NCBI GenBank assembly: GCA_964016885.1
Contig: OZ024744.1
Location: forward strand, 61,566,001-61,630,000
Length of the DNA: 64,000 nucleotides
Reading direction: 5' to 3'
Source of the DNA: Eledone cirrhosa
Taxonomy: Eukaryota
Positions within the stretch are counted from its first letter, which is position 1. Every line of letters starts with the position of its first letter. Below the pieces are notes generated by a model, which saw only the letters and a program-made list of their open reading frames with translations, was not told the DNA's origin and did no database searches. This document shows positions 1 to 64,000 of the stretch, in pieces. The translations under genes were made by a program, and so were the position numbers.

Positions 1-200
1 CTCCCCCCACCACCACCCCAGTGGACGTTGAGAAGGTCCAGGGGTCGGTGGGGTGGTGGTAGAGATGATGCAATAGTATATTAAATATCAAATGATACTT
101 ATATATATAAATATAGTAAAATAAAAAATATATGATATTTATTTATACATTGTATATATTATATTATTTATTCGATATAAATTAACGATTTTATTTATTA

Positions 201-1075
201 CTAGCAGTGGTACCCGGCGTTGCACGGGATAAGGTATTTTGAAGGCGGGCCGCTAACAGACCTAATCGTGGAAAAACTGCTTGCCTGGACAATATGTAAA
301 GAAAATAAACCGAATACTCTGATGGCTGGATAATCTTTAAGATTTTCCTCGATGAAGCAGGAAAAATGCAGGTTTTCACCTAATGCGGGCTCTAGGGGAT
401 CAAGAAAATGAATTTTTGTTATGTGCATAATATGCCTTGAAATTTCGGGAAAATCGGCTAGTCGTAACGCCTCAAAAAAGCCTTAAAAAGCTGAAAAAAT
501 GAAGTTTTTCACCTAATGCGGGCCCTAGGCCATAAAAAAAGTTGGATTTTCTTTGCTCACAGTATAGAAGAGACTGACTAATACATAATAGTTACAATTT
601 CAAGGAAATCAGTCTGATGTAACACCTCAAAAAAAACCTAAAAACCTGAAAAAACGCAGTTTTTCACCTAGGGGATAAAAAAGTAATACACATGTTAAGT
701 TTGAAAAAGGTCGGTTGGGTACTTCTCGAGTTTTAGGGATTCAAACTCAGACACACACACACACAGACATCCTCAGCGAAGTGACATAATGCAGACAGGC
801 AGACATACAGACAGATATTATAAGGGCGCGACGTTATATGTATGTATCTATCTAAAAAGAGAAAGACTAAGAATTATAGAGAGAGATCGCTAAATCGCCT
901 AATGCGGTCCCTAGGGCATTGAAAATTTGAATTTTTTTTTTGCTCAGAACACTCCCTGAAACATAAGTATTACACGTGTAAAGTTTGAAAACAGTCGGTT
1001 GGGTGCTTCTCGAGTTTTAGGGATTCAAACTCACACACACACACAGACAGATATCCTCAGTTTTATATATATAGA
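201..1075 (-). mobile_element. Non-autonomous Helitron with internal tandem sub-repeats
   Basis: On the minus strand it starts TCTATATATATAAAA and ends with the hairpin CCCGTGCAACGCCGGG followed by CTAG. It sits between A and T with no TSD. Internal duplications at ~690-775 and ~974-1060. Confidence 0.75.
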
Positions 1076-1896
1076 TATATTATGTACAATTTGCATGTAA
1101 GCAGATCTTTCTGGAAATAGGGTAGGGGTGGCGGCTGAGGGTATTACGGGGCCAAGAAGGAGACGGTAGCCCCAAAAGTTCGAGAACTTCTGATGTAACT
1201 GAAGAATCTTCTCATCCCACTCTTTCATGATTTCTATGGATGGACGATTGTACTAGGTGTTTATTATCTGACCATCGACACTAAGGAGGATATCTTAGGT
1301 GAAAAGGAATAAAGAGTCCTCTCTACCTTTTATCAATAGTTAAAGACACTTGACTCCAAGACAGTTGGCTTGCAATATGGTTTGGGGAGTTCACATCATG
1401 ATCATGTGTTCCATTGATGTAGTGGAGTGGGGATAGAATGCCAGTGGTCTGATATAGTATGTATATGTATGTGTCTGTGTACATGTCTATATGTGTGAGT
1501 GTATATATGTGCGCATGTGCCGCCCCAACATTTGCCCTCATGTGTATCTGTGTGAGTAAGTCTCTGTGTGCCCGTCCATGTATGCATGTGAGTGTGTGTG
1601 TCAGTGTGTATGTACGTGTTTGGGCATGTTCATGTGTGTGTCTGATGGACCTTCCTGTTCAGAATGATGTTTAATGGCTCTATAATAAAGGGTAAAATAT
1701 AAATCATGAAAATTTATAAAACTAAGTAAAAATGGGTTCTGCAGGTGAAGCATAAGTTGCCATCAACACAACAATTGATGTATACGGGCGGAACTTTGTG
1801 TTTTGATTAATGGTGGAGTTCAACTATACAGGTTTCAGTTGTTGAAAGACAGCTGCAGCTTTGCCAAATTTCTTTTCCTCAGCAGACTTATGCTTG

Positions 1897-2130
1897 CATC
1901 ATCATCATCATTTAACGTCCATCTTCCACGCTAGCACGGGAAGGACGCGCTGTCCCTTTGTGAGAGATCAGGTTGAAGGACTGTTTCACTCACACAGAAT
2001 TGATTTTGGCTGTATTTCTACGGCTGGATGCCCTTCCTAATGCCAACCACATTTACAGTGAGTGCTGGGGGCTTTTTTTGTCATGAAACCTACATGACCA
2101 CTTTACAGTGTGGACTGGGCACTTCTGTCA
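1897..2130 (-). mobile_element. SINE/RTE-tail fragment, (TGA)n-tailed family
   Basis: (CAT)n tail plus the family motif GGCTGGATGCCCTTCCTAATGCCAACC. Similar copies at ~2890-3105, 20085-20283, 20550-20780, 24470-24787, 25080-25363, 34133-34400, 39540-39765, 40810-41061, 42200-42477, 42560-42845, 46230-46420 and 54720-55040. Confidence 0.7.
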
Positions 2131-3254
2131 TGGTTCCAAGAGGACAACTTTATGGTGAATGTTGGAGACATGGATGGGGTGGGGGTGAGGAAGATGCCTG
2201 GAGAATTGAGGAGGTAGGTATAGGGGTGGGATGATTTCAGCAAGGGAGGTGTATGAGAGGGGTGATGATAGGGGAAGGCGTTGCCTACTAGATATATGCC
2301 GCAGCAAGATATGGAAAATGACCTGCAGAATTTACAGAACTGCGGGTCTTCCATAGATGTTACCTTAGTATTTCTGGGAGTAACCACAACATCACAAATG
2401 AGGAGGTCATGGATACTTTGCATGTTCTACAATGAGACTGGGAAGGGCCTCCCTTGAAAGGAAGCCAGAAAAGGTGGGGGAGTTTAAGAATAATTGTAGT
2501 AATGGCATATTATTCATGCATTTTACAGAGGTAAAAAAGCACATCCTACTACAATCATTCTTATTATGAAGATGAGACAGTGAAGATCCTGAAACGATAA
2601 TAGACTTGTTTGTGGGACTGAACTCAAAACCATGTGGCTGTGAAGCAATGTCCTTAACCACACAGCTTGGGTCTATATGTCCACAATTAAATACTGAAAT
2701 TGCAACAAGGAAAATAAATCATATGTTCATCAGTAGTATGTAACTCCTGAGGACCAGAGATATGCCAAAATGGAAGGAGAGACAAAAAAAAAATAGAACA
2801 TTTTTTAAAAAAATGGTTTTCATGGGTCCTATTCCATTGCTGATATCATCTGTGGTCATAACTCCCAACAGAAATGTCTATATATATATACATCATCATC
2901 ATCATTATCATTGTTTAATGTCCATCTTCCACACTAGCATGGGTTGGAAAGTTTTGTTCCACTTGAGGCGAGATTGGTCGCTCATACAGAACTGTATCTG
3001 GCAGGTTTTCTACGGCTGGATGCCCTTCCTAACACCAACAACATTTACAGTGTGGACTAGGAGCCTTTTTACCGTGTCTCCTACATGACCACTTTACAGT
3101 GGGCTGAAATGGGAGGATGGAGTAGGGTGTGTGGGATGGGTTGCGTGGGTGGGTGTGTGGGGTGGGGTGTATATTGGGTTAAGTCAGTACACATCTCTTA
3201 ACCGTTAAGAGATGTGTACTGACTGTAGGTTTAAGTTTGTATGCAATGGCAGTC

Positions 3255-3660
3255 GGGTCTTCTGTATAACTACATAGCGCTAAAGATCTCGGTCCAGTGA
3301 CATTGTCTTAGAGAGGTGTAAGTGAGCAAGGTCAGTTTTTATCACCTTGTCCCAGGTTTTTCTTGGTCTCTCCACTCTGTAGCTTCCATCAATTTTCATT
3401 GCTCTGCACTTCTTTTTTATACAGCTGTTGTCCCTCATACGCATCACATGGCCATACCAATGCAACCTCCTCTCCTGCACACAGCATTTGATTCCTCTTA
3501 TGCTCAGTCTCTCTCTCAATTCAATTATGCTTTGCCGTTTGCATATATTACTATTACACATCCATCGGAGTATACAAGCTTTGTTTCTTTCTAATCTATG
3601 CAAGTCTTCAGCACACAATGCCCAGGTCTCACTACCATGTAACATTGCTACCCACCCCCA
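3255..3660 (-). mobile_element. RTE-clade LINE 3' fragment
   Basis: Translation LHGSETW...RWMCN...RRLHWYGHVMR...RPRKTW is typical of the RTE C-terminus; same family as 40068-40810. Confidence 0.85.
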
Positions 3661-6600
3661 TAGCATCTCTAGTAACCAGCCTCACCATCACTGTACACCC
3701 CCACCCCATCGATGCCCCTTCCTGCATCCCTCCTTAGTTATTTCTACCATCACTACACCCTCCTCTAATATCATAAGTTGCTACTCTTTCTATCCCTGTG
3801 CATCTTCTCCACTACCAACCACACTTTAGCTATCCTCTCTATCATTACTTTCCCTTCATAAAATCCTGACACCTGTGGCTACTCCCCCATGCCATCAGAG
3901 ATCACCACTTCCCTCCTAATCATCATCCATCAAATCCCACCACACCAGCCATACATGCATAATATCATACTTATTTTCCTTCTCCCCACCAAATTCAGAG
4001 CAGAGAAGGCTATTCAGTTGGGACAATAACCTAAAACCTCTCTTGTGTTGGTGTCACGAAAATGCACATAGTACACCCTGTAAAATGGTTGCTTATAGGA
4101 AGGACATCCTGTTGCAGAAACCATGCTAAAAAGGGTCGCAAGGACCCTTCAGTTGTGCCAACGACATAATGCCCCGCCCCTAGTGCTTGGATGCACTCAG
4201 GAGAGTGTGTGATTATATGTATGCAACATGCACGCCCCTAGCTCATCTGAGGTGTCAGTAGCTCCATTTGGCTACTAACTCAGACAGGGAAGAATTGTCG
4301 AATCCTTGCTAGCAGGGAAAACAAACATTAAATCATGGCACTATCTGTTGGCAACAATTCATGGCAAAAAGTGTCATTGCTTTTCTATTGACAAGAAGCG
4401 AAATTTTGATTCAAAATGCAGAGCCAGAACAGGTGCTGCATGGTATCCCATAGAATACTCTGACAATTTCGTGCCATTCCACCACACATGAACTGGTACT
4501 TTATTTACTGAATCTTGAAAAGATGAAAATTAAATTTGGTCTTGATAAGATTTGAATTCACAGCAGAAATAGTTGGAACAAATACCACAAATAGTCGTTT
4601 TTGATATGCTAATGACCTTGCTAATTTGTTATCTATGAAAGATGTGAAGTCAGGTAAAACAACTAATTGATATTAAATCACTAATTAATAATATTTATGT
4701 ATTTATTGTGGATTATAATAATCCAAACAACACATTAGTCAATAGCTTTAGATAAATTCATTGACAATACTGACTCACTGCTGGGTGTTATTTTTTGTTG
4801 ATGATTTTAATTAATGCCAAGAATTACTTTCTGAAAGCCTTTCATGATACTGAGTGGCCTAGTGGTTAGAATGTTGGTTTTATATGGTCATGAGTTTGAT
4901 TCTGGGACTGAGCAGTGCACTGTGGCCTTGACTTGAACAAAACACCTCCCTTCACATTGCCCACTCAAGAGATTACAGCTCTGATACTATGAACATGTAG
5001 TTGGAATGTCTAAGGAAAGAATCACTAGATAGATTTTATGAGTCAGGGAGTAGCCAACTGGCAGGACATTCAGAGGTAGACCATAAGCAAGATGGTTGAA
5101 TAGCATCAATTAGTTTGGGTGGTCTCTCTTGGAGATCCAACTGGATAGAATGAAGATGGTTGATTCAGACAGAACCCTCTGGAAAGCATGTCAGAACTCT
5201 TCCCCAACAACCCACCGAAGAATAATTAGGTGAAACAGAAGGAGGATGGTGATGATGATGAGGATGATGACAGTGATGCTGGTGATGATGATGATGAGGA
5301 GGAGGATGTTATTTCCTTATTTGCCACTCCTTCACCTGCATTTCCACCCACATTGTCTATTTCCTCCACTGTTCCCTTTGCAGGTCCTTATACTTCAAAT
5401 AGGCCACCATCTGGCAGGCTGATTCGCAGAACACTTGAAGGACATATGCCTTGGCAGTGATACCCCCATCGCCTGTCACTTCCATTCCTAGGCTACTCCT
5501 CTTTACATGTCTCAGTCCGGGGTGTCCTTTTGTATCACCGATACCAACCTCATGCACTATAACTGAGCAGAACTTCATTTTCCACTATGGGTCCAGTTTC
5601 CCTAATGGACACATCTCCCCTCCACAATTTCTTTAATCTTTATTTACCCTTGCATGCATATGCTTGTGTATGCTTCTACACCCTTAGCCATTGTTATTCC
5701 TACCTTGTTCGCTGTCACACGTGAGTTTCCTATGACTCTGTTACAGTCAGAAACACATGCCCTTACAGCTTTGTATGGACCAACAACATACATGTACACA
5801 TCTCTACACTTACACTTACAGCTTCATATCCACTCTGAATACAAAAGGATTTTTTCCTTTTCAGCATAATATAGACCAGAGTGGCCCGCGATGACCGTTT
5901 TTAATTTTTACCCTGTAGAATTATTTTGATTTTTTTTTTTGTAACCATAATACAATTTTCTGTTAGTTGACCTATATACTAAAGGGCTTCACTGATAGGC
6001 TTATGTGTGTTATAATTGCCCAGTTCCATGTTATGGAAAGAAGTTATGGTGAATCTTTGGGATAGTGCTTAATAAATATTAGTGGCCCTAATAGTTATTC
6101 CAATGTTCAAAAGTGGCCCGCCAATGGAATATGTTGCACATGCCTGATATAGACGCTTTTGATCACAGCCAACTGAACTTCCTACACTATAAACACTCTT
6201 ATAAACAGTTTTCCAAGAGGTGGTGAAATGAACAGACCTGTTTTTTTCTAAAAGAAATATTTTTTTGTTCCTACCCTATCTTTTTATTTCTTTTTTAATT
6301 TCTCATTCTCTTTTCTGATGAAGAACTAGCATCCAAAACATTAAAACTTTTCCTACTATATTAAGCATGAACTAATATATATCTTCATTGTATTGTTTTT
6401 TCTGTATACTTTTCATATATATGTGTGTGTGTGTGTGAGTGTGTGGACATACATCTCTATGCAAATCACCTCATAAATGTTGCTGTGACATTTATGAGGT
6501 AAACAGCACAGCAGACAATATTGGCCAACCATTTCAACATCTGTTGTGCAACCTCATTTTTATGTTTTGTAAATATTTTTTACTTTGTTCCATTTTTAAT

Positions 6601-9600
6601 TTAATAATATGATGTTTGTGCATATAATGTTGTACAACTTTGCATAAAAGGTGCTATGAGTTAGACATAGGCTGGGTCAATACTGGCCAAAACGATCAAA
6701 GTTAGAATTAGCCTGATATACATTGTCATCGCCCACTTTGAGGTACAGCTACCCAAGGCCTTGTAATCATCACTATATCCATTTCTTCTGCCTAGAAACT
6801 TGGCCCTCTGAAACTCCCTCTTGACTTGTAACTCCTCTTCTCATCACCATATTATGCACAGCCACCACACTATCTGCTACAGCCAGTCTTTGCTGCTCAC
6901 AAATTTGTCCAATGTATTCTTTCCTTTCCTTCCAGATAGTAGGTGTTTCAAGAGGCAGATTTGGTTGCTATTTCTGGCATGTTGAGCAGTTCACACAGCG
7001 ACACTCTTCCTTTATTTGATTGTTATTATTTTAAATTCCATTGGGAAGAGGAGCAGGATGGCTGTTCCCATTTCTTTCTTTATTTAAGATAGGATATAAG
7101 GTCAATTAAATTAACCCCTGTACTTGAAAGTTACTTTATTTCATTAACATGATAAGAAGGCATAGCTGACCATAACAAGTTGTTAAGGGCTTGACTTTAA
7201 AGAAATGTGTCAGTCTTCAGGCATGTTCACTACACAACCACTTTTGCCCTGGCAACCAGGCAGTGTAATGCTGGCTGCCCTTCCCAGTCAAAAGAAGGTA
7301 TAGGCAATCTTTTCCATTCTTCATAGCCACCAAGCAGAGGAATGCTGCCTTCCTTTCCTGGCCAAAAAAGAAGTAGGGTAATTTTCATCATAGACTCAGT
7401 CAATAGCCAGATCTGTACCACATCTGTTAACAGCTGTTTGATAAAATCCTACAGATCAACAATGCTTGAACACTAAATAAGTGCATGCAGAACAGTTTCA
7501 TTGCTTATGCACATCTAGGACAGTCCCGGATGATAGCATTTTTGTGCCTGTAGAATTTATCTGGACCTAGAATTGGCAAGAGATATGTGAAAATTATAAT
7601 GTCCAGTTTGAAAGTTCTCTGGAACAGACCAATCTGTTATTTCTATTGATGCCTTGAGTTTCTTTGAAAGTGTTTTCACGCTTCCTCACCATCAGCCTTC
7701 TATAAAATGATGAGGAAGTTTGACTGGCCACATTGTCTGACTGTTTGAGGGCTGTGGGTGTCTGACATTTCAGATTCCACTTGCCCAGTCTTTGTTTTTG
7801 CTTCACCCAGGACTGAAGCTCTGTCAAAGAGATGAGTTGTGGAAAGATATGCCTGACAAAGGCCCACACCTGTTCATTAAGCATACAGCTCATAGATATC
7901 AAAGATAGGTTTGAATTCTTGTCTTGAAAATTCTGGTTATACTGATGGCTAGCAGTTAACACATTAATGACCAGACAATGGATTTATGCTACCTACTCTT
8001 AGTAAGGTTGTGTTGGTTGGAAAGGTAAAAGTACAGGACAAGTGAGATGGTCTTCCCAGAAATTAAGTACTCCCTGAAAGGCTAGTCCAAGAATCTTTTG
8101 TATACTGTTTCTACCACTTCTTAATCAGTTATATATTCTCTATAACTGTATCCTTGAACTTTTAAGAGAAGCCCATAATCTGGTAGTTTGGATAAGAGAT
8201 TCTAGAAACCCACTCTTTTTCTTGTGTTCTTTTTGAAACTTTATTAATTCCACATATTTGTTTACAACCAAGACAACATGGTTAGTGTGTTTTTCTTTCT
8301 TTTATTGTGCTTGATGTTTCTATGTTTCCTGTTTGAGGTACTTGTATTGGATTTGCCTGTAATGGTATGGGTGTGTAAATGTTCAAAGGGAAAGTTTGAG
8401 GTGGCCTTTTTATAATTTTTATTTCATTTCTCCCTTGCAAGGGCTTTGGATGATGTTCCTATGTCAAAAATCTGAGGTAGAAGATGGGGAAAAAAATAGG
8501 GAGATTTTTTTCGTTTCTTTGTTTTGTTTTTTGTTGGGGGGGGGGGGGGGGGGGGGGTCTTGTTCTGTTGTTGCTGCAGTTTCTGTGACTGCTACTTGTC
8601 TTGCAGCTGTTGCTTTTGTGAAATGTATACAATAACAGATCTGATCCAAATGCTTGCAATGGAATAGATTCCACTAAAAGCAACCAAGGATCAGGTGGTA
8701 GTCTATCACCCAAGTAGGATGCAGCAGGATTTGAATGCAGAACACAGAGCATTGGAACAAATACTGCAAGGCATCTAGACTGGTACATTATTTTTATCAA
8801 ATCACAAAAGGATGAAAGGCAAAGTTGGCCATGACAAAATTTAAATACAAAGAGCTTGTCCAACACCCAACACTAACAATTCCTTCAATCCACTGCCCTT
8901 AGATTGATACTTTGTTTTATTCCCCAGCAGGATTAGAGACAAAGTTGACATGGGTAGCATTTGAATTTAGAATGCAAAGAGCTTGAGCATATACAAGGTA
9001 TTTTGTCCAATACTAAACAATTCCACCCAACCATCACCCTAAAGACAGATGAGAGTTAAAGTCAATTATTCCCTTGAAGGTTGTGCCCCAGCATGACCTC
9101 AGTCTAATAACTGAAACCAGTTCCCCCACACCGCCCCCCCCCCCCAAAATGTGCAGCACTGATTTTGATCTTCCGAAAGAAATAAGTACTGGAGCCAATA
9201 TATTTGATCAAATCTCTTAAAGATGGTGCCCCAGCTTCGCTGCAGTCAAATGACTAAACCAAGTAATTAAAAGAATAAAATAAAGTCGAAAACCAGTATC
9301 AGTTGTGTGATGCTAACAAATTTTATTTCAAGCATTGCATGTAACCATTACTTTATCACAAGTTGTCAATATTACTGTGTTGTGTCCATTTAAATTAAGA
9401 TTTATATGTGGGAAAAAAAAAGATAGAGAAAGACAGAGAGACAGAGAGGTAGAGAGAGATAGAGAGAGAGAGAGAGAGAAAAGAAGGAAGCCTTTATTAT
9501 TATTTTTTTCTCTAATCTCAACATTTATGATATTTTTGGATACATGAATTAAAATTGTCAGCAATGAAATTTGAAAAAAAATTTTTTATAGAAAAAGATG

Positions 9601-10311
9601 AATTGATTGGAAAAGAAAAATAATGGCAGGGGGAGGGGAGAAGGGGCCAAGAAGTAGGTAATAAATAAAAGGAATAAAAAAAAAAAATTAATTTCTTATA
9701 TTTCAAAATAAAGAAACTTTAAAAAAAAAAGAAAAATGGAATTGCATGCTCCATGTGTTTAATACATGATTAATAATAGATATTATACACATATTGCAGG
9801 GGGGGAGTATGTTTTTAAAAAAAAATGTATGTGTGAATATGTGTGCATATATACATATACACACACATATGTACATATATCTATATGTGTACCTGTATGT
9901 GTGTATACATATATATATGTACATCATCATTATCATTTAACGACTGCATAAATGATGATGTGTACATATAGGTATATATAAATATATACACATATACACA
10001 CATATATATCACTCTGTTACCAGCACAGAGTTGTTTTTTTATGTTAAATATTTAAAATATAGTTTTTGAAATCAATTTTACTTATAAATATTATGATGAT
10101 ATATGCTTTTGTTTTGTTTTGCTTTTTTTCTTTCATGTTTTTATTTTCTGTTACCTTATTTGCATCAAAACTTCCTTTCGGGATTTTAGTGGTTTCGTTT
10201 ATTTTTTTTTTAGGAATAATGTTTAAAAACAATAATAGTTAATGGTAATTAATAATCATGATTAAAGTAAATTAATAAATAAGCAAAATACCCAATAATA
10301 AGTGATTTAAT

Positions 10312-10515
10312 TTAACCCTTTTGATACCAAACAGCTTGAAACCACCGCTAGTTTAATGATACATAACTATTTGTTATGTTATGTTCCCAACATTAGCTTA
10401 ATAACGTGAAAGTTATTTATGTTACTAAATCTTTCCAAATTCTTTGATTATTTTCAAATGACATGAAAATTATAGGCAGTGTATTTCGTTACAAATATGG
10501 TATCAAAAGGATTAA
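10312..10515. mobile_element. piggyBac-type MITE (TTAA-flanked)
   Basis: TTAA-CCCTTTTGATACC ... GGTATCAAAAGGA-TTAA. Related copies at ~23173-23410, 26339-26609, 49882-50067 and 60877-61092. Confidence 0.7.
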
Positions 10516-12453
10516 ATGATTTGAGAAACGAAAAGTACAGCGCTTTAAAAAATTGATTTTAATGAATTGTTTTAAGCGGCAGGGTGGGGGAAAAATGTCT
10601 TCAAAAATTGCAAAAATATTGAGGACAAAAAGTTCTGTTGAGTTTGTTATTATAATTATTATTATTATATCGTCATTGTGTAAAATGAGTTTGGTAGGAA
10701 AAATAATTTCTAAAGTTCCCTTTTGCTGGTTAGAAAAATTTTGATACTAAAAAAAGGAAATATATATATTATTAAGAAAATATCAAGAGAAAAAAATAAA
10801 TCTTTTAAGTGTGATTTTACAGTTTACTGGACACAAATATATCGTAGTGACAAATATATGTAATATGCAATAGAGAATAACGACATCGAAGCCAAAATAT
10901 AAAGACATTCATACAAACACACATTCACACACATATACAAACATTAACATAGAAAGGAAGTTCAGAATGTATTATTTAGAACACAAGTCCAGTAGAATCT
11001 ACAAAACTAGATGTGTTCCATTGACGTTGCCTTAGGACCATACTGAGGATTTTGTTGGCATGACCACATCAAAAATAAAGAGGGTCATGGAGAAGGCTTG
11101 GCTGTGTAATCTAAGAGATACCATTACCATACAACAACAAGTGTTTGCATCTCCGTGTTTGTCTTGGCTATTCTTGAACACTATATATATATATATTATA
11201 TATATAATTACTACATTCAGGAGATAGTTTGATGCTTTCATCATTTACTTCAACATTCAAAGTAAAACAGAAACAACAGTGTGTTGGCATACACGCGAGT
11301 GGCATAGAATTGCATTTTTGTAATAAAACAAAGACGAAACACAACATCTATCACACACACATACACACATTCATGTAGCCTGGCACGCACACACATACAT
11401 ACATACACATACATATTTATATATAAATAAGGACTGGATTTTACATTAGAAGAATAATTTTGGCATAAGGCAATGTTTCTAGCTCAAAACTCTCAGAGAA
11501 GAATTTTGCATGGACAGAAAGGATAAATTACTTATTATTTTGGATTGGATTTTCTTAAAACTCGAATTAAAAAGAAAAAATATATATTAAAAAAGATATC
11601 AAGAATTATTTGTCTTTTTTAATTATAGTTGTTCTTTTGTTGTTGTTGTTTATATTTTTCTTCTTTCTTGCTTTATTTATTTTTATTTTTTTGACAAACA
11701 TTGTCTGGATGGTAAAATAAGCTCACCAATAGTAATTTTTTCTCCTATTGCTGGAAAAAAAGCTCCAGATACAATAAGCATAAAAAATTATTTTCATTGC
11801 AAATTAAAAAAGGCAGAATGCTGATGTGTGTGAATAAGAATTGTAGTAACTCTTTCTATGAATACAAAAATTTTGTGGAAGAGATGAAAAGGTATGTTTT
11901 GTCTTTGTTTTTTGTGTTTTTTTTTTTCATTTTTAGTGTAAAAAAGATTACAAAAAAGTAATTCGGTGGGGCAAGAAAAAGTTTAGAGCCCACCAATAAA
12001 AATTTTACTCCAAAGATTTTTTTAATGTTTCAAAAGAGCAGATAAAAAAAAAAATAGAAAAAAAATTCACAGCGTTTGATAAAATTAGAACATTTAAAAG
12101 CATGTTAGCCTTTCATTTCATTAAAAAAATAAATAACTGGCACTTGAGATGTAAAAAAATTCCTCTTTGAATGCAACTAAAATAAGGACATGTTTTTTTT
12201 CTTTTCTCCTCTAATGTTGGTTTATGTATGAAACAAACCCAACATCAACACCAATACATTAGTGCAATAAGGAAGCAATTATGCTACGAAAAGGCATAAT
12301 TATTTAATTATTCAAATAGTAAACAGGAATATTTTACATTTTAGAATTCATGGAATGATGTAAATTATGCTTTATATTTTTCTTCAAATATACAAACTGT
12401 TTAGTTCAGTTTGTAACATGGATATATATATATATTATTATATGTATATGTGT

Positions 12454-13128
12454 ATATATATATATATGAAAACGGAGAAAGAGACGATTATTAGGAAGAA
12501 AAATATATTTTTTTCCTTTTTTGTTTCTCTCTCTTTTTTCTGGGTTAGAAAATGATTAAAACAAAATGTTTTACTTTGTGTGAAGTGTTAAGGTATTAGT
12601 TAATTTATTTATTATTTAACAATGGCATTTATTTATATATTTAATAATTGTCTATTACCGGTTTCAGAATTTTTATGCATTATCAAATGATAGTGAAATG
12701 TATTAGTGTGGTGTCACACATGTTAAAGAGAAGGTGCAGAAAGAATAATGTTATTTACAAACAAGGTTTATGAAGTGAAAAAAAATTTCTTTTTTCTTTT
12801 CACTTCATAAACCTTGTTTGTAAATAACATTATTCTTTCTGCACCTTCTCTTTAACATGTGTGACACCACACTAATACATTTCACTATCATTTGATAATG
12901 CATAAACATTCTGAAACCGGTAATAGACAATTATTAAATATATAAATAAATGCCATTGTTAAATAATAAATAAATTAACTAATACCTTAACACCTCACAC
13001 AAAGTAAAACATTTCGTTTTAATCATTTTCTAACCCAGAAAAAAGAGAGAGAGAAACAAAAAAGAAAAAAAAAAAATTTTTTTCTTCCTAATAATCGTCT
13101 CTTTCTCCGTTTTCATATATATATATAT
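12454..13128. repeat. Long near-perfect palindrome (~330-bp arms, centre ~12790)
   Basis: 12454-12781 is the reverse complement of 12797-13128, with about three substitutions plus homopolymer/dinucleotide length differences. Confidence 0.95.
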
Positions 13129-13159
13129 CGTAACTCGTGTGCTTCCTCTCCACATTTTA

Positions 13160-13208
13160 TTATTATATATATATATATATATATTATATTTATATATATA
13201 TATACATT

Positions 13209-13241
<33 letters not shown>

Positions 13242-13360
13242 ATATTTATATACATTTATATATATACATTTATATATATATACATTTATATATATATACA
13301 TTTATATATATATATTTATATATATATACATTTATATATATATATATATATATATACATT

Positions 13361-13425
<65 letters not shown>

Positions 13426-13569
13426 TTATATATATATATATATATACATTTATATATATATATATATATACATTTATATATATATATATATATATACATT
13501 TATATATATATATATATATACATTTATATATATATATATATATATACATTTATATATATATATATATAT

Positions 13570-13609
<40 letters not shown>

Positions 13610-13791
13610 TTATATATATATATATATATATATACATTTATATATATATACATTTATATATATATATATATACATTTATATATATATATATATATATACA
13701 TATATATACATTTATATATATATATATATATATATATACATTTATATATATATATATATACATTTATATATATATATATATATATATATAC

Positions 13792-13829
<38 letters not shown>

Positions 13830-14245
13830 TTATATATATATATATATATAATATACATTTATATATATATATTTATAATATACATTTATATATATATATA
13901 TTTATATACATATATATTTATATACATATATATTTATATATATATATTTATATATATATACATTTATATTTATATATATATATATATATATATACATTTA
14001 TATATATACATTTATATTTATATATATATATATATATATATACATTTATATTTATATTTATATATATATATATATATATTAAAATATATACATTTATATA
14101 AATATATTTATATAGGTATTTATTTCTATTAATCTTAAAAATATATATATATATATATAAATCTTAAATATATATATACATTTATATAAATATTAAATAC
14201 ATATATATATATTTATATAAATATTAAATATATATATATATAATA
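13160..14245. repeat. ~1.1-kb (TA)n microsatellite with CATT interruptions
   Basis: Seen directly; it explains the YI-repeat ORFs. Confidence 0.95.
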
Positions 14246-14284
14246 TACTTAGTATGGAGAAAGAGTTACATTCTTTGCTCCAGT

Positions 14285-14794
14285 TTACAGTGATATGAGG
14301 GTTGGAGAACCAACCTGATCTGAACTACTTTCGGCTGAATTCTTATGAACTTGACTAGCACATGACTGACCACTTACAGGAGGTAGACCCGAATTTGCTT
14401 CGACAATGTTTTCCAAATCTGTGAAACTGTAATATGCATTGCCGTGAATATTACTGATGTTAAGACTTCCATCAGGGTTAGCACCAGAACCAACTTGCCC
14501 ATTGTTTCCCAGATGGACACCTTTTTCTTGTTTAACAACAGCCAATGGAATTGCCTGATTCGGATCTGTCATGCGCAATCGTGCATCGTTTTTATGAGAA
14601 CAGGAATTTTGATGAGAATCAATCTCTGTCTTGATTTTTATGGTGTGCAGGTTAGATGACTGGTTCAATTTCCCATCAGCTTTGCAGTCGGGGCGATGGG
14701 CTTGAAGGATGAATTCCAGTCGATCTTTCTGCTGTTTCAAAGTTTGAATTTCATCTTCAAGATGGCTGCGTTCCTCTTCGAGCTTTACAGTTTC
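14285..14794 (-). CDS. Fos: Fos-family bZIP factor, coding exon 4 (leucine zipper and C-terminus)
   Basis: Acceptor ttacag|GAA at 14795/14794. ETVKLEEERSHLEDEIQTLKQQKDRLEFILQAH matches the Fos zipper, and the end SSSDQVGSPTLISL* resembles c-Fos SSDSLSSPTLLAL. Confidence 0.95.
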   Translation of the reverse strand, partial: ETVKLEEERSHLEDEIQTLKQQKDRLEFILQAHRPDCKADGKLNQSSNLHTIKIKTEIDSHQNSCSHKNDARLRMTDPNQAIPLAVVKQEKGVHLGNNGQVGSGANPDGSLNISNIHGNAYYSFTDLENIVEANSGLPPVSGQSCASQVHKNSAESSSDQVGSPTLISL

Positions 14795-15389
14795 CTGTAA
14801 TAACAATACAAAAGAAATTGAATGTCAAAATATTAGAATAACCCTAAAGCAAAAGATGGTTTGTAACTAAAAGAATAGGATGCAAAATTATGCCTTTTAT
14901 ATTAATCATAGTATGTCTTTTAGTTTATGTATACAGTATTGCATTTTAAACCCCGATTCTAAAATTCAAAGCAGTTAATTTATCAAAAAATCTTCAACTG
15001 TAATATTATCTATGACCCTTTGTCAAAACATGTAATATAACTAACTATGAAAGTTAGTTATATTACTAAATCCCTTCAAATTCCAAACTACTTCTTTAAA
15101 TTTCATTGAAAAGTGTAGACATTGTCTTTCATTAGAAATATAGTAACAGAAAGGTTAAATCTATTCATAGACAGAACTAATTGACCTTGCAGGGTAAAAG
15201 CTAAAATACTGGATTCTTGGTTTAAAGGATTTGCAAAATTATATCCACAGCCCAAAAGACATGGTTCTTTGCTAGATACATAGAGAAGCCAATTTTATTA
15301 TATATAAAGTGCCGTGAGTTTCTTTAGAGTACAATCTCAAAATTGAGTTGGAAGCTTATATATAACAATGTGTATATATATATATATAT

Positions 15390-16793
15390 AAAAGTTTGAT
15401 ATGTTTTAAGATCAACTTAGTAGAGATTTCGCCACAAATTCATCCAAGGTGTACTCCATAGGGTAAAAATCTGTTACGAGTACTCTGTATCGAGGATAGT
15501 TTTAATGTTCGGTGTTGTTTGACTTAACAAGAAGTTTCTTTAGTTGTGGTGTTCGGGTGGCCGATTCAAGACTGTTCCTAGGTAAGCAGTTCTTGGAGTA
15601 ATAATAGTAAATGAGTGAAGAATAACATGGAGCAGCTGTACAATAGGGTTTATTCAAAGTATTAGCAAATGTTTTGTTAATCTGTTCGTAAAATGGCTAC
15701 GTCACTTGATTTTAATTACAGTTGATACCCAACCATATCTTCAGAATACTGATTTGTGTATTGTTACAGTGTGCTAATATTTATAGATACATGTTAAATG
15801 AGAATAAAAGTAATAATAAAAAAAGGTAGTATGAAAAGATGATACGATAAGGAAGATAATATAAAAAGTTACGGTAACTTGGCAGTGTAATAAAATGGGA
15901 TGAGATGAAACAAAAGGATAATGGCAACAGTCAAATAAAGTTGGGTGGGATGAATTAAATAGATAAAACAGCGAAATATAAAATAAAAAGATGATGATAA
16001 CAGATGGGTAATTAGGATTGGGGTATTTTGAAAAGTGCTATCTAAATGGAGGTGAAGATTGATGGTAATGTTTGCTATATAGGGTGCTGTGTATGTCTAT
16101 AAAGAAAGGGTACTTAATCACTGAGGGAGCGTCGGTTGATCTTACGTCTGATTGGTCAAAAGTTAATTATTTTGCTTACTATTGGTAGATGTAGGAAGCT
16201 TACACCCATATGTGGTTGACCGTTAATCATTGGTAAGGTGTAAAAGTGGTTCGCTGGCGCCAGTATTGTAGACATTTTAAATATGGGGAGTTGCGTTGTT
16301 TGTATGGATAATGAGGTTGCTGGATCGAATCTTGTTCAACTTGGTATATAATTAGAAAATTTACTAACGGCTTTGTGGCTACAGAAAATAGTCCGCTCGA
16401 ATTTTGTTGTTAAATAGCGTTTTATTATATTGCAGAATATGGAGTAATTCTGTATTGCAGAGTCTACATTGGGACATCCCGTTCATGTAGGCTTTGGCAT
16501 TTGATAATTTCGACCAGCTAATGTCATATCCTTGATTATTGTCCTTAAGCTGCCAGATTTTATTGGCCAGCGTTGTTTTGTTACTGAGTTTCCGGTTCTT
16601 TATGGAGTGCTGGTGCACATGCCATCATATTTTCAAGTCATCAGCCGCAGAACCTATCAACTGTAATTAAAATCGAGTGACGTAGCTTTTACGAACAGCA
16701 GTTTTTAGACACACCAGACTAATGAAACGTTAGTTAATACTTTGAATAAACATTATTGTACAGCCGATCCACATTAATCTTTACTCATTTACT
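15390..16793 (-). mobile_element. Penelope-like retroelement remnant (GIY-YIG C-terminus, inverted terminal segment) in Fos intron 3
   Basis: IGSAADDLK..HQHS...TTLANKIWQLK..YDISW...CRLCNTE is the PLE endonuclease signature. ~15605-15726 is inverted relative to ~16655-16793. Degenerate hammerhead at 15658-15750. Left boundary uncertain. Confidence 0.8.
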
Positions 16794-17695
16794 ATATATA
16801 TACATATATATACTTTATCTATGCTGTATACATATGTACAAAACAGCACTATGGTAGTATCACATTAAAAAGTCTTTAGCCCAATATTGCAATTTTTTTA
16901 ATTATTTGTACACTAGTAAAAGATACTATGTACATTTGAATTAGATATTTTCTGCTTAATCATTATATGTTAAGAGTTAATAGGTCCTTCAAATATGCTT
17001 AGTTATTGCTTCATCTTGATATTAAATGAGAGAAATCTCACTAGAACATGACACTAGCTAATTACATATATCATTCCCAGATGACTTAGTATTTACTTCC
17101 CACAATTGTTAGATGAACTGATGCAAAGTAAAATATATTATTCTGGGCAGATAATAAATGAAATGCTGGTAGTAGATTTGAAGTGAGGACACATGAAAGT
17201 CATTTTTTTAAATAGCTTATTCCATGCATATATTTAAAATCCACTATACTACAGATAGAAACACTATCTGTGTCTTCTTTGATGAGTCTCTTTTTTTCAG
17301 CCTCAGGTCAACTGAAACTTTGTGAGTGAAATTGGGTAGGCAGAAACCGTATAGAAACCCATTTGGTATATTTATCACACAGAATTTCTTTGAAAATTAT
17401 ATTAAGAGTATATGTGTTTGTGGAATCATCAGCCATTTTACATAGTTAGTTCAATGTGGAATACTCAGCCACTTACACAATATATGATGGATTTTTACCT
17501 GTAATTTGAAGGGCCAACCTTGTCATACATTGTGTCACTTTAAATCTCCCTAAGAATAACATTATGGGTACATGTGTCTGTAGAATAATTGACCACTTGC
17601 ACAATCGAACAACTGGAACACTCAGTTATAACTGAAGGAGATTCATTTACCATTTTTACCATCATTCCAGAGAGAAACTTTAAATATAAATTTAC

Positions 17696-17836
17696 CTGAA
17701 TAAGGCGATTAGTGTGGTCAACCCTTCTTTGACGACATTTTGCGGCAGCTATCTTGTTCCTTTCTCTTCGAATTCTGCGACGTTCTTCTTCTTCTGAACA
17801 CAATCTATTGCTAAAGAGGGATTGCATAATTTCATC
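17696..17836 (-). CDS. Fos: Fos-family bZIP factor, coding exon 3 (basic DNA-binding region)
   Basis: Polypyrimidine tract then cctag|GAT at 17836; donor CAG|gtaaat at 17696/17695. Encodes [24 protein letters not shown]. Confidence 0.93.
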
Positions 17837-18319
17837 CTAGGAAAAAAGAAGAGAGAAAAAATATAGAGAAATGAAAAGCAAATGGAATAAATGTTTATAT
17901 ATTAGTAAAGAATAGAAATATGAGTGCTTGCTCATACTTGAACCTGTTCCAAATAGTTTATGTATAATGCTTATACATAAACTATTTTGATACCACTACT
18001 GGACACAGAATCTTTTGTTTTAAAATGTTTATATATGTAATTACTTTTTAAATTATTTGAAACACATAGGCACTGCATTTCATTTCATTTGAAATTGATC
18101 ACAAAAGAGTTGATGTTACATCTGTATTTCCAAATCAAAATATATTTCAACTTGCAATGGATTCCTCCCTCCTTCTCTCTTTGTCTCACACATACAAGCT
18201 CCCTACCACACAGATAAACAGTTTAATCCTGATCAAATAATATGCAAAGGAAAAACAGGAACTTTATATACTAGAAAATGTATAATTAGAGATCTGTACT
18301 AAATATTGGTGATATTTAT

Positions 18320-18580
18320 ATTTTATATATAGTAATATTTAAATAATGCTGGAACGAGTGCAATAATGCACCAGCTTCAGCACTGTCATCAGAAGGTGGC
18401 TAGGTGTAAAAGCTAAACTCAATATCTTCAATTTAGTGTTTGTGCCTAATCCTACCTATGGTTATGAATCTTGAGTAATGACTGAACGTATAAGGTTGTG
18501 AATACTAACAGCCAAAATAGAGTTCCGCTGAAGGGTTTTTGGCAAAATGTTACCCAATAGGGTGCACAGCGCAGATCAGG
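18320..18580 (+). mobile_element. Degenerate RTE LINE fragment (second family)
   Basis: Similar to 56200-56740 (AAGCTAAACTCAATATCTTCAATT...CCTATGGTTATGAATCTTG). Confidence 0.55.
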
Positions 18581-20043
18581 TAGTTGCTACTAGTACTACA
18601 AACATGTGGTAAAGAATTGCTGGATATTTTAGGGGTAAAACTAAAAGTAGACAATGAGCTAGATGGTTGGATAACACCCACAAGCTTGGTTCGTCACAAT
18701 ATATGTGTGTGTATATGTATATATATGTGTTCGGATCTAGCTGTTCGGATCAGAGCTCAGCCGTCGGGGTCCTAACTCTTTTCATATATATACACACACA
18801 TATATAGGTACTATTTTTTTTATTTTAGTATTAAACACATTATGCATATAAGACACAGGTCAATGTGCAACTTTAGTAAAAGACATTTACCCAAAGTGCT
18901 AGACAGTGGAGTTGAACCCTGAACCACATGATTGCAATGTGAATTTCTTAACCATACAACTATGACTGCCTATGCAGGGGTAGAATTCATTAGTAAGCAA
19001 TGAGGTTACAGAGTATTTAACTGATTCATTTTTGTTAGTTATATTCTACAATTCTACCACAGATTCACAGAAGACAATGAAAACTGATAGTTTCCCCTGA
19101 ATATCATTATGTCCATTCTTCCAACTTGGCATGGACTGGACAACATACCAGTACTTAAATCAAGCTCCTAACCACCTAGACCGTCAGAGAACCACAACTT
19201 GCTTAATGTTCTATTTTTGGTCTGTTTTCTAACTAACAATAACCACTTTAGTGAGTGCACTGGATTCATTTTAACATAGCACAAGCAATAGAGAAGTTTT
19301 CTTGTCCTTATCATGGCCGAAGAGACCTAACAAATTTCAGTATGATTTCTACAGCATGAGATATCCTTCCTAATACCAATCACTCTGTATGGTTTTTTTG
19401 TGTGATAACATTAACAAAAAATAATAAAAAAGGATCATGAGCCATTATCATTACTACAAGGTTATTAATATAACTATTACATCCTTCTTAGTGTGATGGT
19501 CATGGTGCAAAGTAGATATCATTCACGATTTGCTAATCTTTTTCCATTGACATGAGTTCAAATCTTTTCAATAGATAAAATAATTAATACCAGACTTATA
19601 CCATAAATATATGTATGTAAAATGGACTTAACTATCAGATGTGCAATTTATATACACGAATGTGTCTGACATCCATCATAGTAGTTTACTGGTTGTCCAT
19701 AAGTAGCACTAAATATCTAGATATCAGTGACTGTTACAGTTCCAGTGAATTGTGTAAAATCATATTTTATTTACATTTTCCTCTAGTTATGGCCTACAAA
19801 CACAGTGCAAGTGTTAAAATTACTTTTATAGTTAAGATGTAGGAGAGTATTTCCGCTGTCATGTTTTTTAAGGAATAAACAAATGTACACTGTAAAGGTA
19901 TTGTAGTGAATAAGTTAATAAATAATGTGATGGCAATCTCCTAGGGATGTATACCTAATTATTATTACAAGGCCTGTTAGGGAAAATGAATAATTTAGAA
20001 CATGACTGGAACCAAAACTGCTAAAAAGTTAGTGCTGTACATG

Positions 20044-20081
<38 letters not shown>

Positions 20082-21226
20082 AACACGCACACTGTAAATG
20101 TGGTTGGTGTTAGGAAGGGCATCCAACTGTAAAATAACTGGCTAGATTTATAGTCCTTGCCGGAGCAAGGTGAGACATGGCCAACCATGGCCAGACTTCC
20201 CGGCATGGACGACCCATCTAACCCATGCAAACAATGAAAGAATTGATGCTAAACGGAACTGATGATGATGATGATGATGATGATACACACGTACATATAC
20301 CATTCATATCCATGTGTAATAACTTTCCATATGAAAATAAAATGTGAAAACCATATACTCTGTCATAGTGGATAAAGCTTTGAAAGATTTCAAGCAGGTT
20401 TCTCATCTAATGTTTCATTAAATAGATTTTTTAAATGCATTTCAATAACATGTACTACCGGAATAGTTTTAAAATTATATATATAAATTTATGTCTGTTT
20501 TCTCACATTGGTATGGCATATCCAAGATCCCAAGGCATATACATATATATATCATTTAATGTCTATTTTTCTACGCTTGCATGGGTTAGATGGGTTTTCA
20601 CATTATAAGACAAATCTGTATGTTGGCTTGGTTTCTACAGCTGGATGCCCGTCCTAGCACCAACCTCATTTACAGTGAGTACTGGGTGCTTTTTGTTGCA
20701 ACACCTACACAACCACTTTACAGTGTGGACTGGGTGCTTTTTGTTGTGACACCTATACGACCACTTTACAGTGTGGGCTGGAGGCTTCGCTGGATGTATA
20801 CTTTAGCTTGTCCTCATGGGAGATGTTTGGGAATGGGTGGGGTGATGCATACTATATATATATGCTTCAGTCTGTGCCCATAGGAAGTCAGGTCTTCTGT
20901 ATTACTTGGTCATGTGTCAACTTATATATACACACACATACATATATATTCATCATCATCAATTTACATCTACTTTCCATGTTGGCAAGGGCTGAATTGT
21001 CACAATACATGACTAGACAGGTCGAGGAACCAAGCCTTGGCATGATTTCTACAACTGGATGATCTTCCTAACGACAACCACATACACAGTGTACAGCATT
21101 AACCACTTTATAAAGTGTACCAGACACATTTATCGTGACACCACCACTACCACTTTAACAGAATGTACTGGGTACATTTTATCGTGGCACCATGCATACA
21201 TCATAAATTATTTCCATTTACATCAT

Positions 21227-21555
21227 GGAGGCACATGGCTTAGTGGTTAGAGCATTGGCCTTGCAATCGAAAGGTTGTGAGTTCAATTCTTAGACCGAGT
21301 GATGTGTTGTTTCCTTGAGAAAGACACTTTATTTCACATTGCTCCAGTTTTCTCAGCTGTAGAAATGAGATGATAGGCACTGGGGTCCCTTTCATTACCC
21401 TGCAAAGTGATCGTGGAGGTGCCACTGCAAAAAAGCACCCAGCACTCACTGTAAATAAGGTTGGTGTTAGGAAGGGCATCCAGCTGTAGAAATCAAGCCA
21501 GAATCAGTTCCCGTCCCACCCTTGCAAGCAGGGAAAAGTGGACGTAAAAAATGAA
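21227..21555 (+). mobile_element. Full-length tRNA-derived SINE with CORE-like body and RTE-type tail
   Basis: A box TGGCTTAGTGG, B-box-like GAGTTCAATTC, body TCCTTGAGAAAGACACTT, tail GTTAGGAAGGGCATCCAGCTG. Confidence 0.85.
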
Positions 21556-22188
21556 ACGAAAAAAAAATGAAAAATCATAAATGTAAATGAAAACAATTTT
21601 CAAACAAACATTAATACCACAAGACATGTGTATAAGACGAATATGAAAAACCAGTTTTTTTGTTTGTTTTTAAGTGGATTTTTGTTTGTTTAAGTGATTT
21701 TGAAATGGTGAAATTACATATTAGATACGTCATTCTCTCAAACAAAGAACACTTTGTTCATTATAGAAATAGAGATGCTGTATGTTGTAAAGAGATAAGT
21801 GTCAGAAAGAGAAAACAATCTAGACTTTACACACACACAGATTATATATAAGACTCTTTTCCTGTTAGTTCAAGCATTAAACTAATATATTTCTTCAATG
21901 TACTAAGTCGTTTGCTTTGTTATCTGTATACTTTTTACAAAGAAACCCATCGGTCACGAATGACTATGGGATTTGCACTTAAAAAGTCCCCAACCTCACG
22001 ATTGCAAGCCCAGCCCCCTAACCCCTAAGCCATGCCCCTTCACTTACACACACACACACACCCATATATGTGTGTGAGTATATTGATGTGTGTATATATA
22101 TATATATATAGATATTAATGTATATATATATATAGAGAGAGAGAGAGATATTAATGTATATATATATATTATTACTATATATAGATAG

Positions 22189-22245
<57 letters not shown>

Positions 22246-22587
22246 GTGTACTAACATATATATAGAGAGAGATTTATATTATAGTGTACTAATAATATTT
22301 AAGGAAGTCTTCTACTGAGTCACAACGGACAAAAACAGAACAAAGAACATGAACAAAGTAACATAACATCAATCAAAATGGCTGCCGGTTTAATAATAAT
22401 AAAGCATGATTGTTCTATTTAGTCTTACTTAAGATGACAATTTTATCAGGTAGGTAGGTGACCACTGTCCGAATATATAATAATGTTGTTTTTTTAAGTC
22501 CTGGTGCGTCTTCTATACATCAGTTTTAATTTCTGTAATGTATTCTGACAGGTTAAACTACATACTAGATAAAATTAGAAGCAATCG

Positions 22588-22653
<66 letters not shown>

Positions 22654-22976
22654 CGTGGGTCACAACTAGTTTAATGTTACTCCCAGACTTATTTTTCTCA
22701 TAACTCATGTATATTTTTTCAAATACATTTTGAAGAGATACATTTCCATGATAGATTACGGTTATGTTGATTAAATTTATTAAATTAAAAAAATATCAAT
22801 ATTATTTTCCCCCGTAATTCCTAGTTCTAGACATGATATTCTGTTCCAGTATAAAATCTGACATTAACCAAAATAATTATCAACATAAAATTGGATTATC
22901 TTTTCTCTCACACACACACAAAAGTCGACGAGGGAACTAACAATGAATCCTATAAGGACGATCCGACATGTCAAAG

Positions 22977-23029
<53 letters not shown>

Positions 23030-23734
23030 AAAACTCTATTATTTGAAATAGATACATATATAACGAAAAGAAGTACAATGTCTCAACATGTCGGACATTG
23101 TCTCGGGAAGAATGCATTAACAACTTAAACGGATCTCTTTCTAATGACGCACTACTTTAGTGATATTACGATATAACCCTTTTGATACAAAACCACTCCT
23201 GGTTCTACGACCCAAAAACTGATTGTTTTAAAGTGTTTATATTTATTTTAAAAAAAACCTTCCATCATAATCTTATGTAAGAACCTTTGTTATTTTATGT
23301 TAATAATGAAAAAGATAGTTATATAACTAAATTTTTGATTATTTTCCAAATTATTGGAGGGGGGTCACAGGCATTGTCTTACATTAGAAATATGGTAACG
23401 AAAGGATTAAATAATACAATGGTGTAGGCCAAACTAGGAAAGAATGCCGAGTACTATGTATTGTTAGTAGTAGTGGGATACTAAATTTTATTTGTGGAGT
23501 GCGAAATAGTTAATGAAAAAAATTAAATGAATAAATAAAAGTTTCGTTCGCATGTAACTAGCATTTAGACGAGAGACGACTAAAACGAATGACTGCTATA
23601 TAATTATTTATCATCAGTGGTTAAAAGAAATTCAAGTCTAGCTTAGTACAGTATTAGCTGTCTCAAAATAAAACTTAACAAAAGTTACGTATTTAATTTG
23701 GAACTTGACTACTGTGTTTGGACTTCCGTCGATT

Positions 23735-24230
23735 ATGACGGCGAGTATTCTAGTTGTCTGAACAACGGAACAACCTGCTCGTGAAGTTAACTGTATGGTA
23801 ATATAAAACACGTGCATACTTGTAATTCTCAGGGAGATTTAGCGTGGCACTGTGCGACATGGCTGTTTTTTTTTTTATTATTACATGTACATTCAATTTT
23901 GTATTACTGAAATTGGTTGAGCATTTCAGACATGGGCACCATTAACGTAGTTCTCGGGGACATCCAATGTGAGTGTGGTCTTTTGAATTAGATACAGTCC
24001 GTCTTCCATTGTTGTGTAATTGGATGGGCATTCCAGACACGTGCACCCTATCCTTAAGGAAATGCGGCATGACACTTGCAACAAAGCTGGAACTTTTGAA
24101 TAACAGGTACCGTCGATCAGATATTAAAGTGCAAGTGGCTGAGTATTCTACAAAAACATGTATTCTTAACGTAATTCTAAGGGAGATTCGATGTAACACA
24201 GTGAATTACAACTCATTTTGCCTAACTGTT
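23735..24230 (-). mobile_element. Tandem degenerate SINE-body fragments
   Basis: Repeated block ...CAGACACGTGCACCC..TAACGTAGTTCTCGGGGA...; related pieces at ~17370-17640 and 57340-57530. Confidence 0.55.
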
Positions 24231-26019
24231 TGTATAACGACAAAATAAATAAAATAAATATTTTTTTGATAAACTTAGTTTTATTTAATCGATAAATCTG
24301 ATAAACTTTTTAAATGAATTATCAAAAAGGCACGCAATGTGATTATTATTAACATTTTTTCAAGATGGTATTACAAAGAATGGGAATATCTCTAGTCATT
24401 TACACACACATACCCATATATGAAATTACACACACACTAAATATATATAAATATATATACACATTTTTAGACTGTGAGGTATTTAGTGATAGGAAGGGCA
24501 TCAAGCCATAGAAACCATGCCAAAATGCAATGTTTGAGCAAGGCGTGGTGTGTACATCTAAATATATAAATGCATCCAGTACACCCAGTAAAGTGTTTGG
24601 TGATAAAGCCATCCAGCCATAGAAAACCTGCTAAAACAAAGGATTGTGAGAACTCTTTAGTTCTGGTGCCAGGATGAAATGCACCTGGCCTGTCTGATAG
24701 AGCAGAAGCTCTGATTAAGTACTGACTTGTTCTGTGATGACCCATACAAACTTTTCTAGCAGAAAAACATGTTAAATGATGATGATACAAAATAAGTATG
24801 ACATTTGTCTGTCTTCAAACAACATTGCCATTTCTCAATGTATCACCAGAAAATTTGACACACATCCAAATTGATCCCAGAATAAAAAAAATATTCTGAT
24901 TTGCACCTGTCCTGGCAACAAAAAGACAGAATTTAAGAAAAGTGATGAAACTTATAGGATGTAATTTAGAGTGTCAAATGCAAGTGTGTTGGCAATGGAT
25001 CTGGATAACGCCATAATGATAGTATAGGATGAGTGCACTGTCTCACAGATTTGTATTTGACTTCACCTTGTAAGGTGGTAGTGCTGGTGCCATAACAAAA
25101 GCCCCCAATCAACCATGTAAGGTGGTTACAGGCAGCATGACAAAACGCATCCAATTCACCAAGTAAGGTGATCGTGCTTGTGCCACAAAAAAACTCCTGA
25201 GTACATGCTGTAATATGGTTGGTGTTAGGAAGGACTTTCAACTATAGAAAACCAAGCCAAAATCAGAGCATATGAACAAGACATAGTCACTTGACATCAA
25301 GCCTCATAACGTGACACAGTCTAAGCCATGTAAGCATGAAAAATAGACGTGATGATGATGATTGTAGATCATACCATACCAAGATCTCAAAAGTATTACT
25401 AAGACCATGTCTGGATTCATACAGTCTTGTTCTGGGGTGATTTCAGGCAAACTCTGCCAGTTATCGCAAAGGGTTAACTACTGATAAGCTGAGAGCATGC
25501 CTCAAAAATCCATATATTTGGAGACAAGTGGAAAAACTTCAGCTTCTACCAACACAAAAGTAGCATTGTATAAGAACACAGTTTTCAAAAATTCTGCTTT
25601 AAGTGTGCCATGATCAGCTACCAATTGACACTGAAAGTGGAGTTGTCACAATACCAAAATATTATGGAACAATAAAAACACCAAGAAATATTATTGAAAG
25701 TTTATCCTAATCTCTCACTGAATTACAGAAACCATGAATGGCTTTGTGAGATACCATCTTAGTTCCCCAAAATGACATGCTGGCATGGGTTGGATGATTT
25801 GTCACAGAGTAAGTACTTAATCAGAGCTACTGTCTTCCTAGACATGTTGAGGACCATGTCACACTTACATACGTTGTTTGGTTTAAGCATGGTTTCTACA
25901 GCTGGATACTCGTAACACCAACCACTTCAGAGAATGTACTGGTACAGTATGTGTTCACAATCAACAGCTACCAGACTAATTCAGATCTTACAAATTAATT
26001 GACACTGTAGTTAACATTG

Positions 26020-26735
26020 TTGTCAACTATCTAGTGGACTTTCTCAATTCTCTCCAGCCCACTGATGTTCTACCGCATAATCTTCAAATTGAAGTGAAAA
26101 CATGTATTATGTTGCTATGGGTCTGAGATATACTAAAACTCTTTAACAAGACAAACTTTGAAAACTATTATTGAACATGTGATCAAAGCCACCATTATGC
26201 TGGTTATGCCAAGAGAAAAGATGCTTTCATAACATGTATTCCTCTCATCCTAACATATATGCTATTTCAGTTCAAGCACCTTCAGTTTTCAGTGACACTC
26301 ATTTTCTATGACCATCAACAAATCTCATGGACAGTCTGATAACCCTTTCAATACCAACCTGCCTGAAACTGCCTCTGATTGTAACAAAACAATCAATTTT
26401 AAAATGTTCATATCTAAATTAAAACTTTCTGTCATAAATTTATGTAAAGGATTTGTCATGTTCTTAATACAAACTTAATTAAAAAGTTATTTTATTAAAA
26501 CTTTCCCAATTACTCTATTACATGTTCCAGCTGAGGGGCTGAGGCCATGCTGAAATTTATTGAAACAATTTGAATGTATATCATAAGCAATATGTCATGA
26601 AAGGGTTAAGGATGCCGGAGTTGAACTAGTCCATGTTACTAGCATGGTCAACTACATGTTGCAAACTCCGATGTTATGGCAAGTGGTCATATTATCAAAC
26701 CAAAACAAGAAATGTTTACCCCAAAGTTCTTGCTG
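26020..26735 (+). mobile_element. Helitron RepHel (PIF1-like helicase) C-terminal pseudogene fragment, interrupted by a MITE
   Basis: Broken reading VDFLNSL..PHNL...IMLL...IPLI....FQFKHLQF.V...TINKSHGQS [MITE 26339-26609] ..HGQLHVA.S...KTRNV.PKVL matches the Helitron helicase end. Confidence 0.85.
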
Positions 26736-28101
26736 ACTAAAACATATTTCTGATTAACTTACAAGGTAAAATACAAAGTAAGAAATAAAGATAGGATTTT
26801 CAGGTCACAAATTCAAATTAATAATAATCACATTCTAAAACGTATCACACATCATAGAAGCCTAAAAATCTTCAATTTTAGATATGTATCTCTTCAATAA
26901 GTTTTTCATATTCTACAGATGCAAAACCATCAATGTAGTATTTTTGAGTCACTATGTGTTTTTGATCTTACAGCTTACACCCTCATCTATGTGACCCGAC
27001 AGTGGTTGATCAAATCAGCATGGCTTACAAGTTACATATAAACTACTGACACCACTGGTCACTTCTCTTTAGATATAGCCATTTAAATGTTTTTTTCTTC
27101 TGCTTCTACATTGTTTTTGATGGCTCTCCTCATCCTTGCTCTCATAATGCTTAGAGTTCCATAGGCTTTGCAAACACTTGTCTCCCAACTTTCACTAGCA
27201 TAAACCTGATCTTTCACCCATTCCTGCAGAAACGAAGATGATGTCTGGTCTCAACATGGACAGAGTTATATGTGATAGAATTGTCAGTTGCCTTTCCAGG
27301 TAAACTGTCATGAGCTGTGGCAAGCAAACGGGTCAAGCAGTATGCAAATATAATTACATACGAAAATTACTTTGAAAAAAATTACTAAGTCATTTGCGTT
27401 TAATAAAAAAGAAAATCTCAACATTTTCTACACCTGGAGAATGCAAGGTACCTCTTACTCAAATATATAATACGTCTACCACAACATGACTATCAATCAA
27501 CTACCCAACATTAATATCTACATATGTGTGGGGAGGGTATGAAGAGTTAGGTTAAGTTAACCATTTTTAATTTAGAAGCCTTAGATGTGAGGAACAAAAC
27601 CACATCTTCCTCCGTACACAGAAAAGAAGGAATACTTGAAAGTATACACTTCACAGTTTATTTTATTTTCACAGCTAAGGTATGTTTTTTTTTTAAGTTG
27701 TAGTTATGTTTAGCTTAAGTTTACCTTCAAATATACGTTGTTCTAGCATAAATATATATATATATATATAAATGTAGAGAAAGAGATTAATATTTTTAGA
27801 GTTATCAGTTTAGACTGTTCAAGTTTAGTACTCGATACTTAAAAAAGTAGAGTGTAGGTATAGTAATAAATTACTGCCCGACTGTTGAACTCTTTAAAAA
27901 CCGGAGGTAGCAACATTTATGTGTTGACTATAACCATAATATGTATATATATATATATATATATAGTCATCAAAGTGTGTATACATTTTTTGTATATATA
28001 TATATATATATATATATATACAAGGGCGGTGCCCCAGCATGGCCTCAGCCGGATGGCTGAAACAGGTAAAAGAGTAAAAGAGTAATATATACACACACAG
28101 A

Positions 28102-28181
28102 CAGGGTGTGTGTCCCCAAAATGTATACACACTTTGATGACAAAGCTGTTGAAGTGTGTATACATTTTTTGGGACACCCTG
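28102..28181. mobile_element. Tiny Tc1/mariner-type MITE
   Basis: TIR CAGGGTGTCCCAAAAAATGTATACACACTT. Second copy at 47118-47215; half copy at ~27966-27991. Confidence 0.7.
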
Positions 28182-28802
28182 TGTAAAGATATATATATAT
28201 GTCTAAATTAGATTGCATCATGTTCAAAAACCTTAGTACGTATTGAGTGAAAAGGAAGAAAAACATTTAAAAACAACCTACTCAAACAAGAAAATAAAAC
28301 AAACATTATTTCTCGTTAATAGGTTAATTAAAGAACTATTTTCGTACTAAAGAGGCCGACGAATACATTTTATATTATTAAATTACAATTTGTTGTTACT
28401 TGCAGCAATTATAAAATGTTGATAATAATTGTGCTATTTTTTAAATAAAAAATAAGTACGCAGAAAATGTATTCTAAAGCACCAAACTATGTGGATATTT
28501 CTCTATAATCGTAATAAGAAATTTCAAATAAGGATAAGAACACTATAGAGGATAGCTAGACTAAATTCACTACATTCGACGACGAATAATCATTTCGGCG
28601 AAACTTTGATGAAAGTGTATATCTGAGAAACTAAAGAACCAAACGTAATTAAAAGTGAAAAATAGTAATTATATTACCAGTATATTAAAATCTGTCAAAA
28701 ACAGTGGTTTAAATTTACTACAGTATTTCGGTTACACACAGAATTTGACGGAACGAAGAATGTATGTATATGTGTGTGTTTAAATATATATATGTATACA
28801 CA

Positions 28803-28875
<73 letters not shown>

Positions 28876-29029
28876 ATATAAATAAATGAGTGTTTACACT
28901 TGACACTTTCAACAGCAAAGGCTTCTAATTAAAAATCTACCTGAAGGTTTGCCTTATCTTCAAATAAACGCTGTTCTAGTATAAATAGTTATATACACAT
29001 ACACATATAAACATACATAAATATAAACA

Positions 29030-29163
29030 AATATACATATATATATTCACATATATACATATATATATATATATTCACGTATATACATATATATATATAT
29101 ATATTCACGTATATACATATATATATATATTCACGTATATACATATATATATATATATATGTT

Positions 29164-29199
<36 letters not shown>

Positions 29200-30770
29200 T
29201 GTATATACATATATATATATGTATATACATATATATATATGTATATACATATATATATACATATATATATATGTCTATAAATATATATATACATATATAT
29301 ATATGTATATACATATATATATACATATATATATATGTCTATAAATATATATATACATATATATATATGTCTATAAATATATATATACATATATATATAT
29401 ATGTATATACATATATATATATATATGTATATACATATATATATATATATGTATATACATATATATATATATATGTATATACATATATATATATATATGT
29501 ATATACATATATATATATATGTATATACATATATATATATATATGTATATACATATATATATATATATGTATATACATATATATATATATATGTATATAC
29601 ATATATATATATATATGTATATACATATATATATATATGTATATACATATATATTCACATACATACATATATATTCACATATAAACATATATATATATAT
29701 ATATTCACATATAAACACATATATATATATTCACATATAAACATATATATATATATTCACATATAAACATATATATATATTCACATATAAACACATATAT
29801 ATATATTCACATATAAACACATATATATATATTCACATATAAACACATATATATTCACATATAAACACATATATATATTCACATATACACATATATATAT
29901 TCACATATACACATATATATATATATTCACATATACACATATATATTCACATATACACATATATATATATTCACATATACACATATATATATATATTCAC
30001 ATATATATATATATTCACATATACACATATATATATATATTCACATATACATATATATTCACATATACACATATATATATATATTCACATATACATATAT
30101 ATTCACATATACACATATATATATATATTCACATATACACATATATATATATATATTCACATATACACATATATATATATATATTCACATATACACATAT
30201 ATATATATATTCACATATACACATATATATATATATTCACATATACACATATATATATATATTCACATATACACATATATATATATATTCACATATACAC
30301 ATATATATATATATTCACATATACACATATATATATATATTCACATATACACATATATATATATATTCACATATACACATATATATATATATTCACATAT
30401 ACACATATATATATATATTCACATATACACATATATATATATATTCACATATACACATAAATATATATATTCACATATACACATATATATATATATTCAC
30501 ATATACACATATATATATATATATTCACATATACACATATATATATATATTCACATATAAACATATATATATATATTCACATATAAACATATATATATAT
30601 ATTCACATATAAACATATATATATATATTCACATATAAACATATATATATATACATATATAAATACAAACATATATATACATATATAAATACACACACAC
30701 ACACACCTATATACATATATAAATGCACACACACACCTATATACATATATAAATGCACACACACACACTT
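29030..30770. repeat. Compound AT-rich minisatellite array in Fos intron 2
   Basis: Units of about (AT)nGTATATAC up to ~29650, then (AT)nTCACATATACAC up to ~30640. Confidence 0.95.
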
Positions 30771-30991
30771 CATAAGGGTGAAATAATTAATGTAGTTTTA
30801 CAACCAGAATAGTAGTGTATCGTATCAACCAACAATGAACTCGAGGTATCGATTATTTTTCGTATTAAGTAAATATAGTTTTTAAAAATATCAACTTGAA
30901 TATTAAGTATTTATATATAGTTAGTTAACAGGAGGTAATAATTTTTCAAACAAATTTTATCGGCAGAATTTAAATTTTAAGTAATACTCAC

Positions 30992-31366
30992 TTTTTTATC
31001 TTGTCTCGAGGAAGAACTGTAGGTAGGAGATCCCTTGGAAGATGCACTACTACCAGTAGACGAGCGTGGTCTTTTAGGCTGTTCCCATTCGGGATCATCG
31101 GAGTCATATTGGTAACGATCCATGGACGCACCAGAATTTGCGGTACCAGCGGAGTTAGATGAAATGTGGTCATTTGAACTAACTCCAACAGGGTCTACAA
31201 TCGGTGGTACAAACCCACTTTGTGTGAGTGGATCTTGACTTGCTGAGCTAACTGGAACCGATTGAAGTTCGATGAAGGCTTGTTCCAAGTTCACTAAAGT
31301 TGTTGGTGTTAACGTTGGTGTCGTTGCCGTTGTAACTCCGCAAACAAATCCAGGTAGTGAATATTG
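30992..31366 (-). CDS. Fos: Fos-family bZIP factor, coding exon 2
   Basis: Acceptor ttacag|CAA at 31366; donor AAA|gtgagt at 30992/30991. Contains the protostome Fos motifs TTPTLTPTTLVNLEQ and QSGFVPPIV. Confidence 0.92.
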
Positions 31367-31458
31367 CTGTAAATCAGATGAAGCACCAAGTTAAAACATG
31401 ATATATATTTTTCAGCAGTTAACGTTAGTTTTATACATCCTAATCATATATCTGTGGG

Positions 31459-31516
<58 letters not shown>

Positions 31517-32749
31517 ACATACAAACCTGTGGGATATATATGTTACCCACATACAACATGTGTGTATGTCTCTCTTTATATACACATTTTCTGGCCAGTA
31601 CCACCGGTGATGGTGTTATTTCATTATTTATCACACAAAAGAACTATATTACGTATAAAATATTTCAAACAAGATTGTGCAGTTTAATTATTTTAAGGTA
31701 GATTTTAATTACTGACAAAACCTTCCGTTACTTTATACACATACATTTTCAATTGAATGGAATTCAGTGTTATCATTTTATATATACGGTAACTTTTCTT
31801 GGTGGTATTTTCGATTGAGTAATAATATTTACCACTTGTGTCACCGATAGATTTATTTAAATTGGATAGGACAGGATTCGATTATAAAAAAATTATGAAA
31901 TTAAATGAGAGCTTTAGCTCGCCAACTTTTAGTAAACAACAAAAATCATCCCCTTATTGGAAAAAATTTATGCCTGTTTTTCTTTTGTTTTTTGGGGGTC
32001 TGGTTTTAATTAAATATTTACTTCGATTAAATTCTTGCAACTAAGTAAATAACTCAAGTTTTAAAACTAACCTCATAAGGAGAATGTGTTTGATGCATGG
32101 ATCCTCGCGGCCGATTATAACGGCACGATTCGTTGTACGGATTCATGTAGTTTTGGTCGACGTAGTACATTTAAATTATTTGGTATAAAGACAAATAAAT
32201 TCTTAGAAACTATCCCGCAAAAGCGAAAGTTGTAGTAAAGGTGCTGGGAGAAATGAAGTAAAACTATTTAAGTTCGGCAAGAAAAAAAAAGCTAAGAAGC
32301 TAAAAAACAAAAAAAAATTGTTTTAACTAAAACGTTAAAAACAAAAAAGAATTTAGCAAAGTAATTGCAGATAAAAAAAGATAGCAGCTAAAGTAATGCA
32401 ACCAATCGGTATGAAATGTTTGGGAATAGTAGGCTGAAAAAGTAGTGTGTAAAGTATATAAACACTAAATACATGTGCAGGTAGGTGTACAAGATTTTGA
32501 CTGAGGGGAGTCCTAGGAGGTGTGACGACGACTAACTGGAGGCTAAGTTGTCCATGATCTGTATGTGTAGGGTCTGTTCATAGTATTTAAACCATCCGGG
32601 GTACTGTGAAAGGCATGCCTCTGCAGAGAGAGGCACCACAACAAACGAGGTCAGCTGGTACGCTGTGCTAGCAGAGTGACTAATAGCTTGAAGAGTGACA
32701 AACCAGTTAATACAGAGGTGGATAGAACAGAACAGAACGTAGTACTCAC

Positions 32750-32923
32750 ATTCTGGGAAACAGCAGGGTCTCCGTTTGCCATAGATGACAGGATGTCAGC
32801 CACATATTTAGAGTCCTGGTGATGACTGTTGGTGTAATTGGTAATGTTGGTCGTTGTAACGCTAGTAGACACACTAGGTGTATTGCTACTACTACCGGCT
32901 TCTTTTTCTCTCGAGTTGTACAT
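32750..32923 (-). CDS. Fos: Fos-family bZIP factor, coding exon 1
   Basis: ACCATG start context; 58 codons (…YVADILSSMANGD…); donor AAT|gtgagt, phase 0, in frame with exon 2. Confidence 0.85.
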
Positions 32924-33408
32924 GGTAGTATATTATATGTCAGCGAATTGAATCAATACAAAAAGAATTGAAGTAAATTTTACTTTCAAACAAACCGGGA
33001 ATGGGAAAAGAAAAAAATATTTGTTTTGTTTAGGATGGATTTTTCAAATAATTCTTTAAAAAGTAAAGTATTGCTTTTCGAATCGTCTTTCTACTAAGTC
33101 TATTGTCTTCGATTTCTCTCATTAATGATCTGTGCAATGTCCAGTGCAGAGGTATCAACCGTGTATTGTGTGATATTATCGTTCATGCGTTTATATACAT
33201 ATTGGTTCTTTTAAAGATCGAAGATCGAATTTTGAATATTTTAATAGTTTTTTTCTCTTTCTCTCTTTCTCTTTTAATATATTCTTTGAAAGTGTGTGTA
33301 TGTATGTGTGTGTGTATGTGTTTCTAAAAAAAAATCGTTTTTTTTTTTTTCAAACACCAAAAACAGTTGAGTGATCAGAAAGGTGGTAGTAATATTTCGG
33401 TAGGTCTG

Positions 33409-33690
33409 TGAGTCAAGCTTTTTACACTTCCGCCGCTAAGTTGTTATTACCCTCCCTCTCTCTAGCACACACACACCTTCTCTCCCTCTATCGCTTTTAG
33501 AGACCTCCGCCGCAGTTCTATGACTCAGTCTGTGAAAATTGTGAAGGGGAAATACCTCAACACGCTTATATACTCTCTGACTCACCAAACAAGCCAATGA
33601 GTAATTTTCTAAATATAGAGCAATTACCTCATCGCTATTGTTGGCCGTCCCTATATGGTCACAAGGCAGTGCGTCGTTAGTGACGTAGCA
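33409..33690 (-). promoter_or_regulatory. Fos core and proximal promoter
   Basis: TATATAAG at 33572-33565 with an Inr-like TCA near 33542; AP-1 at 33409-15, 33521-27 and 33578-84; MEF2 CTAAATATAG 33609-18; CArG-like CCATATAGGG 33658-49; CRE TGACGTAG 33681-88; ETS CGGAAGT 33432-26. Confidence 0.75.
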
Positions 33691-35039
33691 CTCATGCATA
33701 TGGTAATGAGGGGAAACTAAAACTCGCCCTCTTTGTCTCTTCACCAAAGTTGTAGCCTACTTTTTTTTCCCACAATTTCATGGTAGTTCTATGAAGTTTT
33801 AATAGTTCGGTTTATAAATTAATTTCTTTAACTGGTTGAAAGGCGTAACCAGTAAATAAGTGTCGATAAGTTTGTAATAAATAAATAAATTAATAAAACA
33901 GTGTATATTTATATATATATTATATATATTATCTCTATGATGACGTAAGTATTATATATATATATATATATACATTTGTATATTCTTAGCCTTAAAATTA
34001 CATCAAAATATATTTATAGATTTATTTTACTCTCCAAAGTGTTTTTTTTCTTTTCAAAGGCAAAAGTAACATTTCTTTTGTAAACTATTTAATATATATG
34101 TATGTGTCTATGAGTATGTTTGGATATATTTATCATCATCATCATCATCATCGTTTTACGTCCGTTCTTCCACGCTAGCATGGGTTAGACGGGTTGTCCT
34201 GTTGTGGGCAGTCTCTGGTCGGCTGACCATGCCTTGCTCATACAGGAACTGATTTGGCTTGATTTCTACAGCTGGATGCCCTTCCTAACACCAACCTCAT
34301 TTACAGTGTGGGCTGGGTGCTTTTTTGCCGTGGCACCTCCACGCCCACCTTGCGGTGTGGAGAGGGGGGGGGCATATTGTCTATATGCTTCAGCTTGTAC
34401 CCATGTATGTATATGTATATATTCATGTATGTATGTATATATTCATATTTATATAAATATATAGATATAGATATAGATATACTAGCCGAATTACCCGCGC
34501 CTTGCTGCGTTTCACATTTTTTTTGTAAGAAAATGATGATTGATTTTAAATCAGTGATATAATTTATGGAGAAAAACTCGGCATTTCAATATTACTCAAT
34601 GTAAAATGTAATGCACGAAAAATTGGAAATCATTATTTTTTTGTAATATATCAAATCCAAATTACATTATTAAATCTTATTCTTATTTTGTAAATAATTT
34701 TTTTCAAAATATCAATTCAAAACGTTTGTGAATAGGCTTCATATCTTGTCATTTACCTATGGTTTAAATTTCATATAAATCGAAGGGAAAAAAAAAATAT
34801 ATATATATATATACACACACATATATACATATATATATATATACACACATATACATATATATATACACATTTATATGATTAATACATATGTATATATATA
34901 TATTAATATATATAATATATTTATATGATATATATGTTTATATATATATACACACACACACACATATACATATATACATATATATATATTACATACATAT
35001 ATATATAAACATATATATGTATATCGCCAGGTGGTGTTA

Positions 35040-35225
35040 TTATTGGCAGTATCGGTAGAGGGTCGGACGCGATGCTTTGACGCATAGAGTTACGGCCCTT
35101 GCCATTCTGAGTTCAAATCCCGCCGAGGTTAACTTTGCCTTTCAACTTTACAGGGGTCGATAAAATAAATTACCAGTAATACACTGGGTATTACTGGCCT
35201 TGTGCCTAAAGTAGAAACAGTTATT
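35040..35225 (+). mobile_element. tRNA-derived SINE with a Deu/Nin-like domain
   Basis: B box GAGTTCAAATCC and body TTGCCTTTCA...GGGGTCGATAAAATAA.TACCAG. Copies at ~45080-45205, 47293-47485, 47505-47678, 49322-49515, 56752-56972, 61551-61735 and 61783-61905. Confidence 0.8.
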
Positions 35226-35298
35226 AAGTTAGACATGGCCTGAGCCAGTACTGGGCGAAACCTATCAAAGTTATCAAAGTTATATGTATATATATATC

Positions 35299-36966
35299 GG
35301 ACATAACGTTTGGGGCCCCTGATGTTTTAGCAGCAATAAACAAAATTAAACACAATTCAGCAGTAGGCCCCAATAGGTTCCCTGCTTGTGTCCTGAAGGT
35401 GTGTCGACACCAACTTGCATCTCCTCTTGCTAATCTGTGGAGGAGCTCACTGGATACTGGCTATATTCCTGAAAACTTTCTGTCCCAGTCCATTATCCCA
35501 GTTTTCAAAAAGGGAAACAAGTCCCTTGCAGTGAACTACCGTCCAATCTCACTCACCTCTCATATCATCAAGATATTTGAGAGGGTGGTGAGATCACAAA
35601 TAACCCACTTTCTCAAAAGCAACGGACTGCTGAACTCCAACCAACATGGGTTCCGTAATGGAAGGGACTGCCTAACACAGCTCCTGCATCACTTTGATGA
35701 TGTTTTGACAGCTTTGGGAGAGGGCTCCAACACTGATGTCATCTACCTTGATTTCAGCAAGGCCTTTGACAGGGTTGATCATAAAATTCTATTGAAAAAA
35801 ACTATGCAATATTGGTGTCTCTGGAAAGTTACTACAGTGGATCAAATGTTTCCTGACAGACAGAACCCAACATGTTGTAGTCGAAGGAGTAAAATCAAAG
35901 TCAGCAGTGGGGTCCCACAAGGCACTGTGTTGGGCCCACTTCTTTTCATCATCTACATTAATGACATTACTGACATCATCAAGCACAGCAACATAAGAAT
36001 CTTCGCAGATGATTCCAAGCTCCAAAGGGTTATCAATGAGGTGGGTGACCGGACTTGCCTTCAGTCTACCTACTGGCTGTTATCCAATGGGCAGAAAAGA
36101 ACAATATGCTGCTGAATGAGGATAAGTTGGAGTTAATCCACTTTGGAAAAAAGGATGCCCTGAAACTCCCATACTCTCTTCATTCAGGTGAAACTCTAGT
36201 GGCATCCAACAACATCAGAGACTTGGGAGTAATTGTGGACAACAACATAAGCTGGGCCACTCATATAAACAGCAAAGTTGATATGGCCCACAGAATGTGT
36301 TCCTGGATTCTCAGAACTTTCCAGTCGAGAGATATCCACACTGTTGTCCTTCTCTTCTCCACTTTTGCCCGACCCCACCTTGAATACTGTTGTCCTCTGT
36401 GGTCACCCCACACAAAACAAAGTATCATGAAAGTTGAAGCACCCCAAATGTCAATTACAAAAAAGATAGTTGGCATGACAGGCCTCGACTATTGGGGTCG
36501 ATTAGAAAAGCTCAAACTTTATTCTCTCCAACGTCGCCGTGAGCGCTACATTATCTGTATGATGTGGAAAATATTCCATCAGCATTGCCCAAATGATGTT
36601 GACATCTAAAGTACACCTAAAGTTTGGGCCCCGTGCTATCCGCCCACGTCAAACATCTCATTCGCATCACATAACAACAATACGGCTCAATTATTTCACC
36701 ACAATTGGCCTCGCTCTCTTTAACATTAAAACAGATTAAAACAGAAACAGACCCCATAAAGTTCAAGAAGTCTTTGGAGAAATTCCTTCAAGAAATCCCT
36801 GATAAACCTCCTACACCCAGATATGCCTCCGTAAACAATAACTCTCTACTTGAGTGGGCCATGGTGCCCAAATCCTGATTTGAAAGACTTCGCCAGGAGG
36901 TGCTATTAAGTTAGACATGGCCTGGGCCAATACTGGTCAAAACCTATCAAAGTTATCAAAGTTATA
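35299..36966 (+). mobile_element. 5'-truncated CR1-clade LINE (reverse transcriptase pseudogene)
   Basis: NYRPISLTS, QHGFR, YLDFSKAFD, SGVPQGTVLGP, FADD and RPHLEYC motifs; frameshifts near 35800 and 36060; 3' tail (ATCAAAGTT)2. Confidence 0.92.
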
Positions 36967-37354
36967 TATCATCATCATCATCATTTTACGTCGCTTTTCC
37001 CTGCTTGCAAAGGTGGGACGGGAACTGATTCTGGCTTGATTTCTACAGCTGGATGCCCTTCCTAACACCAACCTCATTTACAGTGAGTGCTGGGTGCTTT
37101 TTTTCTGTGGCGCCTCCATGACCACTTTACAGTGTCGGCTGGGTGCTTTTTTGCCGAGGCACCTCCACGACCACTTTGCAGTGGAATGATAGGGAACCCA
37201 GTCCCTATCATCTCATTTCTACAGCTGAGTAAACTGGAGCAATGTGAAATAAAGTGTCTTGCTCAAGGAAACAACACATCACCTGGTCTGAGAATTGAAC
37301 TCACAACCTTTCGATTGCAAGGTCAATGCTCTAACCACTAAGCCATGTGCCTCC
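36967..37354 (-). mobile_element. Full-length CORE-like SINE (same family as 21227)
   Basis: Reverse complement of the 21227 and 38296 elements. Confidence 0.85.
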
Positions 37355-37782
37355 ATATATATATATATATATAAATCCAGTCACAACAGCATTTTCTGGT
37401 GTACACGGGGTGCATCTGGGAGCAATGACTAACATCTCAGAGGTTAAGATCACAAAAGCAGTTAAAGAACTCAAATGTGACATGGCCACTGGGGAGAGTG
37501 AAATTCAACTCATGATGTTAAAAGGAATAACATGCCAGGTTGCAAGTGGTTAGTGTAGGATCAGTTAAAAAATTTACTGAGGTATTACTTAACTCATCAG
37601 ATGTATTTGATAGGTTTACTGCTGAGTGCTGTACAGCATGAATAAAAATCAGTGCTGTGAAGACTGAGACAGTCGTCCTCTCAAGGAAGCATGCACGGTG
37701 CACTCTACATGTGAATGGAGTTCCACTGAAGCAGGTAGAGCAGTTCAAATATCCCAGGGCGGTGTTTACAAGTGATAGAATG

Positions 37783-38095
37783 CACGTTGCATAAGAACCA
37801 GGTGACCTCATCAGCTGTAAATTGCATAATAGATGTATACCAACGGAATGATGGTAAACTTTAAGGAAACAAGCAAAGAAAAAAAAAAGGAAAAAAGTAT
37901 GTGCTATGTTATTGACTCAGAGACGGGCGTAGTAGCATGTTGCCACATTGCTCCCCCCGCCTCTAAGTTGTTTCCTTAAAGTTTACCATCATTCCATTGG
38001 TATACATCTATTACGCAATTTACACATGATGAGGTCACCTAGTTCTTATGCAACGTGGTCACTGAAATGTGCATAGTATTTTGCAGAAATAAAAC
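37783..38095. mobile_element. Short Penelope-type module: 90-bp inverted repeat with a degenerate hammerhead
   Basis: 37783-37872 is inverted relative to 37968-38057. ATGATGA-GGTCAC...GTCACT-GAAA-TGTGCA-TA at 38026-38075; the inverted copy keeps CTGATGA. Confidence 0.65.
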
Positions 38096-38295
38096 ATATG
38101 GGTGACTAGTTCAACTCCTACTTACCCAGATGCTTTCAGCATCTCAGTGATTATCTCAGAAGGTCCAGTGCCTTTACTCTTTTTCATTTTTTTTATTGCT
38201 TCTTTGACTCTATATTTGTCAATTTCTATAGCCAGTCTCTCTGTTGGTTCAGTTTGAAGTAGTTTCCTTTCCTCCCATTCATTATCTATATTCAT

Positions 38296-38648
38296 GGAGG
38301 CACATGTCTTAGTGGTTAGAGCATTGGCCTTGCAATCGAAAGGTTGTGAGTTCAATTCTCAGACCGGGTGATGTGTTGTTTCCTTGAGCAAGACACTTTA
38401 TTTCACATTGCTCCAGTTTACTCAGCTGTAGAAATGAGATGATAGGGACTGGGGTCCCTATCATTCCACTGCAAAGTGGTCGTGGAGGTGCCACGGCAAA
38501 AAAAGCACCCAGCACTCACTGTAAATGAGGTTGGTGTTAGGAAGGGCATCCAGCTGTAGAAATCAAGCCAGAATCAGTTCCCGTCCCACCCTTGCAAGCA
38601 GGGAAAAGCAGACGTAAAATGAAATGATGATGATGATGATGATGATGA
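38296..38648 (+). mobile_element. Full-length CORE-like SINE inserted in a minus-strand RTE fragment (~38100-39260)
   Basis: Same family as 21227, with (TGA)n tail. The flanks translate to VKEAIKKMKKSKGTGPSEIITEMLKA and WWWN, typical of the RTE EN-RT linker. Confidence 0.85.
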
Positions 38649-40067
38649 TTAACCTCTCATAGTAGCATTTCCAGGCCTCTTTCTTTTTGAGCATCAGTGG
38701 TGCTAAGTCACTAGAGTCATTTCAAACACATTTTTACCCAACAATATTCTGATTCACTCTGATACACTGCCTTGCAATGTGAATCACCTCACATCTCTGA
38801 TCTTCATGTTACAAGACAAACCTTCTTTCAGTCTCTTTTTGATGCTATGTATACCTGTCACCTAACCTCTCTTTTAGCTATTTGGTACTCTTCTCTGCTA
38901 CCCCCATTTTTTCAGTCTTTCTACACCTGCCTCTTGGCTTTAGTGGCGCTATCTACTGTGCAATTCCACCACCAGATCACCCTCAGTCTAGCTGGTACTT
39001 TGCTTGAGCCAGTCTTTACAGTTGTCTGTAGTAGGTTATCACAAAGGAACTTCCAATTGTCCTCTATGTCATAGGTATCTAACTTGTCTCCCCTCTCATC
39101 ATATGCATCATGTAAAGCTTTCCTGAAACTATACTTAATAGAAAGGTCCTTTAGCTGCAATACTCCATCTCAAGATTTTTCTGTGCTTCTTGTTCCATCT
39201 TGTACTTATTCTGATTTCACTAATAACTTATATATTGGGTGGTGCATTCTTAGCTAGGGGCACAAAATGAGATGAAACAAACATGTAGGGAACACAATGT
39301 TCTGCACCAATCTTCACCCCTCCCTATTCTTAATACTCCGCTCTCACCAGCTAAATATCCCACACACTACATCAATGTCAAACTTGCTTATTTTTCCCCT
39401 CCCCCTTGATATGCCTTGCCTGTCCAACCCACACATATAAACATAAAAGCTGGTCACGATCTACATCTGATCTCTCACAATGCTGTTATCAGGACAAAAA
39501 CACTAACTATACTCTGTATACTGCTGATCCTGTCTCACAACAACAAAAAACACCCAGTCCATCATGTAAGGTGGTCATGCTGGTGACATGACAAAAAGCA
39601 CCCAGCTCACGCTGTAACGTGGTTGGCATTAGGGTATTCAGCTGTAGAAACCCAATCAAAATACAGATCTCTATGAGCAAGACATTGTCACCTAACCTGA
39701 CTTGTCTTATAATGTGACAACCCGTCAAACCCATCCAAGCATGGAAAATGGATATTAAATGATGATATGTATAAACTGGGTATGGTCTCCTGTCTGGCTT
39801 GCTCTCAGAACATAACAGCCTATCTGCTCAGGAGTGTGTGGGAAATAAATATCTAATCGATCATAAGGATGTATTCCACCATCTACCACACCCTGGTACA
39901 CAGCCCATGTCCAAACCATGCATAATGCATGGAAAGCTGGAGTTGCTGACATGACTAATTTCATAACATGACAACCTATCTAATCCATGCAGGCATGGAA
40001 AATAAATGTTAAACATAGTGATGATGTTGATAATGATGATGATGATGATGATAATGATGATATATAT

Positions 40068-40810
40068 GGGTACACAAGAGTTGTAGTGGGATCTCAGGAA
40101 GCTTAACTAAGAATGTAGGCTTCATATGTAGCAGCTGTGCTGGGACAGCAAGCGGCAAACGGCCACAGGAAACAAGTACCACCAAACTCTGGGAGGGCTC
40201 TGTAGAAACAGTAGACAGCTTTTGCTACCTAGGTGACTGAATTAGCAGTGGAGGTGGGTGTTCGGAAAGTACAATAACTAGGGAAAGAACGGGATGGAAG
40301 AAGTTCAGGGAGCTACTGCCACTGCTAGCTGCAAAAGGCTTTTCCCTCAAAATGAAAGGCAGACTGTATGATGCGTGTATATGAACAGCAATGTTACATG
40401 GTAGTGAAACCTGGGCGCTGTCTGTAGAAGACTTGCGCAGATTAGAAAGAAATGAAGCTTGCATGTCCCGATGGATGTGTAATAGTAATATACGCGAACG
40501 GCAAAGCATAAATGAATTGAGAGAGAGACTGAGTATAAGAGGAATCAAATGCTGTGTGCAGCAGAGGAGGTTACGCTGGTATGGATATGTGATGCGTATG
40601 AAGGATGACAGCTGCTTAAAAAGGTGCAGAGCACTAGAAGTCGATGGATGCCGTGGAGTGGGGAGACCCAAGAAGACCTGGGATGAGGTGATAAAAGCCA
40701 ACCTTACCCAATTGTACTTCTCAAGGATAATGACACACGACCGTGACCTCTGGCGTTACGCAGTAATACAGAAGACCCAACTTCCCACAGGAACAAGCCA
40801 AAGCTGAAGC
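40068..40810 (+). mobile_element. RTE-clade LINE 3' fragment
   Basis: FCYLG, GWKKFRELLPLL, LHGSETW, RRLRWYG and GRPKKTW motifs. Confidence 0.9.
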
Positions 40811-41267
40811 ATATAGACAATATGCCCCCATCCCCTCCCACTGCAAAGTGGTCGTGGAGGTGCCACGGAAAAAAAGCACCCAGCACTCACTGTAAATGAG
40901 GTTGGTGTTAGGAAGAGCATCCAGCTGTAGAAATCAAGCCAGAATCAGTTCCTGTATGAGCAAGACAGGGTCAGCCGACTGGACACTGCCCACAACAGGA
41001 CAACCCGTCTAACCCATGCTAGCGTGGAAGAATGGACGTAAAAAGGTGATGGTGATGATGATATATATATATATCATCATCATCATTGCCAAAATCATCA
41101 CTAATTATATAAAGCTTGATCAGAAAATTTCATTGGCTTTTGTGCCGCTGCCATTACATTGATCTATCAGTTGCTAATGTATTACTGTGTTGACCGTCAC
41201 ATTCATTGTCATAGCCGACATGGACTGAAATCGAATTCTGTCGATTGATTGGTTATTGATTACATGA

Positions 41268-41388
41268 AATCCACTGATGAAACCATATGCGTCGATTGTG
41301 CATTTTTGCATAATAAATGCAGACAGTGGATGCTGTGTACTCTATTGCTGCATTAAGTGTGGCCGAAACTCGAAAATGGGTATGGATT
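41268..41388 (+). ncRNA. Type I hammerhead-like motif with long, degenerate helix II
   Basis: AATCCA-CTGATGA-...-GAAA-CTCG-AAAA-TGGG-TA-TGGATT. Helices I and III pair; the base of helix II has two A.C mismatches. Confidence 0.6.
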
Positions 41389-41399
41389 GAAGGTAGCCA

Positions 41400-42130
41400 T
41401 TTATGTGTGTTCTATTGAAGTGAAATGGCCTTGCTCAGAATGTAGGAAAAGTGTAGGTAGAAACTCCATCCTCTGCCCCATATGCAAACTATGAGTACAT
41501 AAAAGATTTAGCGGGATCTCAGGAATTTTAGCTAAGAATGTAGGCTTTACATGTAGCAGTAGCACTGGAACAGTAAGCAGCAAACAAGCACTGAAAACAA
41601 GCACTACCAAATTCTGGAAGGGCTCTGTAGAAACAGTAGACAACTTCTGCTACTTAGGTGACCGAATTAGCAGCAGTGGTTTGAAAGTACAGTAACCAGC
41701 TGGAACAGGATGGAGGAAGTTCAGGGAGCTAATACCACTGCTGTGTACAGAACTAGTGTAGATTGGAAAGAAATTAAGCTTGCCTGCTTTGATGGATGTG
41801 TTAAAGTAATATACAAGAATAACGAAGCATAAATGAACTGAGAGAGAAACTAGGCATAAGAGGAATCAAATGCTGTGTGCAGGAGAGGAGATTGCGTTGG
41901 TATGGACATGTGATGCGTATGAAGGATGACAGCTGCATAAAATAGTGCAGGGCAGCACTCAAAGTCAATGGAAGGCGTGGAGTAGGGAGTCACAAGAAGA
42001 CTTGGGATGAAGTGATAAAAGCTGACTTTGCCCAATTGCACCTCTCAAAGGCGATGACACATGACGGAGGACTCTGGCAATACACAGTAATACAGAAGAC
42101 CTGACTTCCCACGAGCACAAGCTGAAGCAT
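41400..42130 (+). mobile_element. RTE-clade LINE fragment including a Cys-rich finger
   Basis: WPCSECRKSVGRNSILCPICKL*VHKR, then FCYLG and RRLRWYGHVMR; internal deletion relative to the 40068 copy. Confidence 0.85.
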
Positions 42131-43049
42131 ATATACAATATGCCCCACCCCACCATCCTACACACCCACATGAAAACAGGTCAAAGTAAATGCATCCAGT
42201 GAAGCCCACAGTGTAAAGTAGTTGTGATGGTGACACAGCAAAAACTGTCCAGCCCACACTGTAAAGTGGTCGTGTAGGCGTCACAACAAAAAGCACCCAG
42301 TACTCACTGTAAATGTGGTTGGCGTTAGGAAGGGCATCCAGCTGTAGAAAGCAAGCCAGTATCAATCCTGTATGAGCAAGACATGGTCACCTAACCTAGC
42401 ATTGCGCACAACAGGACAACCCGTCTAACCCTTGTTAGCATGGAAAATGGACATAAGGTGGAGGTGATGATGATGATATATGTATATACAAACAAATATA
42501 TATATATCATTATCATGATATATATATATGTGTGTGTGTGTGTATGTTATGTTTGGACCACAAAACATCCAGCCCACTCTGTAAAGTGGCCGTGTAGGTG
42601 TTACGACAAAAAGCAGCCAGTCCACACTGTAAAGTGGTCATGTAGGCATCACGACAAAAAGCAGCCAGCACACACTGTAAATGTAGTTGGCGCTAGGAAG
42701 AGCACTCAGCCATAGAAAACCATCCAGAAACTGTCCTATATGAGCGAGACATGGTCACCCGACCCAACTTGCCTCTAAATGAGACACACCTGTCTAACCC
42801 ATGCTAGGTTGTAAGATGGACGTTAAACGAATATGATGATGATGGTATATATATATATATATATGATTTCCTTCAAATGAAACTGTTCTAGTCCTGTAGA
42901 AGCCATTTATATATATATATATATATATATATATCATCTTTTATGTCTGCTCTTCCATGCTTGCTTAGATTGGATAGATCCTTTCCAGAGCAACCTCCCT
43001 CCACTTGCAGCATTCCTTTGTCATCTCCTGTTAACTTCATAGTTTGTTT

Positions 43050-43605
43050 AGATTAGATCATAGCATAGCATAAAAGGAATTGGATATAGTGTGCAAGATA
43101 AATGACATCTTTGGTATGGAAATGTGATGAGTATAGAAGATAACAGCTGTATAAAAAAAAGTGTGGAGAAATATCAGTGGGTTGAACTCAAGGAAGATGA
43201 CGACAAGAAAACATGTGATAAGATAATGTGAGCTGACCTTAAGAAGCTGAACCTCATAACAGAAATGAAAAAGGACCACGAAAGTTGGTGCTATGCTGTG
43301 CTGGTGAAGCAGGTCTACCAACCTAACATTTAACCAGACCTGTGTTGTTTCCTTGAGCAAGACACTTTATTTCACATTGCTCCAGTTTACTCAGCTGTAG
43401 AAATGAGATGATAGGGACTGGGGTCCATATCATTCCACTGCAAAGTGGTCGTTGAGGTGCCACGGCAAAAAAGCACCCAGCACTCACTGTAAATGAGGTT
43501 GGTGTTAGGAAGGGCATCCAGCTGTAGAAATCAAACCAAAATCAGTTCCCGTCCCACCCTTGCAAGCAGGGAAAAAGCGGACATAAAATGAAATGAAATG
43601 AAATG
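43050..43605 (+). mobile_element. Degenerate RTE 3' piece followed by a 5'-truncated CORE-like SINE (43340-43605)
   Basis: Sequence similarity to the copies above. Confidence 0.7.
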
Positions 43606-44529
43606 ACCCATCATCCTTATATGTACTCCCTGCCTCCACTATCACCTCTTAGTTGCTATCCTGTCTATCTTTAACCCTACATCCCTTCATTTTACCCCTA
43701 AAGTAGCTACTCTCAGCATCACTGTACACTCCACCCCTACTCTCTCCAGGATCACCTACAACATCCTAACACCTTCGCTCTATCCAGTGTCACAACCCAC
43801 CCGTCCCCTTAACTCACATTAGTCACAGTCCCTTAGTAGTTATTATCACCACAGTTCATCCCAAACAGCATGAGGTTACCCCCCTCTCCCATTCACCACC
43901 CTTCACCTTATCAAATCCTTCACACTTAGAGAAGGCTTTCCAGTTGAAACAAACTCTCTAGCGCCAGTGTCATGAAATATGAACCCAGTACCTCTTGTTA
44001 GATAGTTTGCAATAGGAAGGACATCCTGCTGTAGAAGCTATGTCAAAAGGGTTGAGCACACTCCTTGGTTTGGTTAACTTCAATAATCAGCTAAAATGGA
44101 TACTCTTCACTATTTCTATGAGTTAATGAAAGTTTACAGCATGTGCATATGTGTGTATGTGTATGCACATATGTGTGTGTTTATATATATAAATGTACAT
44201 ATATGTATGTAGATAGGTATGTGTGCATGTGTATGAACTTGATAAACAGTGTGTGTTAATGTGGTGGGGGATAGAGTTGTCTCCCTCTTGCAGAAGTCTG
44301 AGGTAGTTCAGAAAAGATTGAACTGAGTCAACAGATGGTGGGTCATCAATATCATCAGCAAGCTTAACAGTTGCAGTAGAGCTGGAATAAACTGGTTTGA
44401 TGAATGAATCAAGTTTCAGTTGTTTACCTTAATTCTGTTCAAAGGTGTTGATAATATTGCTGAAATAAAAATTAATGTTGACATATCAATTATGAAATGA
44501 CCTTATTAGAGATTTTTGTTTATCAGAGA

Positions 44530-44960
44530 CTAGCAGAAGTACCCGGCGTTGCTCAGATATTAAATAGCAGTTATGTATACCATTTTTTATGTCAATACTT
44601 CAGTGCTGCTTCGAAAAGTATACTTTTACAATATCATCGGCTTTTTCCAAAAGGGGGTTCCTGCCCCCAGGGGCCCCCTACTCAATATGTGCCAATTCTG
44701 AGAGTTCACATTAATCTGTAGAACAAACGTAGCCCATGTGTCAAGTTTGGTGAAAATCGGTTGCGAATTCCAGAAGTTATGACGTTTGGTTGCATTGCAC
44801 TGCAGTGCTTCAGTCAACTCCAAGGAAGCGGTTGCCGGGGGTTACCTGCCGGGGAGCCCTATAATCAATATCTGAAAAAATGAAAGTGTCCATGACCATC
44901 CGGAGTACATAAGTAAACTATGTCTTAAGTTTGGTGAAAATATTGTAGAAACGCATAAGG
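44530..44960 (-). mobile_element. Non-autonomous Helitron 3' portion
   Basis: CTAGCAGAAGTACCCGGCGTTGC is the same terminus as at 201; a further terminus lies at 34482. The far boundary is uncertain. Confidence 0.6.
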
Positions 44961-45668
44961 TTTACACACACACGCATGTGTGTGTGTGTGTATTTGCGCG
45001 TGCGTATGTATATGTATGTGTATGTCCGTCGGCGCATACGTATGTACTGGCCTAAATCTTCACTATTTACTTTTACTATTTTAAGGCAAAGTTAAAATCC
45101 CGTCGAAGTTAACTTTGCCTTTCATATTTACGGGGTCGATAAAATAAAGTTCCAGTAATGTACTGGGTAATTGCTGGCCTTGTGCCAAAAGTAGAAACAA
45201 CTATTTTAATAACCTGTCATTTTTGTTTACAATTTTATTTACATCATTCTTAAACTCCGGGGCTGGAAATCATTCGGTTATTTTAAATAGAATATTAGTC
45301 GAACGACTCCATTTATACTTGGTCTTGTCTTTGCATGAAATTGTTCTTCTCGGTCCACATAACGACGTATTATCCTCGCTTTTTTTTCCCGTTCATTGCC
45401 AGGGAACGTCTTCACGAACCAAAATATCGTTTTCCTGTCTTCCTTCGGTTGCAACGTTTCTCGAAATATTTACTTCTGCGTTCACAGATTGAATTTTTTA
45501 GTTTCAGGAGATCCTGTTAATGTTGAAAGCAGCGATTCTCAACCCCTCTCCTTTTTTGTTTCATACCCTCTCTCTCTCTTTCTCTCTCACTCATACCCGC
45601 CTCTCTCTCTCTCTTCCTATACAGAATGGAGAACAATAAAAAACGCGCAGATCTCTTTCTCTCTCTGT

Positions 45669-45726
<58 letters not shown>

Positions 45727-47235
45727 TTATGTGTGTGTGAACCAGCGTTCGTCGCCATTCTCTCTTTCTCTCTGTCTCTCTATCTGATTATCTTGTACCT
45801 CTCTCTGTATAACGACCTATCACACACTCTCTCTACATCTCCCTTTCTCTCTTTAGATGTATATGTATATGTGTGTGTGTGTGTGATATATATATAGAGA
45901 GAGTTGCAACACGTATGTAGTTTCATAGATTTTTGAGGGTAGTAGTGAGAGGAATTAAGCGTGTAAGAGATAGGGTTATGGCATGTATTTAGTTTTATCG
46001 ATTTTTTTTCATAGAAGCAGGAAATGTTTGGCAAAGTTTATTACGCGTTGACCATCCTTGGTAAATTTGGAGCACATTGGAAAAAATCAACAAAATTGGT
46101 AGAGAAATGTGGAAATGCATAAAAATCATACACACACAGACAGACATCTTCCGTTTTATAGAGATTTCGGTTTATTGGGAAATAACATACATAACATTTA
46201 AGGAGTCCACACTTATACACCATTATATGTCATCATCGTCATCATCATCATCACCATTTAGCATCCATTTTTCCATGCTTGTATAGACGGGTCGTCCACG
46301 CCAGGATGTAATTCTGGCTAGAGTTGGCCCTGTCGCACCTTGCTCCAGCGAGGACTGTATATTTAGCCAGGTATTTTACAGCTGGATGCCCTTCCTATCA
46401 CCAACCACATTTACAGTGTGGAACTGGATGCCTCTGTTATGAAGAGGGACAGGCCAGTTGACTGCGCTGAACCCATCTCACAATGGAACCATAGATTTGG
46501 AGCCCGGTACTGGATGGCACCGATACGAGGAGCCTAACCCATCTCACAGTGTAAACACAGTTTTGCGGCCCATTACTGGATGGCACCGCTATGAGGAGTG
46601 GCAGGCCAATTGGCCACGCTAAATCCATCTAACATCATTACCACATATGCACATGCAATTTGTGTGAACAAGCACAAGCAACCTTTCATTACCTTAGCCT
46701 TGAATTCTTTATTTTTGTATAGAAATCATCTGTTGACATGATTTCATTTGTTACCAAATTAATGGAAACACATTCGTTAATAAAGGCCTTTGTTATCAAA
46801 AGGTCGACTGTTGATGTATATTCAGGGGAAGCCTTTTATTATAATCTTCCACAATGTTATCATAATCTTGAAAAATGGTTGTCGTTATCAAAATTTCTGG
46901 ATCCTAAATTGTTTATTTACAATGAATCCTTTTATTAGAATCAAGGTTATATTCCTTATATTCTATATTTGATCTTTATCAGCTGGTAGTTGTTATTTGT
47001 ATTAGTTTCACCTGAAAATTGTAAGAATAAACAGTTTCCACTCTGTGTGTGGGTTTGTGTGTATGTATGTATACATGCATACACACAAACACACACATGC
47101 ATAGATATATATATATATAGGATGTCACAAAATGTATACACACTTCAACAGCATTCTAATAAATATTGCCTGTACAGGTAGTCAAAGTGTGTATACATTT
47201 TTTGGGGACACCCTATATATATATGTGTGTATATG

Positions 47236-47292
<57 letters not shown>

Positions 47293-47676
47293 GTTTCTTA
47301 TATAGGCACAAGGCCAGCAATTTTGGGGGAGGGGAAAGTCGATTAAATCGACCCCAGTGCGTGACTGGTACTTTATTTTATCGACCCCATAAGGATGAAA
47401 AGCAAAGTTAATCTCGGCGGGATTTGAGCTCAGATCATAAAGAGCCATAACTCTATGCTGTAAAGCATGGTGTCCGACTCTCTACAATAATAATAATAAT
47501 AATAATTGTTTCTACTTTTGGCACAAGGCCAGCAATCACCCAGTGCATTACTGGTACTTTATTTTATCGACCCCGTAAGGATGAAAGGCAAAGTTAACCT
47601 TGACGGGATTTGAACTCAGACTGTAAAGGGAAAGCATGGCGTCCAACTCTCTACAGATACTGCCAATCCACCGCCC

Positions 47677-47733
<57 letters not shown>

Positions 47734-48164
47734 CTAAAATCGGAAGAGGGGTCAATAAGGATAATATATATATAAAAATATATAAAACCATAGAACAAAT
47801 ATTTATTAAAATAACAGATTAATGTTTAAGCAGCAATTCTTTGCTTAAACTTTAATCTGTTATTTTAATAAATATATATATATGTGTACATATATGTATG
47901 TGTATATATATATATATATATACAAAGTGTTAAAACGATCAAATTTTAGTTTAGAACATTTATTTGCTGACAATTGTTGGATTTTCAACCCAAGTGGGGT
48001 TGTGACTGAGAATGGAAGTGTATATGGGTTGAGTGGATTTTGTGCAATGGACATCAATAAGTGAGACAACTCAAATTAGATTAATGCAAAGGAGACGATT
48101 TTCGTTTTAGTTAGTTCATTTCGGGTAAGATTTATCCTAGATCTTTGTAGTTATGTAACATATA

Positions 48165-48720
48165 TTTCACAGTGTGAAATTGAGACAAGTACAATTACGT
48201 AATCGCTGCAAGATATTCATTTGTTCATCGATGCACAACCTACAGGACAAATTCCCATTTTTGTATGGCCTAGATTTGGTCAGAACTTTCCATTGAATAG
48301 AGTAATTGACATCTGCATCGTTGAGTGATCATATGTGGCTTCCTAGCTTCATGGACGAACCCTTATCGGAGTGTCTTAAGACCGTGAGATGGTTAAGAAA
48401 GTGTTCTTTAAACTGGCCCTCATCCATGCCTACATATGTTTTGACCTCCTACTGTTGGTTTGGTCGAGTAGATGTAACTTCAGCCTTATAGACTATTGCA
48501 TGTATGTAATACTGTTGTTGAAGGATGCATGTTTCTAGCCTTCAGCAAGAGCATCCGGGTGGGGGTGAGCTCTTGGGGTTGGTGGTGATGTGGGCTTTCA
48601 CATTTTTAGCACAGGAATAACCGAGTTTCACCCTATCTATGTTCAATAGGCACAGATTTCTTCAATCGGTTTCTACACCACTAAATTCATCTTTAAACAA
48701 AGGAAGATCCCTCAAACATT
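48165..48720 (-). mobile_element. Penelope-like retroelement remnant (GIY-YIG endonuclease pseudogene)
   Basis: Manual translation with stops: VKLGYSC...AIVYKAEV...KTYVGMDEGQFKEHFLNH...KLGSHI*SL....YSIQWKVL...PY.....CRLCIDE...CLN. Confidence 0.85.
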
Positions 48721-50496
48721 GGGATAGCACCTCTTCCACCTCAAAGGGTCCCATCTCTAAAAGCTATCACTCATAACTATAATTGATCGTAAGGCTTCTA
48801 TAAAACACCCACAAACTGTAATTTTTTCGTTGCTTACCATTAATCTTTCTTTACTTTGTATTGCAGACTACCTTGCTAACTTTTAACTGACAATAGTGCT
48901 TCCCTTATCTATATTTTTATCTCCATCATATACATAATATTATCTTGTTCTCCTGTTAAGTTCAGCATTTATGGGTAGTATCAAGCAAAATGAAAATGTG
49001 ATGAGTAAGTAGTACAGCACTTTACACATTGGTTGCTTGACAGTGACAGAGGCATCCACTGATCTCACCATAAACCATGTACTCTAACCACCTAACGTCA
49101 TATATCCTCTCAACAGAACTCTCACACACATATATATATGTGTGTGTGTGTTCAGTGAAAGTTGTTTCGGTAAAAAATCAGGAGTAAACAGGAGAAAGCC
49201 CTCTACATTTGTAGTGTGTAGTTACGATGGAGATTCACTATAAGAATAACATTAAAAAGATGCTGATATTAAATGATTTATGCAATATCAGCATCTTTTT
49301 AAATGTTATTCTTATATATATAGTTGTTTCTACTTTTTGGCACAAGGCCAGAAATTACTCAGTGCATTACTTGGTACTTTATTTTATCAACTCCGTAAGG
49401 ATGAAAGGCAAAGTTAACCTCGGCGAGATTCGAACTCAGAATGGCAAGGGCCGTAACTCTATGCGTCAAAGCATAGCGTCCGACCCTCTACCGATACTGC
49501 CAATCCACCGCCCTATATATAGTGTTTGTGATTCAGTGAATTACTGGTTGTGGTACCAAAACAAGCACTCTATGCACAGACAGAGTGTATATATTAGAAG
49601 ACCAACACAATGCGTTATGAAGATTGTTAAATTGCCAAGATAACAAAAGAATCTTACCTTAGCAAGTTTAACGATCCCAAATATTTTCAGGTTTATTCAA
49701 GGGAATAACCTTATGAGAGGCTTAAAAATCGATCGGATTGACATGTTTGTATGGAAGCAGATTTAGTCAAATGAAATGAAAAGACGTCTTTTCATTTCCC
49801 TTAAATCTTTATTAGCAGGTGACAGAATAACCAATATGTGAGTGCTATTGCTTTTTATACGTGCCAGTGTTCTCACAATGTTCAACCCTTTCGTTACCAT
49901 ATCTCTAAATGAAAGACACTCACTGATTTTCACTTAATCTTGAAAATAATCAAGAATTTAAAGGGGTTCAGTAATGTAACTAAGTGTAACTAAGGTTCTT
50001 AGATAAATATAAACATTAAGCATAGAACCAAGAGCAGTTTCCGTCGGATTGGTAGCAAAAGGATTGAACCCCACTGAAATCTATTGGATAGGTTCGGTTT
50101 GAACCCCCTTGAATCATAGGTCTACTCGTTCAGTGCTGACCTGGGGTTAAACAATGACTTCTAATAATATACCAATAACAACATTAAATAGTAAGCAGTA
50201 ACAACAAGGCTGTCGTCATAGGCATCTTTATTCAGCGCAAAAACCATTTAAAGATAATCAACCAAAGAAGGACTGCCTGTCTAGTTTATTTATAAGTAAT
50301 TATCTGAATTTGTTTGCGTAAACTCATCTCGATTTAAATATAGGTCAGTGTGTGAGTGTGCGCGCGTCATTTATATGTACCATACAAAACCGCCAGTTTG
50401 TGTCAATGTTCACACCCTATTTTTTAACAAATTTTTACATAAAACGTCTTTATCCATATAGTGCTTTCTAAAGTTTACTGTAGTTATTTATAATTC

Positions 50497-50812
<316 letters not shown>

Positions 50813-51011
50813 AGAAGTTATATTTAATTTGTTGGGATACAACAAGCAAATATTTTTATAACTGATATAAAGCACTCAACAAATTTTTGGAGTAAAAATA
50901 CAATATATTAACAAATGGAAACTATATTTATAAAACCATGTCGGTTGGAAGCTCCCCGGTCGCATTCTTTAAGGGTATGTCAATATTTGTTTATAAAACT
51001 GATCTATATTA

Positions 51012-51076
51012 TATTTTATCTGATGAAAGCGCACCATAATTTGCTTTGGTGTCCTTGAAATATGTATAATGAAATA
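51012..51076 (+). ncRNA. Type I hammerhead ribozyme motif
   Basis: TATTTTAT-CTGATGA-AAGCGCACCA...TGGTGTCCTT-GAAA-TATGTA-TA-ATGAAATA. Confidence 0.7.
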
Positions 51077-51114
51077 AATATGGTTTTATAAATATAGTTT
51101 CCATTTCTTAATAT

Positions 51115-51170
<56 letters not shown>

Positions 51171-51208
51171 GATAAATCTACCAAGAGTTTACGGTAGTGT
51201 CCAATCCG

Positions 51209-51356
51209 ATTATTTCTGAAGACGGCGTATATATGTGTTGGTATGTATATTTAATCTTGATAGTTTGTATAATTTTGTATAATTTTGTACATAGATCTGT
51301 TGAATATGCATGCCAACTCTAACACATATATATCCTAGAAACGATCGTTAAATAAT
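51209..51356 (+). ncRNA. Type I hammerhead motif with ~115-nt helix II
   Basis: ATTATTT-CTGAAGA-[TATATATGTGTT...AACACATATATA]-GAAA-CGATCG-TT-AAATAAT; helix III is palindromic. Confidence 0.65.
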
Positions 51357-51512
51357 GAACTTTTTTTGTTTAATATAAGGAATTGTTTATTCATTATTTG
51401 TTTAATATTTTATATATATATATATACATATCCGATAAATAAAGTGATAAATAAAGTAAGCATGGATTGAATTAGATATATTGAAATGATTTAAACAAAT
51501 CTGCTGTCATTT

Positions 51513-51561
<49 letters not shown>

Positions 51562-52119
51562 AATATGTTGGATCTTTGTTAAAGTTTAGATTTAGGTAAA
51601 TAATCAACAGTATAATATTTCATTCTTTATGTGCCAGCTAAATCCTTTAAATGTTACCCTCATAAAATTCAGAACCTTAGAAATGATAACACACTTATCG
51701 AATTTATAAAACTAATATATAAATAACCACTAAATAATCCTGAAATCTGGAGTCTTCACCCTAATATTATAAATTAAATATTTTCAAATTTAACCGTTTA
51801 ACTTTCGGAAAAAATCTCCTTCTGCATATATCACCCCACCCCCTTTATCTTTCCCTCTTTATAAATCCTTTTCCAGTGGCTATCACTGGCTGTTATGATT
51901 CATGAGATGTTTTCCTAGATATATCGTAGAATCATACATTTTAAAATCTCTAGAACAGTTACAGTAAGCAATGTTTTTCTTACTCACACATTCTCTAATG
52001 AATTTATTACGTTTTCGCATTTTCTCATAATTAGAGTATATATGTTAAATTTTCTCTTAGGTTAATCACTACCTTGATTAAATCTTAACCATTTAACATC
52101 TCAGGGTATGTCATGTATC

Positions 52120-52182
52120 ATTATATTTTGTCTGATGAGGACGTACTGTTGTACATCCGAAATATGTATAATAAAATGTAAT
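52120..52182 (+). ncRNA. Type I hammerhead ribozyme motif (best preserved)
   Basis: ATTATATTTTGT-CTGATGA-GGACGTAC-TGTT-GTACATCC-GAAA-TATGTA-TA-ATAAAATGTAAT; 12-bp helix I including G.U pairs; predicted cleavage after 52170. Confidence 0.8.
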
Positions 52183-52215
52183 TGATCAAAAGAAAATCTA
52201 TTTTATTAATATTTA

Positions 52216-52346
52216 TGTCAGTGTTGAACAAACGAGCAACGATGGTTGCTGGACACTACGGCTTAATACGGGATGTTTGTTTACAAACACACCGAGCATT
52301 ATAATAAATGTTCGGTGAATCCATACGTACATATATATGTGTGTGC

Positions 52347-52411
<65 letters not shown>

Positions 52412-52875
52412 CTACTGTACGTTTGTATACATATATGTATGTACGTGTACATACTTATATTTAAGTAACAGCCGTACTAAGAGTGGAAAATGAAATTTCG
52501 TTTCATTTTTTTCGTTTATCGTTTTCGGTGCAGCCGGCCGATTAACCCACTCGATATGCAAATTGGGCTACTCAGCCGTTAATATGCATAAGGTAAGTAT
52601 ATACGTTCAACAATCAGGCAGGAAGGTATACGTTGCTGACGATAGCTAATAAGCTTGAAACTAGTACAGCGTTCCTTTGTCAGTGTTGAACGATGGTTGC
52701 TGGACACTACGGCTTAACACGGGATGTTTGTTTACAAACACACCGAGCATTATAATAAATGTTCGGTGAATCCATACGTACATATTTATGTGTGTATGTA
52801 TGTATATATATATATATATATACATACTACTGTACGTCTGTATACATATATGTATGTGTGTGTAAATACTTATAT
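52216..52875 (+). repeat. Two direct copies of a ~200-250-bp unit
   Basis: 52216-52460 and 52678-52875 share TGTCAGTGTTGAAC...CACCGAGCATTATAATAAATGTTCGGTG...CATACTACTGTACG. Confidence 0.9.
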
Positions 52876-53402
52876 TTTAATATTATATATATATATATAT
52901 ATATAACGAAGGTGGTGTGGTAAGGAACCAGATGGACCATAACGCACCAGAGTACTCAATGCTTAGGGTAGTAGAGTGGGTAATGGAAAATGTTTGACCC
53001 CGGCGGCAGAGCTCAAGCCGTTTCGACGGCTATTTCTGGACTCTGAGTCCAGCCGTCAAAACGGCTTGAGCTCTGCCGTCGGGGTCAAACATTTTCCTAT
53101 ATATATAGATAGATAGATCTAGATAGATAGATCTAGATATATATGTATATTTAATATTAAAACTCTACTACCGTAGGTAGTAGAGTTTTAATATTAAGGC
53201 TAAAAAGTGAGTTTTGTTACTCTGGAGTTTTGCCTGTTTATAAATATAAATTTTGAGTATGTATTGGTTGTTTACCGACACCTCAATATGCAGGTTGGAG
53301 CACTCAACGAAGTGCGCAGTTTGGTTTGTTCACTCCGGAGTAATGTAAAATAATAAGTGTAAGTCAAACATGTTAAAGTTGGCTTCGTTTATTCCAGTTC
53401 GT

Positions 53403-53453
53403 TGCTATACATATTTCAGTGACAGCCATTATTGGCTGTGACCTCATCAGGCA
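53403..53453 (-). ncRNA. Type I hammerhead ribozyme motif
   Basis: Minus strand: TGC-CTGATGA-GGTCACAGCCA-ATAA-TGGCTGTCACT-GAAA-TATGTA-TA-GCA; helix I is short. Confidence 0.7.
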
Positions 53454-54186
53454 GTAAGAAAATAGGCAGAAAAAACAGGAAAACATGATGTTGTAATGGG
53501 TTCTACCCTGTTAATTCATCGATATGTCCAGCTCCCCTGATTTCTTTCTTTGATAGGGTATATGTCACCAAACCCAGGACCATCACTGAACTAAATGAAA
53601 ATATCAGGGAGAAGATCAGAGCCATCCCTAAGTCAGTTTGTAAAGATTTTATGCTAAACTTCACCATGCACTTCTGTTACCATAACAGAGGTTCGACAAG
53701 CTTTTGATTCCAGAGTTGGGCCTAATCAATGCAGATCAAGCCTTGAGCAAAACGCACGTTACACCTCAATAAATATAATGAAGATTTAACTCCTCGTCCT
53801 TTTCATTATTATTATATATATATATTGTTATACTTTGGGAGGGTCATGTTGCCAATAAGAAACACACGCACCAGTTGCTTTCACTTCAATTTAATTTAAT
53901 ATATATTTATAAATTTATAAATTTACAAATTTATAAATTTCTGGTTGGTATAACAATATCGGTTTCAACACACGATTTCAGATAAAGAATCTTGCTAAAC
54001 AAATTCAGAAACGAAATATATATATATACTTTGGGAGGGTCATGCTGCCAATAAAAAACACATGTACCTGTTGGATTTCACTTCAATTTATTATTTAATT
54101 ATCTAGTCAGTTTAATAACCGGATGGTTGTTTAGTTGTTGATTATCATCAAAGTTCTTTCATCACACATCCTGTGACCTCTTCAGA

Positions 54187-54606
54187 TATATATAGACAAT
54201 ATTCAAGAACTTCAGACTCTTCAGATGGCTTCTTTGAAAGTATAAATAAATATTCACCTGTTAATGGATGGAAGAATCGTCCATTGCTGTCGTCACATGA
54301 TGTAGATTTTCATGCATGTGTAGATCAAGCAGGCAAGTGAATATTTGTACACAGGACAAAGACAAGTATAATTACCACTAAACATAGCAGATATATATAA
54401 AATCTATCAACTCAATAATGATGGAGTAGCAAATATCAAACAGAAGGTTATTTGTCACTGATGTACTGAAACGCATGCATGAACATCTACAACATGTGAG
54501 AAGGACAATGGAAGGTTCTTCCATCCACTAACAGCTGAATGTTTATTTATACTTTCAAGGAAGCCATCTGACGAGTCTGAAGTTTTTTTAATATTGTCTA
54601 TATATA
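54187..54606. repeat. Diverged ~135-bp inverted repeat flanked by (TA)n
   Basis: 54187-54320 is the reverse complement of 54472-54606 with scattered mismatches. Confidence 0.9.
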
Positions 54607-55139
54607 TATATTGTTATCAGATGAAACTGTAGTAATGGCAAGATTAACAGTAGACCAGCCTTATTTTAGACTGCTCTGCTAAGAATCTCCCATAGCTAAC
54701 TTTGTAAAAGTTTCTCTATATCAGCATTGTCATTGTTTAATGTCCATTTTTCCATGCTAGCATGGGTTAGATGGGTTGTCCTGTTTGAGGCAAGTTGAGA
54801 CAGATGACCGTGTCGTGCTCACACAGAACTGTTTCTGGCTTGGTTTCTACACCTGAATGCCCTTCCTAACACCAACCACATTTACAGTATGTGCTGGGTA
54901 CCTTTTGTTGCAGCACCTACACAACCACTTTACAGCGTAGGCTGGGTGCTTTTTGCCATATTGCCATCGGGACCACTTTACAGTGTGAGCTGGGCGCTTT
55001 TGGTCGTATCACCATCATGACCACTTTTCAATGTGGGCTGGGGGCTTCATTCGACATATGCTACAGCCGATCCTCATGAGAGATGTATGGGAAGGTGGGG
55101 GGGGGGGCGTGCATACTATATATATATATCTATATATAT

Positions 55140-55432
55140 GCTTCAGCTTCAGCCTGTGTCCATGGTAGGGCGGGTCTTCTCTATTACTGCATAACACCAG
55201 AGATCCCAGTCCTGTGTCATTGTCTTGCAATTGAGCAAGGTTAGCTTTTATCACCTCATCCCAAGTTTTCCTGGGTCTCCCCACTCCAAGGCTTCCATTG
55301 ACTTTCAGCGCTCTGCACCTTTTTATACAGCTGTCATCCTTCATACACATCACATGTCAATACCAACGTAGTCTCCTCTCCTGCACGTTGCATCCAATTC
55401 CTCTTATGCCTAGTTTCTCTCTCAGTTCATTT
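55140..55432 (-). mobile_element. RTE LINE 3' fragment
   Basis: MKDDSCIKRCRAL...GVGRPRKTWDEVIKANL. Confidence 0.8.
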
Positions 55433-56199
55433 ATTTATGTATATAATTCTCTAAGTGGTATTTTTAGCTATCATTTATTGAGATTTTCAGTAAATCAATG
55501 AAAATTAACTTTCTGATTGATATAGATATATGTATGTGTGTGTTGGGGGTGTTTGTTTGTGTGTCTCTTTGTTTATGACCCATAACTTAGTGGTTTGACA
55601 AAAAGAGATCAATAAAATAAGTACCAGACTTGAGAAAAATGTACTGGGGTCAATATGGGTGACTTCATTCCTTCATGGAAAGTCCTCAACATAACCACAC
55701 TCTAATGACTGAAACCAGCAAAAGAGTAAAAGACTAATGCTATGATTAACTTGAAAGATAATTTATTCCTCTTTTATTGGAACATTGACCAGTTTTTTTT
55801 TAAAGATTCAATTTTTGAAGCTATGCCTATGCCTTTCTTGTAGATAATATAGCAGAACTTTTCTTTTTTTTTTTATCAAAGATGTAATGGCAGTGCCCCA
55901 GCATAGCCTCAGCCAATCAACTGGGACAGATAAATGAGTAAAGATATGATATTAGTATCCCTTATCCCTTAAAATTCAGTAATGTGTCTTTTAGAGGTGT
56001 GCACTCTAGTTGATGCTAATTGTAGTACCAACCCGTACCTGCCCACAATGATATTGGCATAATTAAATGTCTCCAGATTGACACAGGTATGCAAAATGTG
56101 AATAAGGGAAACAATTTTCTTCTTTTTTTAAAAAATCCAGTCACCTCTATTGGAATGTAGACGTAGACAAACACACGACAGGCACCCATCTACCATATT

Positions 56200-56740
56200 T
56201 TACTGGAGTTCCACTGAAGCAGATGGAGAAGTTCAAGTATCTTGAGGCCGCGTTCATCAGTGATGGAAGGCAGGAGGCTGAATTAAGGGCAAAAATTGCG
56301 AAAGCTGGTGCAGTAATGCGCTTCAGCATTCAGTAAAAGCCAAACTCACTATTTTCAATTCGGTTTTCGTGCCAACCCTCACCTATAGTCAAGAATCTTG
56401 GATAATGACCAAAAGAATACGATTGCAAATATAAATGACTGAAATGGGATTCCTCCGAAAGGTCTTTGGAATAACATTACTCGATAAAGTGTGTAACTTG
56501 GAGATCAGAGAGTCGCTCCAAGTAGAGATGCTACTTCTCCGAATTGAGAGATCACAGCTCCAATACTATGGGCATGTGGTTAGAATGTATCAGGAAAGAA
56601 TCGCTGGACAGATTTTACGGTAAAAACCAACCAGTAGGAGACCTAGAGCAAGATGGTTGGATAACATCCATGAGTTTGGTTGGTCATGCTTGGATATCCA
56701 GCTAGATCAATTGGAGATGGTTGCTTCTGACACGACTCTC
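56200..56740 (+). mobile_element. RTE LINE 3' fragment (second family)
   Basis: LKQMEKFKYL, PTLTYSQESW, EMGFLRKV and QLQYYGHVVRM motifs. Confidence 0.8.
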
Positions 56741-57949
56741 CCAGGAATAATGATTTCTACTATAGGCACAAGGCCTACAATTTTTGGGAGTGAGGGGAAA
56801 GTTGATTAAATCAACTGCAGTGTATTACTGGTACTTTATTTTATTGATCCTATAAGGATGAAAGGCAAAGCTAACCTCGGCAGAATTTGAACTCAGGACA
56901 TATCGGGCCATAACTCTATGCTGCAAAGCATGGAGTTCGACGCTCTACAGATACCACCAATTCACCGCCCCACTGAGAGCTGTTCCCAAATAACTGGACC
57001 CAGGGCATCATCCTCCCCATCCACCTGGAAATAGAAGGGCGACAAACTTGTCTGTAGCAACTACATGGGCATCACCTACCTCTCCATCAAAAGTAACCTC
57101 TTCATCAAGATCCTTCTCAGCTGTGCTCTTCCCGTCATTAGAAGTAGAAAATATAGGCTTAGTAATTTTCTTAGTGGCCTCAAAGCAAGAAGTACCGAAA
57201 ACTAAGTTTGTCAATTTACCAAACTGTAAGTTGAAATTATAATATTTCGGAGAATAGGGCATGTAACTTGGAGAAAAAGGCATACATTATAAAGCTAGCC
57301 TGAGGTGGTAAATACTCCAGTGTCAGGTCCGTCATTAGATGTACAATACCTGTAATTCAAAGAGTCAGTCATGTCATAGTGTCATACTGAATCTACCTAA
57401 GAATTACATTAAAGGTACACATGTCTGTGGAATGCTCAACCCCATTATATTTTAATTTCACAAGCAGACTGTACCATTGATCAAACAACTGGAACAGTCA
57501 TCGTTGAAACTGACAGAGGTTCATTCCAGTTAGAGTCTGTTGTGAGTTTTTAAATTGATATTAATTGATGGCAAACTGGCAGAGTTGTTAGGGCGTTGGA
57601 TTAAATTCTCTACAGTATTTATTCTGGCTCTCTGTACTTTGAGTTCAAATCCTGTTGAGGCTGACTTCATATCGTATCCTTCCATTATTAAAATAAAGCA
57701 CCAGTATAGGGGCAATAGATTGTTGAAATTGTTAGTGGAGATGCTTTGTGGTATCTGTTCCAGCTGTGTCTGTTCAGAATTCAAATTCTGCCAAAAGATT
57801 AAAATTCAGCTGATGGGCAGGACTAGTCACTCAACCACGACCACAGCAATAATAGCTGCAATGGATAGAGGAAAATTGTGGCTGTCTGTTACAGTAGTGG
57901 AACAATGATGGTGTTGATCATGTCACACACAGGATCACAACTGATTAAC

Positions 57950-58839
57950 GTCGGTAACCTCTGGCCGCGTCCTCGTCAGCAGGGTTCTTCAAAACACAAC
58001 AGAACCCTCTGTGTTCAGAGAACGTGAGGCTGCCTGTGAGACGTGGGACCGGCTGGGAACGGCCCAATAGACGTCCATCCTCCATCTCCCCCTGTTGACG
58101 TCAAGTCCCCCCCAAAGCTCTTGGGATGCCATCCAGTGCAGCCTGGCCTCAGACAGGCTCTCGCGCCAGCCGGACCAGCACCGCCTTGCTTGTTTTCGTG
58201 CGGCCTCCAAACCCCACAGTGGTGCCTGGCTCCATGCCCTGCCCTCCTTCTCCACTGGCACGCAGCTAGACAACCATAGCCTGCGCATCAGCGTTTCCCT
58301 GAGGCTCGGCCTCCGGATCTACCAGCCACACCAATGTCGCTGCGGTTCCACTGTGGACTCTTTCGGCCATCACCAGCTTTCCTGTCGCCACAGTACCGGC
58401 CGCATTCTACACCATGCTGCCCTCAATGAGGTCATTAAGCATGGCTTGGATGCTGCAGGCTTCCCGTTCGGCGGTGGCAAACTCCTCATCAGGGATGCCA
58501 CTTGCACCGACACTTTCTGCAGCCGCAACCTGGTGCAGACTGCGACTGACCCAGGTTCTGCTGCACGTTGGGCTGAGGGGGGCCAAACTCCTCAAATACC
58601 GGTCGCTCTCCGACAGGTTTGCGGTCGTACCCCTGGCAGTGGAGACTTCTGGTGTCCTCGGCCCCAGGGCTACCTCCTTACTCACCACCATAGGCGCTGA
58701 GCTGGCCAGCCGCAGGTGTGAGCCCCGCGAGTTGGAGTGGCTTTTCCAGCGCGTCTCCCTTGCCATCCTCCGTGGAAACGCCTTCTCCATTCTGTCCGCC
58801 GGGGCTCTGGGTGGGCCCAATCGCGTACCAATACATTAG
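57950..58839 (+). mobile_element. CRE-clade non-LTR retrotransposon 3' fragment (zinc knuckle and restriction-like endonuclease)
   Basis: SGAWLHALP, LRLG, CRCG..D.FGHH.LSC, DATC, KYR, PLAVETSG.LG and FQRVSLAILRGNA motifs; GC-rich island; internal deletion and frameshift. A second 3' piece lies at ~61410-61520. Confidence 0.88.
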
Positions 58840-58952
58840 TTAAATACCATTATTTCATCTGATATAACACCACTAACTATCGTTAGCAATTATTACATAT
58901 AAGAATATTTATGTTTATATATATATTAATTCAAAATATTAATAAATACTGA

Positions 58953-59158
58953 TTAACCCTTTAACATTTAAACCGGCCAGAGTTCTCTCACTTCTTTCTG
59001 TTCAAACCAGCTGTAACTGGCTGCACATACTGATGTTAAGGTATGGTTTTCAAAATAAATAATATTAAAATCTGTAGATTTGATATTATGTAAGCTAATT
59101 ATTTGAGGTAAAGCCTTTACCATGTAAATATAGAGTAATGTAAATGCTAAGGTGTTAA
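58953..59158. mobile_element. TTAA-flanked MITE (second family)
   Basis: TTAA-CCCTTTAACATTTA ... TAAATGCTAAGGTG-TTAA. Confidence 0.6.
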
Positions 59159-60085
59159 GAAGGTGGCAATGGGTGGAGAACGATTGTGGCTATCTGCTAT
59201 TGAAGTGTAATGCACTCATATGCAGAGAGACAGACAGTTATGCATACACCTTCTGGACCACAACTGATTATGAAAGGTACAATGGGATGAAGTAAGATTA
59301 TGGTTATCTGCTATTGCAGTTGAACAATGATCTATGACTAGATTTAATTATTTAGTTGTTTATTGACAGTGACTTGTTGCTATTTAGCCCCAGGTCAACC
59401 CAGAGTAAGGGAACTTGCGATCTAAAGCGTTCTGGCCATCACTAATCTATTTTATCGGGGTATGAAGGAGTAATTACATTCTTCGATGTGTCCTTTCATT
59501 ACTTAAGTAAGGTATCATCTGAGAGGATTTGGTTTCTATTTCTAGCAAATCAGGCGACAAAGTAGAGGCTCCGATGTTGACTCAACATTAGACAAGTTGT
59601 TTTATATTTTAATTTTAGTATTAATGAATAAATTATTTATAGTCACACGTGAGAATGTAGTGACAGGGCCATCACTACCATTAAGACCAAATTAGGCAGC
59701 TGACTAGATCACAGGCATCAGACGCACTTTACTGAACCTTAAAGGATCACAATTTTATACAATCTTTTTTACAATGAAATCAAATATATAATCATTTCCT
59801 GTGATCAATAAATAAATGCCTAAACATCTTTGCCATATAACGGTTGCAGAAATAGCAAAAGTGGGGAAGAGGTTCGAATGGTGTTATGACCTATGACATG
59901 ATTTGGCGTAATGTGTGATCGAAAATGCAAAGCTTAGTAATTTTCTTATTGTGGTCAGAGCAAGAAGTATAATATATATATATATATAGTGGTGGAACAC
60001 TGGAAGGTAATATCCGTGGTGGTAGAGCACTCAGTCCAAGGGACGAGTTAGGTAGAAGTGGTTACACAACAGTTAGTTCACCATA

Positions 60086-60125
60086 CCGAGAACAATTGTT
60101 TCACCTTCACGGATCTTCAGCTCGG
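60086..60125 (-). ncRNA. Minimal 40-nt type I hammerhead motif
   Basis: Minus strand: CCGAG-CTGAAGA-TCC-GTGAA-GGT-GAAA-CAATTG-TT-CTCGG; palindromic helix III; U.U at the base of helix II. Confidence 0.7.
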
Positions 60126-62246
60126 GATATATATATATATATGTATATAAATGAAAGGTATATATATATATAAAGATTTGTCAGCCTGCTAAACTCTTAA
60201 GTTGGAATTAATTTATTTGGGAGAATGGGCGCTTAATTAGGAGAAAGGAGATCACATTGTATGGGGCTAGTCTAGGGTACTTAATACTCAGTCGCTGGCC
60301 CTGTATAGCGACAGGCTCATTTTAAAATCATGTTGCAGTATACAAAGCTGTAGAATCATTATTTAAATTCAGAATGATTATTCGTGACATTACACACTCT
60401 TTATTTTCATTGCTTAATCATCATTTCTCCTATAGTAAAGGGTATTCCCTGATTTAAATGCTTCAGTCAGCTGCAAAATAAGTTGTTGTTTATTTATGAT
60501 AGAAACAAATTTTATTTACAAAAATATTTCGCAAAATAAAGAGGAAGAAAGAAAAAAATTAAACAATGAAAAGGGCAAAGAGGGTGTACAAACTCTACAT
60601 CCCTGTCTTAGGCGGTATATCTCAGCTGTTCCCTGCGGACAAGATGGCGAAAGCGTTGCAGCGGAGAACAGGCAACAATACCTGCTGTATCAGCCACTCT
60701 ACTTCAAGGGCTCTTTCCTCAACCGGTATTTGTGAACGTAGTAAATAGTTAAGTCATTTTGTTCTCGGAAGGCTGTAACGCTAAAATAAATAGTTTAATC
60801 CCATTCTCTACCAACAATAAATTAAAATATAACTCGTTTCTTAAAGAAGCTTCTAGATGGTCACAATGCAAGCTAGAAACCCCTTTTAACAGCAACTCAC
60901 ACGAATGTTCAAATTTGACTGAAATCTCATTATTACATGCTAGATAACATTAGATTTGAGTATTTATAAATATTTATCTTTTGTTATTAAGTTGAAAGTT
61001 ATTTTAATAAACCTCTCACAATCCTCCATTATTTTGATAATTAAAACACAAATGTATAGTCTTGTTAGAAATATAGTCACAAAAAGGGTTCAGAATGGGA
61101 AAATAACGTTATTTCGATTTTTTTAAAAGTTACGATTACACTTATAAATCATTGTTGATCATTTGTTTCTGGCCGTTTCCCTTAAATAAATGCATTCTTT
61201 GTAACTTAAGAGGTCCTGTTTGACATTCACCGATAAATTTTAAAGTATTCATTACTTTAAGAATGTTTCGTAAGTCTAACTTGACAAAAGTTTTATTTTG
61301 GTATCCACTTCCTAGTTATTAAACTTAGATTATTTCTACTTAGATATGTTCTATCCTTATGAAAGTAGAATGGTAGATTTATTTAACTGTTCACAGTTGT
61401 TCACCTGGCTACTCGAAAGATTGAGCCCCGCGAGTTGGCGTGGCTGTTCTAGTGCGTCACCCTCTCCATCCTTAAGGGTAACGACTTTTCCATTTCTGTC
61501 CACTGGTACCCCGAGGCGGACGAACCCTTAAACTTAAATAAAATATATATGGTGGATTGGCAGTATCGGTAGAGGGTCGGACGCCATGCTTTCCAGCATA
61601 GTTACGTCCCTTTATGATCTGAGTTCAAATCCCGCCGAGGTTGACTTTGCCTTTCATCCTTACAGGGTCGATAAAATAAAGTACCAGTAATGCACTGGGT
61701 AATTGCTGGCCTTGTGCCTAAAGTAGAAACAATTATATTAAATACCTAAAATTACTCTTCCACGATATAAGACACCCCATTAATAATTGTTTCTACTTTT
61801 GGCACAAGGCCAGCAATTACCAGTGCATTACTGGTACTTTATTTTATCGACCCCATAAGGATGAAAGGCAAAGTTAACCTCGGCGGGATTTGAACTCAGA
61901 TCATAATAATTTCTAATAGTTTGTAGATTTATTTAACATTTCAAAACCGTTTTAATATTACAGTCATTTTACCTCGTTAGTTTTATACATGTAGTTGCGT
62001 TGCAGCTATATACAACATATAAGATGGTGAACTGGGATGTAAGCTTGTATTAATATTTCGTTCACGTGGATGTTGTCGTCATCAAAACTATCGATCATCC
62101 GACACAATGATGACCCACCACTTCTGATGTCAAACATACTTAAAAGATTGCGTCATCTTATAAGCATGCCGCCTGTAATAACACTGCTACTGATGTTACT
62201 TGCTGCAGTAGTAATATCAGTAGTAGTGAAACTACACCGTTCATTT

Positions 62247-62605
62247 CTCTCTACTCTGTACTCTTTATAGTATCAGGATTAAATTAGTTTCTTTCTCTAT
62301 CCTACGTGTACTCTTTACAGTATTATAGTTGAATTAGTTTCTTTCTCTATCTTCTCTGTACTCTTTACAGTATTATAGTTTATTTCTCTATCTACTCTGT
62401 ACTCTTTACAGTATCATGATTAAATTAGTTTCTTTCTCTATCCTACGTGTACTCTTTACAGTATTATAGTTGAATTAGCTTCTCTCTTTATCTTATGTGT
62501 ACTCTTTACAGTATTATAGATGAATTGGCTTCTTTTTTATGTTCTGTACTCTTTATAGTATCAGGGTTGAATTAGTTTCTCTCTATCTTCTGTACTCTTT
62601 ATAGT
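62247..62605. repeat. Minisatellite, ~40-50-bp unit, about 8 copies
   Basis: Recurring TGTACTCTTTACAGTATTATAGTTGAATTAGTTTCTTTCTCTATC. Confidence 0.9.
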
Positions 62606-63066
62606 AGCAGAGCAGTCTTCGCATGAATTACATCTCTTGTACACCTATTTATCTTTCTTTCCTTCATTTTTATGTAGATTTAATATTTTAGTTTAAAGTG
62701 ACACACTAAAGCTAAGCTGCTAAATATAAAATTCTGACTATTTCAGTTGATTAAGGATTAAAATATATATATTTGGATACACGTTTTTGAAATACATAGT
62801 AATTGAGTATTTTTTTTTAACTGTTTAGTATCAATCATACCCATTTGAGCTGTATGATGTTACTAATCTTTCATTTAAGTTTTGAATTCTGAGACCGATT
62901 TTTAGGGGTAAATTTCAAGCACTTTCTGAAGCATGAAATATCACTATTCCTTTGTTTTAAAGGACTTAATTTGACAACATAGTTAACAGCATTCAACTAT
63001 CTTCTTTATCTTCATAATCTAACAGTAATTGTAGATATTGTTTTTAAATGCCTAATCCAACCAGAC

Positions 63067-63317
63067 CAGTGGGTTCCAACCCAGAGTCCATAAAGGTTGC
63101 ACTGGACGCCTGTGAACTACGTCCAAAATTTCAAGTACTTGCTATAAACATAATATACACACATTGAGTATCGCTTCTCCTCTAATTAAGAATCAATATT
63201 TCTTTTTCTAATGTTGTTATCACTGTATAATAATATGAGATGGGATTAAATGTGAAGTGGTGAAAAAATCACTTAAATGAAAGGGATCATTGGCAGAGAA
63301 AAGGTTGGGAACCACTG
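63067..63317. mobile_element. hAT-type MITE
   Basis: TIRs CAGTGGGTTCCAACC and GGTTGGGAACCACTG; TSD degenerate. Confidence 0.65.
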
Positions 63318-64000
63318 ACCTAGTCCAACTAGTTTTCTTTTCTTTTGTTTTTTTAATGCCTAGTTCAACAATTCTTCCTGTTGTTTATATTTATAACGTA
63401 GCTTATATCCAAAAAAGTATTTTAAATGTTTGCATGATATAATTACTCGAACCTATGATAATATCTAGAATATCCCTCTAATTAGTTACTAAAATAATTG
63501 CATCGCTTTTATTTATAAAGTTTATTAACTCGGGTAAAAATATATTTAGAAGAACACTTCCAAACAATATGTCCGGCGTCACACGTATGTTAACGCGTGT
63601 GGCAATTTTATGTATCGATGCATTCTGGGATTTAAAAAAATTAATTTCTATCGATTTGATTCTTTTCTAAATGACATTCATTATATATATTGTTTATATG
63701 TAGATGTAAAAATAAACAATTCTGTGTTATATCAGTGTTTCATGTCCTCAGCAGACAAATTTGCGAATGGCGAAATGAGACATTCCATCTCGCAGTCGTC
63801 ATTCGCACGGATGCCTACCTATCTCAAGGTGGTCTAGGAACAAAGAACACCACTGCTATGGGCTTGACAGGAAACATACAGGAGAGCAACCAGTATTTTG
63901 TCAGCGTACGATCCTCAGCTTGTCGAATGGGGACGAGTCGAAGCATGGATGTAACTGTGATTTCATTAGGTTGCCGTCAGAAAAATATTGCTGCAGATTG

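Follow-up and report, generated by a model that had tools for sequence, protein, structure and literature searches.

Overall, our analysis indicates that the palindrome behind the Fos-family gene in the window (the whole 64,000-nucleotide stretch considered here) very probably consists of two copies of the 3' end of a Penelope-like retroelement (PLE) with Neptune-type motifs, both 5'-truncated, set back to back and likely delivered by one insertion at (TA)n, and that it is likely a passenger there, one that would become an ADAR-type substrate only if Fos transcription reads through it. The inverted repeat occupies positions 12454-13128 and is made up of a distal (left) arm at 12454-12785, on the minus strand and thus in the same sense as Fos, a proximal (right) arm at 12793-13128, on the plus strand and antisense to Fos, and a loop of 7 nt (12786-12792) that joins the two truncated 5' ends within the element's variable (CTTTTT)n/A-rich tract. 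The first-pass annotation had described a fold-back with arms of about 330 bp and hardly any loop, lying 1.2 kb 3' of the stop codon and bounded by (TA)n on both sides, and this description holds: (TA)n is present at both outer ends, and the palindrome begins approximately 1.15 kb beyond the Fos stop codon (14285-14287, minus strand). The count of about three substitutions between the arms, on the other hand, was too low, as we find 7 in 332 paired columns (2.1%), at 12505, 12507, 12515, 12563, 12584, 12671 and 12782, three of them outside A/T tracts, together with two 2-nt indels; identity in the arm alignment is 95.9% over 680 columns. When folded computationally, the Fos-sense strand of 12440-13170 gives a single predicted hairpin with 337 pairs and an energy of -499 kcal/mol.

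The gene itself is represented by a last coding exon at 14285-14794 (minus strand; leucine zipper to stop, with the splice acceptor read from the sequence) and a basic-region exon at 17696-17836 (minus strand; Pfam bZIP_1; FosB E=1.1e-7, c-Fos E=4.3e-5), and the two join in frame at splice sites likewise read from the sequence. Between the stop codon and the insertion lies a 1.08-kb (TA)n-rich array (13164-14247), which is the likely target site, since family copies carry (TA)n at their 3' ends; a (TA)n-rich microsatellite at 12422-12467 marks the left end of the insertion. Beyond it, the distal flank (11400-12415; depth 92-205 in run X3) is single-copy in the genome and is a candidate for the distal part of the Fos 3' UTR. 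Open frames in 1-9000, judged by eye, include no obvious second gene able to own this flank; one of them resembles a LINE remnant.

The arms had been called non-transposon-looking, a description that does not survive a genome-wide search: they are a high-copy interspersed repeat. A 20-mer from the arm occurs exactly 1,147 times in the genome (597 + 550), against none for a reversed control, and a search with the right arm returned 2,726 candidates, 40 of which were scored, with at least 46 matches and 93-97% identity in the full-length ones, or 93-96% in those lying outside the window. Summed depth in run X1, which is not a copy number, is 2e4-1.4e5 on the arms versus 4.65 on the flank. For the counts of family copies given below, L001 and L002 (the window itself) and L003, L011 and L018 (duplicates of L029, L010 and L027) were left out beforehand. 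In most of the family copies examined a single arm is present, and the palindrome centre, searched for as a fold-back centre at that point with a gap of at most 30 nt, is unique (1 of 1 locus genome-wide). The palindrome as a whole is therefore not the mobile unit. These observations bear directly on whether the structure might be a MITE or foldback DNA transposon, mobile as a 675-bp whole with a TA target duplication, as its long terminal inverted repeats, TA flanks and non-coding content would allow. We give that reading next to no chance, since the centre junction is unique by exact pattern (which diverged copies could escape), the majority of examined copies are single-armed, and in other copies the arm sequence runs on into RT/GIY-YIG coding sequence.

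The coding sequence identifies the parent. The arms correspond to the last ~340 nt of a PLE, its pseudo-LTR region, both mapping to ~5476-5825 of the long natural copy L023, with the distal arm matching bases ~5482-5825. Positions 3169-5160 of L023 hold a 664-aa frame with an RVT_1 domain (E=2.2e-7), DKG and YLDD motifs, a C-x4-CxxC linker and the CCHH residues; the GIY-YIG endonuclease of the parent element has a C-x2-C within its core, and two His. L023 itself does not reach the Pfam cut (E 0.01) for GIY-YIG; at locus L010, a GIY-YIG domain (Pfam E=1.4e-8) lies just upstream of the arm sequence. From the CxxC to the pre-GIY cysteine we count, by eye, 24 residues, versus 25 and 27 in the two rows for Neptune and ~7 in the three for Nematis (Craig et al., Fig. 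S2), and the Poseidon rows in the supplement alignment of PMC8557442 have no linker. Judged from sequence motifs and linker spacing, the parent would thus fit the Neptune clade rather than Nematis or Poseidon. Naiad was rejected, as the endonuclease is C-terminal rather than N-terminal and the motif is DKG, not DKA, and so was Hydra, given the CCHH residues and DKG instead of DKT. In 2 of the 4 places where the PMC8557442 supplement names Octopus, it appears with Naiad families only. A homologue search with the element protein gave 853 matches at E<=1e-30 among 8,000 scored, with an RT+GIY-YIG architecture, and no clade names appear among the 120 homologues listed. Five of the homologues (P0017, P0040, P0046, P0069 and P0083), at 45-47%, are filed under the names of bivalve bacterial symbionts and probably represent host contamination of those assemblies. 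Pieces of other RT/GIY-YIG elements are nested near family copies in L027 and L028, and L027 also holds a fragment that we take, from its motifs, to be a PIF1/Helitron-like helicase. A complete pLTR-ORF-pLTR unit is absent from the loci examined, and the first 100 listed 20-mer matches include one direct pair.

The arrangement of the two arms is the arrangement expected of such an element. PLE insertions are described as heavily 5' truncated, with a truncated copy in inverted orientation next to the 5' end, with a tail of 30-40 bp that is often at one end only, and with a preference for (TA)n that is tied to the linker motif (PMC8557442). In the window both 3' ends face away from the centre. 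The left arm ends within the inner (TA)n and has no tail, and the right arm passes the inner (TA)n and continues for a further 37 nt (13129-13165, plus strand), a tail whose antisense supplies the AATAAA at 13161-13156. The likeness to the Neptune PLEs of that study extends from the domain order (RT, then a CX2-5CxxC linker, then GIY-YIG with CCHH) to 5' truncation, the adjoining inverted truncated copy, the one-sided 30-40 bp tail and the (TA)n-associated ends. The window differs from them in holding just two equally short non-coding ends, hence an almost loop-free palindrome, and in a hammerhead-like motif of the U3-A8 type whose stems are weak.

The same signature recurs elsewhere in the genome. 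Of 44 other 3' ends, 12 are followed by the element tail. The first 100 listed 20-mer matches form an unselected run along one contig; with neighbours within 5 kb paired, they give 10 tail-out pairs, no tail-in pair and the one direct pair, so that 20 of the 100 matches sit in back-to-back pairs; the tail is on one arm in 7 of these 10, on neither in 3 and on both in none. Eleven pairs found earlier (5 of them picked because the second arm was visible) show a one-arm tail in 10 cases and none in the other. Taken together, a one-sided tail characterizes 17 of the 21 other inverted pairs and is absent from 4, and both arms never carry it. Arm divergence over the 11 earlier pairs ranges from 1.1 to 7.2%, which places the window's 2.1% at the young end.

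Several changes are shared by the two arms. Those at 12910/12668 and 12976/12602 occur in none of 39 other copies, an 8-nt deletion occurs in 2 of the 39, and a 2-nt loss near the end is likewise absent or rare among them; the arms therefore appear to derive from one template, although later duplication, or gene conversion (homogenisation) between the arms, also fits these shared private changes. Overall identity alone is no proof of a common origin, since the left arm is equally close (96.7%) to the closest other copy in the sample and, in that alignment, to its partner. A two-step origin, in which a single PLE 3' fragment inserted and was then duplicated in inverted orientation by template switching at a fold-back as the DNA was replicated or repaired, would likewise account for the private changes common to both arms, and the palindrome at 50485-50719, centred on (TA)n and unmatched in the loci examined, hints that such events may occur here. 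Nonetheless, the one-sided tail, as in 17 of the 21 other pairs, and the excess of tail-out over tail-in pairs (10 versus 0) are what the element's own integration is expected to produce, and we consider the two-step origin improbable. For insertion by the element itself, a route can be proposed from published PLE biology: the protein of a Poseidon-type PLE cleaves AT-rich DNA on both strands, and reverse transcription starts at two internal sites, which define the tail (PMC11167929). By analogy, the endonuclease would nick AT-rich DNA, here the TA array, on both strands; the nicks would prime two short cDNAs, each begun at one of the two start points in the 3' end of the element, one with the tail and one without; and the truncated 5' ends of these cDNAs would then be joined within the T-rich tract of the element.

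The first-pass annotation had also raised an assembly fold-back artefact, and a loop of just 7 nt is what such an error might leave. The centre is bridged by none of the listed contig pieces of runs X1, X2 and X3, nor by 12 reads of X21 (98% comparison; contigs break at hairpins), and no differences are listed for these four runs in that comparison. The arms, however, differ at 7 sites and by two indels, and one of the changes, at 12563, is of CpG type. A private allele of the right arm is found in two samples, a tail on just one arm is the mark of a biological process, and comparable pairs whose centres differ are found on various contigs. We therefore regard an artefact as unlikely, and indeed highly improbable. 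Runs X5 and X7, from other organisms (90%), contribute 4 pieces each that cover only 20-30 low-complexity bases and are uninformative for orthology.

Run X3, which carries the same organism code as X1 and comes from another sample, comprises 88 million letters of contigs; its depth is 92-205 on the flank and 123-2,053 in most bins of the arms, an excess of a few-fold to about twenty-fold, compared with thousands-fold in X1. Because of this small contig total, deep flank and modest arm excess, we take X3 to be a probable transcriptome; none of the runs listed is recorded as RNA. At 12994, the private allele of the right arm has a depth of 119 in X3, much like that of the distal flank, with no other letter, versus ~7 of 8,015 in X1; this allele and the cover of the distal flank argue further against an assembly artefact. 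An X3 contig 2,467 nt long extends beyond 11400, and the X3 contigs suggest that, distal to the palindrome, single-copy sequence is covered over more than 2.9 kb (9461-12415). If X3 is RNA, the Fos 3' UTR would be near 5 kb. A long Fos 3' UTR that passes through the palindrome is thus hinted at by X3, whose contigs are strandless and would also fit a plus-strand transcript, and we infer that the long Fos isoforms include the hairpin. A-to-I editing was not seen in the contigs of the runs, a weak test; the A>G differences listed at 12602 and 12716 are family-state alleles and are present in X1 too.

The mammalian c-fos 3' UTR carries an AU-rich element (ARE), with AUUUA pentamers downstream of the stop codon, and the earlier proposal was that the hairpin would mask AREs of Fos. 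The AU-rich stretch quoted from the proximal arm reads as given, overlapping ATTTA included: a cluster of six AUUUA pentamers, two of them nonamer-type, lies at 12935-12975 (minus strand), where it is the antisense of the element's A-rich AATAAA/AAATAAAT stretch. Minus-strand ATTTA starts are at 12975, 12971, 12964, 12951, 12947, 12939 and 12825, which makes 7 in the proximal arm in Fos sense versus 2.5 expected (P=0.011). In 36 of 39 other element copies, though, the antisense strand also has 7-9 ATTTA, and we therefore reject a native, Fos-specific AU-rich element. The resemblance to the mammalian c-fos ARE lies in AUUUA pentamers 3' of a Fos stop; unlike that element, the pentamers here are element antisense shared with other copies and form no conserved Fos element. 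Outside the hairpin, in Fos sense, there are 7 AUUUA in the TA array, 4 in 11400-12453 and 10 in 9400-11399, the latter two counts being at or below chance (7.0 and 11.0 expected). The distal arm contributes element-derived AATAAA at 12633, 12613 and 12609 and ATTAAA at 12645 (12604-12645, minus strand), candidate poly(A) signals and predicted pairing partners of the AUUUA cluster; the AATAAA sites reported at 14124 and 13161 both exist. Of the masking proposal, then, one half stands: transcription of the palindrome would give a predicted near-perfect duplex of ~330 bp that takes in the AUUUA cluster. The other half falls, as the cluster is not native to Fos and arrived with the retroelement. 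Since hairpin and AUUUA motifs came in one retroelement insertion, the hairpin is no device for covering native Fos AREs.

Each arm also contains a hammerhead-like relic, at 12892-12922 (plus strand) and, in Fos sense, at 12656-12686 (minus strand). The relic has a U3-A8 core, a GAAA box and a palindromic stem III, features shared by the element family, in which most copies have a U-U mismatch; L023, L026 and L028 have a 5-pair stem II, whereas in the window stem II is broken by the change at 12910 that the other arm shares (12668). The U3-A8 variant has been reported in PLEs of Schistosoma, the Cercyon elements (PMC4209133), and the likeness to the minimal PLE pseudo-LTR hammerheads of that work covers the core and GAAA boxes, the palindromic stem III and the U3-A8 covariation. 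The relics differ from them in having no G10.1-C11.1 pair, a stem I of ~2 pairs and a stem II broken in both arms, and on these sequence features they are likely inactive. An Rfam scan of six loci gave no hammerhead among 150 of 157 rows listed, the only matches being generic miRNA hairpins below gathering scores. Self-cleavage of Fos mRNA by the distal-arm relic was rejected as unlikely because stem II is broken, stem I is minimal and the motif is buried in the duplex, and because such motifs cleave poorly even when intact (PMC4209133).

An amended form of the first-pass proposal is an exapted switch. The insertion might have been kept because of what happens to Fos isoforms long enough to include the hairpin, be it editing, retention, dicing or stabilisation, with poly(A) choice (14124, 13161 and 12609-12633 versus distal sites) as the toggle, as with inverted Alus. 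The position in a likely long 3' UTR, the predicted hairpin of -499 kcal/mol and the AATAAA sites before, within and after it would all serve such a switch; there is precedent in inverted Alus of human UTRs governed by poly(A) choice (10.1101/2023.11.30.569399), and UTR editing in coleoids is reported to concentrate on repeats (PMC9068888). At the same time, the insertion is young and family-typical, and with 20 of the first 100 listed family matches in such pairs, some should fall within UTRs at random. The AUUUA cluster has kept the state seen across the family, and where the arms differ, base pairs are lost with no compensating change; the contigs, in their weak test, show no editing. We therefore hold an exapted switch to be unlikely, and a regulatory role of the palindrome in Fos possible but unsupported, at similarly low odds; any effect of the hairpin on Fos would be a side effect, not a selected switch. 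The insertion is best described as ordinary and young, at most a passenger providing double-stranded RNA in the manner of inverted Alus.

With inverted Alu pairs in 3' UTRs (10.1101/2023.11.30.569399; PMC3458544) the palindrome shares a retroelement-derived duplex of ~300 bp and a putative inclusion in the 3' UTR by poly(A) choice; unlike them it was likely made in one insertion rather than two independent ones, is 98% paired with a 7-nt loop, and has a putative transcription and effect. With the hyper-edited palindromic repeats of frog Harbinger and lizard Penelope (PMC5625713) it shares self-folding into a predicted ADAR substrate that needs no neighbour, its editing being a prediction; the same source reports that lizard Penelope is massively edited and that octopus has unusually many near-perfect duplexes. 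A bolder proposal, which we put forward tentatively and think unlikely, joins two ideas. A single Neptune-type insertion would have given the long 3' UTR of Fos, an immediate-early gene, a complete control cassette in one step (an AUUUA cluster, a perfect hairpin concealing this cluster, and poly(A) signals both upstream of and within the hairpin), with isoform choice setting destabilisation, editing or silencing; and, because a fifth of the family's sampled copies stand in back-to-back pairs, Penelope-like insertion would be a genome-wide factory of ADAR substrates that might explain part of coleoid hyper-editing. In the literature covered, no paper was found that deals with the window palindrome or with the Fos 3' UTR of an octopus, most subscription papers and Repbase being outside that scope.

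Extrapolated from 10 pairs per 100 matches to the 1,147 matches, back-to-back pairs of this family probably number a hundred or more genome-wide. Before a long palindrome at (TA)n in this genome is read as regulatory, it should be screened against Penelope-like ends. As it stands the locus is of little consequence, and its remaining value is as a clean test site, where a young, near-perfect 330-bp duplex with arm-specific alleles lies behind a gene of neural activity in an animal that is likely a coleoid. The genome seems to be very rich in fold-back structures. Other long palindromes, 96-97% alike and made of other sequences, adjoin family copies in L007 (1943-2881, 943 nt), L010 (1958-2361, 404 nt) and L008 (1360-1471, 112 nt). 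Within the window, the near-perfect palindrome at 50485-50719 has ~85-nt non-repeat arms around (TA)33, is also unmatched in the rest of the window, and is possibly a microsatellite fold-back or the extreme ends of another element. At 61612-61906 there is an inverted pair (arms of ~125 nt, 96% alike, with a ~45-nt spacer) of a different, very abundant repeat of ~180 nt, which is present in 8 copies in the window and at many other loci, and which forms inverted pairs in L009 as well.

What the first reader, a model, noticed from the sequence alone, without database searches (positions are those of the whole stretch)
50898..54606. Cluster of small ORF-less hammerhead-ribozyme modules with inverted ends
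Seen: four hammerhead cores in 2.5 kb (51012, 51209, 52120 on +; 53403 on -). Three share GAAA-TATGTA-TA but have different, internally complementary helix I and II sequences, so structure is kept while sequence varies. The 51012 and 52120 copies share AGGGTATGTCA upstream. The modules are ~150-400 bp and most abut (TA)n. Inverted segments lie at 50898-50939/51079-51122, 52985-53097, 53151-53197 and 54187-54606. Known: PLEs carry minimal type I hammerheads with palindromic helix III that cleave as dimers, and non-autonomous ribozyme retroelements (retrozymes) exist. Inference: these are either extreme PLE truncations or a diverse family of non-autonomous, (TA)n-targeting ribozyme mini-elements. 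About eight motifs in 64 kb would imply a very large genomic load.
Basis: partly seen in the sequence, partly recalled or inferred. Interest (0 to 1): 0.75.

Follow-up and report, generated by a model that had tools for sequence, protein, structure and literature searches.

The report
Penelope-like retroelement stubs with hammerheads
A 4-kb, (TA)n-rich stretch of an animal genome holds four short, gene-less end-pieces of Penelope-like jumping genes that carry minimal hammerhead ribozyme motifs; this is a known kind of repeat, present here in tens of thousands of copies, and whether these ribozymes cut is untested.

Summary
The motifs are real but of a known kind. Three hammerhead cores (51020-51068 +, 52132-52170 +, 53450-53406 -) match a strict pattern that no shuffle gave. 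A fourth, decayed one lies at 54568-54634 (+).

- **Repeat families.** Each motif sits in its own high-copy family.
- **Insertion signature.** Copies show the published Penelope-like element (PLE) signature:
  - constant 3' ends on (TA)n
  - two alternative 3' ends about 90-135 nt apart, the "tail"
  - 5' truncation
  - a head-to-head inverted partner copy
  - exactly one tail per insertion (20 of 20 family-A copies)
- **Genome load.** The genome holds 27,055 exact cores of this subtype, against 3 for a reversed control.
- **Coding relatives.** About 4-kb reverse-transcriptase-encoding relatives carry the family-A-type hammerhead at both ends. Thousands of GIY-YIG candidates are also present.
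- **Structure.** Helices I and II covary between families.

The window copies have no ORF. Families A and C look like fixed-boundary non-autonomous mini-elements. E and B are truncated tails. They are not tandem retrozymes.

No RNA data were available, so cleavage and expression are untested. This scan reached the same verdict before on other genomes. Interest is low to moderate.

The parts
50806..51122 (+). Family A mini-element. It consists of an inverted tail (50806-50897), the outer 42 nt of the inverted arm (50898-50939, the rest deleted), a short centre, and a forward arm to the short 3' end at 51122 on (TA)n.
   Evidence: Positions 50806-50939 are 100% identical to the reverse of arm+tail of copy L030. 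Positions 50940-51121 are 96% identical to its forward arm.
51012..51076 (+). Hammerhead A. Helix I is 51012-19 / 51069-76. The core CTGATGA is 51020-26. Helix II is 51027-56. GAAA is 51057-60. Helix III is the palindromic ATATGTAT at 51060-67. The predicted cut is after A51068.
   Evidence: dimer fold. Cleavage was not tested.
51167..51412 (+). Family E. The last ~205 bp (to the short 3' end) of a coding PLE is preceded by an inverted ~40-nt piece of that element's distal tail (51167-51208). It contains no hammerhead. The CTGAAGA at 51209 is chance.
   Evidence: Positions 51209-51413 are 100% identical to the tandem element in L097.
51560..52214 (+). Family B copy. It is 5'-truncated (corresponding to positions 340-993 of a 1141-bp unit). 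It is cut about 9 nt before the short 3' end by the next repeat.
52120..52182 (+). Hammerhead B. Helix I has 12 bp. The core is 52132-38. Helix II is GGACGTAC/GTACATCC. Helix III is ATATGTAT. The predicted cut is after A52170.
   Evidence: The dimer fold forms the double hammerhead at -34.4 kcal/mol, against 2 x -15.8 for monomers.
52211..52335 (+). A 5'-truncated copy of another (TA)n-ending repeat. A longer copy lies at about 52440-52790. No hammerhead.
   Evidence: D5: 52238-52404 vs 52689-52855, 89%; also seen in L003 and L009; loose ends
52895..53157 (+). Family F. This is an abundant, hammerhead-less repeat with an internal 113-nt palindrome (52985-53097). It is not part of the ribozyme modules.
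   Evidence: 3252 first-look candidates, 40 scored, 87-92% identity
53239..53535 (-). Family C copy with the long 3' end (at 53239). It is 5'-truncated by about 40 nt relative to the common family start.
53403..53453 (-). Hammerhead C. The core CTGATGA is 53450-44. Helix II has 10 bp. Helix III is ATATGTAT. The predicted cut is after 53406. Helix I has only 3 bp here; a G>A change breaks the fourth pair that other copies keep.
54187..54660 (+). Family D, an older family (72-88% identity between copies). An inverted arm (54187-54321) ends at a short end inside the helix II loop. A forward arm (54471 to at least 54660) follows. The right end was not determined.
54563..54639 (+). Decayed hammerhead D. 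It has CTGACGA, a long helix II loop (with a 16-nt deletion in this copy), GAAA, helix III ACTGTAGT, and helix I GCCAT/ATGGC. Relatives have CTGATGA and ACTGCAGT.

Best explanation
The modules are ORF-less tail-end and mini copies of Penelope-like retroelements (PLEs). They were likely inserted one after another by target-primed reverse transcription into a (TA)n microsatellite hotspot. Each carries the PLE-type minimal type-I hammerhead, which is predicted to cut only as a dimer.

SHOWN
- The cores and their helices are present.
- Each module belongs to a dispersed high-copy family.
- 3' ends are constant, lie on (TA)n, and come in a short form and a long ("tail") form.
- 5' truncation is variable.
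- Head-to-head inverted partner copies occur, with exactly one tail per insertion.
- The family A arm and tail are 83-89% identical to the termini of a ~4-kb element with a reverse-transcriptase-like ORF.
- Family E is identical to the end of a tandem element with an 824-aa ORF.

INFERRED
- A, B and C are copied in trans by the proteins of coding PLEs, because they keep the ~200-350-nt 3' region.
- The short and long ends are two reverse-transcription start sites, as shown in vitro for an Anolis PLE.
- The inverted partner arises because both strands of the target are nicked and extended.
- Each insertion recreates (TA)n flanks that attract the next, giving the local cluster.
- The hammerhead acts, if at all, on multimeric or paired transcripts and is not needed for insertion.
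For: MOTIFS
- Strict pattern: 3 matches against 0 in 100 shuffles.
- Descriptor: 4 matches against 0.025 expected.
- Genome-wide: 13,723 + 13,332 exact matches, against 2 + 1 for the reversed pattern.

STRUCTURE (104 distinct instances from the fetched loci)
- Helix I positions 1-8 are 90% paired. Helix II positions are 93% paired.
- With the partner slid, pairing falls to 37-61%.
- With partners dealt anew, pairing is 82% and 75%, and no shuffle of 500 reached the observed value.
- Several pair types occur per position, for example G-C 56 / A-T 24 / T-A 19.

PLE SIGNATURE
- B: of 17 aligned copies, 9 end at the short end and 7 at the long end, all on (TA)n. The 17th, the window copy, is cut short by another repeat. 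5' ends vary. Inverted tail pieces sit at the 5' end in L007, L020, L003 and L005.
- A: 20 of 20 copies have exactly one 88-nt tail, 10 on the left and 10 on the right. 18 of 20 have both arms.
- C: 12 of 19 copies start within 5 nt of one position. 9 have short and 10 have long 3' ends.
- Of the first 30 pattern hits on contig C1, 29 have a (TA)>=5 run downstream. It lies at +47 to +63 in 21, at +94 in 1, and at +140 to +153 in 7.
- Of 22 neighbouring hit pairs within 5 kb, 14 are head-to-head, 3 tail-to-tail and 5 in the same direction.

CODING RELATIVES
- L131, L132 and L134 are one ~4-kb family. It has hammerheads at both ends and a 459-566-aa open frame.
- The family A arm matches their ends at 83-89%.
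- The L097 ORF aligns with the RT of L099 (27% over 243 aa, E=6e-9, YxDD aligned). L099 has Pfam RVT_1 plus a C-terminal GIY-YIG.
- PF01541 gave 10,596 first-look candidates; 150 of 150 scored were over the cut-off.

LITERATURE
- PLE insertions show 5' truncation, an adjacent inverted truncated copy, a one-sided 30-40-bp tail, (TA)n bias and a hammerhead in the pLTR (PMC8557442, passages).
- Two internal RT start sites explain the tail. Both strands are cut and extended. The hammerhead is dispensable in vitro (PMC11167929, main text).
- Minimal dimeric hammerheads occur mostly as single motifs from truncated PLEs, with some pairs on opposite strands (PMC4209133, passages).
Against: - No ORF lies in any window module. 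No PLE-ORF similarity lies within 1.5 kb of 26 of 30 sampled hammerhead loci.
- Pfam finds no family in the L097, L131 and L132 frames at E<=0.01. At E<=10, L097 still shows neither RVT_1 nor GIY-YIG. Their PLE identity therefore rests on BLAST similarity to L099/L100 and on motifs seen by eye.
- I found no coding master for families B and C. The B unit has no frame over 61 aa and no tblastn match.
- Tails here are 88 to about 135 nt, not the published 30-40.
- Rfam hammerhead models do not match.
- Cleavage, transcription and trans-mobilisation are untested.
- The 20-locus samples per family are the best-scoring matches to the window copy, so end statistics may be biased.
Confidence: 0.88

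Rival explanations
1. They are metazoan non-LTR retrozymes. These are small non-coding repeats whose transcripts are cut at both ends by hammerheads, circularised, and copied back into DNA.
For: - The units are non-coding, 230-350 bp (A, C), AT-rich, and carry a type-I hammerhead.
- Retrozymes are reported to be pLTR-derived non-autonomous PLE relatives with variable monomer proportions (bioRxiv 10.64898/2026.07.22.740005, abstract and Results part 1; PMC7229834, passages).
Against: - The three window copies belong to three different families, and none is tandem.
- Only 5 of 22 close pairs in a 99-hit sample point the same way.
- A single hammerhead cannot release a unit-length RNA.
- The motifs are the minimal PLE type, without a closed helix III.
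- 3' ends lie 47-153 nt beyond the cut site, so cleavage does not define the copied unit.
Confidence: 0.06
2. They are MITE-like cut-and-paste DNA transposons with terminal inverted repeats that target TA.
For: Families A and D and the 52985-53097 repeat are palindromic and flanked by (TA)n.
Against: - Ends are asymmetric: exactly one tail in 20 of 20 copies.
- The centre varies between near-identical copies.
- Family B shows graded 5' truncation with fixed 3' ends.
- The arms match the ends of a reverse-transcriptase-like element.
- No transposase is linked to them.
Confidence: 0.03
3. The motifs are chance matches in AT-rich, microsatellite-rich sequence.
For: - The sequence is very AT-rich.
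- The 51209 "core" is indeed a chance CTGAAGA.
- Rfam gives only spurious microRNA-like hits on microsatellites.
Against: - 0 of 100 shuffles matched.
- 0.025 hits are expected per random window.
- The genome holds 27,055 matches against 3 for the reversed control.
- The helices covary.
Confidence: 0.01

Closest known systems
Insertion unit of canonical endonuclease-positive Penelope-like elements (Neptune / Penelope-Poseidon type), as described by Arkhipova and colleagues (PMC8557442; PMC11167929)
   Same: - 5' truncation.
- An adjacent inverted truncated copy.
- A tail at only one end.
- Insertion into (TA)n or AT-rich DNA.
- A hammerhead near the 3' end or pLTR.
- Coding relatives with RT and a C-terminal Cys-rich GIY-YIG-like region in the same genome.
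   Different: - The window copies have no ORF.
- Tails are 88 to about 135 nt rather than 30-40 bp.
- Families A and C have mostly fixed 5' ends, so they behave as non-autonomous mini-elements.
- The clade (Neptune-like) is judged only from a Cys motif seen by eye, not from a phylogeny.
Minimal hammerheads (min-HHR) of metazoan PLEs (Cervera and de la Pena 2014, PMC4209133)
   Same: - Type-I topology.
- A long helix II.
- No closed helix III; instead a palindromic stretch that allows a double-hammerhead dimer.
- Thousands of mostly single copies per genome.
- Pairs on opposite strands 100-700 bp apart.
- Family-wise compensatory changes.
   Different: - Helix III here is an 8-nt palindrome (AUAUGUAU, or ACUGCAGU in family D).
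- Helix I reaches 8-12 bp.
- A C-C or C-A mismatch at the fourth helix II pair is kept across families.
- Activity is untested.
Metazoan non-LTR retrozymes (PMC7229834; bioRxiv 10.64898/2026.07.22.740005)
   Same: - Small, non-coding, AT-rich units with a type-I hammerhead.
- Related to PLE termini.
- Co-occur with PLEs.
   Different: - Not in head-to-tail tandems.
- Minimal rather than canonical hammerheads.
- No evidence of circular RNA.

Membership tests
Hammerhead ribozyme (type I, minimal PLE variant) | Conserved core CUGANGA ... GAAA and a UH cleavage site, with helices I and II flanking the core | tested here: met
   Helix I has 8, 12, 3 and 5 bp, and helix II 7-10 bp, in the four window motifs.
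Hammerhead ribozyme (type I, minimal PLE variant) | Helices supported by compensatory changes | tested here: met
   on 104 distinct instances. The copies are related by descent, so this is supportive rather than a formal test.
Hammerhead ribozyme (type I, minimal PLE variant) | Match to curated Rfam hammerhead models | tested here: not met
   no hammerhead row at gathering score or at E<=10. This is expected for motifs without a closed helix III.
Hammerhead ribozyme (type I, minimal PLE variant) | Self-cleavage | not testable with these tools
   Only a predicted dimer fold is available. No RNA runs were listed.
Penelope-like element insertion | Constant 3' end with variable 5' truncation | tested here: met
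   Family B. Family C: (starts at 27-166 of the reference, 12 of 19 at 125-129).
Penelope-like element insertion | Adjacent inverted 5'-truncated copy | tested here: met
   Head-to-head pairs account for 14 of 22 close pairs.
Penelope-like element insertion | Optional tail extension at only one end | tested here: met
   Exactly one tail in 20 of 20 family A copies. 3' ends are bimodal at about +50 and about +145 in 28 of 30 loci. Tail length exceeds the published 30-40 bp.
Penelope-like element insertion | AT-rich or (TA)n target | tested here: met
   29 of 30 loci have a (TA)>=5 run within 220 nt downstream of the cut site.
Penelope-like element insertion | Single ORF with RT and GIY-YIG endonuclease | tested here: inconclusive
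   - Absent from the window modules.
- Related ~4-kb copies have RT-like frames, but Pfam is silent on them.
- L099 in the same genome has RVT_1 plus GIY-YIG.
Non-LTR retrozyme | Head-to-tail tandem repeats, each unit with a hammerhead | tested here: not met
Non-LTR retrozyme | Expressed as unit-length circular RNA | not testable with these tools
   No RNA holder was listed. The laid runs are contigs.
MITE (cut-and-paste, TA-targeting) | Two equivalent terminal inverted repeats at the ends | tested here: not met
   The ends differ by the one-sided tail in 20 of 20 copies.

The most novel reading that the evidence does not exclude
Each palindromic mini-element is built anew at integration. The two strands of the (TA)n target prime cDNA from two different start sites on the RNA, about 90 nt apart. 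One arm therefore always carries the tail and the other never does, and the two cDNAs are joined head-to-head at a variable centre.

This genome would then hold thousands of in vivo footprints of the two-strand, two-start-site mechanism that so far has been seen only in vitro for one lizard PLE.
Probability: 0.4. Interest if true: 0.5.

Novelty: new member of a known kind. Interest (0 to 1): 0.25.

Why it matters
The find adds no new kind of element. It does give a clean, very large natural data set for PLE integration.

- It holds about 27,000 intact-core minimal hammerheads.
- It shows one-tail-per-insertion regularity.
- It has long tails.
- It includes palindromic mini-elements.
- It includes apparently young coding masters.

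It also warns annotators of two things. Such loci look like MITEs or retrozymes. Rfam models miss these hammerheads.

Tried and rejected
- **Rfam.** Scans at gathering score and at E<=10 gave no hammerhead match. They gave only microsatellite-driven microRNA look-alikes below their thresholds.
- **RNA evidence.** No RNA holder was listed. The four runs laid are contigs of unknown kind from one study. They show only that the repeats are multi-copy. They show no molecule starts, no ends, and no circular junction that could be read as RNA.
- **Descriptor scan of coding loci.** A scan of 20 GIY-YIG loci and 4 long-ORF loci found no hammerhead within the fetched flanks. The link to coding elements came instead from inverted hammerhead pairs 3.5-4.5 kb apart.
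- **Pfam on ORFs.** Nothing at E<=0.01 for the L097, L131 and L132 ORFs. Nothing convincing for five database homologues; the best was a GIY-YIG fragment at E=0.012 in P0001.
- **Box-tail pairing.** A 10-bp pairing between the AGGGTATGTCA box and the family B tail was seen by eye. It is not kept in family A, so I dropped it.
- **Possible transposase fragment.** A 47-aa frame at 53564-53704 looked like a transposase C-terminus by eye. Pfam gave no match.
- **Earlier notes.** This genome had none.
Full report
**What is in the sequence**

Region 50.5-54.7 kb is a mosaic of short repeats separated by (TA)n and (TG)n runs. The strict pattern CTGANGA-N(8-38)-GAAATATGTATA occurs three times in the 64-kb window: 51020-51068 (+), 52132-52170 (+) and 53406-53450 (-). 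It occurred in none of 100 dinucleotide-preserving shuffles.

I wrote a structural descriptor with these requirements:
- the core
- a helix II closed next to the core
- GAAA
- a short palindromic helix III
- a UH site
- helix I of at least 3 bp

It finds these three plus one more at 54568-54634 (+). First-order random sequences give 0.025 hits per window (stricter version). All four lie inside the finding. BLAST of the repeat families against the whole window finds no further copies. So "about eight motifs in 64 kb" is not borne out.

Rfam's hammerhead models do not match, either at gathering score or at E<=10. This fits motifs that lack a closed helix III. No stop-to-stop frame of 90 aa or more lies between 50876 and 55014.

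CTGAAGA at 51209 is followed by no GAAA box and no helices. It marks the point where a 5'-truncated repeat copy (family E) begins.
- Positions 51209-51412 are 100% identical to dozens of genomic copies.
- They also match a block that recurs every 6.9 kb in a tandem array. There the block lies upstream of an 824-aa open frame.
- The 37 nt before it (51172-51208) are an inverted piece of sequence that, in the tandem element, lies about 95-135 nt beyond the copy's 3' end.

**Each real motif belongs to its own high-copy family**

Family A (window 50806-51122; 288 first-look candidates, 40 scored):
- A typical copy is a palindrome made of an inverted arm with a hammerhead on the minus strand, a centre of about 20 nt, and a forward arm with the hammerhead.
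- One outer end stops at ...AATATATTGTA on (TA)n. The other continues for 88 nt, the tail, before reaching (TA)n.
- All 20 fetched copies have exactly one tail, 10 on the left and 10 on the right. 18 of 20 have both arms.
- The window copy has lost about 125 nt of its inverted arm.
- The centre differs at one spot among copies whose arms are 94-98% identical, by my reading of the alignment.

Family B (window 51560-52214; 46 matches):
- Of 17 aligned copies, 9 stop at a short 3' end and 7 at a long 3' end about 105 nt further on. All 16 stop on (TA)n.
- The window copy is cut about 9 nt before the short end by another repeat.
- 5' ends vary.
- In several copies an inverted piece of the long tail is fused to the 5' end.
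- The longest copies are about 1.1 kb and share a 5' end.
- They have no frame over 61 aa and no protein-level match to PLE ORFs.

Family C (window 53535-53239, minus strand; 1927 first-look candidates):
- Units are about 230 bp (short end, 9 copies) or about 340 bp (long end, 10 copies).
- 12 of 19 copies start within 5 nt of one position.
- The window copy starts about 40 nt later, and two copies extend about 100 nt further upstream.

Family D (54187-54660; 138 candidates at 72-88% identity):
- It is older and has the same inverted-arm plan.
- Six relatives keep a hammerhead-like stretch with CTGATGA or near variants, a long helix II loop, GAAA and the palindrome ACTGCAGT or near variants.

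**Genome-wide picture**

- The exact pattern CTGATGA-N(10-36)-GAAATATGTATA occurs 13,723 + 13,332 times in the 3.0-Gb assembly. The same pattern read backwards occurs 2 + 1 times.
- Of the first 30 hits along contig C1, 29 have a (TA)>=5 run downstream of the predicted cut site. It lies at +47 to +63 in 21, at +94 in 1, and at +140 to +153 in 7. The short/long duality is therefore general.
- Only 4 of those 30 loci have any PLE-ORF similarity within 1.5 kb, and in none is it in the expected upstream position.
- Among 99 listed hits, 22 neighbouring pairs lie within 5 kb. Of these, 14 are head-to-head, 3 tail-to-tail and 5 in the same direction.

**Is the hammerhead structure under constraint?**

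I tested 104 distinct instances from the fetched loci.

| Test | Helix I (positions 1-8) | Helix II (7 positions) |
|---|---|---|
| Observed pairing | 90% | 93% |
| 3' partner slid by 1-3 positions | 39-61% | 37-47% |
| Partners dealt anew among instances (mean) | 82% | 75% |

- No shuffle of 500 reached the observed value.
- Several positions carry two or three pair types, for example helix II position 3 with G-C 56, A-T 24 and T-A 19.
- The copies are related by descent, so this is supportive rather than a formal proof.
- Helix III is an 8-nt palindrome (AUAUGUAU, with a central G-U). In the predicted dimer of the family B motif it forms an 8-bp intermolecular helix with both helices II intact. 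The dimer energy is -34.4 kcal/mol, against 2 x -15.8 for monomers.
- Cleavage itself is untested.

**Link to coding elements**

- Inverted hammerhead pairs 3.5-4.2 kb apart (L131, L132, L134) enclose open frames of 459-566 aa. The three loci are homologous over about 4 kb.
- The family A arm and tail are 83-89% identical to their two termini.
- The L097 frame aligns with the RT region of L099 (27% over 243 aa, E=6e-9, with the YxDD box aligned). It also aligns weakly and collinearly with L099's GIY-YIG region. [quoted passage not shown]
- Pfam is silent on the L097, L131 and L132 frames. That they are PLE proteins therefore rests on these alignments and on motifs I recognise by eye.
- The GIY-YIG family gave 10,596 first-look candidates in this genome. 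150 of 150 scored were above the cut-off.
- The few database homologues of the L097 frame that carry a name are uncharacterised proteins of a cephalopod and a ctenophore.

**Comparison with what is published**

- Passages of PMC8557442 describe PLE insertions as highly 5'-truncated. An inverted 5'-truncated copy often sits next to the 5' end. A 30-40-bp tail is often present at only one end. (TA)n is a preferred target in some clades. Hammerheads lie in the pLTRs of canonical PLEs.
- The main text of PMC11167929 shows that an Anolis PLE protein cuts and extends both DNA strands at AT-rich sites. It starts reverse transcription at two internal RNA sites, and the spacing between them corresponds to the tail. 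It does not need the hammerhead in vitro.
- Passages of PMC4209133 describe minimal, dimer-type hammerheads in PLE flanking repeats. These occur mostly as single motifs attributed to truncated PLEs. Some pairs lie 100-700 bp apart on opposite strands. In vitro activity is low.
- PMC7229834 (passages) and a 2026 preprint (abstract and Results part 1) define animal retrozymes as tandem units and relate them to PLE pLTRs.
- I did not see the supplements of these papers. They may hold families closer to the ones here.

**Verdict**

Every structural feature of the modules matches the PLE insertion signature. The window holds a nest of at least five PLE-type insertions (A, E, B, C, D). They are interleaved with other (TA)n-ending repeats that carry no hammerhead: 52211-52335, about 52440-52790, and 52895-53157.

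- E and the window's B copy are truncated tails.
- A and C behave as non-autonomous mini-elements with largely fixed boundaries.
- They are not tandem retrozymes, not MITEs, and not chance.

The differences from the literature are matters of degree:
- tails of 88 to about 135 nt
- an 8-nt palindromic helix III
- a conserved C-C or C-A mismatch in helix II
- the strict one-tail-per-insertion rule in family A

Earlier follow-ups in this scan reached the same verdict on other genomes. I reached mine from my own calls.

Noticed in passing
helix II of the hammerheads (e.g. window 51030/51053, 52142/52155): The fourth pair of helix II is a C-C (82) or C-A (11) mismatch in 93 of 104 distinct instances, across families A, B and C. 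Every neighbouring position is 83-100% paired.
   Followed up: partly
L097 (G000:C1:420375700-420385699) and listing: Family E has dozens of copies 100% identical over 204 nt. It also forms a tandem array with a 6.9-kb period holding an uninterrupted 824-aa RT-like frame. This looks like a very young, possibly active element.
   Followed up: partly
window 52895-53157: A very abundant repeat (3252 first-look candidates) with a 113-nt internal palindrome, ending on a TA/GATA-rich stretch. It has no hammerhead and its class is unknown.
   Followed up: partly
window 52211-52335 and 52440-52790: Two copies of another repeat, one of them 5'-truncated. Both end on (TA)n, a retroelement-like pattern without a hammerhead.
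   Followed up: no
window 53820-53877 and 54016-54073: A direct repeat (86%) that starts right after (TA)n. The same sequence appears inverted in locus L032 next to a family A copy.
   Followed up: no
window 51431-51516: An 86-nt unit caught between two (TA)n runs. It may be another extreme tail stub.
   Followed up: no
window 50538-50665 and many other microsatellites: Rfam microRNA models (mir-5014, mir-297, mir-3149 and others) give sub-threshold hits on (TA)n/(TG)n palindromes. These are artefacts of simple repeats.
   Followed up: yes
L135 (G000:C1:24799100-24804900): Two inverted copies of a longer relative of family B (about 2.2 kb each), with no frame of 200 aa or more. This may be a decayed master or a longer non-autonomous form.
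   Followed up: partly
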